This document shows positions 1-64,000 of a stretch of DNA of 64,000 nucleotides, in pieces. The translations under genes were made by a program, and so were the position numbers. The first letter of the stretch is position 1; every line of letters starts with the position of its first letter. Below the pieces are notes generated by a model. It saw only the letters and a program-made list of their open reading frames with translations, was not told the DNA's origin and made no database searches. The stretch comes from an uncultured Nitrososphaeraceae archaeon (lineage in GTDB: Archaea > Thermoproteota > Nitrososphaeria > Nitrososphaerales > Nitrososphaeraceae): NCBI GenBank assembly GCA_963825865.1, contig CAWGVG010000005.1, positions 64,001 through 128,000 on the forward strand. The letters run 5' to 3'.

Positions 1-1
1 A

Positions 2-310
2 CCTGAACTAAAATCAAAGATGTGTGATCCTAATAACCCAAAGCTTAGGTTTGTTAATACAACTGAGTCAAATATATGTGGTATTCCAAAAACAATAAAA
101 AACGTCACAACACCAACACCAACACCACCTACACCTTCATCACCAACACCACCTACACCTTCATCACCAACACCACCTACACCTTCATCACCAACACCAC
201 CTACACCTTCATCACCAAAACCAATAACACCACCTTCATCACCAAAACCAATAACACCACCTTCAGAAACAATACCAACCCCACAGGAACCCATACCTGG
301 ATTACCATAA
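2..310 (+). CDS. C-terminal part of a Pro/Thr/Ser-rich, probably secreted or surface protein (5' partial)
   Basis: Frame open from position 2; CDPNNPKLRFVNTTESNICG followed by PTPPTPSS repeats. Confidence 0.6.
   Translation, partial: PELKSKMCDPNNPKLRFVNTTESNICGIPKTIKNVTTPTPTPPTPSSPTPPTPSSPTPPTPSSPTPPTPSSPKPITPPSSPKPITPPSETIPTPQEPIPGLP
119..268 (+). repeat. Coding tandem repeats, 4x24 bp plus 2x27 bp
   Basis: CCAACACCACCTACACCTTCATCA x4, then CCAAAACCAATAACACCACCTTCA(TCA) x2. Confidence 0.9.
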
Positions 311-537
311 CTACTACTACTAATAACATCACTCACCTATGATCTTTGTAATATTGCTGCTATTACTATGATACCACTATAACTGGTACTACCAACTAAG
401 ATGATAATAGAAATCCTACTGACTGACGAAATTGTCAAGAGGGCAAAATACGTAAACGAGATTTCAAATTATGTATCGGTTTGCTCATATATCTTGTTGA
501 ATTACTACTGCTGTCAGATATTTTTAAAGTATCATCA

Positions 538-744
538 TCAACAAATCTTATATATCCTCACGTTTGATTTTTGCGTGCGATGTTGATATTGCAAAGACCA
601 TATAGATTTACTACATGATGACCATATCTCTTTCCATTTAAAACCACAAATATTGCAACTCCACAATTGAATAGAGTTGGTGTTATTTATTCCACGTCTT
701 TTGACTGTTAAATAGCCACGTGATTTACAATTAGGACAGGACAG
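538..744 (-). CDS. Small zinc-ribbon protein, 68 aa, CTG start (not in ORF track)
   Basis: Translates LSCPNCKSRG...QLWSCNICGFKWKE; two CxxC pairs. Confidence 0.5.
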   Translation of the reverse strand: MSCPNCKSRGYLTVKRRGINNTNSIQLWSCNICGFKWKEIWSSCSKSIWSLQYQHRTQKSNVRIYKIC

Positions 745-1040
745 TTACGATAGCGCCTCTGTTAGCTGATCAACTCCAAACTGAACCAATGTTACTATGA
801 AATATTACTAATTTGGATTATTAATTTGATTTAACTATGTTAATTCAGATTTTTTAGGTGATAATAATAGTACGTTATTGAAACCCTCAAAGTAATTTTC
901 ATGTATAAAGATAACTAAGAGACCAGTAATGGCACTTATTTTTACCCATCACCACCACCAAACAGGAGGTAAAGATAAAGGCTTTAGATTCCCTACCAGG
1001 TACTACAGTATCGTTATCAAGTATATACAATTCACTACCT

Positions 1041-1262
1041 ATGATATGTCATAATTCTGTTAGGGCAGATCAGATGCAAGTATTTAATGTAGATAATAAT
1101 AATAATTCTGCTGCTACTACTACCATTACCTCTGGCCCTGGTTCTGATCGTAATAATAATAATAATAATGATGATGCTATTGAATATCTCGAATGGTGTA
1201 AGAACAATAATCCAAATCATCCAGATCATTGTAATTGCCATTGGGAAGAGTATCAGGTTTAG
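1041..1262 (+). CDS. Small hypothetical protein (Asn-rich, His/Cys C-terminus)
   Basis: 73-aa ORF ending HPDHCNCHWEEYQV. Confidence 0.35.
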   Translation: MICHNSVRADQMQVFNVDNNNNSAATTTITSGPGSDRNNNNNNDDAIEYLEWCKNNNPNHPDHCNCHWEEYQV

Positions 1263-1850
1263 TAAATAAATAAATAAAGAAAAGGGGTTAGTTTGTTAGA
1301 AAGAGCTATAGCTAATCCTATCCCGATTATTCTGTAGAGTAATAATACGATGACGAATGAAGACCTAAAGATAAATCCTAAAAGCAAAGAAGCGCTACAT
1401 AATTACATTCAAGCGTAAGAACCAGAAGGAGGCCTTACATTTCTTTATAATCTAGTTACTACTGATTATTACCAATAATGGGTAAATGACTAACTTCAAT
1501 TGATTTGATATTCTCATTAGTTATACGAGAAAAGTCAGCATTAAATCACATTAAATGCTTACTATTGATTATCGTTTTGTGCTTCTTCCTCTGTTGATGT
1601 CAACTTTTAATTTCTATCTCACTTAAGAACTAAAATTAGACCACAGAAATAATGTTTCAAAGCGATTGTTATTGACCTAACACTTAACATACCTCTATAC
1701 ATAGAAGCAGGTTACAAAATAACAACTCCTACGAACGAATGAACTCTCCTATTCTATCATATTTCATTTATTCAATGGTGTTATTATTTTTCTCTCCTCA
1801 TCATAATCAATCGTATTTATTCTTCATTGGCATTTCAAAAGAAAAGAGCT

Positions 1851-2315
1851 CTAACACAAGAACTCATACTGGTGTGTTCCAGTTTCCTTTACAATCCCAT
1901 ATCGCTTCAAGGTGTTTGTCCACTTCTTGATAGTTCGCATGTCTGTGCCTCTGAGAGAAGAGATAGCGTTATAGAGGTGCTTATCTAGAATAAACTGGGG
2001 GACTTCCTCATACCATCCAGTTTCAATTATGAACCTAAATAATTCCTCCTTTAGCTGATACACTTTGGGCGGGATTGCTTTGTTGTTTTTACCATTGCCA
2101 TCGCCGTTATCTTGTAAGAAAGTATACGAAATCTTTTGTGTGCTTTGTGCTTGTGTGTATCTAACTGCCAGATGGTTCTTGATAGCAATTTCAACCTCAT
2201 TTGAGAGACCATACATACCTGAATTCTTCTCCCTTACGACCTCTTTCAGACTGTCCATGAGATTTATTGGTAGAGAAAAGGTGTAATTGTTGTTACCTCT
2301 CCTAGTTCTTGCCAG
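1851..2315 (-). CDS. Putative RHH plus winged-helix DNA-binding protein
   Basis: The 135-aa ORF extends in frame to a CTG at 2315, 8 nt after GAGGAGG; N-terminal NYTFSLPINLMDSLKEVV...LSNEVEIAIKNHL (RHH-like); C-terminal DMRTIKKWTNTLKRYGIVKE (wHTH-like). Confidence 0.6.
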   Translation of the reverse strand: MARTRRGNNNYTFSLPINLMDSLKEVVREKNSGMYGLSNEVEIAIKNHLAVRYTQAQSTQKISYTFLQDNGDGNGKNNKAIPPKVYQLKEELFRFIIETGWYEEVPQFILDKHLYNAISSLRGTDMRTIKKWTNTLKRYGIVKETGTHQYEFLC

Positions 2316-2622
2316 CTCTTAAGCCTCCTCTCCTCTAGATATATATATATTTGTATTGTTGTATTGTCCTTTTTGTATAGTAGTATAGTGTAGTATAGTA
2401 GTGTAGTACTGGTACTATTAGTATATTGTACTCATAAAAGTGAAAAAAATGTAAAATATTGATAAAACGTTCATAAGATTTACAGGCAGCAGCAGAGCTG
2501 CAAGGAACAGCACACATGCACACGACACACACGAGTTCATGCGTGTTTTATATGTGTAGTTTGTGCTCCTGCTGCCTGCATTGTTTACTACTACACCTCC
2601 TCATCAGTATCGATATTGAGAT

Positions 2623-3372
2623 CTAAGTCAGAGTCATTGCCATCATCAACAACATCATTAAGGTCGATTGATTCTGTTGCTGCTTGCCAGCTGCTTCCTT
2701 AGTCTTCGCCGCCTGCTGCTCTTCAATTCTATCTTTACGATACTTGACAAATTCCTCATCTGAATCTATATTTAACTCGGCTTTTAGTTCCTCAAACTTT
2801 GAAACTACCGCTTTCATAGTTTCATAGTTTGTAACCAGATCTTGGAGTTCATCTTCAATCTCCTTACGTCTAGCAACTATGTCGATCATTCCTTCGACAT
2901 CTGCAAGACTCTCCTCCATCTCCTCCCATTTTGTGTGTGTTGCCTTGTATTTCACATACTCAATGTAATCCTCGATATCACCTATCGCTCCAGGACTAGA
3001 CGATACTGGTTGCTCGGATATGACCCTTCTGTAATCTCTTTTAGGAAACAACGTTGTCAACTTGTGCATTATGTATTCCCATAGTCTCTCGCTCCCAACC
3101 GCTGCAAGAACACCGTCTATCCTACTCTACTGTGTTCTAAAAAATCACTATCGATTACATTATCATAATTTGATAGAAATCCTCTCTCTTTGAGGCGTGG
3201 ACTGTATGATAGTATTAGAGGAGGCTCTTTGATCAATCCAAAATAGTTTAGTGTTTCTTCGTCAATTCCTATCCTTGGGATATCTCTAACCTTCGAAGCG
3301 ATATGTAATCCAACCATATCGTAATCAGTTATGATTACCACATGTCCACCTGATCTTGCTGGCAGCTCGAAC
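2623..3372 (-). pseudogene. 5'-truncated, frameshifted TOPRIM (Topo VI-A-like) C-terminal remnant
   Basis: HVVIITDYDMVGLHIA (DxD motif), PRIGID, SRV(E)IDGVLAAVG; joins the 2623..3069 ORF across a frameshift. Confidence 0.55.
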
Positions 3373-3580
3373 TAACCTTTTGGCATACTCTGTTAGATAG
3401 CCTGTTGTTTCTACTACTCATCATATCATAATCATAGAAACAAGTTCATATTAAGACATGCTAAACCATGTAAGTTAACGTTGTTAACTGCCAAGTAGTG
3501 TAAGGCTGAGTTGAATTAACTATGTTAATCATTGCCTATATAAGACAAAGTAGAAGAGATACAATAGCATATCTAGACAT

Positions 3581-4582
3581 ATGTTAAATGCTAATAATAA
3601 TGAGTACAATAAAAAGGAACAATTCAAAACTGTATCGTCTTCTTCTTCTTCTTCTTCCAGATACAGAATACTGAGCCTAATAGATAATTTTATCGAACAG
3701 ATATTCCAAATCAGAAAAACGCTCCTAGGAGTTTCTATTTCTGCATTAGTATTAGCTACATGTATTACTATAGCATTGACCATAGTAGTTTTGTCAATAA
3801 TCCCATTTAACATTGTCTTTGCAATAGCTGAAAATAGTAGTACTCAGCAGCATCAGCAACCCAACCTAAACGCATCTTATATTTACCAAACTCATACTAT
3901 GGTTCTTGGCAAGGATATAAAGAACCTTGTAATAGTAATTCCAGATGAAGGACACGAAGATCCTAATCAATCTCCAAAGGATTTAAGAATTGTCAATCAG
4001 CCATATCTTCCTCAGAATGCAGTAGTAAATGTTGGTACTATAGTAACATGGTTTAATGCAGATGTTGATCATCCTCACACGATAAGTCTAGTAGATAATA
4101 ATTCGAAGAGTCTTATATATGAAAGTGGTATTATCAAAAATTATACTGCTTCAAGGCCAATTAAGCTTAACAATACTGGTACTTTTACTTACTCCGGGCC
4201 AAGTTTTGATAAGGGTGTTCCAAGCTATAAAATGAATGGAACATTAACAGTAGTCAACCAACCGCTAACTACTTCTTTTAATAATAATACTACCACTGCT
4301 AGCACACCATCACCAACAGTAACAACAACAGCAACTAATAATGTTGACACTATATCTACACTTATGGTACCAGCAAATCAACTTGACAAAGCCATTTCGG
4401 AAATAAAAGGTCAAGGTTTTGGAATTGACAATCAATATCCATTTATGAGTCTGCGTGGAGGTGGTTCAACAGCTGGAGGAGATAGAAATCAGGTATTATT
4501 AGTATTGACAAGTTCTGGAAAGAGTCTAAATGAAGTAATATCTGCCTTGAACAACATATCACCTACAATGCCATATAGATAG
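3581..4582 (+). CDS. Membrane-anchored cupredoxin-fold protein
   Basis: N-terminal TM; YLPQNAVVNVGTIVTWFNADVDHPHTI...GTFTY...MNGTLTV pattern. Confidence 0.7.
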   Translation: MLNANNNEYNKKEQFKTVSSSSSSSSRYRILSLIDNFIEQIFQIRKTLLGVSISALVLATCITIALTIVVLSIIPFNIVFAIAENSSTQQHQQPNLNASYIYQTHTMVLGKDIKNLVIVIPDEGHEDPNQSPKDLRIVNQPYLPQNAVVNVGTIVTWFNADVDHPHTISLVDNNSKSLIYESGIIKNYTASRPIKLNNTGTFTYSGPSFDKGVPSYKMNGTLTVVNQPLTTSFNNNTTTASTPSPTVTTTATNNVDTISTLMVPANQLDKAISEIKGQGFGIDNQYPFMSLRGGGSTAGGDRNQVLLVLTSSGKSLNEVISALNNISPTMPYR

Positions 4583-4933
4583 ATAGTAGCAGCTCAACAG
4601 AAGACTAACGCAATAGAAGAAGATAATTTATATACAAGTAGGTAAAAAACCTATGAGGAAGACTTTTTTATTCCATTTTCTGCGTAGAGGCAAGCTTTAA
4701 AGATTTTTTCAGCTGATAAATAAAAAACATTATAGAACGTATACTGATTAAAAATATTACATTTAGCAGTCTACTTTAGTCAGACACTAGTCAGAAATCA
4801 TATAATAATTGTTTACGTATTGTTGTATTTTATGCGCGCTTATGAAATCCTTCTAAGATTTACACTATGCAATGCAATCTATGTTTCAAGAACTATCATA
4901 TTAGATTGATAAATAGTATTTAAGTTATCCAAT

Positions 4934-5420
4934 TCATTTTACCACCAGTACCGGACATGATGCATAGGTGACAACTCCTGAAGCAACGCTTCCAAGTAAC
5001 ATCTTTTTAAAACCTGATCTTCCTCGGGTACCTATCACGATAAGATCAATGTTTTCATGTTCAGCGTAATCTACTATCTCACCTACTATGGGTTTAGTTG
5101 CCAGGATTACTTCTGTTTTAAGCCGTTACTTTGTCCATATTTTTATTACCATCATTGTTAGTTTGTTCTTCTTTAATTTCATCTATCCAATTCATAACTA
5201 CATGCTTAGATATATTCAAGAGCTCTTCTAATGACCCAGTATCAGATGGCGGTATATCAAACAAGTATGCATAACCATCTGGAGTTAAAACGTGAATAGC
5301 AATCAACTCTGAGTTATTTTTCTTTGCCATCATAGTAGCATATCGCGCCGCATTCTTAGATGATTCCGAACCATCCATAGCCACTAATATTTTTGAAAAT
5401 TTTCGTTTCAATAACTTCAT
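4934..5420 (-). CDS. Universal stress protein (frameshift near 5118)
   Basis: FSKILVAMDGSESS at N-terminus; second frame has DLIVIGTRGRSGFKKMLLGSVASGVVTYASCPVLVVK. Confidence 0.9.
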
Positions 5421-5660
5421 ATATTTTATTATCATTAGTATTAATAGATGTAAATGGAAAAAGGATTAAAAAAGTACAAATTTCTTGCTAGGTACACAAT
5501 AGCAGAACAGTTAATCATATGTTTTTCTTTTATTATGAGATTCAAGCCTTAGGTGAATCTCTCAAGGATTTTCTTTCTCCGCCCCCCGATACAGGTTTAT
5601 GATCGTTGTCAAAAGATTCGGTCTACATAGCAACTACGTTGTCAATCTACTGCTTTCTTT

Positions 5661-5867
5661 TTATGGAAAAGGTAAAGGTAGATCGAAAGGGGTTGTTGTG
5701 TATTTTGTAGAATGTTGAGTCTTTTTATTATTTGTGCAGGTAATAATGTCAGCACTACATTTGTTGTGACTAGCAGCAGGAGTAATAGTGGTAGTAGTAG
5801 CGTTCGCTTGTTGTTGCAACAATATTACTACTGAAAAGACTCCTCCTATTACTACTAGAGCTGCCAT
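5661..5867 (-). CDS. Small secreted hypothetical protein
   Basis: Hydrophobic signal followed by QQQANA; C-terminal TPFDLPLPFP. Confidence 0.45.
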   Translation of the reverse strand: MAALVVIGGVFSVVILLQQQANATTTTITPAASHNKCSADIITCTNNKKTQHSTKYTTTPFDLPLPFP

Positions 5868-5881
5868 TGTTAGCAGTAGTG

Positions 5882-6391
5882 TTATGATGATAATAGGCGG
5901 TGAATCTCCTCCTTAAATTTCCTCCTTATACATAACAGCAAATAACTTCCAAGTAAGATTATTGAAACTTGCAGGACTTTACTGAGCATATCAATGAAAC
6001 CAACGTCTTCTTGTAGTCCTACTATTGGAAAATTGATAATTCTAGATGATACATATATTGCAATTAATACAGCTGACCCTACAATAGATATAGTATAAGG
6101 CAGTCCGCCATTAAATCTGTTTTTAATTATAAACATCCATGCTGCAATTCCAAAATAAGCTACAGCTGTAGTTGTAAAGAATATCGTCTCAAGTGTTGCT
6201 GCCACTTCCTTTCCAGCTTGTGCAGATTCTTCTAATGCAGCTATACAATAAATTAGTCCCGTAAGAGCCATAAGTGCTGTCAGAACTAATGGTAGTTTTG
6301 GAGTAAACATTAATGGATTTTTTATTTGCAGTAAGTTGCTTACTTTTTTATTATATGCATTATCATTATTATCGAATTTTCTTTTTGTCAT
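5882..6391 (-). CDS. Hypothetical membrane protein (~4 TM)
   Basis: 169-aa ORF with four hydrophobic segments. Confidence 0.7.
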   Translation of the reverse strand: MTKRKFDNNDNAYNKKVSNLLQIKNPLMFTPKLPLVLTALMALTGLIYCIAALEESAQAGKEVAATLETIFFTTTAVAYFGIAAWMFIIKNRFNGGLPYTISIVGSAVLIAIYVSSRIINFPIVGLQEDVGFIDMLSKVLQVSIILLGSYLLLCIRRKFKEEIHRLLSS

Positions 6392-6730
6392 GTGAATGGA
6401 GTTGACTATGAATTAGATATTATTAAAAACAAGGCACGCACTGAGTTACAGTGCACTATATATTCCCAGGTACTTTTATAGTTAAGCAAAGCATAAATCT
6501 CACAGCATGCTATAAGATGTAACCTCCATCATAGCACCATGATGGATGGAACAATCATTGAAAAATAGCGAATATATCCCTGTACCTGCCATTACAGCAC
6601 TATCCATAATAGCTTCCAGAGAGAGAGTGACTCTATCTACACTACAGAAATAGTAATAGAGTCTTCTTCTATATTTTTGGATGTAAATAAACGCAAATAA
6701 AAAATAATCATTTTCTTCAAATACTAAAAA

Positions 6731-7048
6731 GTGGAGATCATTACTACATATATGTATATGACAATGATAATATCTTCTGTACTGTCTATTGTTGTAGTAT
6801 CGTTATTATTAATTGCTGGTTCAATTGAAAATGCTGCCAAGATACAACAAGCGATGGCACAGAATTCCGCCGGTGGCAACCTGAAATTAGGTCCACTTGA
6901 GAAAATGACTATTACAGGACTGTCCAGGCTATCACCTGAACAGAAGCAGGTATTAGAACAGGATCAAGCAAAAATCCATCACAATCCTCAATTGTCGTCA
7001 TCAGATCAAGCTATTCTTGGTCCAATATTAGGAACACAAACGAAGTAG
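6731..7048 (+). CDS. Secreted hypothetical protein
   Basis: Signal-like N-terminus followed by QQAMAQ. Confidence 0.55.
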   Translation: MEIITTYMYMTMIISSVLSIVVVSLLLIAGSIENAAKIQQAMAQNSAGGNLKLGPLEKMTITGLSRLSPEQKQVLEQDQAKIHHNPQLSSSDQAILGPILGTQTK

Positions 7049-7392
7049 AGAGTTTGTTAGTAAGTTAGTCATTTTCTATAGCAATAAAGAACAAGTGGAT
7101 AAAAAGAAGTAGAAGAGAATGAAACAGTTTACATCGTTCTTTTCCAATAGTAGGAGATTCAACATTCCACCACTTGTTGTGAAGATACAAAGCAGGTGCC
7201 TGTTTGTAGATTGCTGTTTATCAGAATTGTTTCTTCATTATTGTTTCTGTCATGAACTACTACTGTTTTGTGGATAACCTTGACATGATCATGATTATGA
7301 TCGCATCCGTCTTTGTGATCACATGCTCTTGGGTATTGTAGATTATTTTGTGAATACATTTGATAAAACCATTCAAAAAATAAATATATCTT

Positions 7393-8200
7393 ATGAATAT
7401 AGGTATAGATCCAATTTCATTGAATGCAAGTAAAACTATTTTCAATAGAGTGATAATGATCACAACTGCTATTTTGATATCTTGGCTTTTATTAATGTCA
7501 GTGATCATAACAACAGAAAGACATCAAGCTTTTGCAAGATGTCCTAATGGCACTCACAAAAGCCCTAGTGGTGATTGTGAACCAGTTGTCAAATCTTCTA
7601 CAAAATTACCAAGATGTCCTAATGGCACTCATAGAAGTCCCAGTGGTGATTGTGAAAACGTTGCATCATCATCTCCTTCATCCCCTGAAGGTGTAACACG
7701 TAGTGAAGGTACCAGCACAACAAGCAGGAGCCAGAGTGAAAATAATAATAATCCTTCTTTGCTCGCCTACAAATCCCACTATCACTACTACTACTTCTAC
7801 GTCAGGCGGACAATGTGACCAATCACTTTGGAACCATGTTTATAATCCAAGCAGATTACAAGTAGTCGAACCGTGTAAAACCGTTTCAGGAATAATAGAA
7901 AGTAAGAGAGTTGAAGCAGACGGAGATTATCATATAAGATTAAAGTTAGATCCAGAGTTTGCTAACCTTGTAAATGCAGCTAATGTGAAAGGTCAATTTG
8001 GAGATTTGGTTTTAGAGCCTATTTGTATGAACCGAGTAACACAATTGGATGCAATATCGGCTTGTCAGAACTTTCATCAAAACATCGATATTCCAGCAAT
8101 TGGTTCTCATGTTGAAGTTACAGGCTCGTATGTTCTCGATAACGAGCATGGCAAATGGGCTGAAATCCATCCAGTAACTTCTATAACAAAATTACCTTAG
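7393..8200 (+). CDS. Secreted protein with two Cys repeats and an OB-fold-like C-terminal domain (frameshift near 7760)
   Basis: Signal ..QAFA; RCPNGTH(K/R)SPSGDCE x2; LWNHVYNPSRL..EADGDYHI..VTGSYVLD.EHG.WAEIHPV. Confidence 0.65.
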
Positions 8201-8251
8201 CTATATAAGCAGTAATATACATAAATTCTACTTTCTAGATCATATAAATGA

Positions 8252-8455
8252 ATGACTTGGAAATTGATTCATGACGATGAAACTGTCGGTGAATGGTCTG
8301 ACGATTTAATCGATAAAATAGTGAATGAATTAATAACTAAAAAGAAACCAGCCCTATCAAAGTCTCAAAGCTTAAATCAAAAGGAAGGCGCCAATATAGT
8401 AGCAGAATTTCTCCCTGATCCAATTCGAGAAGCATTACTAAATTTACAGAAATGA
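8252..8455 (+). CDS. Small hypothetical protein
   Basis: 67-aa ORF with protein-like composition. Confidence 0.45.
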   Translation: MTWKLIHDDETVGEWSDDLIDKIVNELITKKKPALSKSQSLNQKEGANIVAEFLPDPIREALLNLQK

Positions 8456-8710
8456 CGAATACTGACCAGTGAATACTGTTGGAAAAGTTACCAAGTACAT
8501 GACATACTCGCGTACTTGATCTTACGCAAAAGGTTCCCATTTGTCGTAAGTTTCTATAAATAGGGAAATTTCCCAGTTTAATTAGAAAGTCCTAAAAAGG
8601 ATACTTATGGATTTTCGATTACTAACACTTGCAAGTACTAATCCCGAATTCGATGTCACTTATTCGATTCTCGACTATTTCGCTGTAGCAATGCTTGCAA
8701 TAATAGCATC

Positions 8711-10477
8711 TCATTTCTTTGGCACTCCTTTGCACAGGTGCTTTTCCATGAACCACTTATCCCCTCTTTGCTTGCAGTCATGACAAGCCCAAGTATCAGA
8801 ATGGCCTAGACGATAGATTGATTTGGGTCGGATAATATCGTTCGGATCGTTCGGATCGTTCGGACTGCTAATTTGAGCGTGATTTTGGGGTATTTTGTCG
8901 AACGATATTTTATCTTCGAACGATTCGAGCGATTCGAACGATACTTTACGTATCTTGATAATCTTGACCCTTGTTTTCGTATCTTTATCATACTTGATTG
9001 TGATTCCAATTTCCCGAAGGTTTGTCTTGACTTCCGTAATCCTTCTGCTTAAAGAATTAGCAGATTTAGGCCACAACTTGTACTGGTGTTAATCTTTAAT
9101 TCATTGGCAATTGGTTCAAGGTCGTTAAGCAGATTTGTTGCAGTCCCCTCCCATTCCTGCTTATCTTCCATAAGCTTTATGATTGTAGTCCCAACAGGAC
9201 TTGACTCAATTGCTGCTTCTACCTGCAGGCCAATGTTATTGTAGTAAGCACCAAGGAATTTGTTATCTTCGTGACCCATACACCTTGATATAATTTCGCC
9301 TAGTTCGGCAAAGTCTGCCATCCTAGGAAGGCCTTCTTTTATCTCAATTCCACCACTCCTTTTAACTTGCAGCACCTTTGCTAATATGTCAAAAATATAG
9401 CCAAGGAGTTGAGGTTTTATCTTTTCAAACCTCTGCCATATTTCTTCAATTCTTCGAATTTTATCTTTTGTTATGCGTTCAATTCTATGATAATCCCCCT
9501 ATCGAGAAGGTCTGCTTTTGTTGCAGCTAAATTAATTCCGTTAAGCCCTATGCACCTCTTGAAGTTGTAAATTATATCGTCATCATCGCTATACAACTCT
9601 CTCTTAGAGAACCCACTACCAGTTACTGCCCTACATAATTGGTCAGATATCCATTCTGGAATATTTGACATGTTATCGAAATATGCAATGTAATTATGGC
9701 TTAGTTTCTGAACCAGTTCGTTGATATCTCTTGGAAATGTTAACGTAAGTATACTACTTGGATCAACCAGCATTTTTATTAATTCTTGAAGTGTCGATTT
9801 GGCGCTTCCTTGTTCTCCATGCAACATCAAAATAGGTTTGGGATATCTGGATAGAATAACGATATAATATAGCATTTTAACAACAATTTGTTATCTTCGC
9901 CTTTGACATTGATTAACTGCATGAATTTATCAAAAATGTCTGGTGTGTATTCCTTTGATGGATAAACTTGTGGCTGCTGGTTACTATATCTTTTAAAAAT
10001 GAATAGGTGCATATTCTACAGTCCAGCCATTTTCTGTGATTTTTACAGCCAACCATTCTTTATTTGTTAAATCGCAGAAAATTGTATGTGCTTCTGCTGG
10101 AATACTACTATTTGCAACACGTAGAATGCAGATTCCTTGCATATACCGTCAAATTCTGCCCTTGCTTTCAGTATATTCAGAACATTAGTGACATTTTCAT
10201 TATTCAATACATCTTGTTCAAATTTGTAAAATGTCCTGCAGAGCCAATTTTTGAATCGTGAAGATTTAAGGGGAAGGGTTTCAGTATGCTCACCAATTCT
10301 TACAGCAGCATAAGGTGATCCAAACTGGTCAAGGAATAACTCAGAACATTGTTCTTCAACTAGTCCCAGTGCTATTTGTGCAGCATCTTCTCTTATTACA
10401 GCAGAAGCAGCGCGGCCATTATTATTACCATTATGTTGTTCACCAGTAGTAGTATTACAGAGTATGTCCGTTGCCAT
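8711..10477 (-). CDS. SF3-like helicase/ATPase replication protein, split into five ORFs by frameshifts
   Basis: Walker A HGEQGSAKST, Walker B IAYFDN, GLNGIN, DLLDR, LPRMADF; C-terminal CHDC..HLC zinc finger. Confidence 0.75.
8837..8942. repeat. Inverted 9-bp iteron arrays (putative replication origin)
   Basis: ATCGTTCGG x3 (8837-8863) facing TCGAACGAT (8898) and TCGA(A/G)CGAT x3 (8916-8942). Confidence 0.8.
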
Positions 10478-11186
10478 TTTCTGAAAGAAGTTTTAACCAT
10501 TGCTCACTCAAATAAAATATAATTTCCTGTTTTAGTTTCTGATCATTTATCCCCAATCCTTTTGCTTGCTTTTCAAAATTTGCAATTGTCTTTGACCATT
10601 TAGGTTCGATATCAAACCTTATCGCTTTGCCATTCATTTTAATTAAAATTGTGGAGCCTTCTTTTGCTATCTTGGAAATATTGTGTTTCTTCAACTTTGG
10701 TGGAATCTGAAAGAAGAAGCTTTGGTGCTGACCGTCATGCTGCTGTTCTTCTTCTTGCTGTTTTCTATCTGATTTAGATGATGACTTCCTTGATCTTTTT
10801 CCATTTCCATTATTGCCGTTGCCATTGAAAAATCCAGAGGTTTTATCTTCCCTTAGCAACAAGCATTCATTTCGAAAGTATGTAACCAAACTTCTGGCTA
10901 TACTATAATCTATCGATTCATCTGATGATAGTAATTTGTCTTCAAGTGATTTGACTGTCCTATCAAGGTCGGACTTGTAGAAATGGCAGTGCATAATTTT
11001 TGACCTATCTTCATGCCAGAGGGTCATCATTGTGGTATTGCTGCTGTTGTTGTTGTCGTTAAGTGGTAACATGAACTTGGTGAATCCAAATCCTTCTAAT
11101 GCAGGGTCGTTAATTTCAATATCCTTGGTAATATTATTCATGGCTAACTTACTTGAATCTTCACCGTTAGAATTTTGGAAATACAA
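10455..11186 (-). CDS. Hypothetical protein, possibly the N-terminal part of the helicase gene
   Basis: 243-aa ORF overlapping both neighbours by 23-43 nt. Confidence 0.5.
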   Translation of the reverse strand: MYFQNSNGEDSSKLAMNNITKDIEINDPALEGFGFTKFMLPLNDNNNSSNTTMMTLWHEDRSKIMHCHFYKSDLDRTVKSLEDKLLSSDESIDYSIARSLVTYFRNECLLLREDKTSGFFNGNGNNGNGKRSRKSSSKSDRKQQEEEQQHDGQHQSFFFQIPPKLKKHNISKIAKEGSTILIKMNGKAIRFDIEPKWSKTIANFEKQAKGLGINDQKLKQEIIFYLSEQWLKLLSENGNGHTL

Positions 11187-11476
11187 TTATGATAAATTTT
11201 AGAATTTACATCTTCTATTATTCGACCTACTGCCTGTCTTAAAATATATACACAATCGTCACGGTCAACTTGATATAATTCCCTAATTATTCTCGGACTT
11301 AGATCTTCAAGATCAATTACAAAAGGCGGGATAGGTTGGAATGCTGAGGCCTTGAGGTAATGATGTGCTCTGTGGTAATATTTTCTAATGTCAAATTGTT
11401 GCTGGTTTACACTGTTAGCGACGGGATCAATAACCTTGGCAAGGTGCTGCTTTAATTCGTCTATGAGAAATTCCAA
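11144..11476 (-). CDS. Hypothetical protein in the element operon
   Basis: 110-aa ORF, co-oriented, overlaps the next ORF. Confidence 0.45.
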   Translation of the reverse strand: MEFLIDELKQHLAKVIDPVANSVNQQQFDIRKYYHRAHHYLKASAFQPIPPFVIDLEDLSPRIIRELYQVDRDDCVYILRQAVGRIIEDVNSKIYHNCISKILTVKIQVS

Positions 11477-11542
11477 TGTCCAATCGTCAGCAGTGTTGTT
11501 GTTGTCTGCTCGCTGTTGATGATGTTGAAGGAGAAGCCATTA

Positions 11543-13016
11543 CTAAGCGGTACCTCCTCTATTGTCAGTTCTAGTTGAGTTAAAAAGATCATTTTCCCAA
11601 CCAAGATAGAATGCCTCAGTTATCTTACGATACATGCTCTGTCTTATTGTCAATCCATCCTCTGAGCCCTCAGGAACAGAATCAGGATCTATATCGTCAC
11701 ATTCTAAATCGGGCTCATCAGGACAATTTTCGTAGTAAATATCCTCATCCCAGAGTCGGTCGACTGAGTCTTGCACTATCTTTTCAAATACGCCTAACAG
11801 GCGTTTATTTATCAGCATGGAATTGAGTTCGCAAGCAAATATTCTATCGTGTTTTTCAACAAACCTGTCATACCTGATGGAGTCATTTTCTTTCAGCCAC
11901 TCAATCTTTTCTGCTGAATAATCCTTCTCTAGAAGATGGTATTTCTTTATCTGCTCGTCGGTGATAGCAATTCTTTCGAATGATACCAGATCAGAGATTC
12001 CGAACAAATCTAACCATTCCTGGATTTGTCTATCCATATCCTCACCATACAGGTCGAGGTCACCAAAATAGCGAACATAGATTTCCTTGTCTGGATGGTC
12101 ATCTGCAAACTCCTTCAGCCTTACACAATTCAGGTAAGCAAAAGTCAGGCTGCTGAACCCATGATTCAGTATTATCCTAACGTTTCTGCCGTCCAGGACC
12201 TTTCTGAATTTCTTACCGAGTCCAGCCTCCTCAATCCACACTTCGACGTATTTGGGTTGCGCATACCATTTACCAGGTGGACTGCCTTCTTCACCTGGAA
12301 TACATTTACCGTCATAACGTGAAGGCGCATATTTAACATCCTCAATTGCATTGTCGATATATTCATCAGGATCTTGAGGATTTTCTGGTTCTGTAGGATC
12401 TTCAGGTCCAGAATCATCATAATCATCCAATACTTCCCTACCACTTCTGTTATCTTCAAAACAATCAATAGGTAATTGCGGATAATGTTCCCAGCCAGGC
12501 GGGCAATATATTGAGTTCTCTAGCACGGACCGTGTATTTAATCAGGCTCTTGTAATCTTTAGTTTTGTCCAGCAGCTTCAGTGAGTCGAGCCGATATAGC
12601 AAAGTTCTAATCATCGGCTTAAATCCCTCTGAGTCGTAGAATGGTAAGTCTACATCTCGTATGTGTTTGATAATCTTAAACCATTTGCCATTCTCTATAT
12701 GATTGCGCCATTTTGGATTATCTACCATACTCATGATGCTATTGTCTAGAACGCCGTTGCGTGGGTCCTTTGCTAACCGTTTTAGATATCGACGTACGGT
12801 AGTAGGTGGAATACCTGTTACCCTGCTAATTTCGCGTGCGGATTTTCCTGCCCTATTCATTTCCAGTATTATCTTCAGATAATCTTGATAGCGGCTTCCC
12901 TTTAGTGGTGGCGGCGCAGGTGGCGGTGCTACAGGTGGCTCACCTTCTGTTGCTGGTGGTGCTGGTGTTGTTGTTGTTGTTGGTAAATCGATATCATCGG
13001 CAGAAGAATTGTCCAT
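11543..13016 (-). CDS. HTH plus Spo11/Topo VI-A-like (5Y-CAP + TOPRIM) protein, one frameshift near 12500
   Basis: HTH SAREISRVTGIPPTTVRRYL; PMIRTLLYRL...YKSL..RARE; VEVWIEE, HGFSS, YFGDLDLYG, FERIAIT.EQI..Y.L, CELNS. Confidence 0.7.
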
Positions 13017-13018
13017 TA

Positions 13019-13312
13019 TCAGGCTGCCACCTCTAGATTATCCTGTTTTGTTTTGTGCTTGTGTTCTCGACCAGTGAAATAATCTCGAATTATCCATCTT
13101 GCTACGTCGTTTGTACCATCTGAGCGTACTCTACCGAGAACCTTTTCAAATGTTATAGCCCCGTGTGGCCATCCATTAGATCTGCAAATCCTGTAATTTT
13201 TTAATTGCCAGTTATTCAGATCCCCCGAGGCAGCACCGAATTGCTCTATTATCTGGTGCAAAACCTTATGAGTAGGATCAGAATTACTATTTCTTGTAAT
13301 CATGATCAGCAA
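13019..13312 (-). CDS. Hypothetical protein
   Basis: 97-aa ORF tightly packed in the operon. Confidence 0.5.
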   Translation of the reverse strand: MLIMITRNSNSDPTHKVLHQIIEQFGAASGDLNNWQLKNYRICRSNGWPHGAITFEKVLGRVRSDGTNDVARWIIRDYFTGREHKHKTKQDNLEVAA

Positions 13313-13634
13313 CTCCTGCTTGGTATGATTGCGTCTTCAAAACCTGGTTCTGGTGTGGGGTGGTATCCGCACCGCTTTTTACAATAACGTTATCAACAGT
13401 TAGGAAAAGGTGGTTATCTCTATGGCGGATCTTGTCTGCTTGGATTGGAGGTTGATTTGGCGGCCTCTCAACCTTTTGTTGATGTCTAGCGTCTCTGCAT
13501 TCAATGATTATTGATTCCGAAATAGTATCTGTATAGAATATTGGACACGGATCACACAGGCACTTTGTGATTATGATATACCGTTGTTGTTTTGGATTGC
13601 TTTTAATAGCTAGATTGCGGGTATCTTTATTCAC
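13287..13634 (-). CDS. Hypothetical protein with Cys motif
   Basis: KCLCDPCP...IECRDARH. Confidence 0.5.
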   Translation of the reverse strand: MNKDTRNLAIKSNPKQQRYIIITKCLCDPCPIFYTDTISESIIIECRDARHQQKVERPPNQPPIQADKIRHRDNHLFLTVDNVIVKSGADTTPHQNQVLKTQSYQAGVADHDYKK

Positions 13635-13679
13635 CGATTCTATCGGAATGGGGGTTATTGCTGCCTTGGGGGTCCAATC

Positions 13680-13850
13680 CTAGACAGCACCTCCATTATT
13701 TTTATTCTTCGGATTGACACTTAATGATGTCCTGCAGTGTGGACATGAACACACAAATTGGTTTCTGCCTGTATAAAGCCAGACATGTCCACACCTTCTA
13801 CATATCATTTCTCTTGCTTCTTTTTTTATGGTAACAATTTTTGTTGACAT
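13680..13850 (-). CDS. Small zinc-ribbon protein, 56 aa (not in ORF track)
   Basis: MSTKIVTIKKEAREMICRRCGHVWLYTGRNQFVCSCPHCRTSL... Confidence 0.7.
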   Translation of the reverse strand: MSTKIVTIKKEAREMICRRCGHVWLYTGRNQFVCSCPHCRTSLSVNPKNKNNGGAV

Positions 13851-14050
13851 GTTGTCTGTCAGTAGGCTAATAAGAGGTTGGTATTAGCTAACTATCATTA
13901 GATACCTACAAAGATGTAGACTGAGATGGAGATGGAAGAATAGAGACAAGAGCAAGAAGGGTACTTTGCCCTGTCTGTGGTGAATACGGCTTTTTAACTA
14001 AAAGGTGGGTAGAAAGTAGCTACTATCCTAGGTTTGTTAGTTATGATATT

Positions 14051-14506
14051 ATGATGATGGAAGAATATGCCAGAGGTTTAGAGAAACATCCAAATAATGT
14101 TGAATTAAAGAGGTCATATCAAGTCTGGAAGCAAACGATTAGAGGAAATGTATATCGTGGTGAATCCAAAAAATGTGTTGCGGACCTATCTCCAATAGTA
14201 GAACAAGATAAGGAAACGCTCTATAGGGTCACATATGGTAGATATAATCATTATTATATTGGCCATTATAGTTCTGAAAAATATCAACTACAGATGCAAG
14301 ATTACAAAATGCATAAGAGAAAGTCAAGGCCCAACGGAAGAAAGTGGTGTCATCTTCAGTCAGATAGTTGTCATTTGTATCCGAATCAGCCTTCAAGAAG
14401 AGAATTTTATCTTGATTCATTACCGAAGGGCTGTTTGATTGCATACTGTGACATAATAAAACACAGAATAAAGAAAGGTGACTATTGGTCACCCACTATC
14501 GATTAG
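14051..14506 (+). CDS. Hypothetical basic protein
   Basis: 151-aa ORF divergent from the element operon, convergent with the integrase. Confidence 0.55.
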   Translation: MMMEEYARGLEKHPNNVELKRSYQVWKQTIRGNVYRGESKKCVADLSPIVEQDKETLYRVTYGRYNHYYIGHYSSEKYQLQMQDYKMHKRKSRPNGRKWCHLQSDSCHLYPNQPSRREFYLDSLPKGCLIAYCDIIKHRIKKGDYWSPTID

Positions 14507-14580
14507 TTCTTTCTTCACCGACAACAGGTTTTAGAATCCCAGACGAAAACAATGATTGTGTTACGTTATTGAGTTGCTGC

Positions 14581-15882
14581 CTAATCTGTCGTCTTTGACA
14601 AACCTGCAATTAATTTCTCAAACATTGACTGCATACTGTTAAATCTTTCCTCCATTGCTCTAAATTTGATATCTTCAGCAGCCTTGATTTCATCAAAAGC
14701 AGATGGAACTAATGGATAACTACATTTAGAGCAATATTTGTTTTCTATTGCATTGACTAAACTACACCTAGGACAGTTCAGAACTGATGGTCTTTTCTCT
14801 ATCTGTTGTTCTGAAATAATACCATTCTCAACGAGTATCTTTTGCTTTAAATCATTTCCCATTCTTCTTTTAATATATCTAGCACCCTGTTTTGAATTCA
14901 TAGACCATCTGACCTTCTTCTTTAAAGCATACTCCGGAAGATAATCAGAATCGGCAGTAATTGCAGAATGCCTAATACAATACGGATTCCACTTCTTGGT
15001 TTTTAACAAATAATCAATTTTTTCCCTTTCATTTGTATCTTTTACTTCACCATTTTGCAATAGCCTAGTCATCCTCTTCCTTAATTCTTTCATCATATTC
15101 CACAATGCTTTCGGCTTTAATGGGGAACCGTTACGCAAGTTACAGATCAGTTTAGCGTTCGGTTCGTTTCTGAAAGGATGCTGATTCAGCCAGTCTCTCA
15201 CATAGGGAAACGAACATGTTAACAATACAGGACCTGCGCCTGTCTTTGCCTCATGGGGGATTTCTCCTTCTCCATACTTTTCCCTCAACCGGATATGTTT
15301 AATTTTCAGTAAGGTGATTTCATGCGGCCGTGCATCCAGATCCCACATTAAAGTTAATATCGCTTTATTTCTTGCGTAAGGTTCGTATTTAATCAGAGTT
15401 AATAGTTCGTCTCGCTCCCATAGTTCCGTTTCAGCATATGGACTAATGCGTTTAGTAGCTTTTTGCTTGATTTTAACAAAATCTGGAGTGCTCCACTCGC
15501 GTTCTGATAAGATCTCAGGTATATATACTTCAGAATGTGAGTATTTCTGCTTATGAGCATTATGTAACCACCTAAAAAAGAGTCTTATTCTATTTAGATA
15601 ATGATTCCACGTGGTAATCCATTTTTTATCTGGATCGTGTTGATCATCCTTGATCTTTGTATTTAGAAAAGATGTAATTTGGTCTTTCATGGTTATTTCG
15701 TAAAATCCTTCGGGTCCAAGGAATCGAGTAAAGTCGATAATTACCTTGAGATTATTAATTTGATGATTTTCCGAAGAACCCTTGTCTCGCATATATCTAT
15801 AGAAATCCATAATTATCGATGCATTGTTCCTATTGTGAAGAGAATCAACTTTACCTACCAGCGTAGAAAGTTTTATTGACAT
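14581..15882 (-). CDS. Tyrosine integrase/recombinase with C-terminal zinc ribbon
   Basis: DARPHEI (Arg), AKTG (Lys), NPYCIRHS, RWS, GARYI (Tyr); CPRC..CSKC; tail QQLNNVTQSLFSSGILK continues in another frame to ~14497. Confidence 0.9.
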   Translation of the reverse strand: MSIKLSTLVGKVDSLHNRNNASIIMDFYRYMRDKGSSENHQINNLKVIIDFTRFLGPEGFYEITMKDQITSFLNTKIKDDQHDPDKKWITTWNHYLNRIRLFFRWLHNAHKQKYSHSEVYIPEILSEREWSTPDFVKIKQKATKRISPYAETELWERDELLTLIKYEPYARNKAILTLMWDLDARPHEITLLKIKHIRLREKYGEGEIPHEAKTGAGPVLLTCSFPYVRDWLNQHPFRNEPNAKLICNLRNGSPLKPKALWNMMKELRKRMTRLLQNGEVKDTNEREKIDYLLKTKKWNPYCIRHSAITADSDYLPEYALKKKVRWSMNSKQGARYIKRRMGNDLKQKILVENGIISEQQIEKRPSVLNCPRCSLVNAIENKYCSKCSYPLVPSAFDEIKAAEDIKFRAMEERFNSMQSMFEKLIAGLSKTTD

Positions 15883-16036
15883 TGCTCTTCCTTCGTTTCT
15901 CCTTTTTAAATCCAACTACGTTCCCGTGTAGCATCTGTATCTACAATCCCATCTTTTCTCAATATATGTTTACGAGCTTCTAGTTGCAAGACACCTATTA
16001 TAATTAAAGTTTCAGTATATGAATTCGTATACATAG

Positions 16037-16165
16037 TGCGGTCACCGGGATTTGAATTCCCGCTCAATCCCTTATATGGGATAGAGTCCCGGGTTACGGG
16101 CTGACCCCGCATTATATGTAAATGCATGGAAGGCCAGTGTCCTTACCAAACTAGACGATGACCGC
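16037..16165 (-). tRNA. tRNA-Gly(TCC) with introns at 37/38 (24 nt) and ~53/54 (31 nt)
   Basis: GCGGTCA/TGACCGC acceptor stem; CT-TCC-A anticodon; BHB motifs at both junctions; 74 nt after splicing. Confidence 0.92.
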
Positions 16166-16235
16166 TGTCTACATACTAGCCGAGCATGAGATGGATATTA
16201 AATCTTAGCGATCTAATACGGAAATGAAGGAATAA

Positions 16236-16802
16236 TTATTTTTCTTCAGGGAAGATGTAGTTGAGCAGCATATCGATTGCCTTATCTTTTGCCTTTCTTT
16301 TGTAGTATTCTATGCTCTTTTTTGGAATGTCCAATGCCTTTTCTTTCTCAACTTCATCGACAGGTCGATGATCTAAAGCACCTTCAAATTGAACTCTATA
16401 TCCCTTTAACTTAGATGCTACCACAGAATCGTAAACATCCCTAAGCCAAACAGAACCGATAAAGTAAATATAAGGTGGATTAATATTGGGTTTAATAGCA
16501 TCTACTACATGGTCAAATGTCTGTTCCACATTTTCTGAAATATAGTCTATCGCAATTAATTTTTTTTCAATTCCTCCATTTACCAAATGTTTCCTTATGT
16601 TTTCAGCGGATTTTTCATTTGCAACAACTACGATCGCGGTTTTATGCTTATCAGGTTTTGACTGCATAATAATTCTAAAAGCATCCATACATACCTTTAC
16701 TCGCTCCTTTATATAATCAGGTAACATTCCATCCATTGATTTTCCTGTGTGTATAGCATAAAGTATGATCAGATTTCCGTCCGTAAAGTGGTATTCAGAC
16801 AT
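16236..16802 (-). CDS. Conserved hypothetical protein (weakly YdcF/DUF218-like)
   Basis: 188-aa alpha/beta pattern. Confidence 0.6.
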   Translation of the reverse strand: MSEYHFTDGNLIILYAIHTGKSMDGMLPDYIKERVKVCMDAFRIIMQSKPDKHKTAIVVVANEKSAENIRKHLVNGGIEKKLIAIDYISENVEQTFDHVVDAIKPNINPPYIYFIGSVWLRDVYDSVVASKLKGYRVQFEGALDHRPVDEVEKEKALDIPKKSIEYYKRKAKDKAIDMLLNYIFPEEK

Positions 16803-16967
16803 AAATGTCCATGGTAGATCATCACAGGTTCACATATATAGATTCACTGAAGATAAAATATTGTTTCTGTCTGTGGATTACCGGAAAATAATAATGAGTG
16901 GTTTTAACTCGAAGCTATTTGCAAATCATAGATTATAGGAGGAATGCGATATTTAAGGGAAGATAGA

Positions 16968-17303
16968 CTACCAAGATGTCACTTTTTTTGGAGCAGATAA
17001 TAGTCTTTCCAGTTCATCTAATCTCTGTACATTCTCTGGATTGATACGCAACTCTGAGAAAGATTTGTCAAGCCTAATTTTATGCATGACTGCCAAAACT
17101 TCTTCTATACTTACACCATGTTTTATATCGTATTCTATCTGTTTGGCGCAACTTGAGATGGTACTATACTTTTTAAAATTACGTTTTTCGAATGCCGACG
17201 CATCAGGAGAAATACCTTTTATATAACGGATAATAACTTTTTCAACATGTTCTAAATGCCAATCCTTCATTGCAAAATTATTGGATTTCATAAATACTCT
17301 CAA
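16968..17303 (-). CDS. Hypothetical protein
   Basis: 111-aa ORF containing MKDWHLEHVEKVI. Confidence 0.65.
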   Translation of the reverse strand: MRVFMKSNNFAMKDWHLEHVEKVIIRYIKGISPDASAFEKRNFKKYSTISSCAKQIEYDIKHGVSIEEVLAVMHKIRLDKSFSELRINPENVQRLDELERLLSAPKKVTSW

Positions 17304-17900
17304 CTTCCTTTACAAAAAATGGATATTTAAATTGATATATGCAAAGGATATGTTATCGAAAAAGATGCATAAGGGTTTCAATTCAAGACTGCAAGCATTA
17401 TATGTAATATTCTCATAGTATTTTTAAATCAATGATATTTTACGCCGCAGATGAGATATGGCTTTGTTATAAAAAATGCAATGGCATTGATCTTCAAAGC
17501 CGATAAGAGTAAATCATTGGAACATACAGATAAACATGCATATCTATCTAAATATGCTTTATCTCTGTCGGTGTGTATGGAACTCAAGTAAATATTATAT
17601 CCCGAATCAGTTTGAAATATTTTAAAAAAGTGCAAACTATTGATGAACGTTAAGATTATAATAAACTCAATATTTTATTTGAAAAATAGTCTGAATTAAG
17701 AATTTGTCGTAAAACCTTTAACAAATTATATAAAATACAATCAGTATAATAGTTTGCATAAGAGTCAAAATGCAAAAACGATGTAACTAACGTAGCAGGT
17801 GATCGTTCTTTACCTCTAAATAATAAAAAATTAAATTTTCAGTCTTTAAGTAAATAAAATAATATAGAAATCATTTTACTACTCTCATCGCTAATAATAA

Positions 17901-18386
17901 TTATCCTCGTATTGCCTGCCCAAAGTTTATTTTCACTTTGAGTTCATTTGAAATCGGCATTGTCTTGTCGGCATTCGTAAATTGCACAACTGCTGTTACA
18001 TTTTGTACCTTGTTCTCCAAATTGGTTGCAAGCGTCTCTGTACCAGAGCTATTAGCAGTAAACCCTCCTTTAAATGAAGATGTTTTTATCAAAGTTCCAT
18101 TAAGAATATATACTCTCATCAAAGCATTTACGGTTTGATTTACAATTGAAGGGTCAGAAACAGTATAATTTACACGTACTTTGATCTGGTGTGTCTGGTT
18201 GGAAGTTGTAGAGGCGAAATGAGCATTATCTAAGGTCAGGAAAACTTGATTTGCTGGGGGATCCGCAGATATATTATGCAATAATGCTGATGGCAATATA
18301 GTTAGATCTAATATTGCAAATGTCATTGCCATTGTAAACAAAAGAATTGTTCGGAAAAACAAAGTGCTTTCCTTAATTTTGTTCAT
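17901..18386 (-). CDS. Secreted beta-rich hypothetical protein
   Basis: Signal peptide; many N-x-S/T sequons. Confidence 0.7.
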   Translation of the reverse strand: MNKIKESTLFFRTILLFTMAMTFAILDLTILPSALLHNISADPPANQVFLTLDNAHFASTTSNQTHQIKVRVNYTVSDPSIVNQTVNALMRVYILNGTLIKTSSFKGGFTANSSGTETLATNLENKVQNVTAVVQFTNADKTMPISNELKVKINFGQAIRG

Positions 18387-18682
18387 TACAACATTTCATC
18401 TCCCCAATAGCATAAAGACAATACAATTTGAGTGTTTTGACAATTTTATAAAAGAAGGTTAGAGGTCATAGTATAACGTCAGTTAATATATATATATATA
18501 TATATATATATTCACAATTAGGAAGAAGAAAAAGCGGAGGAAAATAGAATAGATTTATGAATCCATAATACATCGGTCATTAGACAGATAAACATCTACG
18601 AACTAAAAACGGGATTTGCTCTTCAACTCTCATATTCAAAAGTACAATTAGGGCGAAATGCATAGTAAATATGGAGTAATTC

Positions 18683-19733
18683 TGCATTGGTGCATAATTC
18701 GACCATACTATGTGACATCGGTTTCACAATCTATTTTTTTCTACAACGAACATAGTGTATAACGATGCTTTTAGCATCATTTCCTTGACTATGTTTGGAA
18801 ATTTCTTTGCAGATACATATACTCTACAAACATCCTTTTCAAGTAAGAGAAAATGCTGTTTCAGCAGCCGTCCATCGAGATCCACATCTAACTTTAGCCT
18901 TCCATTTTTCAAAATTCTTTTGCTACTGCCTGCTGATGCTGCAGTACGACTATTTTTTTCGTGGATGGCAACAAACTATTGATCTATCATATGTAGAGTT
19001 TTTTCCTTACCTTGATTGAAGCTTCAATATCGTTATCGGAAAGATATTGAAAATTCTCTTTACTATCATCATATGCTCCATCTGCAATTACTCTTTTCAG
19101 AGTATTATTATTTTCTGAAGCATTATCTATCATTTTTTTTCTTTAACCTACTACCGTCATCTACCTCTTCGCTTGTAACATCGAGTGAAACAATTTTCTT
19201 TTTCCTGATATCTATAGCTACTACATGTATTTTCAGGTAACCTTTTTTTCTTACATTCCATTTATGAGGCAGCCACTCTCCTCTGTTAGTTACCTTTATT
19301 CCAGCACTATCTAATACTATGACAATATCATTTCTCTATTCTTTCATTAATTTTGATATCCAGTTGGTTTACTCGTCTGTTTATTGTACTGTAATCTGGA
19401 ATGGATGATGGTGCTATCTCACCTGCATGTGCTCTTACTACATCTAATCTGTCTATAAGGTAGGTAGATGAAAGTATACTCGCATATAACCAACTAATTG
19501 AACGAATGAATCGGGGTATCATTATGATGCACCTTCTTTACTATCATATCCATCCTATTTAGCTCACTATTCCAATTGTCAATGACATCAAAATCGAGTA
19601 TACTATTTCACCACCTCTTGCCAGTGATTCGTTATAGATACACCAGTTAACCACTAGACAACACCATAGTATGTAAGCTAAATGCGAATAGGTCAAACGA
19701 TATCAACAGAACAGCAAGTTATGCAACAATGAA
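18683..19733 (-). mobile_element. Decayed IS5-family (IS903-like) element
   Basis: Transposase fragments NWCIYNESLARGGEI, PDYSTINRRV, LDSAGIKVTNRGEWL; imperfect TIR CATTG(G/T)TGCATAA; 9-bp target duplication GAGTAATTC at 18674 and 19734. Confidence 0.85.
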
Positions 19734-20204
19734 GAGTAATTCCATCGCTATCCACACGGGATGATTACTAGGCAACTGCAGTTTAGATTGCTTTTATTCA
19801 TGAACATAACAGTATAAGACATAGATTTAACAAGTACACAACGGCTAATGCGACTAAACGAAGTATCCATGGCAGATAGCACTATCAGTTATTAGTGTCT
19901 GTTGTTTTTTTGTCAGTCTTATATGTGCACATTACCAGCTCATACTCCGGTACAGCAGTGTAATACCAATCATCCTTTTTTTATTTATTGTCTATTTTAT
20001 CATATTTATATACAAAGAATTAATATGTTGAGCTAATCAATCGCATAGTTGTTGGATTCAAGGAAAAGTACATGGACTTTTCGAAGAATAACGGGGCCAT
20101 TTCGTAACTCACTATTAGAAATCTAATATGTTTTCTACTGTAAAAATAAAACAGAATCAAATTATAAACCCTGATACTCTAATGGAATAAAGGTATATAT
20201 TAAA

Positions 20205-21171
20205 ATGGATTATATCGAAGGACATCTAGAATCAATAAGCAATAATGGCTTGTTGTGGATAGATATCCAAAAACCTACTCGCGATAAGATGATTATGCTT
20301 GCACAGAAGTATACCTTACATGAACTAAATGTTGAAGACTGTCTATCCAAGATTCAACTCCCTAAAATAGACAGACACGAGGACTATGTATTCATTATAC
20401 TTCATTTTCCTACTATAGAGAAAGACAAAAGCTTAGCTAGATTCAGCCAATTATCAATATTTGTAGGAATGAACTATCTAGTAACAGTGCATCAAGGAGA
20501 TCTTAAACCCATAATGGAGATGTTTCAGCTCTGTAAGCAAACTGATAAACAACGCCAAGCTGTTATGGGCAAGTCCCCTGGTTACTTACTCCATAGCATC
20601 ATCGATGTATTGGTAGACGATCTTCTACACATATTAATGAAAGTAGTAGGTAACCTTGACGATATAGAGGATTCAGTATTTGATGATAGAAAATCAGACG
20701 CCAAGACAATTTCTCTTTTAAGAAGAGAGATAACAACCCTTCGACGTATCGTTATTCCACTTAGAAGAACAGTATTGGAGATGACCAAAGACATACAGAA
20801 GTTCTCTGAAGAAGACCTTCGGCCATATTTTGCTGATGTAGAGGACCATATTGAAAAGATTTTGGAAACATTGGAAGAATCAAAAGAGACTATAGAAATC
20901 TACAAGGATACAGACTTTATGCTCAGTACCTGAAAAATCTAATAAAATTCTTGCAGTTCTCACAATCCTCTTCACTCTTTCTATTCCAGCTACAACAATA
21001 GCTACCATCTATGGAATGAATATTGAATTGCCGGGGTCTATTGGTCATCCTTGGACATTCCTCGGTCAGTATACGACCTTGATCTTGGTATTGCTAGCAT
21101 CCATAATATTAGCTTTATTGATAATCGGGTACTTTCGTCGTCTTGGATGGATTTCTCGACCTGTCTCGTAG
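20205..21171 (+). CDS. corA: CorA-family Mg2+/Co2+ transporter (frameshift near 20930)
   Basis: LWIDI..P, QLPKID; second frame has two TMs and IYGMN. Confidence 0.9.
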
Positions 21172-21532
21172 GAACCCTACAAGCTTAAGGTCAAGTATCA
21201 CAGTATACTCTATCAGAAGATCTGCCAGATAGGGCACACGAGGTTCGGAAGCTTTGGATAAAACTGGTATGTTACAATAAACGTAAAATATCAATATGCG
21301 AAGTTTCGTGTTAATACTGACATATAAGAAGGTACATACCTTTAATCAGTTCAATACCCTACCTGAAGAATTGGTTAAAAATATCTACATCGCAAACCTA
21401 TCTTTTCTTATCGCAATTCTGTTGGGAGAAGCTTTGAATTTTAAATATCCCCCTACGTTTGTCTAATTTACTACAAGTTATCTAAAATATAGCTTTTATT
21501 ATAGATGTATCGAAGATATGTCATCGTGAGGT

Positions 21533-21808
21533 TTGTGTTATATGGTTAATCTGTTTAAGCGGTGGAAACCAAAAGGGAAAATGTATAGTCTAAGATGTTC
21601 CCAATGTGAATCTGGTTTTCTCTGTAGCTTTAATCTTGATGCACCAATCTGCGGGAAGTGTTTACAAAAGGCAAAATCTTTGGATTCTACTATAGATCAT
21701 GAGAAGAAATGTATTAAATGTGGCAAGACTGGAGTGATATATGGCAAACAACATTGCTATCCTTGTTACTTTGGATTTGAAAAAAATAGTAGTCAATTCA
21801 TCTTATAA
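21533..21808 (+). CDS. Small multi-CxxC zinc-finger protein
   Basis: CSQC, CGKC, CIKC, CYPC. Confidence 0.6.
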   Translation: MCYMVNLFKRWKPKGKMYSLRCSQCESGFLCSFNLDAPICGKCLQKAKSLDSTIDHEKKCIKCGKTGVIYGKQHCYPCYFGFEKNSSQFIL

Positions 21809-22006
21809 CGTTGTTGTGTATCTAAGAATTCCTCAACAGACAAAGGTTATGAGAATCTGCCAATGATTTATTGTGTGAATGAAAATCTAAAAAATACATC
21901 TTTCTAACTAGACATGTTTTTCAGACACTTATCACATTGAGTCACTAAAATACTGGAGAATTTTATGTTAAATCATATTGTTTTAAATTAACAGGAGTAA
22001 TGAATG

Positions 22007-22149
22007 TGGGGCCGAAGGGATCTATTCTGACACGGTTTGTAACCGTAGTCAATTGAACCCTTGATCCACGGGTTTCTTCTTGGTCTAATAACTAGCCCTC
22101 ATTTTTTAGATCTGGAGCCCGTTGCGATGCCTGGCTTCGCTACGACCCC
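22007..22149 (-). tRNA. tRNA-Trp(CCA) with introns at 37/38 (38 nt) and ~58/59 (31 nt)
   Basis: GGGGTCG/CGGCCCC acceptor stem; ACGGG-CTCCAG..A-CCCGT; BHB-like junctions; 74 nt spliced. Confidence 0.92.
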
Positions 22150-22936
22150 CGTATAGCAACGCGTTAAGGATATCTGCGAATATGTGTATAAGTCTTGCTC
22201 TGAGTAAATTATAGCTCATTTAACATCTATTAACCTTGAGCTCATTTGAGTAATTGTTGCCCTCGGCCCTTAGCACAATAGTACCTTTATTCGTATCTAT
22301 AAGATGTGTGGATACCCGACCAAATTTATAGATGTTACAAAGGTAAATATAGTTTGAGTGGAATTTAGTCAAGAAGATGATCAAATTATAATTCCTGAAA
22401 TTAATATTAAGTCATGCCCTAGATGTAAACTAAATAATATAGTAAATATAAGACATAATAAATAAATAAATAAAAATATTCAAAGATTCTGTTACAATGA
22501 CTGTAGTAAATGGTTCTTTATAAATCTCGACTTTGGAAAGACATATGTCTCTCCCAGAGGTTACTTCTTCAATGTGGATATAATTTACTGGCGAATCATT
22601 AGAAATGTTCATGTTTTTCGTTAAATTATATAATAATATTTGTCAAGTTACCAAAATACAACTTATAATGACAAAACTAGACAAGCAACTTCGTAGAATA
22701 CAATCGTAGACGCAGATTATTCATCTAATAGGTTTAGCGAAACAATAGCAGATATTATTAACGATGTCATAGAAGAAAAATATCCAACAATTTTAAAGCT
22801 TTTTAATCTGACGAAGACTTGACAAAACCCTTGTATTAAACACCATATTTAACATACCTGGGCTATTAGTTAATTCAACAGTAACAAAGGGGATTTAACC
22901 ATCAACTTAAATACAAGAAAAAAACAATCAACGTCG

Positions 22937-23812
22937 ATGACAGGAGAGACTCAGCTGCGCGCAAGGCGTACAAGAATCAGAATTCTAAGAGCTATTGCTG
23001 AAAGAGATGGTTCAGCAGGTTTCTCAGATATCAGAAATGCTACTGGTCTTTCTACTGGTTCAATCTACTACCATTTAGAGAGAATGCAGAATTACGTTAC
23101 CAAGGATTCTAAGCATTATATAATTACAGAAAAAGGCTTACAATTGCTGCATGAAATTGATGGTAGGTATCCTTCTTCCCCTGCTCGAAAAAAAGACGAA
23201 GGATCATCAATTACGGGGAGCGTTCAATCCGAAGGAACAATAATAAGGCAAAGCAGTCGTTTGGGACAATTTATTCGTGAATATACATTTATTTCAGTAA
23301 TTGCGGGTGTTATGATCTTCATAGCCGTTGAACTATTTGTAAACTCTAATATAATTTTCCCTAGCATAGCTACCGTTGGAAAGATAATTGCTAATGCGAG
23401 CTTAATATCTTCACTTTCAATCACTGCACTTCTTTCCGTTTCATTTTTATTGATGTTAAAAAGGCAAATGCTTCTCCCGGGATATAGAGGAATAATGCTA
23501 TCTGTATTAACAGTACTATCGGTTTTATTGGTTAACATTCTAATCTTTTCTAGTCTTGGGGCACACGTAGGAGCAAGTTCAAGTATAACTACCGTTGGAA
23601 AGATAATTGCTAATGCGAGCTTAATATCTTCACTTTCAATCACTGCACTTCTTTCCGTTTCATTTTTATTGATGTTAAAAAGGCAAATGCTTCTCCCGGG
23701 ATATAGAGGAATAATGCTATCTGTATTAACAGTACTATCGGTTTTATTGGTTAACATTCTAATCTTTTCTAGTCTTGGGGCACACATAGGAGTAACATCA
23801 GCAACATTCTAA
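22937..23812 (+). CDS. ArsR-like winged-helix regulator with membrane domain (internal duplication)
   Basis: RIRILRAI..AGFSDIRNATGLSTGSIYYHL..YIITEKG; ~5 TMs. Confidence 0.8.
   Translation: MTGETQLRARRTRIRILRAIAERDGSAGFSDIRNATGLSTGSIYYHLERMQNYVTKDSKHYIITEKGLQLLHEIDGRYPSSPARKKDEGSSITGSVQSEGTIIRQSSRLGQFIREYTFISVIAGVMIFIAVELFVNSNIIFPSIATVGKIIANASLISSLSITALLSVSFLLMLKRQMLLPGYRGIMLSVLTVLSVLLVNILIFSSLGAHVGASSSITTVGKIIANASLISSLSITALLSVSFLLMLKRQMLLPGYRGIMLSVLTVLSVLLVNILIFSSLGAHIGVTSATF
23370..23785 (+). repeat. Identical 197-bp direct repeat with 219-bp period, in frame
   Basis: 23370-23566 equals 23589-23785. Confidence 0.9.
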
Positions 23813-23965
23813 TCTTTTCTAGTATCTACCACAATATAGGTTTCAGACCTAAGGCGTTTCTCCATTATAATGCTAGAAAGCGTTGCAAATTCCTCTTTTG
23901 GTCTAATAAATAATAACACTATTTGCTCGATTCCTTTTTATGACCTTTCCGTGTCATTTCATATT

Positions 23966-24232
23966 ATGAAATATAGGAGCAGAACTGACATAGCCGCATT
24001 GATTCTGGAAGCTGCGAACGGTGGGGCAGCCAAGACAAAAATAATGTATAGAGCATTTCTGTCTTATGCACAGCTGAAAGAATATCTGGCTGTGTTACTA
24101 GAAAACGGCTTGATAGAGTATAAAGAGGGGAATCAAATTTTTAAAATAACTGAAAAGGGCATACATTTCCTACAATTATATAGCCAAGTTGGAGAATTAA
24201 TTTCTGCTAATAATGAAATAGGTAAGATATAA
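23966..24232 (+). CDS. Archaeal winged-helix transcriptional regulator (HTH_45-like)
   Basis: MKYRSRTDIAALILEAA..KTKIMYRAFLSYAQLKEYL..ITEKG. Confidence 0.88.
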   Translation: MKYRSRTDIAALILEAANGGAAKTKIMYRAFLSYAQLKEYLAVLLENGLIEYKEGNQIFKITEKGIHFLQLYSQVGELISANNEIGKI

Positions 24233-24419
24233 AAACTCCTTAATCGATTAGAATAGTAATCACCTAATTATCGGGGAGTGTGGGCATAATTTGATCACGC
24301 AATTTTCAAGGAGTTTTGTTGTTGTTGTTTGATTTGCTTCCTAACATGTGTTTGATTGTTTCGGATGTTCTTTGTGAGTCTTACAATTGTAATAAACAAT
24401 GATTTGATAGAGTAGTACT

Positions 24420-25350
24420 GATAGCAGTACTATTCCTGCTGCCTTTCTGATATCCTCTTATTGACAAAAGATCTATTTTGAAGACATCTTTGAGGTGTTA
24501 TATCAAAGCTTCTACTGATATGCTTCTCCACGAGTAAATTACCTGTCATAATTTGGATTCATAGAATTCTATCAATTGCAGTCTGTCACTTGAAGTATTG
24601 TTGTATATTGCTGGTACTGGACATACCCAGCTAAAATCCTCTTCTATTTATGCTTAAATCGAATAGTTTGTAGTCGTCATATCCAGAATCACCTGTCACG
24701 TAACGTACTCCTTTTGGAAGTGAAGATATTATCGCAGGATATATCTGATTATCTTGTACATCAGCCTGAGTAAAATCCTCTGATAGAGGATACTATAAGA
24801 GAACCAGTGCTTGCTATTATGTGAAGTTTGTACCAAATATCCAACCCTTGGTGTGACTGAATCTCCATCTGGCATCTATATCAATACCAGAACGAAGTAC
24901 TACTCCTTTGATCATGGATGATTCTGTGCCAGAGATGACCTTTGGCTCTAAGCAATATACTATCTATTGTAACAATTTCGCTCAAGACTCGCAATAGTTG
25001 ATATCCTTTCTTTGATGTCTACAGATGTTGTCGAAAGCCCTTCTGTCAAATGTCCTTCTGTCAGGAAGACTGGTTAATCCACAAGCTTTCATTATCTTTC
25101 TATTGTAATGATAACAATCCATAACAAGGAAATCATGTAATGCTCGATTAGAATCTAGTCTGAACCATATCCTGACTACAAAACAATGTAATATCACTGT
25201 GGAAGAATAGACATATAGTCTACCTCTTCTTTTCTTTTTCCCCCCGATACTCTGGCCAAGGTACCAACCCCCTATGCTAATTAAGATGGAATCCTGAAGC
25301 ATTTGTTGCAGCAAGTCTTCTTTGGGTGGATTTGATCGTTTCTCACCAGA
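24420..25350 (-). pseudogene. Fragmented DDE transposase (DDE_Tnp_1 type); boundaries approximate
   Basis: RRGR..YS, LPDRRTFDRR, IDSILLRA, HTKGWIFG.KLH, VTGDSGYDD across several frames. Confidence 0.8.
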
Positions 25351-25670
25351 ACATCTGACACTCCGAGGATAGCTTTATACAAAATCATCAATGGGAATTA
25401 TGCTCCAGTCTCAATTATCTATAAATTATATTGAGACAATTTTTGACTGTATATGAGCATTTTTAATTGATGACGTAGACAATATATATATATATATACT
25501 ACAAGAATCATGTTAAGATGAATTATGCTAAGAAGAATAATAAATGAAAAAATCCATGTTGCAGTTCTCCCAACTTATCTAAATCTTATTGCATCATTTG
25601 TCAAACAAATCGAATGATTATAATGATAGTCAGACTAGGTTATAAGATCTTACAAAATAAAATAATAAAA

Positions 25671-26522
25671 TTAATCAACTGGGTTTAGTATTTTGTGCTG
25701 TTGAGTTTCTTTCTCTTTCTCCTTCTCCTTTAACAAGATATTGTAAGCTCCCTCTGTGTCTGAATTCTTGTGAACAATTGCTCTTACTGCTTTTATCATT
25801 GCAACAGGATGATCGGATTGCCAAATGTTTCTACCCATATCAACTCCTACAGCACCATGCTCTATTGCATTATATGCTAGTTCAAGTGCATCAATTTCTT
25901 TTGACAATTTCTTGCCACCAGCTATTACCACTGGAACAGGGCACCCCTCAACAACCCTTTCAAAGTTTTCGCAGTAATATGTTTTAACTACATGCGCACC
26001 TAATTCAGCAGCTATTCTGCATGCCAAACCAAGATACCTAGCATCTCTAGCCATTTCCTTGCCAACAGCTGTGACTGCTAGAACAGGAATACCATACTTT
26101 TCACCTTCATCAACAAGTTTAGACAGAGCTGTGAGCGTTTGATGTTCGTATTTGCTTGCTACAAAAATTGAGAGAGCAAGGCATGTAGCATTTAGTTTGA
26201 TGGCATCTTCAATAGAGGTTGTGATACTTTCATTAGACAGATCTTCTCCAATAATACTGCTCCCGCCAGAAACTCGCAAAACTATTGGCACATCCGTATT
26301 TGGATTTACTGATGTCCGCAAAACCCCTCGGGTAATCATCAATGAGTCAGCATGTGATAAAAGAGGCTGTATAGTTCTACAGGGTATCTCTAATCCTTCT
26401 GTTGGACCCAAAAAGTATCCATGGTCGACTGCAAGCATAACACACCGACCATCTTCTGGACGAATGATTTTTGACACTCTATTTTTCATGCCCCAATCCA
26501 TGTTCTGATTCCTGTCATTCAT
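25671..26522 (-). CDS. lsrF: LsrF-like class I aldolase/thiolase
   Basis: MDWGMKNR, AVDHGYFLGP, VVKTYYC, GVDMGRNIWQ. Confidence 0.85.
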   Translation of the reverse strand: MNDRNQNMDWGMKNRVSKIIRPEDGRCVMLAVDHGYFLGPTEGLEIPCRTIQPLLSHADSLMITRGVLRTSVNPNTDVPIVLRVSGGSSIIGEDLSNESITTSIEDAIKLNATCLALSIFVASKYEHQTLTALSKLVDEGEKYGIPVLAVTAVGKEMARDARYLGLACRIAAELGAHVVKTYYCENFERVVEGCPVPVVIAGGKKLSKEIDALELAYNAIEHGAVGVDMGRNIWQSDHPVAMIKAVRAIVHKNSDTEGAYNILLKEKEKEKETQQHKILNPVD

Positions 26523-26554
26523 GCTCTTTTTTTATTATATATAGTTTCTACAAT

Positions 26555-27592
26555 TTATTTGGATGTCACAATCACTTTCATTGAATCCTTTCCTTCATCT
26601 GCGCATCTTATTGCATCATCAGTATTTTTAATGTCAAAACGGTGGGTTATTAAACACTTTACGTCTAAGCGCTTCTCTACAATCAATTTTAATGCCTGGT
26701 TTGTTTCAATCTCTGATGCGGCATAAGTCGGAATGATAGATTGTTCATTTGCGTATAACTTGTTCACATTGACCGGAATTTCCGATCCTTTGGATGGGAC
26801 ACCAAAGAGCATTATTTTACCTGCTTTTCTTGTTACGTCAAAAGATTGTTCAAGTGCTTTTGCGCTTCCTGTGGCAACAATTGAGATATCAACACCTCTG
26901 TAGCCAGTAACATTTTGTATTTTTTTGATGAGGTTACTTTCAGTCATAGAATTAAAAGCTTGGACATTATCATATTTTTTTGCAAAATCCACTCTAAAAT
27001 CGTTGATGTCGAGTACAATGATTTTTCCTGCACCCAATGCTTTTGCAAGAGTCACATGCATCATTCCTGCAGGACCTGCTCCGAATACTGCAATATCATC
27101 GCCTTTTTGAAAATTGCACTTGTTTATTGCTCTTATACAACATGCTAGTGGCTCAATAAGTGATGCTTCATCAAACGTTACGCTGTCTGGTAATTTTATA
27201 AGCCCTCCTCGAGAAAGGTTCCATTCAGGTACTAAGAATTCTTCGGATAATCCACATGGATCAATTTTACTTTTTTGATACATGGCACACATCGTATAAT
27301 CTCCATGCCAGCAATAATAGCATGAATAGCAGCTAACGTGATGATGAATGAAAACGCGATCTCCCGGTGCAAAATCTTTCACGTATTTTCCTGTATTTAT
27401 AATCTCACCTGAAGGCTCATGTCCAAGTCCAGAGGATGACATCCCATATTGACCATGGACTTTCTCCAAATCAGAACCACACAGTCCGCATGCGCGCATT
27501 TTTATAAGAACATCTCCATCACCTAGTTTTGGAGTTGCTACATCGTCAATTGAAACTGCATTTTTACCTTTGACAAAGACAGCTTTCATCAA
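26555..27592 (-). CDS. Zinc-dependent (MDR) alcohol/sugar dehydrogenase
   Basis: CGLCGSD, GHE, CYSCYYC..C, GAGPAG. Confidence 0.9.
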   Translation of the reverse strand: MMKAVFVKGKNAVSIDDVATPKLGDGDVLIKMRACGLCGSDLEKVHGQYGMSSSGLGHEPSGEIINTGKYVKDFAPGDRVFIHHHVSCYSCYYCWHGDYTMCAMYQKSKIDPCGLSEEFLVPEWNLSRGGLIKLPDSVTFDEASLIEPLACCIRAINKCNFQKGDDIAVFGAGPAGMMHVTLAKALGAGKIIVLDINDFRVDFAKKYDNVQAFNSMTESNLIKKIQNVTGYRGVDISIVATGSAKALEQSFDVTRKAGKIMLFGVPSKGSEIPVNVNKLYANEQSIIPTYAASEIETNQALKLIVEKRLDVKCLITHRFDIKNTDDAIRCADEGKDSMKVIVTSK

Positions 27593-28244
27593 TCGGAGAT
27601 TAGAACTTCAACTATAAAAAATGTCTTAACACATCACAACATATTAACGAAATTTGAAAAATTTGCGTTCCATCATATAAAACAATCCGTTGTTTTTGAA
27701 ACAAGGGATTGTTATTTCAAAAGTAGTAAAATATATTTTAATATTGCAGCTTCGTATTCTTAAATAAGGTATTGTCATAAAAACCGTTCCAATAACTGAT
27801 ATAAGATTAGATTATATGGTTACTAAAAGTGTGATAAAAATAAATTCCTCTATGTGACGTTATAGCGGCATAATAATGACTAAATCGCATAGTGGTATTG
27901 AGTCGTAATATGCAATCCAATAAAGATTCACCCTTTCCGTACCTTGGCATGGTTAGCTCTTTCTAATACTGTTAGGATTGATCATTGATCGTAGAAAGTA
28001 TCTACTGCAAACACAGATACATTCCCTTCTCCTTGGATAGGTATAGTAATATAGTTCTTTGAATCAATTTTTAATCTACATTATAAAGAAATTTACTAAT
28101 CCTGATAGCGATTATTGCAGTTGTGGTAATTGTTATTTAACTCTGGTATGGGTAGAACTTATGGTTCGATATATTATCTATATATCGCACAAAATCTTTA
28201 TAAATTATATCATTGCAATCTATGAATAATGCCTTGGGCTAAAA

Positions 28245-28319
28245 GTGAAGGGTCTTGTATTACCTCGCAGCCTGCAGGGTACAGCGGTTACAGTTGTACT
28301 TCTGGTGCTGCTGCTTTAA
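28245..28319 (+). CDS. Putative Val/Leu-rich leader peptide of the ilv-leu operon
   Basis: GTG-start 24-codon ORF (M)KGLVLPRSLQGTAVTVVLLVLLL ending 52 nt before ilvB. Confidence 0.6.
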   Translation: MKGLVLPRSLQGTAVTVVLLVLLL

Positions 28320-28341
28320 ATCATACTCTGCACTTTATTTT
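28273..28341 (+). promoter_or_regulatory. Attenuator-like hairpin plus U-tract
   Basis: TGCAGGGTA (28273) pairs with TACTCTGCA (28324); CAGCGGT (28282) with GCTGCTG (28307); followed by CTTTATTTT. Confidence 0.5.
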
Positions 28342-28371
28342 GACAGGGCATTTTGGTGGAGATATATATAA

Positions 28372-30063
28372 ATGGTGGAGATGGCCGGCGCAAAAGGCTT
28401 GATTTGTGCTCTTGAAAAGGAGAACGTGGACATAGTGTTTGGACTTCCAGGTGGAGCAAACCTTCCTATCTATGATGCTCTAGTGGATGCTGGTCACCTA
28501 CGTCATATTCTTGTACGGCATGAACAGTCTGCTGCTCATATGGCTGACGGCTATGCAAGAATAAAAAGGAGAGCTGGAGTGTGTTTTGCTACTTCTGGTC
28601 CAGGTGCCACTAATCTTATCACAGGTATCGCTACAGCATATGCTGATTCTTCTCCTTTGATCGCTGTAACTGGTCAAGTGCCATTAGCTATGATCGGAAA
28701 AGATGCTTTCCAAGAAACTGATATCATTGGTGTTGCTAATCCTTGTACAAAGTATGCGTTCCAACCAACAACAGCAAGCGAAATCCCAGAATCAGTAAAA
28801 AAGGCTTTCTATATAGCAGAAAGTGGAAGACCTGGTCCTGTGCTCATAGATATTCCCAAAGATGTGCAGCAGGCTACTGCAGATATGAAATTTCCTGAAC
28901 TTATCAAGGTAAGGGGTTACAGTCCTATCGTTGATGCTGATCTATCTCAAGTGGGAAAGGCTGTTGAAATTTTGCTTAAAGCGGAAAGGCCAATCATAAT
29001 GGCTGGTGGGGGTGTAATTCTTTCAGGTGCTTTTTCCGAATTACAGGCACTTGCAGAATTGTTAATGACTCCTGTAGTAACTACCTTTAAAGGAAAAGGC
29101 GCGTTTCCTGAAAATCATCCTCTTGCTATGGGACCCATTGGAATGCATGGACATGCGGAGGCCAATAAGATCATCATTGAAGCAGATTGCATACTCGCAG
29201 TGGGTGCAAGGTTTTCTGATAGATCGATAGGAAGATTTGACGAGTTTGGAAAAGGGATGAATATTATCCATATGGATGTCGATCCTGCAGAAATTGGTAA
29301 GAACAAGTCTGTCGATGTCGCAGTCATAGGCGATGTAAAATCATCGTTGAGAACACTTGTTAAGATGCTTCCAAGAAAAATGGTGAAAAAAGATACAGAA
29401 AACCCTTGGCTAAAGAGAAAAAAGGAGCTAATCGGATACTATGCTGAAACGCTTAAAGACTATCCAAGGGACCTTACAGCCAAAAAAACTCTAAAAAAAC
29501 TTAGAGAAATTTTACCTGCCAACGCAATTGCAACTACTGAAGTGGGTCAATGTCAGATGTGGACATCATTGCATTTTGATGTAATTTCACCTGGTACCTT
29601 TTTTAGCTCGACAGGTCTTGGAACAATGGGATTTGGATTTCCTGCTTCAATAGGTGCAAAGGCGGCTAGGCCAGAAGTGCCAGTGGTAGACATTGCAGGC
29701 GATGGTTCTTTCAACATGACAGAAAATTCTCTAGCCGTATCTGTTCTAGATAACCTCCCGGTAATCGTGTTTTTAATGAATAATTATATGCTTGGAATGG
29801 TAGCTCAATGGCAGAGAACATTTTATAACAGAAGATACATGGGAGTACATCAGCACAACCTCCCTGATTATGCAAAGATAGCAGAGGCATATGGTGCACA
29901 GGGAATCAAAGTGCAATCATCGCAAGAGTTAGAAAAGGCAATTAAATCTGCCTTGAAGACGGAAGTTGCCACTGTCATCGATATTCCAATTGATCCTGAA
30001 GAAGATGTTTATCCGTTTGTAGCACCTGGTACAGGTCTTAAAGATATGATTACAGGATCATGA
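28372..30063 (+). CDS. ilvB: Acetolactate synthase large subunit
   Basis: FGLPGG, RHEQ, TSGPGATN, ThDP-binding GDGSF..NN. Confidence 0.97.
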   Translation: MVEMAGAKGLICALEKENVDIVFGLPGGANLPIYDALVDAGHLRHILVRHEQSAAHMADGYARIKRRAGVCFATSGPGATNLITGIATAYADSSPLIAVTGQVPLAMIGKDAFQETDIIGVANPCTKYAFQPTTASEIPESVKKAFYIAESGRPGPVLIDIPKDVQQATADMKFPELIKVRGYSPIVDADLSQVGKAVEILLKAERPIIMAGGGVILSGAFSELQALAELLMTPVVTTFKGKGAFPENHPLAMGPIGMHGHAEANKIIIEADCILAVGARFSDRSIGRFDEFGKGMNIIHMDVDPAEIGKNKSVDVAVIGDVKSSLRTLVKMLPRKMVKKDTENPWLKRKKELIGYYAETLKDYPRDLTAKKTLKKLREILPANAIATTEVGQCQMWTSLHFDVISPGTFFSSTGLGTMGFGFPASIGAKAARPEVPVVDIAGDGSFNMTENSLAVSVLDNLPVIVFLMNNYMLGMVAQWQRTFYNRRYMGVHQHNLPDYAKIAEAYGAQGIKVQSSQELEKAIKSALKTEVATVIDIPIDPEEDVYPFVAPGTGLKDMITGS

Positions 30064-30070
30064 CACTAAT

Positions 30071-32113
30071 ATGTCAACAACAACAACAACAACTACGACA
30101 AACGAACAAAGTAAACATTGGTATATACTATCTGCTCTGCTAGAAAACAAACCAGGTGTTTTATTTAGAGTGACAAACCTTTTCAGAGCACGAAACTTTA
30201 ACATTGAAAGTATAACGGTAGGTTCCACTGAACAGGTCGATCTTTCAAGGATGACGATTACCACTAAGAGTGATGAAAAAACGCTAGATCAGCTTGTAAA
30301 ACAGCTTAGGAAGTTGATTGATGTAGTAGAGGTAAAAGTGCTTGATACAGATAAAACAGTTTTCCGCGAACTGGCCTTAATCAAAATGAAGGCAGAAGAT
30401 CCCACTACAAGAATGGAAATAACTAATTTCGCATCTATATTTAGAGCAAACATACTTGACATAGGAAAAGCAACCATTCTTGTAGAACTTACAGGAACCC
30501 CGGACAAAATAGATGCGTTTAAAAATCTCGTCGGACATTATGGGATAATACAGTTGGCAAGAACTGGTGTTTCAGCACTCCCAAGAGGTGAAACCTTAGT
30601 GTTAGACATGATGGATAAAGTTAGAATTTTTGATACTACGTTAAGAGATGGTGAACAGACGCCAGGGGTATCAGTTACTCCAGAACAGAAATTCAAGATT
30701 GCTATTAAACTAGATGAAATAGGTGTAGACGCTATTGAGGTTGGTTTTCCAATTGTTTCTCAAGGTGAAATGGAAGCAATAAAAGCAATAACCAAACAAG
30801 GATTAAATGCGGAAGTTTGTGGTCTGGCACGTACAGTTCAAGCGGATATTGATGCTGCAATAAATTGTAATTTAAAGTATGTACACACTTTCATTGCTAC
30901 TTCTGACATCCATATGCAATACAAGCTTAAAATGAGTAGGGAGCAGGTGTTAGAAAAAGCAATATGGGCAGTAGATTATGCCAAGAAAAATGGCATGCAG
31001 GTAGAATTTTCGGCAGAAGACGCAACGAGATCAGATAAGGTATTTGTAAACACGGTTTTCAAGGCAGTTGCTGATGCCGGTGCTGATAGATTAGATATTC
31101 CTGATACTGTCGGTTATGCCACTCCTCAATATATTGCAGAACTCGTTAACGATGTGAAGATAGCAACGAAACTTCCCGTCAGCATACATTGTCATGATGA
31201 TTTTGGGCTAGCTGTGGCTAACGCAATTTCTGGAATAAATGCCGGTGCCTCCTGTGCGCATGTAACAATAAATGGTTTAGGAGAAAGAGCGGGAAATGCA
31301 TCACTTGAGGAATTTGTTATGGCGCTTCAATGTCTATATAATAAGAAACACAATATTAAAACTGAGTTACTTTATGAAACCTCCAAACTTATCTCCAACA
31401 TAATGGGAATAATTGTTCAACCAAACAAAGCAATAATTGGTGAAAATGCTTTTGGTCATGAATCTGGCATCCACACACACGGTATTATAAATAATCCGCT
31501 TACTTACGAACCAATTAGTCCGGAACTAGTTGGAAGAAAAAGATGGATGCAAGCTGGAAAACATGCTGGGGCCCATGGTATCAAAGCAATGTTAGAAGAA
31601 TTTGGGATCAAACCAACAGATGAACAGCTACATAATATCGTCGAAAAACAAAAAAACCTTGCAGACAAAGGAAAATCAATAACTACCGCAGAACTTTTAT
31701 CAATAGCTGGAGATATTATGCATAATAACAGGTTTGAAGAGAAATTCAAACTCTATGATTTTCATATTGTAACTGGAATGAATACCATACCAACAGCTGT
31801 TGTTAGATTGAATACAGATGGTAAAGATTTCATTGCATCTGAAATTGGCGTTGGACCAGTAGATGCTGCATTGAAAGCTATACAAAAGGTCGCAGGAGAA
31901 ATGGAGAACATCAAGATCCGTGAATACAGATTAGATTCTATTACAGGAGGTTCCGATGCGTTAGCCGAAGTTTCAATAAAGGTAGAAGACAAAAAAGGAA
32001 ATATTGTATCTGCAAGAAAGGCAGGAGAGGACGTGGTAGTTGCCTCAGTTCAGGCAATGATGGATGCTATTAATAAAATAATGCTTAAGAAAATGCTCTA
32101 TTCCAAGAACTAA
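30071..32113 (+). CDS. leuA: Acetolactate synthase small subunit (IlvN) in frame with 2-isopropylmalate synthase (LeuA/CimA family)
   Basis: ENKPGVLFRV..NIESI..ARTG (IlvN), then IFDTTLRDGEQ, HCHDDFGLA, GERAGNA, GVGPVDA. Confidence 0.9.
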   Translation: MSTTTTTTTTNEQSKHWYILSALLENKPGVLFRVTNLFRARNFNIESITVGSTEQVDLSRMTITTKSDEKTLDQLVKQLRKLIDVVEVKVLDTDKTVFRELALIKMKAEDPTTRMEITNFASIFRANILDIGKATILVELTGTPDKIDAFKNLVGHYGIIQLARTGVSALPRGETLVLDMMDKVRIFDTTLRDGEQTPGVSVTPEQKFKIAIKLDEIGVDAIEVGFPIVSQGEMEAIKAITKQGLNAEVCGLARTVQADIDAAINCNLKYVHTFIATSDIHMQYKLKMSREQVLEKAIWAVDYAKKNGMQVEFSAEDATRSDKVFVNTVFKAVADAGADRLDIPDTVGYATPQYIAELVNDVKIATKLPVSIHCHDDFGLAVANAISGINAGASCAHVTINGLGERAGNASLEEFVMALQCLYNKKHNIKTELLYETSKLISNIMGIIVQPNKAIIGENAFGHESGIHTHGIINNPLTYEPISPELVGRKRWMQAGKHAGAHGIKAMLEEFGIKPTDEQLHNIVEKQKNLADKGKSITTAELLSIAGDIMHNNRFEEKFKLYDFHIVTGMNTIPTAVVRLNTDGKDFIASEIGVGPVDAALKAIQKVAGEMENIKIREYRLDSITGGSDALAEVSIKVEDKKGNIVSARKAGEDVVVASVQAMMDAINKIMLKKMLYSKN

Positions 32114-32146
32114 AGTTTATACGCTATTTAAAATGTTAATGTTTGA

Positions 32147-33173
32147 TTGACGCGATACACTATTGCATTAATTACTGGCGATGGGATTGGTTCTGAATTA
32201 ACAAGTTCAGCAAAAACAATTCTGGAAACAATAAGTGATAATTCTACAACTAAATTTACAATAAATGAAGTCTGACGCAGGTGATAATGCACTTGTTAAA
32301 TTTGGTAAAGCACTTCCAGATTTTACTCTGATATAATTAAAAAGTCTGAAGCCTGTTTGAAGGGTCCTGTTGGTGAAAGCGCAGCGGATGTAATCATTGT
32401 TCTTGAGACGCATATTTGATCTTTATGTAAATATCAGACCAGCAAAATCCTATCCAAACGTTAAAAACCTCTCTGAGAATGTAGACCTTATAACAATAAG
32501 GGAAAATACCGAAGATATATACTTAGGTTGGGAATTCAATATTGATGAGAATACAGTCATAGCATTGAGGCTGACGTCAGAAAGGGCATCAAGGAGGGTT
32601 GCAGAATATGCATTTAAAACAGCTGTCATACGGAATACAAAGAGGAAGGTTGTAGCAGTTCATAAAGCCAATGTTTTACGGAAAGGCGACGGATTATTCT
32701 CGCAGACCTGTAGATCAGTTTCCCACAAATATCCCAATATACAATATAGCGAATTGTATGTTGATGCATGTGCTATGAATCTAATCCGTAATCCTGAAGA
32801 TTTCGATATTATTCTGACAACGAACCTTTTTGGCGACATTCTGTCTGATGAGGCAGCACAAGTGGTTGGTGGGTTAGGCATGGGTCCATCAGCCAATGTT
32901 GGAAATGATTTTGGATTATTTGAACCAGTTCATGGAGCTGCCTTTGATATCGCTGGAAAGAATATTGCAAATCCCTCATCGATTTTATTATCTACAAAAA
33001 TGATGCTCGAATGGTTGGCAGACAAGTATAATGATAATGATGCTTTCAAAGAGGGTCAGCGTATTGAAAATGTCATAACCAGTTTACTAAAACAAAACAA
33101 AAAAACAAAAGACATAGGCGGAAAACTTTCAACTACCGAGTTCACAAATTTGTTTGCTATTTCAATGTACTAG
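32147..33173 (+). CDS. leuB: 3-isopropylmalate dehydrogenase (frameshifts in the 5' part)
   Basis: ITGDGIG at N-terminus; IRENTED, NLFGDILSD, FEPVHGAAFDIAGK. Confidence 0.9.
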
Positions 33174-33371
33174 AAGTTATATTTTTATCTATCTTAATCG
33201 CAATTACTTTGATTCATATCTACAAACCCTATGATTTTTTTTCTGTGATGCAAAATAAATGTCAAAATAAAACTATTAATTCGTATTGTTTATGAATGTA
33301 ACTTGTATATTTTGACTCAGCTGGGTATTACTACTTATAGCCTAAATAGAAGCTAAAAGATATATGTAAAC

Positions 33372-33518
33372 ATGGTTAAGTTTGATGGAATAAAAGGTCA
33401 GGAACTGTTAGATGTAGAAGAAAACAAGGATGAAATTACATTAATCTTCAAAGACAATAGATTCCTTTTCGTCAAGGTCGATAATGGGAAATTAGTCTGT
33501 GATTCTGTCCCGGAATAA
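33372..33518 (+). CDS. Small hypothetical protein, 48 aa
   Basis: MVKFDGIKGQELLDVEENKDEITLIFKDNRFLFVKVDNGKLVCDSVPE. Confidence 0.65.
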   Translation: MVKFDGIKGQELLDVEENKDEITLIFKDNRFLFVKVDNGKLVCDSVPE

Positions 33519-33694
33519 ATATCATCCCTACTATTTGAAATATTTTTCCAATAACCTATAATAAACTGTCAATAAAATTTCAAGTTGATACTTAAATACT
33601 TTAATCGCCAAAGCGTAGCCTAGTCAAAAGAAAGAGATTTTCTTCCGAAAACTAAAGAATGACGAGGTAATGCTAATATCTGCTTGTTTTTTAA

Positions 33695-34052
33695 TTAATT
33701 TGAGATCTCTACGTAAATGCTTTTATCGTTCTCTATTATGCGGTATAAAATCAAATTATCTGACTTTCTCCATTCTAAAGTTTGCTCCATCCATGTTTCA
33801 TCTTTTTTCCATGACTTGATATGCTCTAACTTTCCAGTAAAAACATTGAACTCATAACCATGCATATAACAAATGATATTATCTTTACTGAATTCACCTT
33901 TTGAAAGTGATGCACCTCTATGTGGACAGGAATTATTGCATGCAAATAATCTTCCATTTCTTCTTCCTACAAGAACATCAGGTACGGTTAATTGTAAAAA
34001 TCAGCATAGAGTTATCGCATAGATCACTACTGTTGCAAACTCTATAAAGCAT
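33695..34052 (-). CDS. Rieske [2Fe-2S] ferredoxin (frameshifted)
   Basis: FACNNSCPHRGASLSKG..IICYMHGYEFNVFTG. Confidence 0.8.
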
Positions 34053-34362
34053 AGGTGAAAAAAGTGGCGGAAAACGTTTTATAAATATATAACGTTTCTA
34101 AAATACGGATTGGATCTTTAGGTCTTCTCTGCAAGAGACAAACTTATACTTTCGGAACAATTAAATGAGACATTCATAAGGTGATATTTTTCTCTTTTAA
34201 TCATATTTTAAATCATTTTTTACATAAAATAATATCGAATTAAAAGGTTGATAAATATTAACAGAAGGTAAGGATCAGCTAGAATAAAGACAATGACAAG
34301 AGGAAGAAAAGAGTAACCAAACTAAAATGTATGTGACATCCTTTACATTCTATAGATAATTA

Positions 34363-35670
34363 ATGTCTGTTAGATGTAATGATATTAAATCGGTTGATTA
34401 TATTGGAAAACAGGTTACAATCAGAGGTTGGATACACAGAATAAGAAGACAAAAGGAAAACACATTCATCATACTTCGTGATGACCGTGGCGGCGTGATT
34501 CAGACTATATTTCCTACTGAAAAAGCAGCTCATCTTACAATACAGTCATCTATTGAAATTACTGGCACATTAAGACTAGATCCGAGAGCTCCAGAAGGCG
34601 GTTATGAAATCAAGGGAAATGATTTAAAAACCTTTAATATTGCTGGAATTGACTTTCCCATAGGCAAATATCAGAGCGCTGAACTATTGTTGGACAAAAG
34701 ACATCTTACTGTGAGAAGTCGGCGAATGATTGCAATAGCAAAGATCCGGGCTTCAATTATAAAATTTGCTCGTGAATGGTTTATAAAAAATGATTGGATT
34801 GAAGTAACTGCTCCTATTATCGTTAAAGGTGCAGTTGAAGGCGGTTCTACACTTTTCAAACTTAAATATTTTGATGAAGAGGCATATCTTTCACAAAGCG
34901 CACAACTATACCTTGAAGCAATGATCTTTTGTTTAGGACCGGTTTGGAGTATTACGCCGTCATTTAGAGCAGAAAAATCTAGAACTGTTCGCCATCTCGC
35001 GGAATTTTCACATCTTGAAGCCGAAGCTCCATGGGTTAATCTGGAAGATATATTGGTAGTGCAAGAACAATTAATTTCACATATTGTTCAAAATACGATC
35101 AATGAAAGAGCGGAGGAACTCGATTTGTTAAAAAGGGATGTTACTGACTTAAAAATGGTAGAAGCACCATTCGACAGGATTTCATACAAAAAAGCAATTG
35201 AACTTCTGCAATCTAAAGGATTTATGATAATAGAAGAAGATGGAAGCAAGCATAGTATCAAATGGGGCGATGACCTCAATATTGATTCGGAACGCGAACT
35301 TACAAAAAATGCTACCAAGCCTATTTTTGTAGTTGGTTATCCAATTGAAGTGAAGCCGTTCTACGTCAAAGAAGACTGTAGTAGTATGGGATTAGGACTT
35401 GCTGCTGATATGCTTGCTCCAAAAGGGTTTGGAGAAATTACCAGCGGAGGATTGAGAGAAGACAATATTGCATTACTTACAAAAAGAATAGAAAAAGAAG
35501 GACTGAATCCAACTACATATGAATGGTATTTAGATCTCAGAAAATATGGTTCTGTTCCACACGGCGGCTTTGGATTGGGAATTGAGCGTTTGATAAGATG
35601 GATTACAAATGTAGTAGATATCAAAGACACGGTCCTGTTTCCAAGAACCATTTCACGAGTTACACCATAA
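34363..35670 (+). CDS. asnS: Asparagine--tRNA ligase
   Basis: OB fold RGWIHR; LSQSAQLYLE, FRAEKSRT.RHL.EF, PHGGFGLGIER. Confidence 0.9.
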   Translation: MSVRCNDIKSVDYIGKQVTIRGWIHRIRRQKENTFIILRDDRGGVIQTIFPTEKAAHLTIQSSIEITGTLRLDPRAPEGGYEIKGNDLKTFNIAGIDFPIGKYQSAELLLDKRHLTVRSRRMIAIAKIRASIIKFAREWFIKNDWIEVTAPIIVKGAVEGGSTLFKLKYFDEEAYLSQSAQLYLEAMIFCLGPVWSITPSFRAEKSRTVRHLAEFSHLEAEAPWVNLEDILVVQEQLISHIVQNTINERAEELDLLKRDVTDLKMVEAPFDRISYKKAIELLQSKGFMIIEEDGSKHSIKWGDDLNIDSERELTKNATKPIFVVGYPIEVKPFYVKEDCSSMGLGLAADMLAPKGFGEITSGGLREDNIALLTKRIEKEGLNPTTYEWYLDLRKYGSVPHGGFGLGIERLIRWITNVVDIKDTVLFPRTISRVTP

Positions 35671-35949
35671 TTATTTGAGAATGAACAAAATTTAATAAAA
35701 TAATGTGATAATTATGCCGATGTTTATAGCTCGGATAAAATTAGAAGTATATATAAAATCTCCATTTAGATATAAGTATCATGAAACTCAATTAGATTTT
35801 TACTGAAATTGTGGTATTTCCAGTATCCCGGATGGAATCTTATCATAAAGATTGATCTCGTATTGAATTTCATATCAACGCATCATACTCAAATATTTGT
35901 AAAGCACAATGATTAAGAATTTAAGGTACCAAAAATAACAAGTTACTGG

Positions 35950-36200
35950 ATGGTTCAAATCCTATATCAAAACCTGGACAACTCTGATTCTAACTTTTAC
36001 TATATAGGCATACCAAAGGACTGGAATGGTGCCAACGACAATGAAGTAACTGTAATCGTAGACGATATTTGTGTTGTCGTTCCACAAACAATTGCGGGAG
36101 CAACTGGAGAACTAATAGTTTTAAGGCTCTCGAGGCAATGATGGCAGGGAACATAATTGATGCGGGAGATATACAAAAGGCAATAGAACACATTCTATAG
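35950..36200 (+). CDS. Small AbrB/SpoVT-like protein (probable frameshift near 36125)
   Basis: FYYIGIPKDW..VTVIVDDICVVVP; continues EAMMAGNIIDAGDIQKAIEHIL in a shifted frame. Confidence 0.4.
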
Positions 36201-36576
36201 AATGCGATCATGTTTTGTAGTGACACAGGTAGTCTACAAAAAGCAATACTTGTGACTGGCGTAACAGATTAAGCTGTTTCAGGATAATTAATTAGATCTC
36301 TTGATACGCACATTTACGTGTCTGAAATTAGTTGTAATGTTTAGCATTGTTCAAATTTAAACACGATAGCAGCAGATAATTCGAAAGCTTCACTTTCATC
36401 GGTATTGGATCTGTTTTCTTAATGTATACGATACTACCCTTCTAGATACGAGTCAAAATTTCTCGATCTCGTATTGAATTAACTTTGTGTTTAATAATAT
36501 ATGTATTTTATTTTCAACGCAACATATGATCTATCACATCATGTTTTTATATTTCACGCTTCAATAATGTCTTGTT

Positions 36577-36807
36577 ATGCCAAAAGCCTTTGTATTGATG
36601 AATGCTGAGCTAGGAAGTGAAGATTCAATTGTTAGTGAACTGAAAAAACTCGAGGGTGTAAACGTGGTCTATCAAGTTTATGGAGTTTATGATATAGTAG
36701 CTCAGGTTGAAGCAGACACGATGGAAAAGGTCAAAGAAACAATTACTTGGAAGCTAAGAAAACTAAATGGCGTCAAATCGACCCTTACCATGATCGTTAT
36801 GGAATAA
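36577..36807 (+). CDS. Lrp/AsnC ligand-binding domain protein
   Basis: MPKAFVLMN..VYGVYDIVAQV..STLTMIV. Confidence 0.92.
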   Translation: MPKAFVLMNAELGSEDSIVSELKKLEGVNVVYQVYGVYDIVAQVEADTMEKVKETITWKLRKLNGVKSTLTMIVME

Positions 36808-37291
36808 GTAGTTCTGCCAATGGTGAAGATTTTTTGTATTTGTTTTTATATTTAAACTATTTCTATATGTTTTTTTGACTATGCTCATCAGGCTTGTTTA
36901 TTCCAGAATTTTTTGGGAAGGATAAAAGATGCATTAGTCACTATCAGCAGAGTCAGATATCATCATAAAAATCAAGCAAATAGATTGAAACATGTTTTCT
37001 AACAATATTGACTTATTGTGAGCGGGAGAGGTCATTTAAGAGAAAATATAATAAAAGCAAGGACTTGTATTTTGAAACTCAAATAGTGCTAATCCGGTAG
37101 TTGGTTAGTAAAACGCAAAGTTCATTATAAAGATTTTTTGTAAGAATAGTTGGGTCATTAGTTGACGGATTTTCGATGATATATTCACCATTCGATTGAT
37201 TCTATTCTAATATCCGGGGTATTATACCATCATTCAATATATTGATCGCAACTTTAATGAATGCGACGCTGATAATTGATAATGCTTCAAC

Positions 37292-37456
37292 ATGGATCTA
37301 TTTAAGAGAAGAGAAAAAGCAGAGCAAGGAACTTACAAATGCAAGTACTGCGCCATGAAGTTTGAACATATAGAGACATTGAAAAGACATGCAAAAAAGG
37401 CGCACGGTGATAAAAGTGATGATATCCCCAATGTAAATCCTTTTGGCGGTTTTTAG
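37292..37456 (+). CDS. C2H2 zinc-finger microprotein, 54 aa
   Basis: YKCKYCAMKFEHIETLKRHAKKAH. Confidence 0.75.
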   Translation: MDLFKRREKAEQGTYKCKYCAMKFEHIETLKRHAKKAHGDKSDDIPNVNPFGGF

Positions 37457-37505
37457 AGTATATAAGCCTTATTTAAGATGTTTTTACCAGATAGAAATAA
37501 ATAAT

Positions 37506-38486
37506 ATGTTTCCCATTCATGATGACACAGAGCGTATCCACGGCAGACCATATGTAAACTATAGTTTGATCGCAATTAACGCTATAGTGTTCGTGTGGGA
37601 GATAATAGTGACGGGCTTTTTCACAAACACACAAGCAAAAGAGGCAATTTTTTACACATATGGCGTGATTCCAAAATTCCTTCTAGCCGGCTATCTGCCA
37701 TCCGTTTTAACTTCGATGTTTATACACGGGAGTTTAGCTCACATTGTGGGAAACATGGTATTTTTGTTCGTATTTGGAGACAACATTGAAGATAGATTTG
37801 GACGCATTAAATATATCCTAATTTATATTGCATGGGGAATGGTGGCTGCTTTTGTACACAGTGTCTATGCAGTTAGTGCTGGAGCTGGTGAAATTCCTGC
37901 AGTGGGAGCATCAGGAGCTATTTCCGGAGTTTTAGGGGCATATCTGGTTATATTTCCTAGAGCAAAGATTTTCACGGTGATAATAGCTTTTTTTATAACA
38001 ACTGTCCGTATACCTGCATTAGCCTACATCCCGTTTTGGTTTGTTTTACAAGTTATCTTTGCACTAATAGGCCCATCTGGTGGTGGAGTTGCTTACCTTG
38101 CGCATATAGGTGGATTTGTTGCGGGTATGGGAAGTGGATATGTGTGGAAGTTTTTATTAGGACGAAATATATTAAAGCTACCAGTTACAACGAAAAATCA
38201 GACAGTCCGAAAAGAAAGACCAAGAATAGAAGACGCCGCTCCTCAAGTTGCCCCAGAAGTTATCGAGGGTCCAGATTTCTATGAGATCATCGCTGAAATG
38301 CGTGGGATATCTAATGCATCACATATTCATGCTAATTATGAGTCAGATACTAGAATCGTACGAATAACTGCGACTGGATCAAGGAAATATGAGATGACGG
38401 CAAAACTACCAGATACCGCTATCAGTCCAACAATCGAATATATTCATTACCTAAACGGGATCGCAAGAATCCGTTTAGTGAAATAA
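37506..38486 (+). CDS. Rhomboid-family intramembrane serine protease
   Basis: MFIHG..HIVGNM, GASGAISG, VAYLAHIGG. Confidence 0.93.
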   Translation: MFPIHDDTERIHGRPYVNYSLIAINAIVFVWEIIVTGFFTNTQAKEAIFYTYGVIPKFLLAGYLPSVLTSMFIHGSLAHIVGNMVFLFVFGDNIEDRFGRIKYILIYIAWGMVAAFVHSVYAVSAGAGEIPAVGASGAISGVLGAYLVIFPRAKIFTVIIAFFITTVRIPALAYIPFWFVLQVIFALIGPSGGGVAYLAHIGGFVAGMGSGYVWKFLLGRNILKLPVTTKNQTVRKERPRIEDAAPQVAPEVIEGPDFYEIIAEMRGISNASHIHANYESDTRIVRITATGSRKYEMTAKLPDTAISPTIEYIHYLNGIARIRLVK

Positions 38487-38668
38487 TTCATAGTTTATAT
38501 TAATTTTCAGTTACAAATTCATCCTCTCTATAACCAGCAGATGTCTTTAGCTGTTAATATATCTGTATTTTATGCATGCAAGAACAGAGCACGAATATTT
38601 CAGGATCAGACCACTCATGAAAGAAGCAAGACAAAAGTTTATAGATATCTTCAAACTCTTCTCCTACT

Positions 38669-39283
38669 ATGGCGCAGCAAACCCCTCCAAAAAAAGGGGG
38701 TAAGGTATCGCGGCGTGATTTTCTAAAGCTAATGGCAGCTGCGGGTACTGTTATAACGTTTGTACCATTTGTAGATTGGGGCAAATTTTTACCCAATCCG
38801 TCAGGTAAAGTAGCAGAAAAAGCCAAGGTTGAGCTCCCAGATGGCACTCAGGCTAATGTTAAAACTTTTCAAGTTAATCATTCTGAATCGGTTATATATC
38901 CAAAAACTGATGATTCTGTATTAAATAAAGAATCGTTTAGAATCTGGCAATTTATAAGATTGCCAGAGGAGCTCGGTGGAACCAAAAATGACGTATCAGC
39001 TTTTAGAATGTATAGCATGGTATGTCTGCATCTTTGGTGTCTATGGAAGTATTGGCCTGATCCAGGAAGAAAAAGAGGGGAATGTCCGTGTCATGGCAGT
39101 ATGTATGATCCTCTCACAGGGAAAGCATTTGCTGGACCAGCATCATTACAAGCTCCTCCGTCCAATGTTCTTCCAAGCCTGGATCTTGAAAGTGACGCTA
39201 ATGGGAATATATGGGTGAAACCTCCTAATTGGAGTCCAAATGGGAATGGGATAGTAGGATTTGGTCGCTTCCTTAGAACGTGA
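38669..39283 (+). CDS. petC: Complex III Rieske Fe-S subunit (Tat-exported)
   Basis: SRRDFLK; CLHLWC, CPCHGS. Confidence 0.9.
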   Translation: MAQQTPPKKGGKVSRRDFLKLMAAAGTVITFVPFVDWGKFLPNPSGKVAEKAKVELPDGTQANVKTFQVNHSESVIYPKTDDSVLNKESFRIWQFIRLPEELGGTKNDVSAFRMYSMVCLHLWCLWKYWPDPGRKRGECPCHGSMYDPLTGKAFAGPASLQAPPSNVLPSLDLESDANGNIWVKPPNWSPNGNGIVGFGRFLRT

Positions 39284-40870
39284 AAATAGTCTAGTAATAT
39301 TCCTTAAATGGATTTACGCTGGCGTAGAGCGAACTATATTCATGGGATTGAAATTTACGCTCCCTGGAAGATTCGTTAGCCCCCTCGGTTTCCTTGGTAT
39401 GCTTACTTTTGTCTTATTCATTATCCTGGGCATTACTGGTGCATTGTTGATGCTTTTTTACGAACCAGAGCTGGATAGGGCGTGGAAAAGTGTTCAGACT
39501 ATCAACGACGTAATTCCATATGGATTCCACATACGTAATATACACTACCATGCATCCAACGCAATGGTAATGTTGGCGCTCCTTCATATGTATTATCAGT
39601 ATTTTAGTGGAAGATACAAGATTAGGAATGAAATTCTCTGGGTAACAGGATTCTTCTAGGCGTACTTACAATTCTGGAAGCATTTACTGGATATGATATT
39701 ATATTTAGTGAACGTGCAGAACTTGCCATTTCTATTGCCGCTTCGTTGACCAACTCCATACCCATCCTAGGTCCACAGATGAGAGAGGCATTCTTTGGTG
39801 GAGGATTCCATGATTTCGTGTTACGATTCTATGCTTTCCATGTGTTCTTCCTTCCAATTTTCTTGCTGGGATTAATGGTTGTCCATTTCCCAAGATTCCT
39901 TGTATTTGATGTACCAATGGTTATGGCAATTTCAGGTGCAGTCATGTTAACTGGTGGTGTGTTCCCTGTAGATCTTGGGACAAGGTTCGATCCTGCCACA
40001 CCACCTGGTATCACTGTGCCCGAATGGTATCTAACAGGACTCTATGCCTTTCTACGTACACAATGTACGACAAGTTTGTAACAGGTGTCGCATGGCCTGG
40101 TCTTTTCATATTTGCGTTATTCAGTATGTCCTTTTGTAGACAGATACAAAAAATTCTCGTGGAAGGATAGACCAATAATTACTGCTGTTGGCATAACAAG
40201 CATTGCCCAAATTATGGTTACAACTTATTGGGGATTTTATATCGATCCCGATATTAAAAAGGCTTTATTGGAAAGATTAGTAATTGATCCCATATTCTTC
40301 TATCTTATAATGCTGCTGCTAGTGCCGCTTTCTTTTGGGTTTACATACATGATGATAAAGCTTGCCAAGAACGCAGAGGCAAATGCTAAACTCCAGCCAA
40401 AGAAACCAAGTGGTAAGAGTTCAATCAATCTTACCCAAAGATGGACTTACATAATATTTGTGGCATTGCTAGCATTTCAAATATATCTAAATATTTCGGC
40501 GTATTATGCTGTCCTTAACGGGATGAAGAACTTCTCACTGTTTGTAATTGGTATCATAATGCTAGTATTTGCTGGAATGTTTCACATTTACAGGCATGCT
40601 AGAACAATGGCAAGGGCGCCGCCGCCACAACCCCCATCGAGACCCCCAACTCCACCAATGGCCGCCAAACCTACACCTGTTGCTGTCGAAAAGCCAATGG
40701 CTCCTCCTCAGCCTGTACAAACACAAAAGGCAACTGGAACTCAGTATGCTGGCCAGACATCTCAATCAAAACCAAGCAGTATGAGTCAAGATACGAGCTT
40801 CTCCAAGTGGAACAAAAGGGATGAACACACAGAATATTCCTTCTGCAACACAAGGTACAGAAACGCATGA
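39261..40870 (+). CDS. petB: Cytochrome b/b6 of complex III (split by frameshifts)
   Basis: RNIHYHASN, LLHM, RFYAFHV, PEWY. Confidence 0.9.
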
Positions 40871-41002
40871 CAAAGATACCAACATCCGCGATCAGTCAAA
40901 AAAGGTCCAATAATATACAGTATAGCTAAAATGAGATATCATTAACAAATAAACTTTATATGTGAAAAATAAACGACATATCACAAAGGACGATCATAAT
41001 CT

Positions 41003-41464
41003 ATGGAAAATCATGCTGCAGGTATTAGTATCATCACATTTGTGATTGCTGTAGCTACAAGTATGGGATACTATCAGTTTGTGTATATTCCCCAAGCGAA
41101 TGCGAAACCTCAACTTCCTTCAGAAGTATTGAATCCACCACAAACCACAAACGTTATAATAATATATGGTTCCTCCTCTCCCTCACAGACTAAGAACTTT
41201 ACTCCCAAGGAAGTCGGTGGCGCCTTAGGCCTCTCAAACAAGGTCATATGGAAAAATAATGATGCAGTTGCTCATTCTGTTACATCAGATACAGACTTCA
41301 AGGATAAAGTTAACGGTCCGTTTAACTCCATTGCTAAAACAGGTTTGATTCCACCACAACAGACATTTGAGTTCACGTTCACAGCTGAGGGTGAATATCA
41401 TTACCATTGTGAACCACATCCTTGGATGCAGGCAGTGGTTAAAATTGAAAAGGCAAAGTTTTAA
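41003..41464 (+). CDS. Plastocyanin-like blue copper protein
   Basis: AHSVTS; YHCEPHPWM type-1 Cu ligands. Confidence 0.92.
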   Translation: MENHAAGISIITFVIAVATSMGYYQFVYIPQANAKPQLPSEVLNPPQTTNVIIIYGSSSPSQTKNFTPKEVGGALGLSNKVIWKNNDAVAHSVTSDTDFKDKVNGPFNSIAKTGLIPPQQTFEFTFTAEGEYHYHCEPHPWMQAVVKIEKAKF

Positions 41465-41513
41465 CCAGTGAAGTAAAAATCCGCTGAGCTACAAATGGAT
41501 GGTGTGCAGAGCT

Positions 41514-41870
41514 CTATTTTATTATTTTTATATAAGTGACGTCACTTGCAATTTCTTTGTGTTCCTGTATGATTGTTACACGGAATTTTGTATTCGAGAA
41601 TTTACTTGCAGGAACGTGTTTTGTAGTAGCAATAAATTCCAACATCTTCCTTGTCCCTATATCGTCTTTGAATATAGAAAGTCTTGCATAAGGACAGTTG
41701 ATCTTTTTTCCGTTCAGGTCAGTGTAATTGAAAATATCATTTGAATTTTCTATCTGTGAATTAATTACTATGCTATCAAACCTCCCACTATACTTAATAT
41801 CTATCATGCCATGAATATCCTGACCAGGAGACATTTCCTTTTCTACCATAGTGATTAAAACATCTTTCAT
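41514..41870 (-). CDS. Hypothetical protein
   Basis: 118-aa beta-rich ORF. Confidence 0.65.
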   Translation of the reverse strand: MKDVLITMVEKEMSPGQDIHGMIDIKYSGRFDSIVINSQIENSNDIFNYTDLNGKKINCPYARLSIFKDDIGTRKMLEFIATTKHVPASKFSNTKFRVTIIQEHKEIASDVTYIKIIK

Positions 41871-42069
41871 TTAAAATAATAACACTTAATTATAACATAA
41901 TAATGTATATGCATATATATATAAATAGAGAGTGCACTAATAATAAAGCAGTTTTTATAGATATCGTATAATTTATCTATAGTACATATAAGGTAAATGC
42001 TTATTGAATAAAATTAAATAAAATTAAATAGCATCGATTAAATTAACATATTAAATATCATTATAGTTA

Positions 42070-42909
42070 TTGTCTAATTTTTTTGATCAAGCTATTCCCC
42101 AACGGATGACTTATGTCAACAGTTATGGGATAAGGTATCTCGACTATGATTATATCTCCCATCAATCAGATGACTATAAATTTCTGATCCTTTTACATGG
42201 ACTTGGAGCCTCCGCTGAAAGATGGTTGCCTATAGCTCCAACTTTATCCAAGTACTTCAGAGTAATTGTTCCTGATATTATTGGTTTTGGATATAGTGAT
42301 AAACCTACTGTAGAATATACGATGGATTTTTTTATCGAGTTCTTTGAAGAATTTATAGACAATGTACATATTCATAGACCGATTATAATTGGCTCATCGT
42401 TTGGAGGCTACTTAGCAACAGAATACGCAATCAGATTCAATAGTAGAGTAGAAAAATTAGTTTTAGCTGCTCCAGCAGGAATGATGCGATCTTCAACTAA
42501 TGTTCTTGATCAATATATCATGGCTGCATTATACCCGACCTATGAAAATGCTCTTAGAGCTTTTATGGATATGGCATATGACCCTAGCATAGTTACAGAA
42601 GATACCGTTAGAGATTTTATAAACAGAATGAGACTCCCAAATGCAAAGTATGCATTTATGTCTACGTTGTTAGGAATCAGAGACTCACCAAGACTTCTTG
42701 GCAGGCTATCAAAAATCCTAGCCCCAACTTTACTAATATGGGGAGATAATGATAATATGATACCATTACAATACTCAAAAGAGTATAATGAAATCCCAGG
42801 TAGTAGCCTTGTAATATTAAAGGATTGTGGACATACTCCATTTATTGAAAGGCCAATCACATTCAGTCAAACTATTTTAAAATTTCTTGATGAACAGCAA
42901 AACACATAG
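42070..42909 (+). CDS. Alpha/beta hydrolase
   Basis: LLHGLG, GSSFGG, WGDND, CGH. Confidence 0.92.
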   Translation: MSNFFDQAIPQRMTYVNSYGIRYLDYDYISHQSDDYKFLILLHGLGASAERWLPIAPTLSKYFRVIVPDIIGFGYSDKPTVEYTMDFFIEFFEEFIDNVHIHRPIIIGSSFGGYLATEYAIRFNSRVEKLVLAAPAGMMRSSTNVLDQYIMAALYPTYENALRAFMDMAYDPSIVTEDTVRDFINRMRLPNAKYAFMSTLLGIRDSPRLLGRLSKILAPTLLIWGDNDNMIPLQYSKEYNEIPGSSLVILKDCGHTPFIERPITFSQTILKFLDEQQNT

Positions 42910-43143
42910 ATCGATGTATGTCAAATGGAATTTTCCATATTTATTTTATCAGATTCTATCAATTCTTTGAGCATCAAAAAGCTTTTATACTCATTTTCTG
43001 CAACTTTGGTCGTCGATAATACCACAACAAGACTTCTCTCGTATCATGGACTCGCTTTATTGTTTCTTCACATCTTCTTTATCCATATGTAGAACATTTG
43101 TACTCTGAAATGACTGGATGTCAAAAACATGTTCATTTACTTA

Positions 43144-45282
43144 TTAAGAATGTCTGATATGCCTTTCCAATTCCTCTATAGAGTAAATAGGAAGCGAGCA
43201 TGTATTGTTTCTACAGACAAATGCGAATTCAGATTTATTTTTTTTCCCTTTATCTGAATTTCTTCCTTTGAAGAATAGATATTTTTGCAACTCTTCGTAA
43301 TTGTAAATCATTTTCTATGATAGCAATAATTCCGTTTGGAATAAATTGTTTATTTAACCAGTTTACCATCTGGGAATGCAGTTTCTGTTTTGTATTAAGT
43401 ATGATTGTTATCTCTACGGGTTTCTTTACATATAGATAGATGGCTAGCAATAGCTGTCCAAATCCGAAAGGATTTTCTAGCGCAGTTTTGGCGCCTGCCT
43501 CGCATAATATGCTCCGCCTTGTCTATGATAATCATTGTTTTGACTGAAATGATAAAGCCTAAGCAGGTTAGATGCAGCCATCGAATTACCACTTGGTATA
43601 GCAAGATCATAAAGGTTCTTTGTTCTGACAATCAGTTGTTCATGATCATCTGAAGTAAAGAAAAGATTACCTTCATTATGGATCCCAGAAGTGCTGGATC
43701 ATAAAGTCGGTATAAATTATTGCTTTTTCAAGATATCTCAGTCTTCGAGTTGACTCTCAAATACATCCAACAATGCATTGACATAAAATGCATAATCATC
43801 AAGATATGCATTTAAGTTTTGAAATTCCATCCTTAAATGTTCTTTGCAATCTGCCATCATTTTTTGCAATTTTAGACTCGATGAAGTTTACTGCATTAAT
43901 TGCAGCAATCAAGATACTTTTATTATCTAGTAATCTTATAGCCTTTGGCGAAAGCTGATATCATTAACCCATTCCAAGAAGTTAGAATCTTATCATCTCT
44001 GCCCTGGTTTTACTCGTTTTTCTCTAATTTCAAAAAGTTTCTTCGAGGCATCATTGAGGATTCGCTTCTATTGCATCAGGTTGTCATATGATATTTTTGT
44101 CGCTAAAGAGTCTAATGAGGTTCTAATATTGAGTATGTTCTTCCCTTCAAAATTACCACCCTCTGTAACTCCATAATATTCACAAAAGATGTCAGCAATA
44201 ATTCGTATCATCTAATAGCGTTAACAATTTCCATTTTTAGACCAGACATAGAATTTACCCTCTTCGCCCTCAGAATCTGCATCTTGAGCAGAATAAAATC
44301 CACCTTCAGGAGAGGTCATTTCTGCATATCATATAGTCCAAAATTTTTTCTACTATATCAAGATATCCTTCATATTACCGCTGATTTGATAGAGTTCTGC
44401 GTACAGCTTGCGTCAATAAAGCATTGTCATAAAGCATTTTTTCAAAATGAGGAACAAGCCATTTTTGATCTGTTGAATACCTAGCAAAGCCACCACCAAG
44501 ATGATCATGAATACCACCAGCGGTCATCTTATCTGCTGTAAACATCACAAAATCTTTGAATCGATTAATTCCTGAAATATCATAGTAACGAAGAAGAAAG
44601 AGAAGATTAGAAGCATTTGGAAATTTTGGTGCTTGGCCAAACCCACCATAAATAGGATCGCCCATCTGCAATAATCCTATGGCTGCCTCATCTAATATTG
44701 ATCGCTCAATATTAATATCTTCTTCTTTCCTTTGAACATCTCTTGCGCTATGTGATAAGGCATGCATAAATTCAGAAGTTGCGGAATGGATTTCTTGTTT
44801 TTTGATCTTATATGCTTCGGCTAGTTGATTTAAGATCGTATCCAAAACCAGGCATACCGTACCTGCTATATTTTGGAAAATATGTGCCCACATAGAAAGG
44901 CTTTTGGTCAGGATGTCAAAAATACAGATAGTGGCCAGCCACCATTTCCAGTTGCAAGTTGGCAACTTTCTGATATATATCATCTATATCTGGTCTTTCC
45001 TCTCTATCTACTTTTATATTGATAAAATTTTCATTCATTATATTAGCTATTTCTTCATCTTCAAAGGATTCATGTGCCATAACATGACACCAGTGGCATG
45101 CACTATATCCTATGCTGAGAAAGATTGGTTTGTCCTCTTTCTTTGCTCTTTGAAGAGACTCATTCTCCCCATGGATACCAATCAACTGGATTATAAGCAT
45201 GTTGTAATAGATAAGGACTACTTTCATTAATCAATCTGTTAGATTTAGCATTATTATTATTATAATTGTGGTGTTTTTGCAC
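43144..45282 (-). CDS. Thioredoxin-domain YyaL/DUF255 protein (many frameshifts)
   Basis: [56 protein letters not shown]. Confidence 0.85.
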
Positions 45283-45438
45283 TAGTTTAGCTTAACGATA
45301 TTGGTATTTATAATCTGTGTCGTGTACAGTTAAAAAAAATTTACAAGCTTAAAATAAGAATAAAAACTCAACTATATTTTTGATGTCAATTGTTAAGAGT
45401 TCTCTCATATTATCAACAATTCCTAGAATTATTAATAT

Positions 45439-45738
45439 CTAAGTACTCTTATTACTGTTAGTACCGTTAGTATTAGTTATATTCCTTAGAGAAGGTGGAG
45501 TTAGCAGCACTTTTGGATTTGTTATAATTTGTTCATGTGGAAGACCATATTGTTCTCTTAGTGTCCTCTGCTGTTCTGCTAAAGTGTCTGACGAAAAAGA
45601 GGGCCCTACATGTCCAAACCATATCCATAGAAGTATAACTGCAGCAAGAGATAATCCCATGACTAATATTGACCAGGCGACAGGAGTAAGATTATGATAT
45701 CCAGGCGACCCTCGCTCTTTTTCGTGATTGGCACACAT
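45439..45738 (-). CDS. Small single-TM hypothetical protein
   Basis: 99-aa ORF with one hydrophobic segment. Confidence 0.6.
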   Translation of the reverse strand: MCANHEKERGSPGYHNLTPVAWSILVMGLSLAAVILLWIWFGHVGPSFSSDTLAEQQRTLREQYGLPHEQIITNPKVLLTPPSLRNITNTNGTNSNKST

Positions 45739-45867
45739 ATATTGTGACAGGAAAAGGAATAATATATTTCGTTTAAAAGTATTTGCATTTTAAGTTCTAC
45801 CCTGTTCGATTAGAGTATACAGTAGGACGTAACAATGACTCTAAGTAATATATCGTGATAATTTTTA

Positions 45868-47490
<1,623 letters not shown>

Positions 47491-47756
47491 GTCGTATTAT
47501 ATTAACTTTATAATATATTGATTCAAGGTATATGATTGTTAGGCCAATGATTGTTAGGCCGTAATTGTGGAACCCACAAATACTATTTTAGACACGTCAG
47601 GTGCGGTTGAGTAATTAAAATCGATGTCGAATCCTTATATTTCTTGTTGAATATTATATATATAAATAAATATGGGATTAACCATACTACTCATATCATA
47701 GACATTCGGAAAATAGCATAAGGTTAAACACAACAAAAGGTTCTACAGACGATTCC

Positions 47757-49106
47757 TCACTTTATGCCTTTTACTAAATTAGTGTATATATATAGGGCAT
47801 CTTCTTCATCTTTTGCACCAACTATTGTTGCAGCACCGCTTGTCAGAAAGCTCACTGACAATTTGCTTTGATTATTACTTGTCGCAGTAATTCCCAAGTT
47901 GCCTCTAGTTTTAACCTGATATCCTAACAATTCCAAATTCTTTGCTATTCCATTTAGATGAATTGAAGATATTTCAGGTGGAGTGACGGTATATGTTCTC
48001 TTACCATTGTCTCTGCCGCATAACTCTTCAATTATCAACTGCTGATGTGCAACAAATTTTTCTTTGTCTAGTCTCTTATTTGATCCACATGAAGGACATT
48101 CCTCATGTCTGCAGACTTGGATCTTTTCAAATGAGAGTTCGTTCAAATCAATGTAAAGCAGCTTGTTTACAATTGTCGGTTGCTGTCCTGTGATTACCTT
48201 GACTGCTTCAGATACTTGGATACCAGCTACCAAATATAGAATCGATGGATGTACTCCTTCGGTGCTGCAAGTAGGCATCTCATCCTCACTTAATGCAGGG
48301 AATATACATCGCAAACATGCAGACTTATTTGGCAAAATAGTACACACAGAGCCCAACATTCCTAGTGCCCCTGCATAAATAAACGGTATATTGAATTTAA
48401 TGCAGGCATCGTTTATCGCATATCTTGCATCAACACTGTCAAGTGCATCAATAACAATATCACATCCCTTAACAACACTTTCGGCAGTGTATTTGGTCAA
48501 TGAAAGTGGAACTGCTTCAATTTCAACTGCGGAATTCATTCTTCTTAAATTTTCTACTGCTACTTCAACCTTGACTTTGCCAATATCATTCTCTGTGTAA
48601 AGGTGTTGTCTGTGCAAGTTCGAAATTTCTATAACATCTCTGTCAACTATTTTTAATTTACCAACACCCATTGCGGTTAATTGAGTTGCAACAGGATTTC
48701 CAATTCCGCCAGCACCAACGATGCAAACTTTGGCATCTCGAAGTTTTTCCATTCCAACGAATCCAATTTCTTCAAGCATTATTTGCCTGGAGTAGCGCCT
48801 TAAATCTTCATTTGTTAGTTCTGCTCCACCCGCTACTGCTGGCAAGATATATATAGAATCACCATCTGTGAGCGACGTTGTCGTACCGCCAGCACTACTA
48901 AAGCGCGTGTTTTTACCATTGATGTAAATGTTAATTAGAGGACGTGGTTTACCATTAAAATCAAATACTCTGCGCTTAAAGTCCTCTCCCATATGGTCGG
49001 AAAGTTTTGTAAATGCATCATCTAGATTTCCTACTTCTAACGAAATTTTCCTCTCTCCTGTACCTTTATTCAAAACCGATGGAATTACGAATTCAATTTT
49101 AGCCAT
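47757..49106 (-). CDS. MoaD/ThiS ubiquitin-like domain fused to a ThiF/MoeB E1-like adenylyltransferase
   Basis: ILPAVAGG, RYSRQ, GAGGIG, SNLHRQ, CLRC..CPSC. Confidence 0.93.
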   Translation of the reverse strand: MAKIEFVIPSVLNKGTGERKISLEVGNLDDAFTKLSDHMGEDFKRRVFDFNGKPRPLINIYINGKNTRFSSAGGTTTSLTDGDSIYILPAVAGGAELTNEDLRRYSRQIMLEEIGFVGMEKLRDAKVCIVGAGGIGNPVATQLTAMGVGKLKIVDRDVIEISNLHRQHLYTENDIGKVKVEVAVENLRRMNSAVEIEAVPLSLTKYTAESVVKGCDIVIDALDSVDARYAINDACIKFNIPFIYAGALGMLGSVCTILPNKSACLRCIFPALSEDEMPTCSTEGVHPSILYLVAGIQVSEAVKVITGQQPTIVNKLLYIDLNELSFEKIQVCRHEECPSCGSNKRLDKEKFVAHQQLIIEELCGRDNGKRTYTVTPPEISSIHLNGIAKNLELLGYQVKTRGNLGITATSNNQSKLSVSFLTSGAATIVGAKDEEDALYIYTNLVKGIK

Positions 49107-49139
49107 TTATTTAATCTCACCATCATATCAAGTGCAAAA

Positions 49140-50366
49140 TTATCTAATCATCGCAGAAACCATTTGAGCATCTGGTTTTACAACATTAAGTTTTGGAAGC
49201 ACATTTATAATTGCTTCCGTAGCCTTGAGTCCATTACCCGTGATATAACAAACTACTTTTTCATCCTTATCGATTTGTCCTTCTTCAATTAGCTTTCGAA
49301 GCACTGCTACGGAAACCCCACCTGCAGGCTCTGTAAAAATACCTTCGGTCTTAGCAAGCATCAGTATTCCATCGATAATTTCTTCATTAGTAACATCTTC
49401 TGCAATCCCATTATATTGCCTCAATCTTTTCAATACATATAAGCCATCTCCAGGGTCTCCTATTGCAAGACTTTTCGCAATTGTTTCAGGTCTTTCAACT
49501 GGAACAATTTCATCGCTTTTTCTCTTGAATGCGTCAACTACAGGAGCGCATCCCTGAGGTTGCGCAGCGATGATCTTCAGATTTGCTATGCTATCGATTA
49601 ATCCTAGTTCGTGAAATTCTTCAAATCCCTTACAAATTGAATTTAACATTGCTCCACTTCCGACTGGAATTATCAGACTGTCGGGAACTTGCCAATTCAT
49701 CTGCTCGGCTACTTCATAAGCAAGCGTTTTTGAGCCTTCTACATAATATGGTCGCATATTTATATTTACAATACCAATACCTTTAGAGTCACCAATTACA
49801 GAAGCAACCCTGTTAGCATCATCATATGTTCCATCTACCGCTACAAATTCAGCGCCATATGATAATGCCTGTGCGATCTTTACGTGCTCAATGTCAGAAG
49901 GGGCAAAAATATAGCAGGGCAATTCTGCTTTTGCAGCATGGGCTGCTGTCGCAGAAGCAAGATTACCTGTAGAGGCGCAACCTACCGCTTTTAATTTGAT
50001 TTCTTTGGCTCTTGAAACAGAAACTCCAGCAGGCCTATCCTTGAACGAAAACGTAGGATTAACGGAATCATTTTTAATAAATAAATTTTTCATTCCTCCC
50101 ACTACTTTACCAAGCCTATCTGCGTGTTGCAAAGGAGTAAGACCAGCATTCAGATTCACAATATTGCATTTATCTTCAACAGGGAGAAGTTCAAAATAAC
50201 GCCAGTAGGTTTTGTCTTGTCTTGATGCAAAAGTATCCTTTTTTATATCAGAAGTAAGCTTGTAAATAACATCAAGTGGGCCAAAACATTCTTCACACAC
50301 GTATATAAACAGCGGTTCATATTCTCTACCGCATTCTCTGCATCTCAACGACTGTATATAACCCAT
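49140..50366 (-). CDS. thrC: Threonine synthase
   Basis: NPTFSFKDR, ASTGN, EGSKT, EPAGG, ITGNGLK. Confidence 0.9.
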   Translation of the reverse strand: MGYIQSLRCRECGREYEPLFIYVCEECFGPLDVIYKLTSDIKKDTFASRQDKTYWRYFELLPVEDKCNIVNLNAGLTPLQHADRLGKVVGGMKNLFIKNDSVNPTFSFKDRPAGVSVSRAKEIKLKAVGCASTGNLASATAAHAAKAELPCYIFAPSDIEHVKIAQALSYGAEFVAVDGTYDDANRVASVIGDSKGIGIVNINMRPYYVEGSKTLAYEVAEQMNWQVPDSLIIPVGSGAMLNSICKGFEEFHELGLIDSIANLKIIAAQPQGCAPVVDAFKRKSDEIVPVERPETIAKSLAIGDPGDGLYVLKRLRQYNGIAEDVTNEEIIDGILMLAKTEGIFTEPAGGVSVAVLRKLIEEGQIDKDEKVVCYITGNGLKATEAIINVLPKLNVVKPDAQMVSAMIR

Positions 50367-50522
50367 ATCTGCTATAAACTCTAGAAAAGTTATAGATAAG
50401 GTTCGCTAATAACAATTTTAATAATACTAAACTTTTTCTCAAAAATAATTATAAAAACTAAATTTTGTTCGTTATAGTAATTACATAAAATGTAACATTA
50501 TTTAAATATTTTTCATAAATAG

Positions 50523-50873
50523 TCAATTATTTTTTACTTTTTCCAATAAGCTATGAAAACATGATCTGTTACCAGTATGACATGCAGGAGTCTTTGAATC
50601 TACCAGATATAATAAAGCATCGGAATCGCAATCAACCAATATCTCTTTAACAGGCTGTATGTTTCCAGACTCTTCTCCTTTCATCCATAATTTATTATGA
50701 GAAGTACTCCAAAAATGGGCATTTCCGGTACTAATAGTATTGTTAATTGCTTCTCTGTTGGCATAAGCAAGCATAAGAATATCCTTTGTTTTTCTGTCTT
50801 GAACTATCACAGGCAACAGACCGTTTCGTTTTGCAAAATCAATATCGCGCATTGACCTGATATTCATATGCAT
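50523..50873 (-). CDS. hisI: Phosphoribosyl-AMP cyclohydrolase
   Basis: LWMKGEESGN, DCDSD, ACHTGNRSCF. Confidence 0.95.
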   Translation of the reverse strand: MHMNIRSMRDIDFAKRNGLLPVIVQDRKTKDILMLAYANREAINNTISTGNAHFWSTSHNKLWMKGEESGNIQPVKEILVDCDSDALLYLVDSKTPACHTGNRSCFHSLLEKVKNN

Positions 50874-51755
50874 ATTCCTTTTTATCTCCCGTATTAATTA
50901 TATGGTTCTCGTACTCCTAAAGATTTCGATATGAGCTATAAGAAAATAAGAATTTTTAGCAAAAAAGAACGTTGTTACTAAGATTATCTTCATTTCCATA
51001 GATAATTTTACAATAGAAACTCCAAAGTACCAATTATCTATCAATAGCCCCTTTAGATATCTTCTAGCATTGGGATTACAAGATAAAAACAGCACCCCCT
51101 TTAACTCAACTATATCTCATGCAGGTGGACTGAATGCTTAGAATAATGATTCGGAGTTTATGAAATTGGCGGTCTAAATATAGACATGGGAAACTTTATG
51201 GTATCTCGACTTAAATTATTTATATATATATATAAATATATATATCATAATAAGTTAAAGATACAACATACAAATACTGATGTGGAATAAAAATAGTTAT
51301 TTCAAAATAAAGTACCTAAGTGACACCAGTCGGTCTCTGATGTTCCTCATGTTCTAGTTTCTTATGTTGTTCCTTATCCTGTTCCGTTGTAAATATTATA
51401 CCACATACATCGCATTTGATGCTCGAGGGGGAAGAGGCTGGTTTGTTGTCTCTTGTTGTCATTATATACACTGTCACATTTATTGGATAAGTAGGTTTTC
51501 GAAAATAAGTAATGTACTTGACATTGGGAGATCAAAATCGGAATTATCATGAAAGGGGATTAATCGGTTCTTCTAATTTAAGTAAATAGAAGTCAATTAT
51601 CTTTAATATAACACCAGATAGAGAAAAATCATGAATGTTAAGTCGCGACTAATACAAGCCAATAAGGAAGAAGTCTTTTCGAGTGACGGAAAAGTTCATT
51701 GGCCATTTGTTATACTTATATTTGAATAATTCACTTCGACTATAACCACAGAAGT

Positions 51756-53139
51756 ATGACAATTAATACTACTGACAAAGCGGGCGGGATTTTGCATATC
51801 GGATTTGATGATACTGATTCTCTATTAGGCAGATGCACTACACAATTGGCATTTAAAATTACAGACTATTTGCTAAATAAGATAGACGCACAGTTTCTTG
51901 ATTATCCGTTATTAATTAGATTGAACCCAAATATTCCATGGAAGACCCGTGGAAATGGCTCTGTTTGTCTAAGAGTAAGGATAAAAAATCATGAAAAAGT
52001 AGTTGAACATATAAAAAAACGTGTAGAGGAAGGATCAGATATAGGCTCAGGAGCAAACCCAGGCCTTGTATTTTTTAACGGAGAAAAGATACCAGATGCC
52101 GTGAAAGAATTCAGCAGAGTTGCAATGTTTGATGTTCTAAGCAGAAATAAAGCAGAAAAAGTTGCAAAAGAGCATTTTGTTCAATATTTCACTTTTGGAA
52201 ACGGCCAGGGCCTGGTAGGCTCGTTAGCAGCAATTGGTTCTATGTTATATGGAGATCATACCTTTGAAGCCATAGCATACAGAAAACGAGAAAATTATGG
52301 TACCATGAGATTATTGGATATATCGAAGGTAATTGATTTAGACAAAGAAACGTTTCCGAATACCTTTAACAATTATGATCGAAATCATAGACGGGTACGA
52401 ATTGCGCCGCATGGGCCCGATCCTGTATTCTGTGGGATAAGAGGAGAAAAACCAGAACTTGTGGTTTCATCGCTGGAGAGATTACAACCAGAAGAGAAAT
52501 TGGATGGATACATGGTGTTTCGGTCAAATCAAGGAACAAATATGCATTTGCAAAATGAATTGAATTTATCAGAGATTAAAGCTTATACTGCCGGCTACCT
52601 TCGCTGCAAAATCATTACAAAGCCTCGTACCATACAAGGAGGGCATGTCTTGTTTGAAGTTGAAGATTCTAAATGTTCTATTTCTCAGGCTGCTTGCATA
52701 TGAACCAACGGGTTTAACGAAAATTGCTTCAAAATTCGAAATAGGAGACGTTATTGAAATTGGTTGTGGAGTTAGAAAGGCAACATCAAAACATCCAAAA
52801 ACTTTGAATATAGAATATATTTCTGTCCTAAAACTTATAGAAGCGTATGATTTGCATAACCCTTTATGCAAATCTTGTAAAAAGCGAATGAAGTCAGAAG
52901 GAAGAAATAAAGGATTCCAGTGTGACAGATGTCAATATAAAGACAGTAACGCAAAGAAAATTTGCGTACCACAAAATAGAAATGTTAAGACTGGGATCTA
53001 TATTCCAACTCCAAAATCTCAAAGACATTTAACCAAACCCATACACAGGTATGGCATGGAAAAGATGTTCCCAAGTTTCAATTCTGAATCGAAACTGTTT
53101 TCTAGATGGTTTTTTTTTCTTCTTCTTCTTCTTCTTTAA
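51756..53139 (+). CDS. tiaS: tRNA(Ile2) agmatinylcytidine synthase (frameshift near 52690)
   Basis: IGFDDTDS, LNPNIPWKTRGNG, PHGPDPV..GIRG, SNQGT, CKSC..CDRC, RHLTKP. Confidence 0.93.
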
Positions 53140-53426
53140 ACTAGTAATGCTATAGATATTATTATCAATCAGAGCCCATTGAGTATTGTCTCCTCATTCA
53201 AGTAACTGTATATTATCTCTCACATTTTAAAAAGAATACTAGCCAGTAACCGCAACTGCAATTGCAGTAATGCGATCAGATAGTACAAAATAGGCTAATG
53301 TTAAGTATAAAACCAGTTTTGATGTATATTATTTTTCATATTGATAGTTTTTTCTGTATTTTTAATAAATCTATATAGAATGACATCAAAATAAAGTCTT
53401 TAGAGATAATTAATTTTCGAAAATAA

Positions 53427-53552
53427 TAGCGGGGGGTTGATTTGAACATACGGCTACATGCTTTGAGCAAATGTAGAAACCGCTCTGCGGGTTATGAGCC
53501 CGCCGGGATTACCTAGCCTCTATTTTTGAGATCTCGGCTTCCCCACCCCGCT
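53427..53552 (-). tRNA. Initiator tRNA-Met(CAT) with introns in the D-loop (~21 nt) and T-stem ~52/53 (30 nt)
   Basis: A1-U72 pair; GCGGG-CTCATAA-CCCGC with three G-C pairs; BHB-like junctions; ~75 nt spliced. Confidence 0.9.
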
Positions 53553-53889
53553 GACAGCATGTCTGTACAAGGGAAATATATCTCTGTCTCTTCTAAAATA
53601 AATGAATGTATAAATATCTAATTTTGGCATTAATTATTTCTCCTTTGCGTAGAATATAGAATTCATCTTGTCTACATCTACAAGATGAATCTGTCAAAAG
53701 GCAAGTGATAATTTACTGTAACTTTTAATCGGCTAACTTCCAATGCTGTCAAAGGACTACCTTAATAATCCACTTGGCAACGTAATGTTCAACCGGTTGG
53801 GTGGCTTGAAGGGATTTTCGTACCACTTGCAAATCTATCGCATGATCTCAAACTGGCAATGGTTTGTTCTATATTCTTAATGTCAATGA

Positions 53890-54720
53890 TTATTTAGAAT
53901 CACTTAACTTCAAAATTTTATTAAAAGCATTCTGACAACCTTCAGGTCCTATGCCTTGAATCTTTATAATATTTTTAATGACCAGGTTTGACCATGATCT
54001 ATCTGGTCTCTGAACTAACATTGGGACATCCATATGTTTTAGCATTGAATAGTCATTTTCGCTATCACCCAATCCAAAAAATATAACGTCATTGTGATAC
54101 TTCTTTTTAAAAAGTTTTCTCAATATGCCTACAGCCTTGCCCTTATCATTGCCAATTGTCACATCAAAAAATCTCCCTCCGTGGATAACATTTAGGCCCA
54201 CCTCTTCAGCACCATGGGTAAATCTGGCCAAGTCATTTTTTCCTATTTGTATGATGGTTTCGCTGTATTCTCGCTGAGCCATCCTACGTGCATAATCAAT
54301 TGACATACCTGCTATTTTACCGAGATCTTCCAAGGAAATATCAGAGACGCCTTTAAATTCTATTTTGAATTTTTCTCGGATATTATTAAGTTTTGATCTA
54401 ATTTCATTTGTAGACTTTCCTAGCTCGATTATAGTGCAGTCCCTTATTTCTTTAGAGTTAGGAGTATCAAGGGAAAAATGAAAATAATCCTTAGGAATGA
54501 TTATTGCCCCCCCATTTTCTATAATAAATGGTTCCTCGCTTAACTCAAGGTCGTCTCTTACTTTATTTTGCTCAGCCCAGGTTTTTGCAGAACAAAGGAT
54601 GACTGGAATATTATTCTCTTTTAATGTGTGAATCAATGCTTTTGTGTTTTCTCCATATTCACCAGTATTGATATCAATCAAAGTACCATCTATGTCAGCA
54701 AATATTACTCTATGTCGCAT
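53890..54720 (-). CDS. mpgP: Mannosyl-3-phosphoglycerate phosphatase (HAD IIB)
   Basis: DIDGTL, CSAKT, IENGG, REYSE, GGRF, GLGDSEND. Confidence 0.88.
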   Translation of the reverse strand: MRHRVIFADIDGTLIDINTGEYGENTKALIHTLKENNIPVILCSAKTWAEQNKVRDDLELSEEPFIIENGGAIIIPKDYFHFSLDTPNSKEIRDCTIIELGKSTNEIRSKLNNIREKFKIEFKGVSDISLEDLGKIAGMSIDYARRMAQREYSETIIQIGKNDLARFTHGAEEVGLNVIHGGRFFDVTIGNDKGKAVGILRKLFKKKYHNDVIFFGLGDSENDYSMLKHMDVPMLVQRPDRSWSNLVIKNIIKIQGIGPEGCQNAFNKILKLSDSK

Positions 54721-55028
54721 GCAAATATATGAATATGTGTTGTACCTCTTATGAATTCGTTAAGTTATCGATAGTAGTAAGAAATAGATGATAATAGTCT
54801 TTCTCACTTAGCTCGGTGATCATTCTGACGACATGATGATATAAACTATAATGTATTGAGAATCTTCTTCTCTTGTAATTGATGTAATACTTTAACGCAC
54901 CGACCTTTTCTTTACGTTTCGGTTGTTTGCTTCGAAAATACTATAAGAACTCCCTATACATTTCCTTAAAATGAAGGAGACGTCATTGAATTCCAATTGA
55001 CAAGTTTTAAATAACAATTAAATTGAGA

Positions 55029-55162
55029 TGGTGCGGGAGGTGGGATTTGAACCCACGAACCCCTAAGGGATGAGGTGACCCAGTCAAATGATCAACATCT
55101 GAGCATCGCGTCGGACAAACTTGCCCGATCTCACGCCGTTGACCTGGCTTGGCAACCCCCGC
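55029..55162 (-). tRNA. tRNA-Leu(CAG) with introns at 30/31 (25 nt) and 37/38 (21 nt); CCA encoded
   Basis: GCGGGGG/CTCCCGC acceptor stem; long variable arm; two clean BHB motifs. Confidence 0.92.
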
Positions 55163-55264
55163 GGCAGATTGCTATGATATCACACTACAATATATATATC
55201 ATAAAATTCATGAATTTGTTTTTAATCAAATATATTTTGTTCTCATTAATAGAGATATCCACTG

Positions 55265-55819
55265 TTACTTTGTATTATACCATTGTGCAAATTTCTCCAG
55301 CGCTTTTGCACGATGCGAAACTTCTATTTTTCTATTTTGTATCTGTAACTGGCCAAATGTAATATCAAACCCCACCGGAATAAAGATTGGATCGTAACCC
55401 CAACCACCTTCTGTAATTTTATCAGAAATCTTTCCCTCTATTTCACCTGCAAAACTTTGTGAATATGTACCATCATAGAATGCAAAAAAAGATTTGAAGC
55501 ATGCAGACCTGTGTTTTGAATTTGAAAGTAGTTTCAGGATTCCATTGTTTCCAATAGTTTTATAGGCATAAGATGAATATTGACCCGGAAAACCATTCAA
55601 CTCATGTATAAACAAGCCGTCGTCTTCAACGATAACAGGTTTTGATATTTCTGCAAATGCATCTTTTGATTTTGCTATTGCAATTTCTTCAATTGAATCT
55701 GACTGTATTTCAACTAACAATACTTTATAAAATTCGACTATAATATCATATTTTGAAAGAACTGATTGAATTTCCAAATACTTGTTATTATTAGTGCTTA
55801 CGAAATAAAGCGAACTCAT
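55265..55819 (-). CDS. rdgB: Non-canonical purine NTP pyrophosphatase (RdgB/HAM1)
   Basis: STNNNK, VEDDGL, GFPG, GWGYDPIF, SHRAKA. Confidence 0.93.
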   Translation of the reverse strand: MSSLYFVSTNNNKYLEIQSVLSKYDIIVEFYKVLLVEIQSDSIEEIAIAKSKDAFAEISKPVIVEDDGLFIHELNGFPGQYSSYAYKTIGNNGILKLLSNSKHRSACFKSFFAFYDGTYSQSFAGEIEGKISDKITEGGWGYDPIFIPVGFDITFGQLQIQNRKIEVSHRAKALEKFAQWYNTK

Positions 55820-56049
55820 GCAATCTGTGAAATCTTCACTACAATAAAAATTATAATAATACATATGAGAATTCTTTCTTTAGTTAACTACAGCCAACCT
55901 GCTCCATTTTGGCATACCCAACTCATTTACAAGTATTATCTTGATATAAAGGATGAAGGAGTTAGAAGAGCATTTATTGAATTGAGGCAGTTTATAATGA
56001 AATGGAATAATAATGTTGATCTAAAGATTTGCATCTGAAATTAAACAAT

Positions 56050-57096
56050 AGATCTATTGCGTAATTACGAAAGAAAATCTCTTCATGATGGTCAGTTTTG
56101 CTCTTTTTTTAGAGTGACATCCCACCATTAGTTCGTATTATTCTGAAATTTACCAATCCTGAAACAATGTCAGAAGCATGATCATATCTTCCAAGCCTGT
56201 TTCTAAATTTAGTACCCATTATTCCGAACTTTTTAATTCTGCTTACCGTGTGCTCGACTATTATCCTTAGTTTGGAATACTTTCTATTGTATCTCTTTTC
56301 TCCATCTGAGAGTTCACTTTTCCTTTTTTTTCTAAATGGCAGTACATACTTTACAGTGGGAAAGTCATTCTTAACTCCCAAGTAGCCAAGGTCAAGGACA
56401 TTTTCAACTTGCAGCGGAGTTATAGGATGTTTATTTTTGAAAATCTCATAATCATGTATTCTTCCCCAATCATGACCTGTTTTGTGTAGTATGGTACCCT
56501 CACTGTTTACCATATATTGTGTCTTGATAGTATGCTTCCTCTTTTTGCCAGAGTAGTAGCTCTTCCTTCTCCTTTTGTTCTTTGGCCTTGGTATCTCCTG
56601 TTCGGAAGAATCTATGAAAGCCTTGAAGCCTGGAAAGTACTCCTCAACTTCATCTATGGTTCTAAGCCTTCTTGTACGTTTATACAACTTCTTTGGCAGC
56701 GGGATACACTGCTTGATAAGTGGTTCTATAATGGATATATCTCTGCAGATATTACTCTGGTCAAGATCAAATAGAAATCCTGATAATGTAAAGGTAATGT
56801 ACAGTCTGTAATAGACTAGAAGCATCAAGAATCTTTCTTTGGCTTTCAGCTTGAATGGTCTACCAGCACCAATATCTCTTTTTCTTTTCCTATTGGAAAG
56901 ACGCTTTCTTTCATGCTCATCATATTTCGATTCTATTTCTTTAGCAATGACATCAAATTCTGATACAGCCAGTCCAGTAAACGATTTAAATAACAACGGC
57001 CTTCTTGATAGGCGAGCGTAAGACATCAACTGAGTATGTAATATGAACGGATCAATGGAGAATAAAGCTCTAAGCTTTCAATTACGCAAGAGGTCT
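56050..57096 (-). mobile_element. IS5-family (ISL2-like) element, apparently intact
   Basis: 17-bp TIRs AGA(T/C)CT(A/C)TTGCGTAATT; AAT on both flanks. Confidence 0.88.
56109..57029 (-). CDS. Transposase (HTH plus DDE_Tnp_4 type)
   Basis: FKSFTGL, IDSSEQ, YSGKKRKHT, DLGYLG, RIIVEH. Confidence 0.93.
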   Translation of the reverse strand: MMSYARLSRRPLLFKSFTGLAVSEFDVIAKEIESKYDEHERKRLSNRKRKRDIGAGRPFKLKAKERFLMLLVYYRLYITFTLSGFLFDLDQSNICRDISIIEPLIKQCIPLPKKLYKRTRRLRTIDEVEEYFPGFKAFIDSSEQEIPRPKNKRRRKSYYSGKKRKHTIKTQYMVNSEGTILHKTGHDWGRIHDYEIFKNKHPITPLQVENVLDLGYLGVKNDFPTVKYVLPFRKKRKSELSDGEKRYNRKYSKLRIIVEHTVSRIKKFGIMGTKFRNRLGRYDHASDIVSGLVNFRIIRTNGGMSL

Positions 57097-57390
57097 AATG
57101 TGTATAGTAAGATAGCATAGCATATGAAATGAACCACTTCAAATTTATTCTGCTGCTCTAAAATTACTGTAAAAAGAAAGGAAAGGAAAGGAGACTAGCT
57201 GGCTTTCATATACTTGCTACTTAGATACTTGGCATATCCAACTACCTGTATGAGATGCAACGAATAGTGATATTAGGTATAAAAAAAACAATATCAACTT
57301 ACAAACCCAATATGCCAGGTTTAGAAAATATTTACTACTTGGTTATTCAATTATGACATTGTCATTTAACGTCATTTTATCAAACTATTT

Positions 57391-58058
57391 GTGATGGCAA
57401 ACTTTAGCAATAACTGGACTAATGACGTGAGATCAAATACACGTGAGAGGATAAAGGAGAGTGTAAAAACGCCTCAACCGCTCAAGCCAAGGGTTGAATA
57501 CGCAAAGAACAAAATTCAGGCTCAAAATCAGAAATTGGCTGTCATCCTAGAGAAATTAAAAGGAAAAGAAAAAACGCTTTTTTCTCAAGTCATCTCACAT
57601 CTACAGAAACATGATGCTCAGCAGGCTAAGATGAAATCAAACGAATTAGCACAGATTAGAAAAACAGCAACAACGATCTCGCAGTTAAAGATGGGTGTCG
57701 AACAGGTACATATGAGATTAGAATCAACAATAGATATTGGAGATGTAATGGGCGCCATAGGACCAGCAATGGGAGCATTGACAAGAGTAAGATCCGGTTT
57801 GTCAGGAGTGGTACCAGACGTAGATCTAGAATTAGGAGAAATCAATGGAGTCTTCGGTGAAATTATGATGAATGCAGGAGATATAACCAATGCGTCATTT
57901 GCATTTGATGCTAGCGAGCGGCGAAGGTGTAGACAGAATACTGGCCGAAGCAAGTGCCGTTGCAGAACAGAGAATGAGCGAGAGTTTTCCAGATGTTCCT
58001 ACAGGATCATTTAACAAGAAGAGTTCAAGGTCCTCTATAGGTGAACATTCACTATAGT
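57391..58058 (+). CDS. ESCRT-III/CdvB paralog (Snf7 family); 3' frameshift near 57920
   Basis: KTLFSQVI..HD..AKM..NELAQIRK..VEQVHMRLEST..GDV; shifted tail EVDRILAEASAVAEQRM..FPDVP. Confidence 0.85.
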
Positions 58059-58297
58059 GCGATTTCTAAATTAGATTCCTATCATTTTTTTATTTATTTA
58101 TTTCATCATGGTTAGATGATCCTAAATGTCACTCGAAAGAAAACTAGAACCATTTGAGAGCCTATCTTAGATGATGCTACATTTTCACAGTTAGTTTTTT
58201 AATATCTAAATAGTTTTTGATTTTTTTAAAAATAATTAATAATATAAAGAACTAAAACATAAAGAGATATCATATATCGCGTATTGGCATATATCTT

Positions 58298-59347
58298 AGA
58301 TCTCTTGTGTAATTAGAAGTCTTAGAGCTATATTCCTCTTCACATAGGATATCTATCTGACAAGCTCTTTGATGTCCTATAGCAAATTATGTAAGAAACC
58401 TTTGATATTCAGGTCATTTACCGGAGTAACTGTATCTGAATTTGAATCCATTTGTAACGAAATTGAACATAACTACGAAGAGCACGAAAGAAGACGTCTT
58501 CTATCAAGGACGAGAATACGGGATATAGGTGCTGGTAGACCATTTAAGCTTAAAGTTAAAGAAAGATTCGTTATGCTTCTAGTATACTACAGATTATACA
58601 TTACATATACATTATCAGGATTTCTGTTTGACCTCTGATCAAAGCAATGTTTGTAGAGATATATCAATGATGGAACCACTTATCAAGGAGTGTATTCCAT
58701 TGCCAAAGAAGATATACAAACGTACTAGGAGATTAAGAACTATAGATGAAGTAGAAGAGTACTTTCCTGGATTCAAGGCTTTCATAGACTCTACAGAACA
58801 AGAAATTCCAAGACCTAAGAACAAAAGAAGAAGGAAGAGTTACTATTCAGGTAGAAAGAAGAAACATACTGTCAAGACACAATTGATGGTAAACAGGCTG
58901 AAGGATTGATACTGCATAAGACAGGTCACAGAAGTGGAAGAAAACATGATTATGACATTTACAAACACAATCATTCTATAACTCCATCACAAGTTGAAAA
59001 CATAGTTGATTCTTGGTTATCTTGGCATTGAAAAGGACTTTCCCACTGTAACTCTGTACTTCGTATCAAAAAGAAAAAGGGTACATTGCTTTCATGTGAT
59101 GAAAGAACTTACAACAAGAATCATTCTAGGCTAAGGATCATAGTAGAACATACCATATGTAAGATCAAAAAGTTTGGAATAATGGGTACTAAATTTAGAA
59201 ACAGATTAAGGAATTACAATAACGTATCTGATATAATATCCGGTCTCCTGAACTTCAGAGTTATACAGTCTGACAGCATTTCAATCTAAGAAGACGGCTA
59301 AAACAAGTAGGGTGTTAGACTATAGTTGCTAATTACGCAAGATATTT
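58298..59347 (+). mobile_element. Degenerate IS5-family (ISL2-like) element with frameshifted transposase
   Basis: Paralog of 56109..57029 split into ORFs at 58369, 58628 and 59086; degenerate TIRs AGATCTCTTGTGTAATT / AATTACGCAAGATATTT. Confidence 0.85.
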
Positions 59348-59500
59348 ATGCACCTGGCAGACTATCTTAAAGGACGAAAAGATAGAAGGGAAATTGTACA
59401 AGGTAAAAACATATGTAATAGGTGCAGTCAAAATTTCGAAAACGAAGAAGAATTAGAAAAACAAACAAAGAAGGAACATTCAAACATGGTTAAGGGTTGA
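59348..59500 (+). CDS. Degenerate C2H2-like microprotein, 50 aa
   Basis: NICNRCSQNFENEEELEKQTKKEH (first His replaced by Gln). Confidence 0.45.
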   Translation: MHLADYLKGRKDRREIVQGKNICNRCSQNFENEEELEKQTKKEHSNMVKG

Positions 59501-59780
59501 TGTGAATATATATATTTTGTTGTTCCTCGGCATATAACGGTGCGTGCATATCACCATGCTTCTCTAAGGATGGTAAGATCTGAGTATATAATAAGGCAAT
59601 ACGTTTAATGGAAATACATTATTTGATCTTAAATTTAACGAGCAATTGATAGGACAAGAATTGTTTAATTTGAAAGGGCATGTTCGTGTTGATCATATGT
59701 TAAAAAGAAGGAGGAGGAGAAGAAGAAGATCAGCATTTCCCAAACTGATATGGAAATAGTTTTGTGTATATATTGCAGCT

Positions 59781-60374
59781 TTAGTTTCTAAATTTTAAAC
59801 AAACAATATAGAGCTCACTACTCTGTTGTCTGCTGGCACCAGGTTTAGTCAGTAGCACTTTGTGGAAATTAGAGTTTAGATCGTCCTTTACTTCATTTAG
59901 CAATCCTCCTTCGAATACCTTGAAAATTGCATTACCATCTTTCTTCAATATTTTTTGTGCTACACTAAGGGCACTTTTTGTAATGGAGATCTGCCTTACA
60001 TGATCAATATCCCAAATTCCACTGACATTAGGAGAAAGATCAGATAATACTACATCTGCTTTAGAATTTAGAATCTTAATAACTTCATCAATTATCTCCT
60101 GATCCTCGATATTGCCATGCAAAATTATTGCTCCTTCTAGAGGTTTTACCTCCTTGAGATCTATTCCAATAACTTTACCATAGGAGCCAACTTCTTTTAT
60201 TGCTACCTGTAGCCACCCACCAGGAGCACATCCCAGATCGATTACTTTGTTCCTTTGTCTAAAAATATGATAAGAATTGTTTAACTGTAAAAGTTTGTAG
60301 GCAGATCTACTTCGATAGCCTTTGTCCTTAGCTAATTTGCGATAACGGTCTTTTCGTGCATCAGAAAGCTTCAA
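59781..60374 (-). CDS. rlmE: 23S rRNA 2'-O-methyltransferase RlmE/FtsJ
   Basis: YRSRSAYKL, DLGCAPGGW, VLSDLSP, KP.ASR..S.E.Y. Confidence 0.95.
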   Translation of the reverse strand: MKLSDARKDRYRKLAKDKGYRSRSAYKLLQLNNSYHIFRQRNKVIDLGCAPGGWLQVAIKEVGSYGKVIGIDLKEVKPLEGAIILHGNIEDQEIIDEVIKILNSKADVVLSDLSPNVSGIWDIDHVRQISITKSALSVAQKILKKDGNAIFKVFEGGLLNEVKDDLNSNFHKVLLTKPGASRQQSSELYIVCLKFRN

Positions 60375-60964
60375 TCAAGTAAAAAAAGTTATTTCAATTT
60401 GTTATAAAAATATTGCGTGTTGTAATAAACTTCGGCAAAAATCAATACACCAACAACTCTAAGGTAATCCAGGGATTATATTTGGTTCATATGTGTGCGT
60501 ACTGCCCACTTTATCCATTGTTCCTTGCTGATATGTATCGTATTTTTTGTAGACTATGGATTATGGTGCACTAGTAGCAGAGCAATACACGCGTGGAAAC
60601 AACCAATGGTATCAATGATGATCTAGATCTTGACTTTAAGAAGAGTGCAGTTACATCCTTCTCTTGGCCTGCGGTTTACATAGCAGTAGAAGAACCATTC
60701 AGCGCACTTAAGCAACTATCATTCTCGGTAAGGATATTTGCACTATCGGTTTGGACCATTTATGTAGTAAACAGGCTTCAACACAAGTATCATAGTTGAA
60801 TTAATTTTTTCTCTCTTTCTTTCTCTCTCTGCATATTCTCTTTCTTATTTTCTATATATCTCCTACGCATATTTGTGCAACTTCGCCGTTATTATTTAGG
60901 TCCCATATCATATAGCGACTGAAATAAATATTATAATATAGAAGGCATTTTAGAACTACTGCTA

Positions 60965-62016
60965 ATGGGCTTTAGAAGGTTTTTTCTTATTCGATTGGCA
61001 AGGATGTTTATTACTCTGTCTGCCGTGCTTTTGATAACTATTGTCATTACTGGGTTCAACCATGGATGACATTCTTAGACGCAACATACAACTAGGTGTC
61101 ATAGAAGATCTTAGCCACAATACTAAATTAAATTCCAGTTTTAAGACTCATGAAGAACAGCAAAACTATATCTACAACCAGATAAAGTCGAAAGTACATG
61201 CACAGGGTCTTGATGAACCATGGTATTCACCAAAATCTCTAGGAATAAAGTTTTTCAAAACAATGACGTTGGACCTTGGCAACGCACTCTTCTTGACTAG
61301 TAACGCAGGATCACAAAAGGTAAGCAACATAATAATGGAAAAGTTACCCAACACCGTATTATTATTTACTACATCTACCATCATAATTACATTTATCGGA
61401 ATGTATCTTGGAGCATTTTCTGCTAGCAAGGCCGGCTCATTGATTGACAGGTTTACCTCAGCGTCTGCAATATTTAGCAGCAGTGTCGCTACCTTTTTTA
61501 TAGGAATGATCATGATAATTGTCTTTGCATATATTTTACACATATTTCCATCTAGGGCGACGCCATTAACAGCCCCTAATGATCCATATTATATTTTTGA
61601 CCTTCTTTACCATATGACCCTGCCACTAATCACTTTAGTTTTGGTTGGCTTCGGAGCATGGGCCTATACAGTTCGTTACTATGTAATCAACGTTTTTAAT
61701 GAGGACTTTATTACAGCCAAAAGAGCGCAAGGAATATCTGAGAGAAAAATAACTTACTCGCATGCGTTAAAAAATGCAGCACCCCCGACATTCACCTCAA
61801 TTGCTTTGTCTCTTTCAGGATCGTTGGGAGGTGCCTTTCTTATTGAGATAGTTTTTAATTGGCCTGGCATGGGTTTGCTAGCATTTAATGCTATCAATGT
61901 ATTTGATACACCAGTAATAATTGGTCTAACCTATATGAGTACCCTGATCTTTGTTGTCACTATGTTCATTGTTGATTTGATGTCTCAGGTACTTTGATCC
62001 CAGAGTGAAGACATGA
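60965..62016 (+). CDS. Peptide ABC transporter permease (DppB-like; frameshifts at both ends)
   Basis: GLDEPW, DFITAKRAQG, HALKNA, IEIVFNWPGMG, DPRV. Confidence 0.88.
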
Positions 62017-62023
62017 TATAGAT

Positions 62024-63427
62024 ATGAGTGTTAAAGCAATATTAAAATCTGATTTTTTAAACGAATTTAGAAAGTCAAAGGGCGGTGTAGCAGGTATTGT
62101 TATACTTTTCTTTCTTGTGGCTATGTCAATATATGCAGCTGCTTCAGTGCCATTAGACTCATTTAGGCAGTGGAATAACCCCAGCTACTGGATAAAGTAT
62201 CCTAAATCAGCCATGCCATCATGGACTAATATTTTTGCTTCAAAGAAGCAGCCGGAGCATTTAATCATGGATAAAGCTATAGTAAAATCTCAGATTGATG
62301 AAGGAATAAGAACCGTAAAGTATGCTTATAAATTTGCTTTCAATTATGATTTCTTTCCTAACGATTTTATGATAAGCTATGGGGTACGGTATAATTCCAC
62401 ACCTCCTTTGGTCGACGTTGAATTGATACGGCCAGATGGAGAATCATTGGCAATCATCTCAACCTCATTGCCCTCTGCGCAGAGTAGCCAGTACACCTTC
62501 AGGGATACTATTTTTTCAACAGAAAGCGAGATCAAGGATAATCTTCGAAATTACATTAACAAGTACTCGTATGCCGTAGATGCGACAAGACCAGAAATAA
62601 TGCTCTTTTCCGCTAGGGACAAACCCAGCGTCTTAAAAGGCACTTACACATTAGTTCAAACCTTTTCTTTTTTTGATGAGAAAGGAAATGACAAGGTTGT
62701 AAGCTCGGAATTTATTCTCGGAGGTAAGGTATATGGATTATTAGGAACAGACGAATTCCGTCACGATTTGTCAATAGGAATACTCTGGGGGACCCCTGTA
62801 GCACTATTTATTGGATTATCCGTTGCTATTGTATCTACATTTGTAGGATTGATCTATGGCTTAGTCGCTGCTTACAGAGGAAGGAAAACAGAGCCAGGTC
62901 TGATGATGGTAGTCCAAATTATTATTAACATTCCCACTTTGTTCATACTTATCATACTATCTATAACAATAGGCAGAAACATCTTTCTAATAGTGGGATA
63001 TTTTATTTTATTTGGATGGGTAGGCATGGCCCTGATCAGTCGGAGCATGGGATTGCAGATAAAGACGTATACATATATCGAAGCAGCAAAGTTGATGGGA
63101 GAATCCGATATAAGGATAATCTTTAGACATATAATACCACAGTTACTGCCATTTGCCTTTGCAAGTATAGCATTATCTGTCCCCAGCGCTATTTTATTGG
63201 AGTCCGGACTAAGTTTTTTAGGACTTGGAGACCCGACAATTCCTACTTGGGGTAAGATACTTCACGATGCGCAGTCTACAGATGCGGCTGCAAGGGGAAT
63301 GTGGTGGTGGATAGCACCTCCTGGAATAATGATAGGAATTACAGGAGCGGCTTTTGTTCTAATTGCCCGGGCCTTGGAATCCATAGTAAACCCAAAAATG
63401 ATAAATCCCAAAATGAAAAAAGCCTAA
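62024..63427 (+). CDS. Peptide ABC transporter permease (DppC-like)
   Basis: LLGTDEFRHDL, YIEAAKLMG, ESGLSFLGLG, PTWGKIL. Confidence 0.92.
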   Translation: MSVKAILKSDFLNEFRKSKGGVAGIVILFFLVAMSIYAAASVPLDSFRQWNNPSYWIKYPKSAMPSWTNIFASKKQPEHLIMDKAIVKSQIDEGIRTVKYAYKFAFNYDFFPNDFMISYGVRYNSTPPLVDVELIRPDGESLAIISTSLPSAQSSQYTFRDTIFSTESEIKDNLRNYINKYSYAVDATRPEIMLFSARDKPSVLKGTYTLVQTFSFFDEKGNDKVVSSEFILGGKVYGLLGTDEFRHDLSIGILWGTPVALFIGLSVAIVSTFVGLIYGLVAAYRGRKTEPGLMMVVQIIINIPTLFILIILSITIGRNIFLIVGYFILFGWVGMALISRSMGLQIKTYTYIEAAKLMGESDIRIIFRHIIPQLLPFAFASIALSVPSAILLESGLSFLGLGDPTIPTWGKILHDAQSTDAAARGMWWWIAPPGIMIGITGAAFVLIARALESIVNPKMINPKMKKA

Positions 63428-63431
63428 CCAT

Positions 63432-63782
63432 CTATATACTGCTACTACTTTTATTATTATTGTTATCCTTTTGAAATAATCTTATTTTTTCAAGCATAGA
63501 GTCGGAAAGCTTTAACGTATACGCAGATGCATCATCTGACGAGAATTTTGAAAGTTCTTCTAAGAATTTTGTTTTGTCTCTGCTTCTTTCGTATAATCCA
63601 CCAGATTCCTTAATACAGAGAGGAAACTTTTGCATCTTGGCACCGTTCTTGTTTAGATGGTTTATAAATGCACGATAACCGTTAATATCATACCACTCTA
63701 ATCCCTTCTCTTCACAAAACATTATCCATGTATCTATGGTATTTTGGAAGAAAGCTTTGCTGCGAAGTTCTTCGAGAGTCAA
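63432..63782 (-). CDS. Hypothetical protein
   Basis: 116-aa ORF containing LRSKAFFQNTIDTWI..FPLCIKESGG. Confidence 0.65.
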   Translation of the reverse strand: MTLEELRSKAFFQNTIDTWIMFCEEKGLEWYDINGYRAFINHLNKNGAKMQKFPLCIKESGGLYERSRDKTKFLEELSKFSSDDASAYTLKLSDSMLEKIRLFQKDNNNNKSSSSI

Positions 63783-64000
63783 TTTTATTATTAATAATAC
63801 TATTAATTTTTATAAATAAGAATGCTGTGTTTTTATTGATTAACACAACACAGCACTTGTGCGCTGCCACCGCACCATTTTTGTATCTATTTATATATAT
63901 ATATATATGCATCACGCCAGTTTGGTCAAAGCTGAAAGATAATCAGATTTTATTTGAGCCTGTTCAAACAACTCTAGCGATATTTTCCATACGGGATAAC

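Follow-up and report, generated by a model that had tools for sequence, protein, structure and literature searches.

A putative leaderless leader peptide rich in Val and Leu codons upstream of the ilvB operon in Nitrososphaerales

Known leader-peptide systems and the ilvB locus

Attenuation by leader peptides is a textbook mode of bacterial gene control, which needs coupled transcription and translation, and its enterobacterial representatives include the leader peptides ivbL (upstream of ilvBN), ilvL (ilvGMEDA) and leuL (leu). An attenuator of ilvBNC in Corynebacterium glutamicum was reportedly described by Morbach et al. in 2000. According to a later source, it comprises a leader peptide before ilvB, translated without a ribosome-binding site, and several hairpins (PMC11857589). 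Mycobacterial leaderless short ORFs with polycysteine tracts use ribosome stalling as the sensor, while the tract pairs with the next gene's ribosome-binding site (10.1101/834739). For archaea, our search of full-text literature, with subscription journals mostly outside its coverage, returned no description of leader-peptide attenuation.

The locus analyzed here belongs to an uncultured Nitrososphaeraceae archaeon and lies in the window, i.e., the whole analyzed stretch of 64,000 nucleotides; its features are collected in Table 1. The operon placed under the leader, ilvB-ilvN-leuA-leuB, occupies positions 28372-33173 of the forward strand (Pfam). In the window, ilvN and leuA appear as one 680-aa ORF and leuB is devoid of its N-terminus, both being assembly artefacts. 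In addition to the leader indel discussed below, the window departs from independent contigs by an indel of a single base at five sites, all of them two-base homopolymers, and correction of these gives back ilvN (175 aa), leuA (504 aa) and leuB (341 aa).

Table 1. Coordinates of the features in and around the ilvB leader (positions in the window)
Feature	Position	Strand	Remarks
TATA box TTTATAAA	28197-28204	+	leader/ilvB promoter; distance to the ilvB ATG (28372) 175 nt
Leader ORF, most likely form: 29 codons and a stop, MPWAKSEGSCITSQ followed by LQGTAVTVVLLVLLL	28229-28319	+	one frame, as in L032/L033; split in the window
GTG-start ORF of the preliminary description	28245-28319	+	covers the leader ORF's 3' two-thirds, in the frame made by the extra C
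CC versus single C in the nearest relatives	28271-28272	+	probable assembly indel splitting the leader frame
Long hairpin, outer helix 28273-81/28324-32	28273-28332	+	-24.7 kcal/mol alone; encloses the Val/Leu run and the stop; clade-specific
Helix inside the ORF, CAGCGGU (28282-88) with GCUGCUG (28307-13)	28282-28313	+	type H1; Leu/Val codons form the 3' arm
Putative regulatory run V-T-V-V-L-L-V-L-L-L	28287-28316	+	abuts the stop TAA 28317-28319
Weak local hairpin CUCUG/CAGGG	28326-28348	+	-4.2 kcal/mol; version of the family GCUCUGC-loop-GCAGGGC just 3' of the stop
U-rich tracts CTTTATTTTG (28333-41) and CATTTTGG (28350-55)	28333-28355	+	candidate termination signal
CAGGGCAU	28344-28351	+	complementary to the mRNA 5' end AUGCCUUG (28229-28236); mutually exclusive with the post-stop hairpin
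Shine-Dalgarno-like GGTGGAG (28356-62) and ilvB ATG (28372)	28356-28374	+	second in-frame ATG at 28381
ilvB	28372-30063	+	first gene of the operon, Pfam

The leader ORF, its promoter and its transcripts

The preliminary description of this DNA had reported a TATA-like site at ~28197, about 175 nt before ilvB, and an unannotated GTG-start ORF at 28245-28319, and both were located as reported. The latter ORF reads (M)KGLVLPRSLQGTAVTVVLLVLLL; Val and Leu make up 9 of its last 10 and 13 of its 23 non-start residues, and four Leu codons are CTG, as had been claimed; the CTG codons stand at 28272, 28302, 28308 and 28311. Within the run at its end, Leu is encoded successively by CTT, CTG, CTG, CTG and CTT. 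The nearest relatives, L032 and L033 (97% ilvB identity), possess an intact single frame of 29 codons, MPWAKSERSCITSQLQGTAVTVVLLVLLL, read from the ATG. The alignment of the window with L032, 189 columns long, contains 7 substitutions and a single indel column, and an extra C is present at 28271/72 (CAGCCTGCAG in the window versus CAGCTGCAG in L032/L033). This extra C is most likely an assembly indel, judging from the relatives and from the five indels of like kind by which ilvN, leuA and leuB are disrupted in the window. The earlier proposal of a leaderless start at the ATG 28229 was borne out as to the start itself, which is conserved, but not as to the place of the frame break, which had been sought in the A run 28241-44; a frameshift there is ruled out, since the ATG frame of the relatives passes through this run unbroken.

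The TATA box sits 32 nt upstream of this ATG. Across 99 leader loci, the spacing between the TATA-like heptamer, counted from its first T, and the ATG of the leader is 27-43 nt in all but one (mode 32). The block CTTTATAAATTATA is near-invariant in alignment A1 (21 sequences), and GGTGA before ilvB is conserved in the alignments as well. General archaeal promoter geometry puts the predicted transcription start at ~28226-28229, by which the small ORF would be leaderless. A genome-wide histogram of TATA-to-ATG distances gave few hits only.

An ilvB transcription start downstream of 28320, which would have spoken against a leader in the mRNA, is not supported, because two metatranscriptome contigs join position 28287 through the Val/Leu run, the hairpin and the U-tracts with ilvB. 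The RNA contigs of two metatranscriptome runs share their start at 28287, i.e., 12 nt upstream of the first Leu codon of the Val/Leu run. If the novel leader build suggested below is true, this 5' end could mark the rear boundary of a ribosome that pauses on the first CUG codon. The contigs of four runs leave 27933-28286 uncovered, a gap that is technical, since run X1 contains 91% of the sampled words of 27900-28900.

Among small ORFs ending 15-120 nt upstream of 2297 crude genes in the genome to which the window belongs, only 2 of 3960 carry nine Leu or Val in their last ten residues, which is more than chance would give for the leader, and no such ORF was found upstream of ilvC, ilvD or two aconitase-family genes. 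When leaders matched to further products (His, Trp, Thr, Cys and others) were sought in this genome with crude gene calls, low-complexity repeats alone came up. A poly-Cys ORF upstream of an arginase-family gene is a TGT repeat.

Conservation and competing RNA pairings across Nitrososphaerales

The relatives confirmed the leader observation and made it stronger. An ORF with an ATG start, a TATA-positioned beginning and at least 7 Ile, Leu or Val among its last 10 residues was found in 68 of 170 distinct ilvB upstream regions of Nitrososphaerales (the loci are distinct, yet related genomes are not independent samples), compared to 0/170 on the reverse complement and 0/170 in each of five shuffles. 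By sequence, the 85 distinct leader peptides form 23 clusters. The ORF is present at each of the 13 loci that bear the label Nitrososphaera, and occurs also under the labels Nitrosotalea, Nitrosopumilus, Nitrosarchaeum and Nitrosocosmicus; 48 of the 170 loci have no qualifying ORF, and one clade lacking it uses its own proximal promoter. Wherever present, the leader ORF is the first cistron of ilvB. Its length differences are whole codons, and in 14 sequences of the MKLGG type the minor-allele counts at codon positions 1, 2 and 3 are 34, 3 and 29, respectively, position 2 being the most conserved. A Val/Leu-run ORF varying at the codon level, the outcome that the preliminary description had set in advance as a test of its proposal, is thus what the relatives display. 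Profile searches with 16 representative peptides retrieved no Pfam family and one chance NCBIfam match (E 0.14) to an unrelated protein, and 9 of 10 representative peptides are missing from a collection of 15 billion proteins.

The last Ile, Leu or Val is the final or penultimate residue in 85 of 85 peptides, a set that was chosen by its tail. The tails contain L (40%), V (20%), I (8%), A (5%), F (2%) and M (2%). CTG accounts for 43% of Leu codons in the tails (n = 379) versus 9% in ilvB of the same loci, and its share is likewise 9% in the long ORFs of the window's genome. This bias may be caused by the CAGCG:CUGCUG helix instead of codon rarity.

The equivalent of that helix (type H1), formed by CAGCGAAC and GUUCUGCUG, is the RNAalifold consensus of 26 Nitrososphaera-type leaders, and in 16 of 91 leaders the upstream part of the ORF is complementary to the Val/Leu run with z < -2.33. 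The preliminary description had combined H1 with the outer helix into one long hairpin, which indeed appears in the minimum-energy fold of the window, followed by CTTTATTTT, but is confined to its clade. In alignment A1, 32% of the cells of the long hairpin are paired versus 22-62% in slid controls, which rules it out as a family feature. The full leader of L032, the nearest relative, lacks it in its minimum-energy fold; a fold resembling it appears for the L032 tail with its flank. In leaders in general, hairpins enclosing the tail (pairs between the ORF tail and its flank) are not enriched, with a median of 7 versus 10.3 in shuffled sequences.

The stop codon is accompanied by a hairpin of its own, which starts from -12 to +13 nt relative to it and has a median energy of -9.2 kcal/mol versus -5.6 kcal/mol in shuffled sequences; values of -9 kcal/mol or below were obtained for 49 of 91 leaders versus 39 of 182 shuffled ones. 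The cells of the family helix GCUCUGC/GCAGGGC are paired in 87.7% of cases versus 36-53% in slid controls. In the minimum-energy folds of both the window and L032, the mRNA 5' end pairs with 28344-28351, and in alignment A1 this 5'-end helix has 93.9% of its cells paired versus 31-56% when slid. With z < -2.33 as the threshold, the 5' end is complementary to the post-stop region in 23 of 96 leaders, and the middle of the ORF to the same region in 0 of 56. The partner in the mutually exclusive pairings is the mRNA 5' end, not a segment downstream of the Val/Leu run. Covarying stems, which had also been anticipated, did not emerge, the leader helices displaying almost no two-sided covariation. 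Two hairpins were observed in the leader loci of this analysis. A search of 27400-28700 against Rfam at E up to 10 returned one chance match only (E 6.7), located elsewhere in the stretch.

Archaeal termination is held to require oligo-U instead of hairpins, and to our knowledge hairpin termination is not established for archaeal RNA polymerase. Among 89 spacers after the leader, T runs of at least 5 occur in 7 versus A runs of at least 5 in 10, by which an enrichment of T-tracts downstream of leaders is ruled out. Bacterial-type terminators (hairpin-plus-T sites) are not enriched in the window's genome either, and the terminator scan did not call the site of the window. The idea that ribosome stalling controls read-through into ilvB gains from the conserved product-matched ORF, but because neither T-tracts nor bacterial-type terminators are enriched, control of read-through by termination remains a candidate mechanism.

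Interpretation and comparison with known systems

Considering the comparative sequence data, sensing by a ribosome on the leader ORF appears well supported. The reading that we prefer and regard as reasonably probable is that of a leaderless 29-codon leader, on which the ribosome senses charged Leu, Val and Ile tRNAs and by its position selects among competing RNA pairings. The ilvB-ilvN-leuA-leuB mRNA would begin at the leader, without a 5' untranslated region, and a ribosome presumably translating it would read the supply of the charged tRNAs at the last ten codons, nearly all of which are Val or Leu. Its position at the end of the ORF would then determine which pairing forms: that of the Val/Leu run with upstream codons, the hairpin at or just 3' of the stop, or that of the 5' end with the 3' arm of this hairpin. 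In the favoured version, a ribosome held on the run would block the stop-adjacent hairpin or, in the clade of the window, the long run-enclosing one, and RNA polymerase would cross the U-rich tract into ilvB; once the ribosome finishes and departs, the hairpin would form and transcription or use of the messenger would be reduced. Stalling near the beginning of the run, however, would not keep the post-stop hairpin from forming, and this gives the simplest model the wrong sign.

The Val/Leu run may also be sensed by the ribosome with an output different from transcription termination, namely altered ilvB translation or messenger life, brought about, e.g., by shielding of the 5' end or, in families with short spacers, by occlusion of the ilvB ribosome-binding site, similarly to the mycobacterial polycysteine ORFs. 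We consider this unlikely, albeit far from negligible. In its favour, T-tracts are not enriched, the stop of the MKLGG family is only 26-37 nt from the ilvB ATG with the hairpin made of the last codons and the stop, the hairpin region is complementary to the mRNA 5' end together with its AUG, the contig starts at 28287 give a weak hint, and the mycobacterial precedent acts on translation (10.1101/834739). On the other side, the run pairs with the ilvB ribosome-binding region no better than expected by chance (median z +0.35; 0/93 below -2), such pairing being ruled out as a candidate, and the Nitrososphaeraceae spacer of 52-72 nt exceeds the length that steric occlusion could span. A third reading, in which a protein or a small molecule recognizes a structured RNA and the open frame is a by-product, would agree with the several conserved helices and with the conservation of codons 1-9 at the nucleotide level in the family of the window, which fits RNA pairing. 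Still, we assign it a small probability, as the frame, the TATA-positioned ATG and the I/L/V tail are kept across 23 unrelated peptide clusters, codon position 2 is the most conserved, ORF lengths vary by whole codons, and no relevant Rfam match was obtained at E up to 10.

Slighter still is the chance that the product works as a small peptide of hydrophobic or membrane character, expressed together with ilvB. Its C-terminus is hydrophobic and some families keep the peptide sequence well (MKLGGSxSISxILLLVDLML), but the longest hydrophobic run (median 5, maximum 9 residues) is too short for a membrane span, the tail is of L, V and I with only 2% each of F and M and 5% of A, and the ORF is always the first cistron of ilvB and belongs to no Pfam or NCBIfam family. 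As for an ORF arisen by chance in an AT-rich spacer, AT-rich genomes do produce many short ORFs rich in Ile and Leu; nevertheless, 68/170 against 0/170 in controls and 2/3960 in the window's own genome make this origin very unlikely, close to negligible.

If the novel leader build suggested in the next paragraph is true, Archaea would gain their first described case of ribosome-mediated attenuation, and one of two things would follow: an archaeal RNA polymerase whose termination is sensitive to hairpins, or a new route of signalling from ribosome to messenger. The conserved product-matched leader ORF before ilvB provides a concrete testable case in an order of abundant soil and marine nitrifiers. 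It bears on the functional coupling of archaeal ribosome and RNA polymerase, on the effects of RNA hairpins on archaeal termination or messenger fate, and on the control of amino-acid synthesis in slow-growing autotrophs; besides, annotation overlooks real small genes by the dozen.

The leader resembles the mycobacterial polycysteine ORFs in being a first-cistron leaderless ORF with a run of product codons (the start being predicted, with the TATA-ATG distance of 27-43 nt in 98/99 loci), and differs in that pairing of the run with the ribosome-binding site was not found here (0/93 below z -2). With the C. glutamicum ilvBNC system it shares a putative leader peptide before ilvB, presumed translation without a ribosome-binding site and several hairpins; the latter system has a bacterial intrinsic terminator and another hairpin layout, homology being compared by family scans alone. 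Like enterobacterial ivbL, ilvL and leuL, it is a short ORF before the genes of the same pathway, rich in codons for the end products and followed by a hairpin with a U-rich tract, with competing RNA pairings. Unlike them, it is archaeal, presumably leaderless and without sequence relation to them as judged by Pfam and NCBIfam profiles; the run abuts the stop codon, therefore leaving no space for a downstream region 2, and pairs with upstream codons, while the mRNA 5' end is in competition for the 3' arm of the hairpin. We tentatively suggest, at a little short of even chances, that ammonia-oxidising archaea sense branched-chain amino acids by a leaderless leader peptide of a build unseen in bacteria, in which the run is the 3' arm of a hairpin reaching the stop, a second hairpin extends from the stop, and the mRNA 5' end, including the start codon, competes for the 3' arm of this second hairpin.

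Leader ORF and probable promoter of the ilvB operon

The small Leu/Val-tailed ORF upstream of ilvB-ilvN-leuA-leuB proved to be as the preliminary description had it, the TATA-like TTTATAAA, the GTG-start frame and the tracts downstream of it all matching the window. Pfam searches assigned three TPP-enzyme domains to ilvB, recovered ilvN and leuA as a single 680-aa ORF (30071-32113) and leuB without about 90 N-terminal residues, and placed a zinc alcohol dehydrogenase gene on the opposite strand upstream of the leader. No Rfam family matched the leader region at E-values up to 10.

Features of the ilvB leader region in the window
Feature	Position	Strand	Remark
TATA-like TTTATAAA	28197-28204	+	seen in the window sequence
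GTG-start ORF	28245-28319	+	C-terminus VTVVLLVLLL; seen in the window sequence
CTTTATTTTG and CATTTTGG	3' of leader stop, 5' of GGTGGAG	+	seen in the window sequence
GGTGGAG	between CATTTTGG and ilvB ATG	+	seen in the window sequence
ilvB start ATG	28372	+	seen in the window sequence
Counterpart of the CAGCGAAC/GUUCUGCUG helix	28282-28288 with 28307-28313	+	run paired with upstream codons

Contigs from two DNA and two RNA sequencing runs were compared with window positions 27600-33400. Between contigs and window, single-nucleotide indels were seen at 30594 (in three runs), 32268, 32327, 32403 and 33213, a two-base homopolymer being present at each of these five sites; a 3-nt CAA difference was seen at 30074 as well. 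The window indels fuse ilvN to leuA, which are separate genes in relatives, and disrupt leuB in its 5' part, where at least three frame changes occur; with the five indels applied, ilvN, leuA and leuB measure 175, 504 and 341 aa, respectively. Frameshifts should be kept in mind in all gene calls of this genome. Two copies of ilvC with identical scores were also found on different contigs (G000:C25:29492-29920 and G000:C29:185813-186241), with frame breaks upstream of both, which suggests duplicated or strain-variant contigs in the 4.98-Mb, 82%-complete assembly.

The two closest relatives, L032 and L033, which share 97% of the first 200 IlvB residues with the window, have CAGCTGCAG in the leader vs CAGCCTGCAG in the window, i.e., one C fewer; apart from this base, 7 substitutions separate the window from L032 across 189 aligned columns. 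With this C removed, a single 29-codon frame starts at ATG 28229; in L032 it reads MPWAKSERSCITSQLQGTAVTVVLLVLLL. The preliminary description had correctly guessed a leaderless start at this ATG, but had placed the break in the frame at the A run 28241-28244, where it does not lie. As 27933-28286 is covered by no contig, we infer, rather than observe, that the extra C is a difference of the same kind as the five assembly indels; this hole is technical, since X1, one of the four runs, contains 91% of the words sampled from 27900-28900.

In 98 of 99 leader loci, TATA and ATG are 27-43 nt apart, most often 32. Judging from this spacing and the general rule for the distance between TATA and transcription start in archaeal promoters, transcription is predicted to start at the ATG, and the leader ORF is apparently leaderless. 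A second TATA-like run, ATATATATAAA, adjoins the ilvB ATG at 28363-28371; it is unlikely to act as an ilvB promoter element, because a start about 25 nt downstream would fall inside the gene.

Conservation, specificity and coding signature

Upstream regions of ilvB were collected from 30 genomes of the same order, 80 metagenome contigs and 80 named genome contigs, giving 190 loci, 170 of them distinct with at least 230 nt upstream. ORFs were required to start with ATG, to contain at least 10 codons, to have a TATA-like heptamer 20-45 nt upstream and to stop 20-130 nt before ilvB. The conserved Val/Leu run expected in relatives by the preliminary description was present: at least 7 I/L/V among the last 10 residues were found in 68/170 loci and at least 6 in 88/170, as against 0/170 in the reverse-complement control and, in five shuffles, 0/170 and 0-1, respectively; 48/170 loci had no qualifying ORF of any kind. 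Locus counts overstate independence, as the genomes are related, and the 23 clusters formed by 85 distinct peptides at 50% identity are the fairer unit. By record label, the leader occurs in 13/13 Nitrososphaera loci, both Nitrosotalea loci, the Nitrosopumilus and Nitrosarchaeum loci, 5/6 Nitrosopumilaceae and 4/5 Nitrosocosmicus, and in only 4/21 loci labelled merely 'Nitrososphaeraceae' (at least 6 I/L/V). One clade of Nitrososphaeraceae that lacks this ORF (L014, L015, L065, L066, L068, L070, L073, L099, L142, L143, L147) has an almost invariable TTGACAACGAGTATATATACGAAG...CAATGAATATTC block directly 5' of ilvB, within the last ~60 nt. The block resembles a TATA promoter close to the gene, preceded by a conserved site, and would represent a different mode of ilvB control.

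Within the window's genome, crude gene calling (3485 ORFs of at least 120 aa) yielded 3960 small ORFs ending 15-120 nt upstream of 2297 genes. Only two of the 3960 had 9 Leu/Val among the last 10 residues, namely the ilvB leader and one ORF before an unrelated gene. No I/L/V-tailed ORF was found before ilvC (two copies, both frameshifted), ilvD or two aconitase-family genes, nor was any convincing leader for other amino acids found in this genome. A small minus-strand ORF with six consecutive Cys codons (L192, G000:C27, ~1360-1385), located 120 nt upstream of an arginase-family gene, was rejected as a leader, being a TGT repeat that probably arose by chance.

Variation within the ORF appears to follow codons. 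Minor-allele counts per codon position were 34/3/29 in MKLGG-type leaders (n=14), position 2 being the least variable, and 13/5/16 in Nitrososphaera-type ones (n=8), where 7/7 replacements at I/L/V tail positions remain I/L/V. ORF lengths within a family differ in whole codons (60, 66, 69, 72, 75 nt). The last I/L/V is the final or second-last residue in 85/85 peptides; since the peptides were selected on their tails, only this figure is informative, and the I/L/V share of 68% in the last ten residues vs 17% elsewhere is not. The tails contain 40% L, 20% V, 8% I and 2% each of F and M. CTG accounts for 43% of 379 tail Leu codons vs 9% both in ilvB of the same loci and genome-wide, in many clusters, though not all. 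The CTG-biased tails of 91 loci (e.g., window 28302-28313) coincide with a CAGCG:CUGCUG helix inside the ORF; the bias may stem from codon rarity, from this helix or from both, which sequence alone cannot separate. None of the representative peptides matched Pfam or NCBIfam, and nine of ten were absent from a 15-billion-protein collection, the tenth being a 'hypothetical protein'.

Taken together, these comparisons show a conserved mini-gene, apparently coding and leaderless, whose codons match the products of the ilvB operon and which is found specifically before that operon.

RNA pairings and transcripts

The run adjoins the stop and sits within predicted competing helices. Hairpins starting from 12 nt before to 13 nt after the first stop base had a median energy of -9.2 vs -5.6 kcal/mol in shuffled sequences, and reached -9 kcal/mol or lower in 49/91 regions vs 39/182 shuffled. 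Their arms differ by family (GCUCUGC/GCAGGGC, CAAACCCUG/CAGGCGUUUG, AUCCUGCA/UGCAGGGU and GCUGUAA/UUACAGC, the latter formed from the last codons and the stop). In the window's family, 87.7% of cells of this helix are paired vs 36-53% in slid controls, with no two-sided changes; the window's own stop hairpin is weak (-4.2 kcal/mol). For 26 Nitrososphaera-type leaders, the consensus structure given by RNAalifold is a pairing of upstream codons with the run, CAGCGAAC/GUUCUGCUG; complementarity of the upstream ORF to the run exceeds that of shuffles at z<-2.33 in 16/91 leaders and z<-1.65 in 31/91. The first 27 nt, including the start codon, are complementary to the post-stop region (z<-2.33 in 23/96 leaders, mostly Nitrososphaeraceae); in the 21-sequence alignment of the window's family, two such helices have 93.9% and 94.2% of cells paired vs 22-57% slid, and AUGCCUUG:CAGGGCAU pairs in the minimum-energy folds of the window and L032. 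This pairing and the stop hairpin are mutually exclusive.

The long hairpin noticed in the preliminary description (28273-28332, -24.7 kcal/mol) is real in the window, but lacks conservation across the family (32% paired cells vs 22-62% slid) and is missing from the fold of the full L032 leader. Among leader loci, pairs between ORF tail and flank showed no overall enrichment, the run did not pair with the ilvB ribosome-binding region, and T-tracts in leader-ilvB spacers were not commoner than A-tracts; in 20 kb of the window, 10 hairpin-plus-T sites were found vs 10.9 expected, i.e., no enrichment.

Two metatranscriptome runs, each from a different study, gave RNA contigs that extend unbroken over 28287-29546 and 28287-28490, spanning the Leu/Val run, the hairpin region and the ilvB start; soil therefore contains read-through RNA that includes 85 nt or more of the leader. 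Position 28287, which is covered by no DNA contig, is the exact first base of both, without a loose end. It lies 12 nt upstream of the run's first Leu codon and may reflect either a 5' end of the RNA, made by processing or by an exonuclease stopped at a ribosome, or a break in contig building.

Proposed mechanism and related systems

A ribosome would read the run, its dwell time would mirror charged Leu/Val/Ile tRNA, and its footprint would select among the helices. For the window's clade, a ribosome at any point of 28282-28316 would block the -24.7 kcal/mol hairpin ending directly before CUUUAUUUUG, and its release would permit it, so that the simplest hairpin-blocking model works, giving the correct sign. 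In other families, the post-stop hairpin would be covered only if the ribosome stood on one of the final two or three codons. To our knowledge, hairpin-driven termination is not established for archaeal polymerases; for this reason, and as the U-tract is not general, the output may be termination, messenger stability or ilvB translation, possibly differing between families.

Ribosome sensing with hairpin occlusion or termination as its output is the reading we favour, with moderate confidence, whereas the same sensing with another output seems possible and rather less probable. A non-translated RNA element, a working peptide and chance together take up the small remainder; a membrane peptide, in particular, is argued against by the shortness of the longest hydrophobic run (median 5, maximum 9 residues).

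In the full-text literature searched, mostly outside subscription journals, no paper on leader-peptide attenuation in Archaea was found, nor any match to 'leuA-Halobacteria', the predicted motif named in the preliminary description as an archaeal precedent. The closest known systems include the enterobacterial ivbL, ilvL and leuL attenuators. They also include the ilvBNC leader of Corynebacterium glutamicum, likewise leaderless (PMC11857589), and, in mycobacteria, leaderless polycysteine ORFs whose effect is on translation (10.1101/834739).
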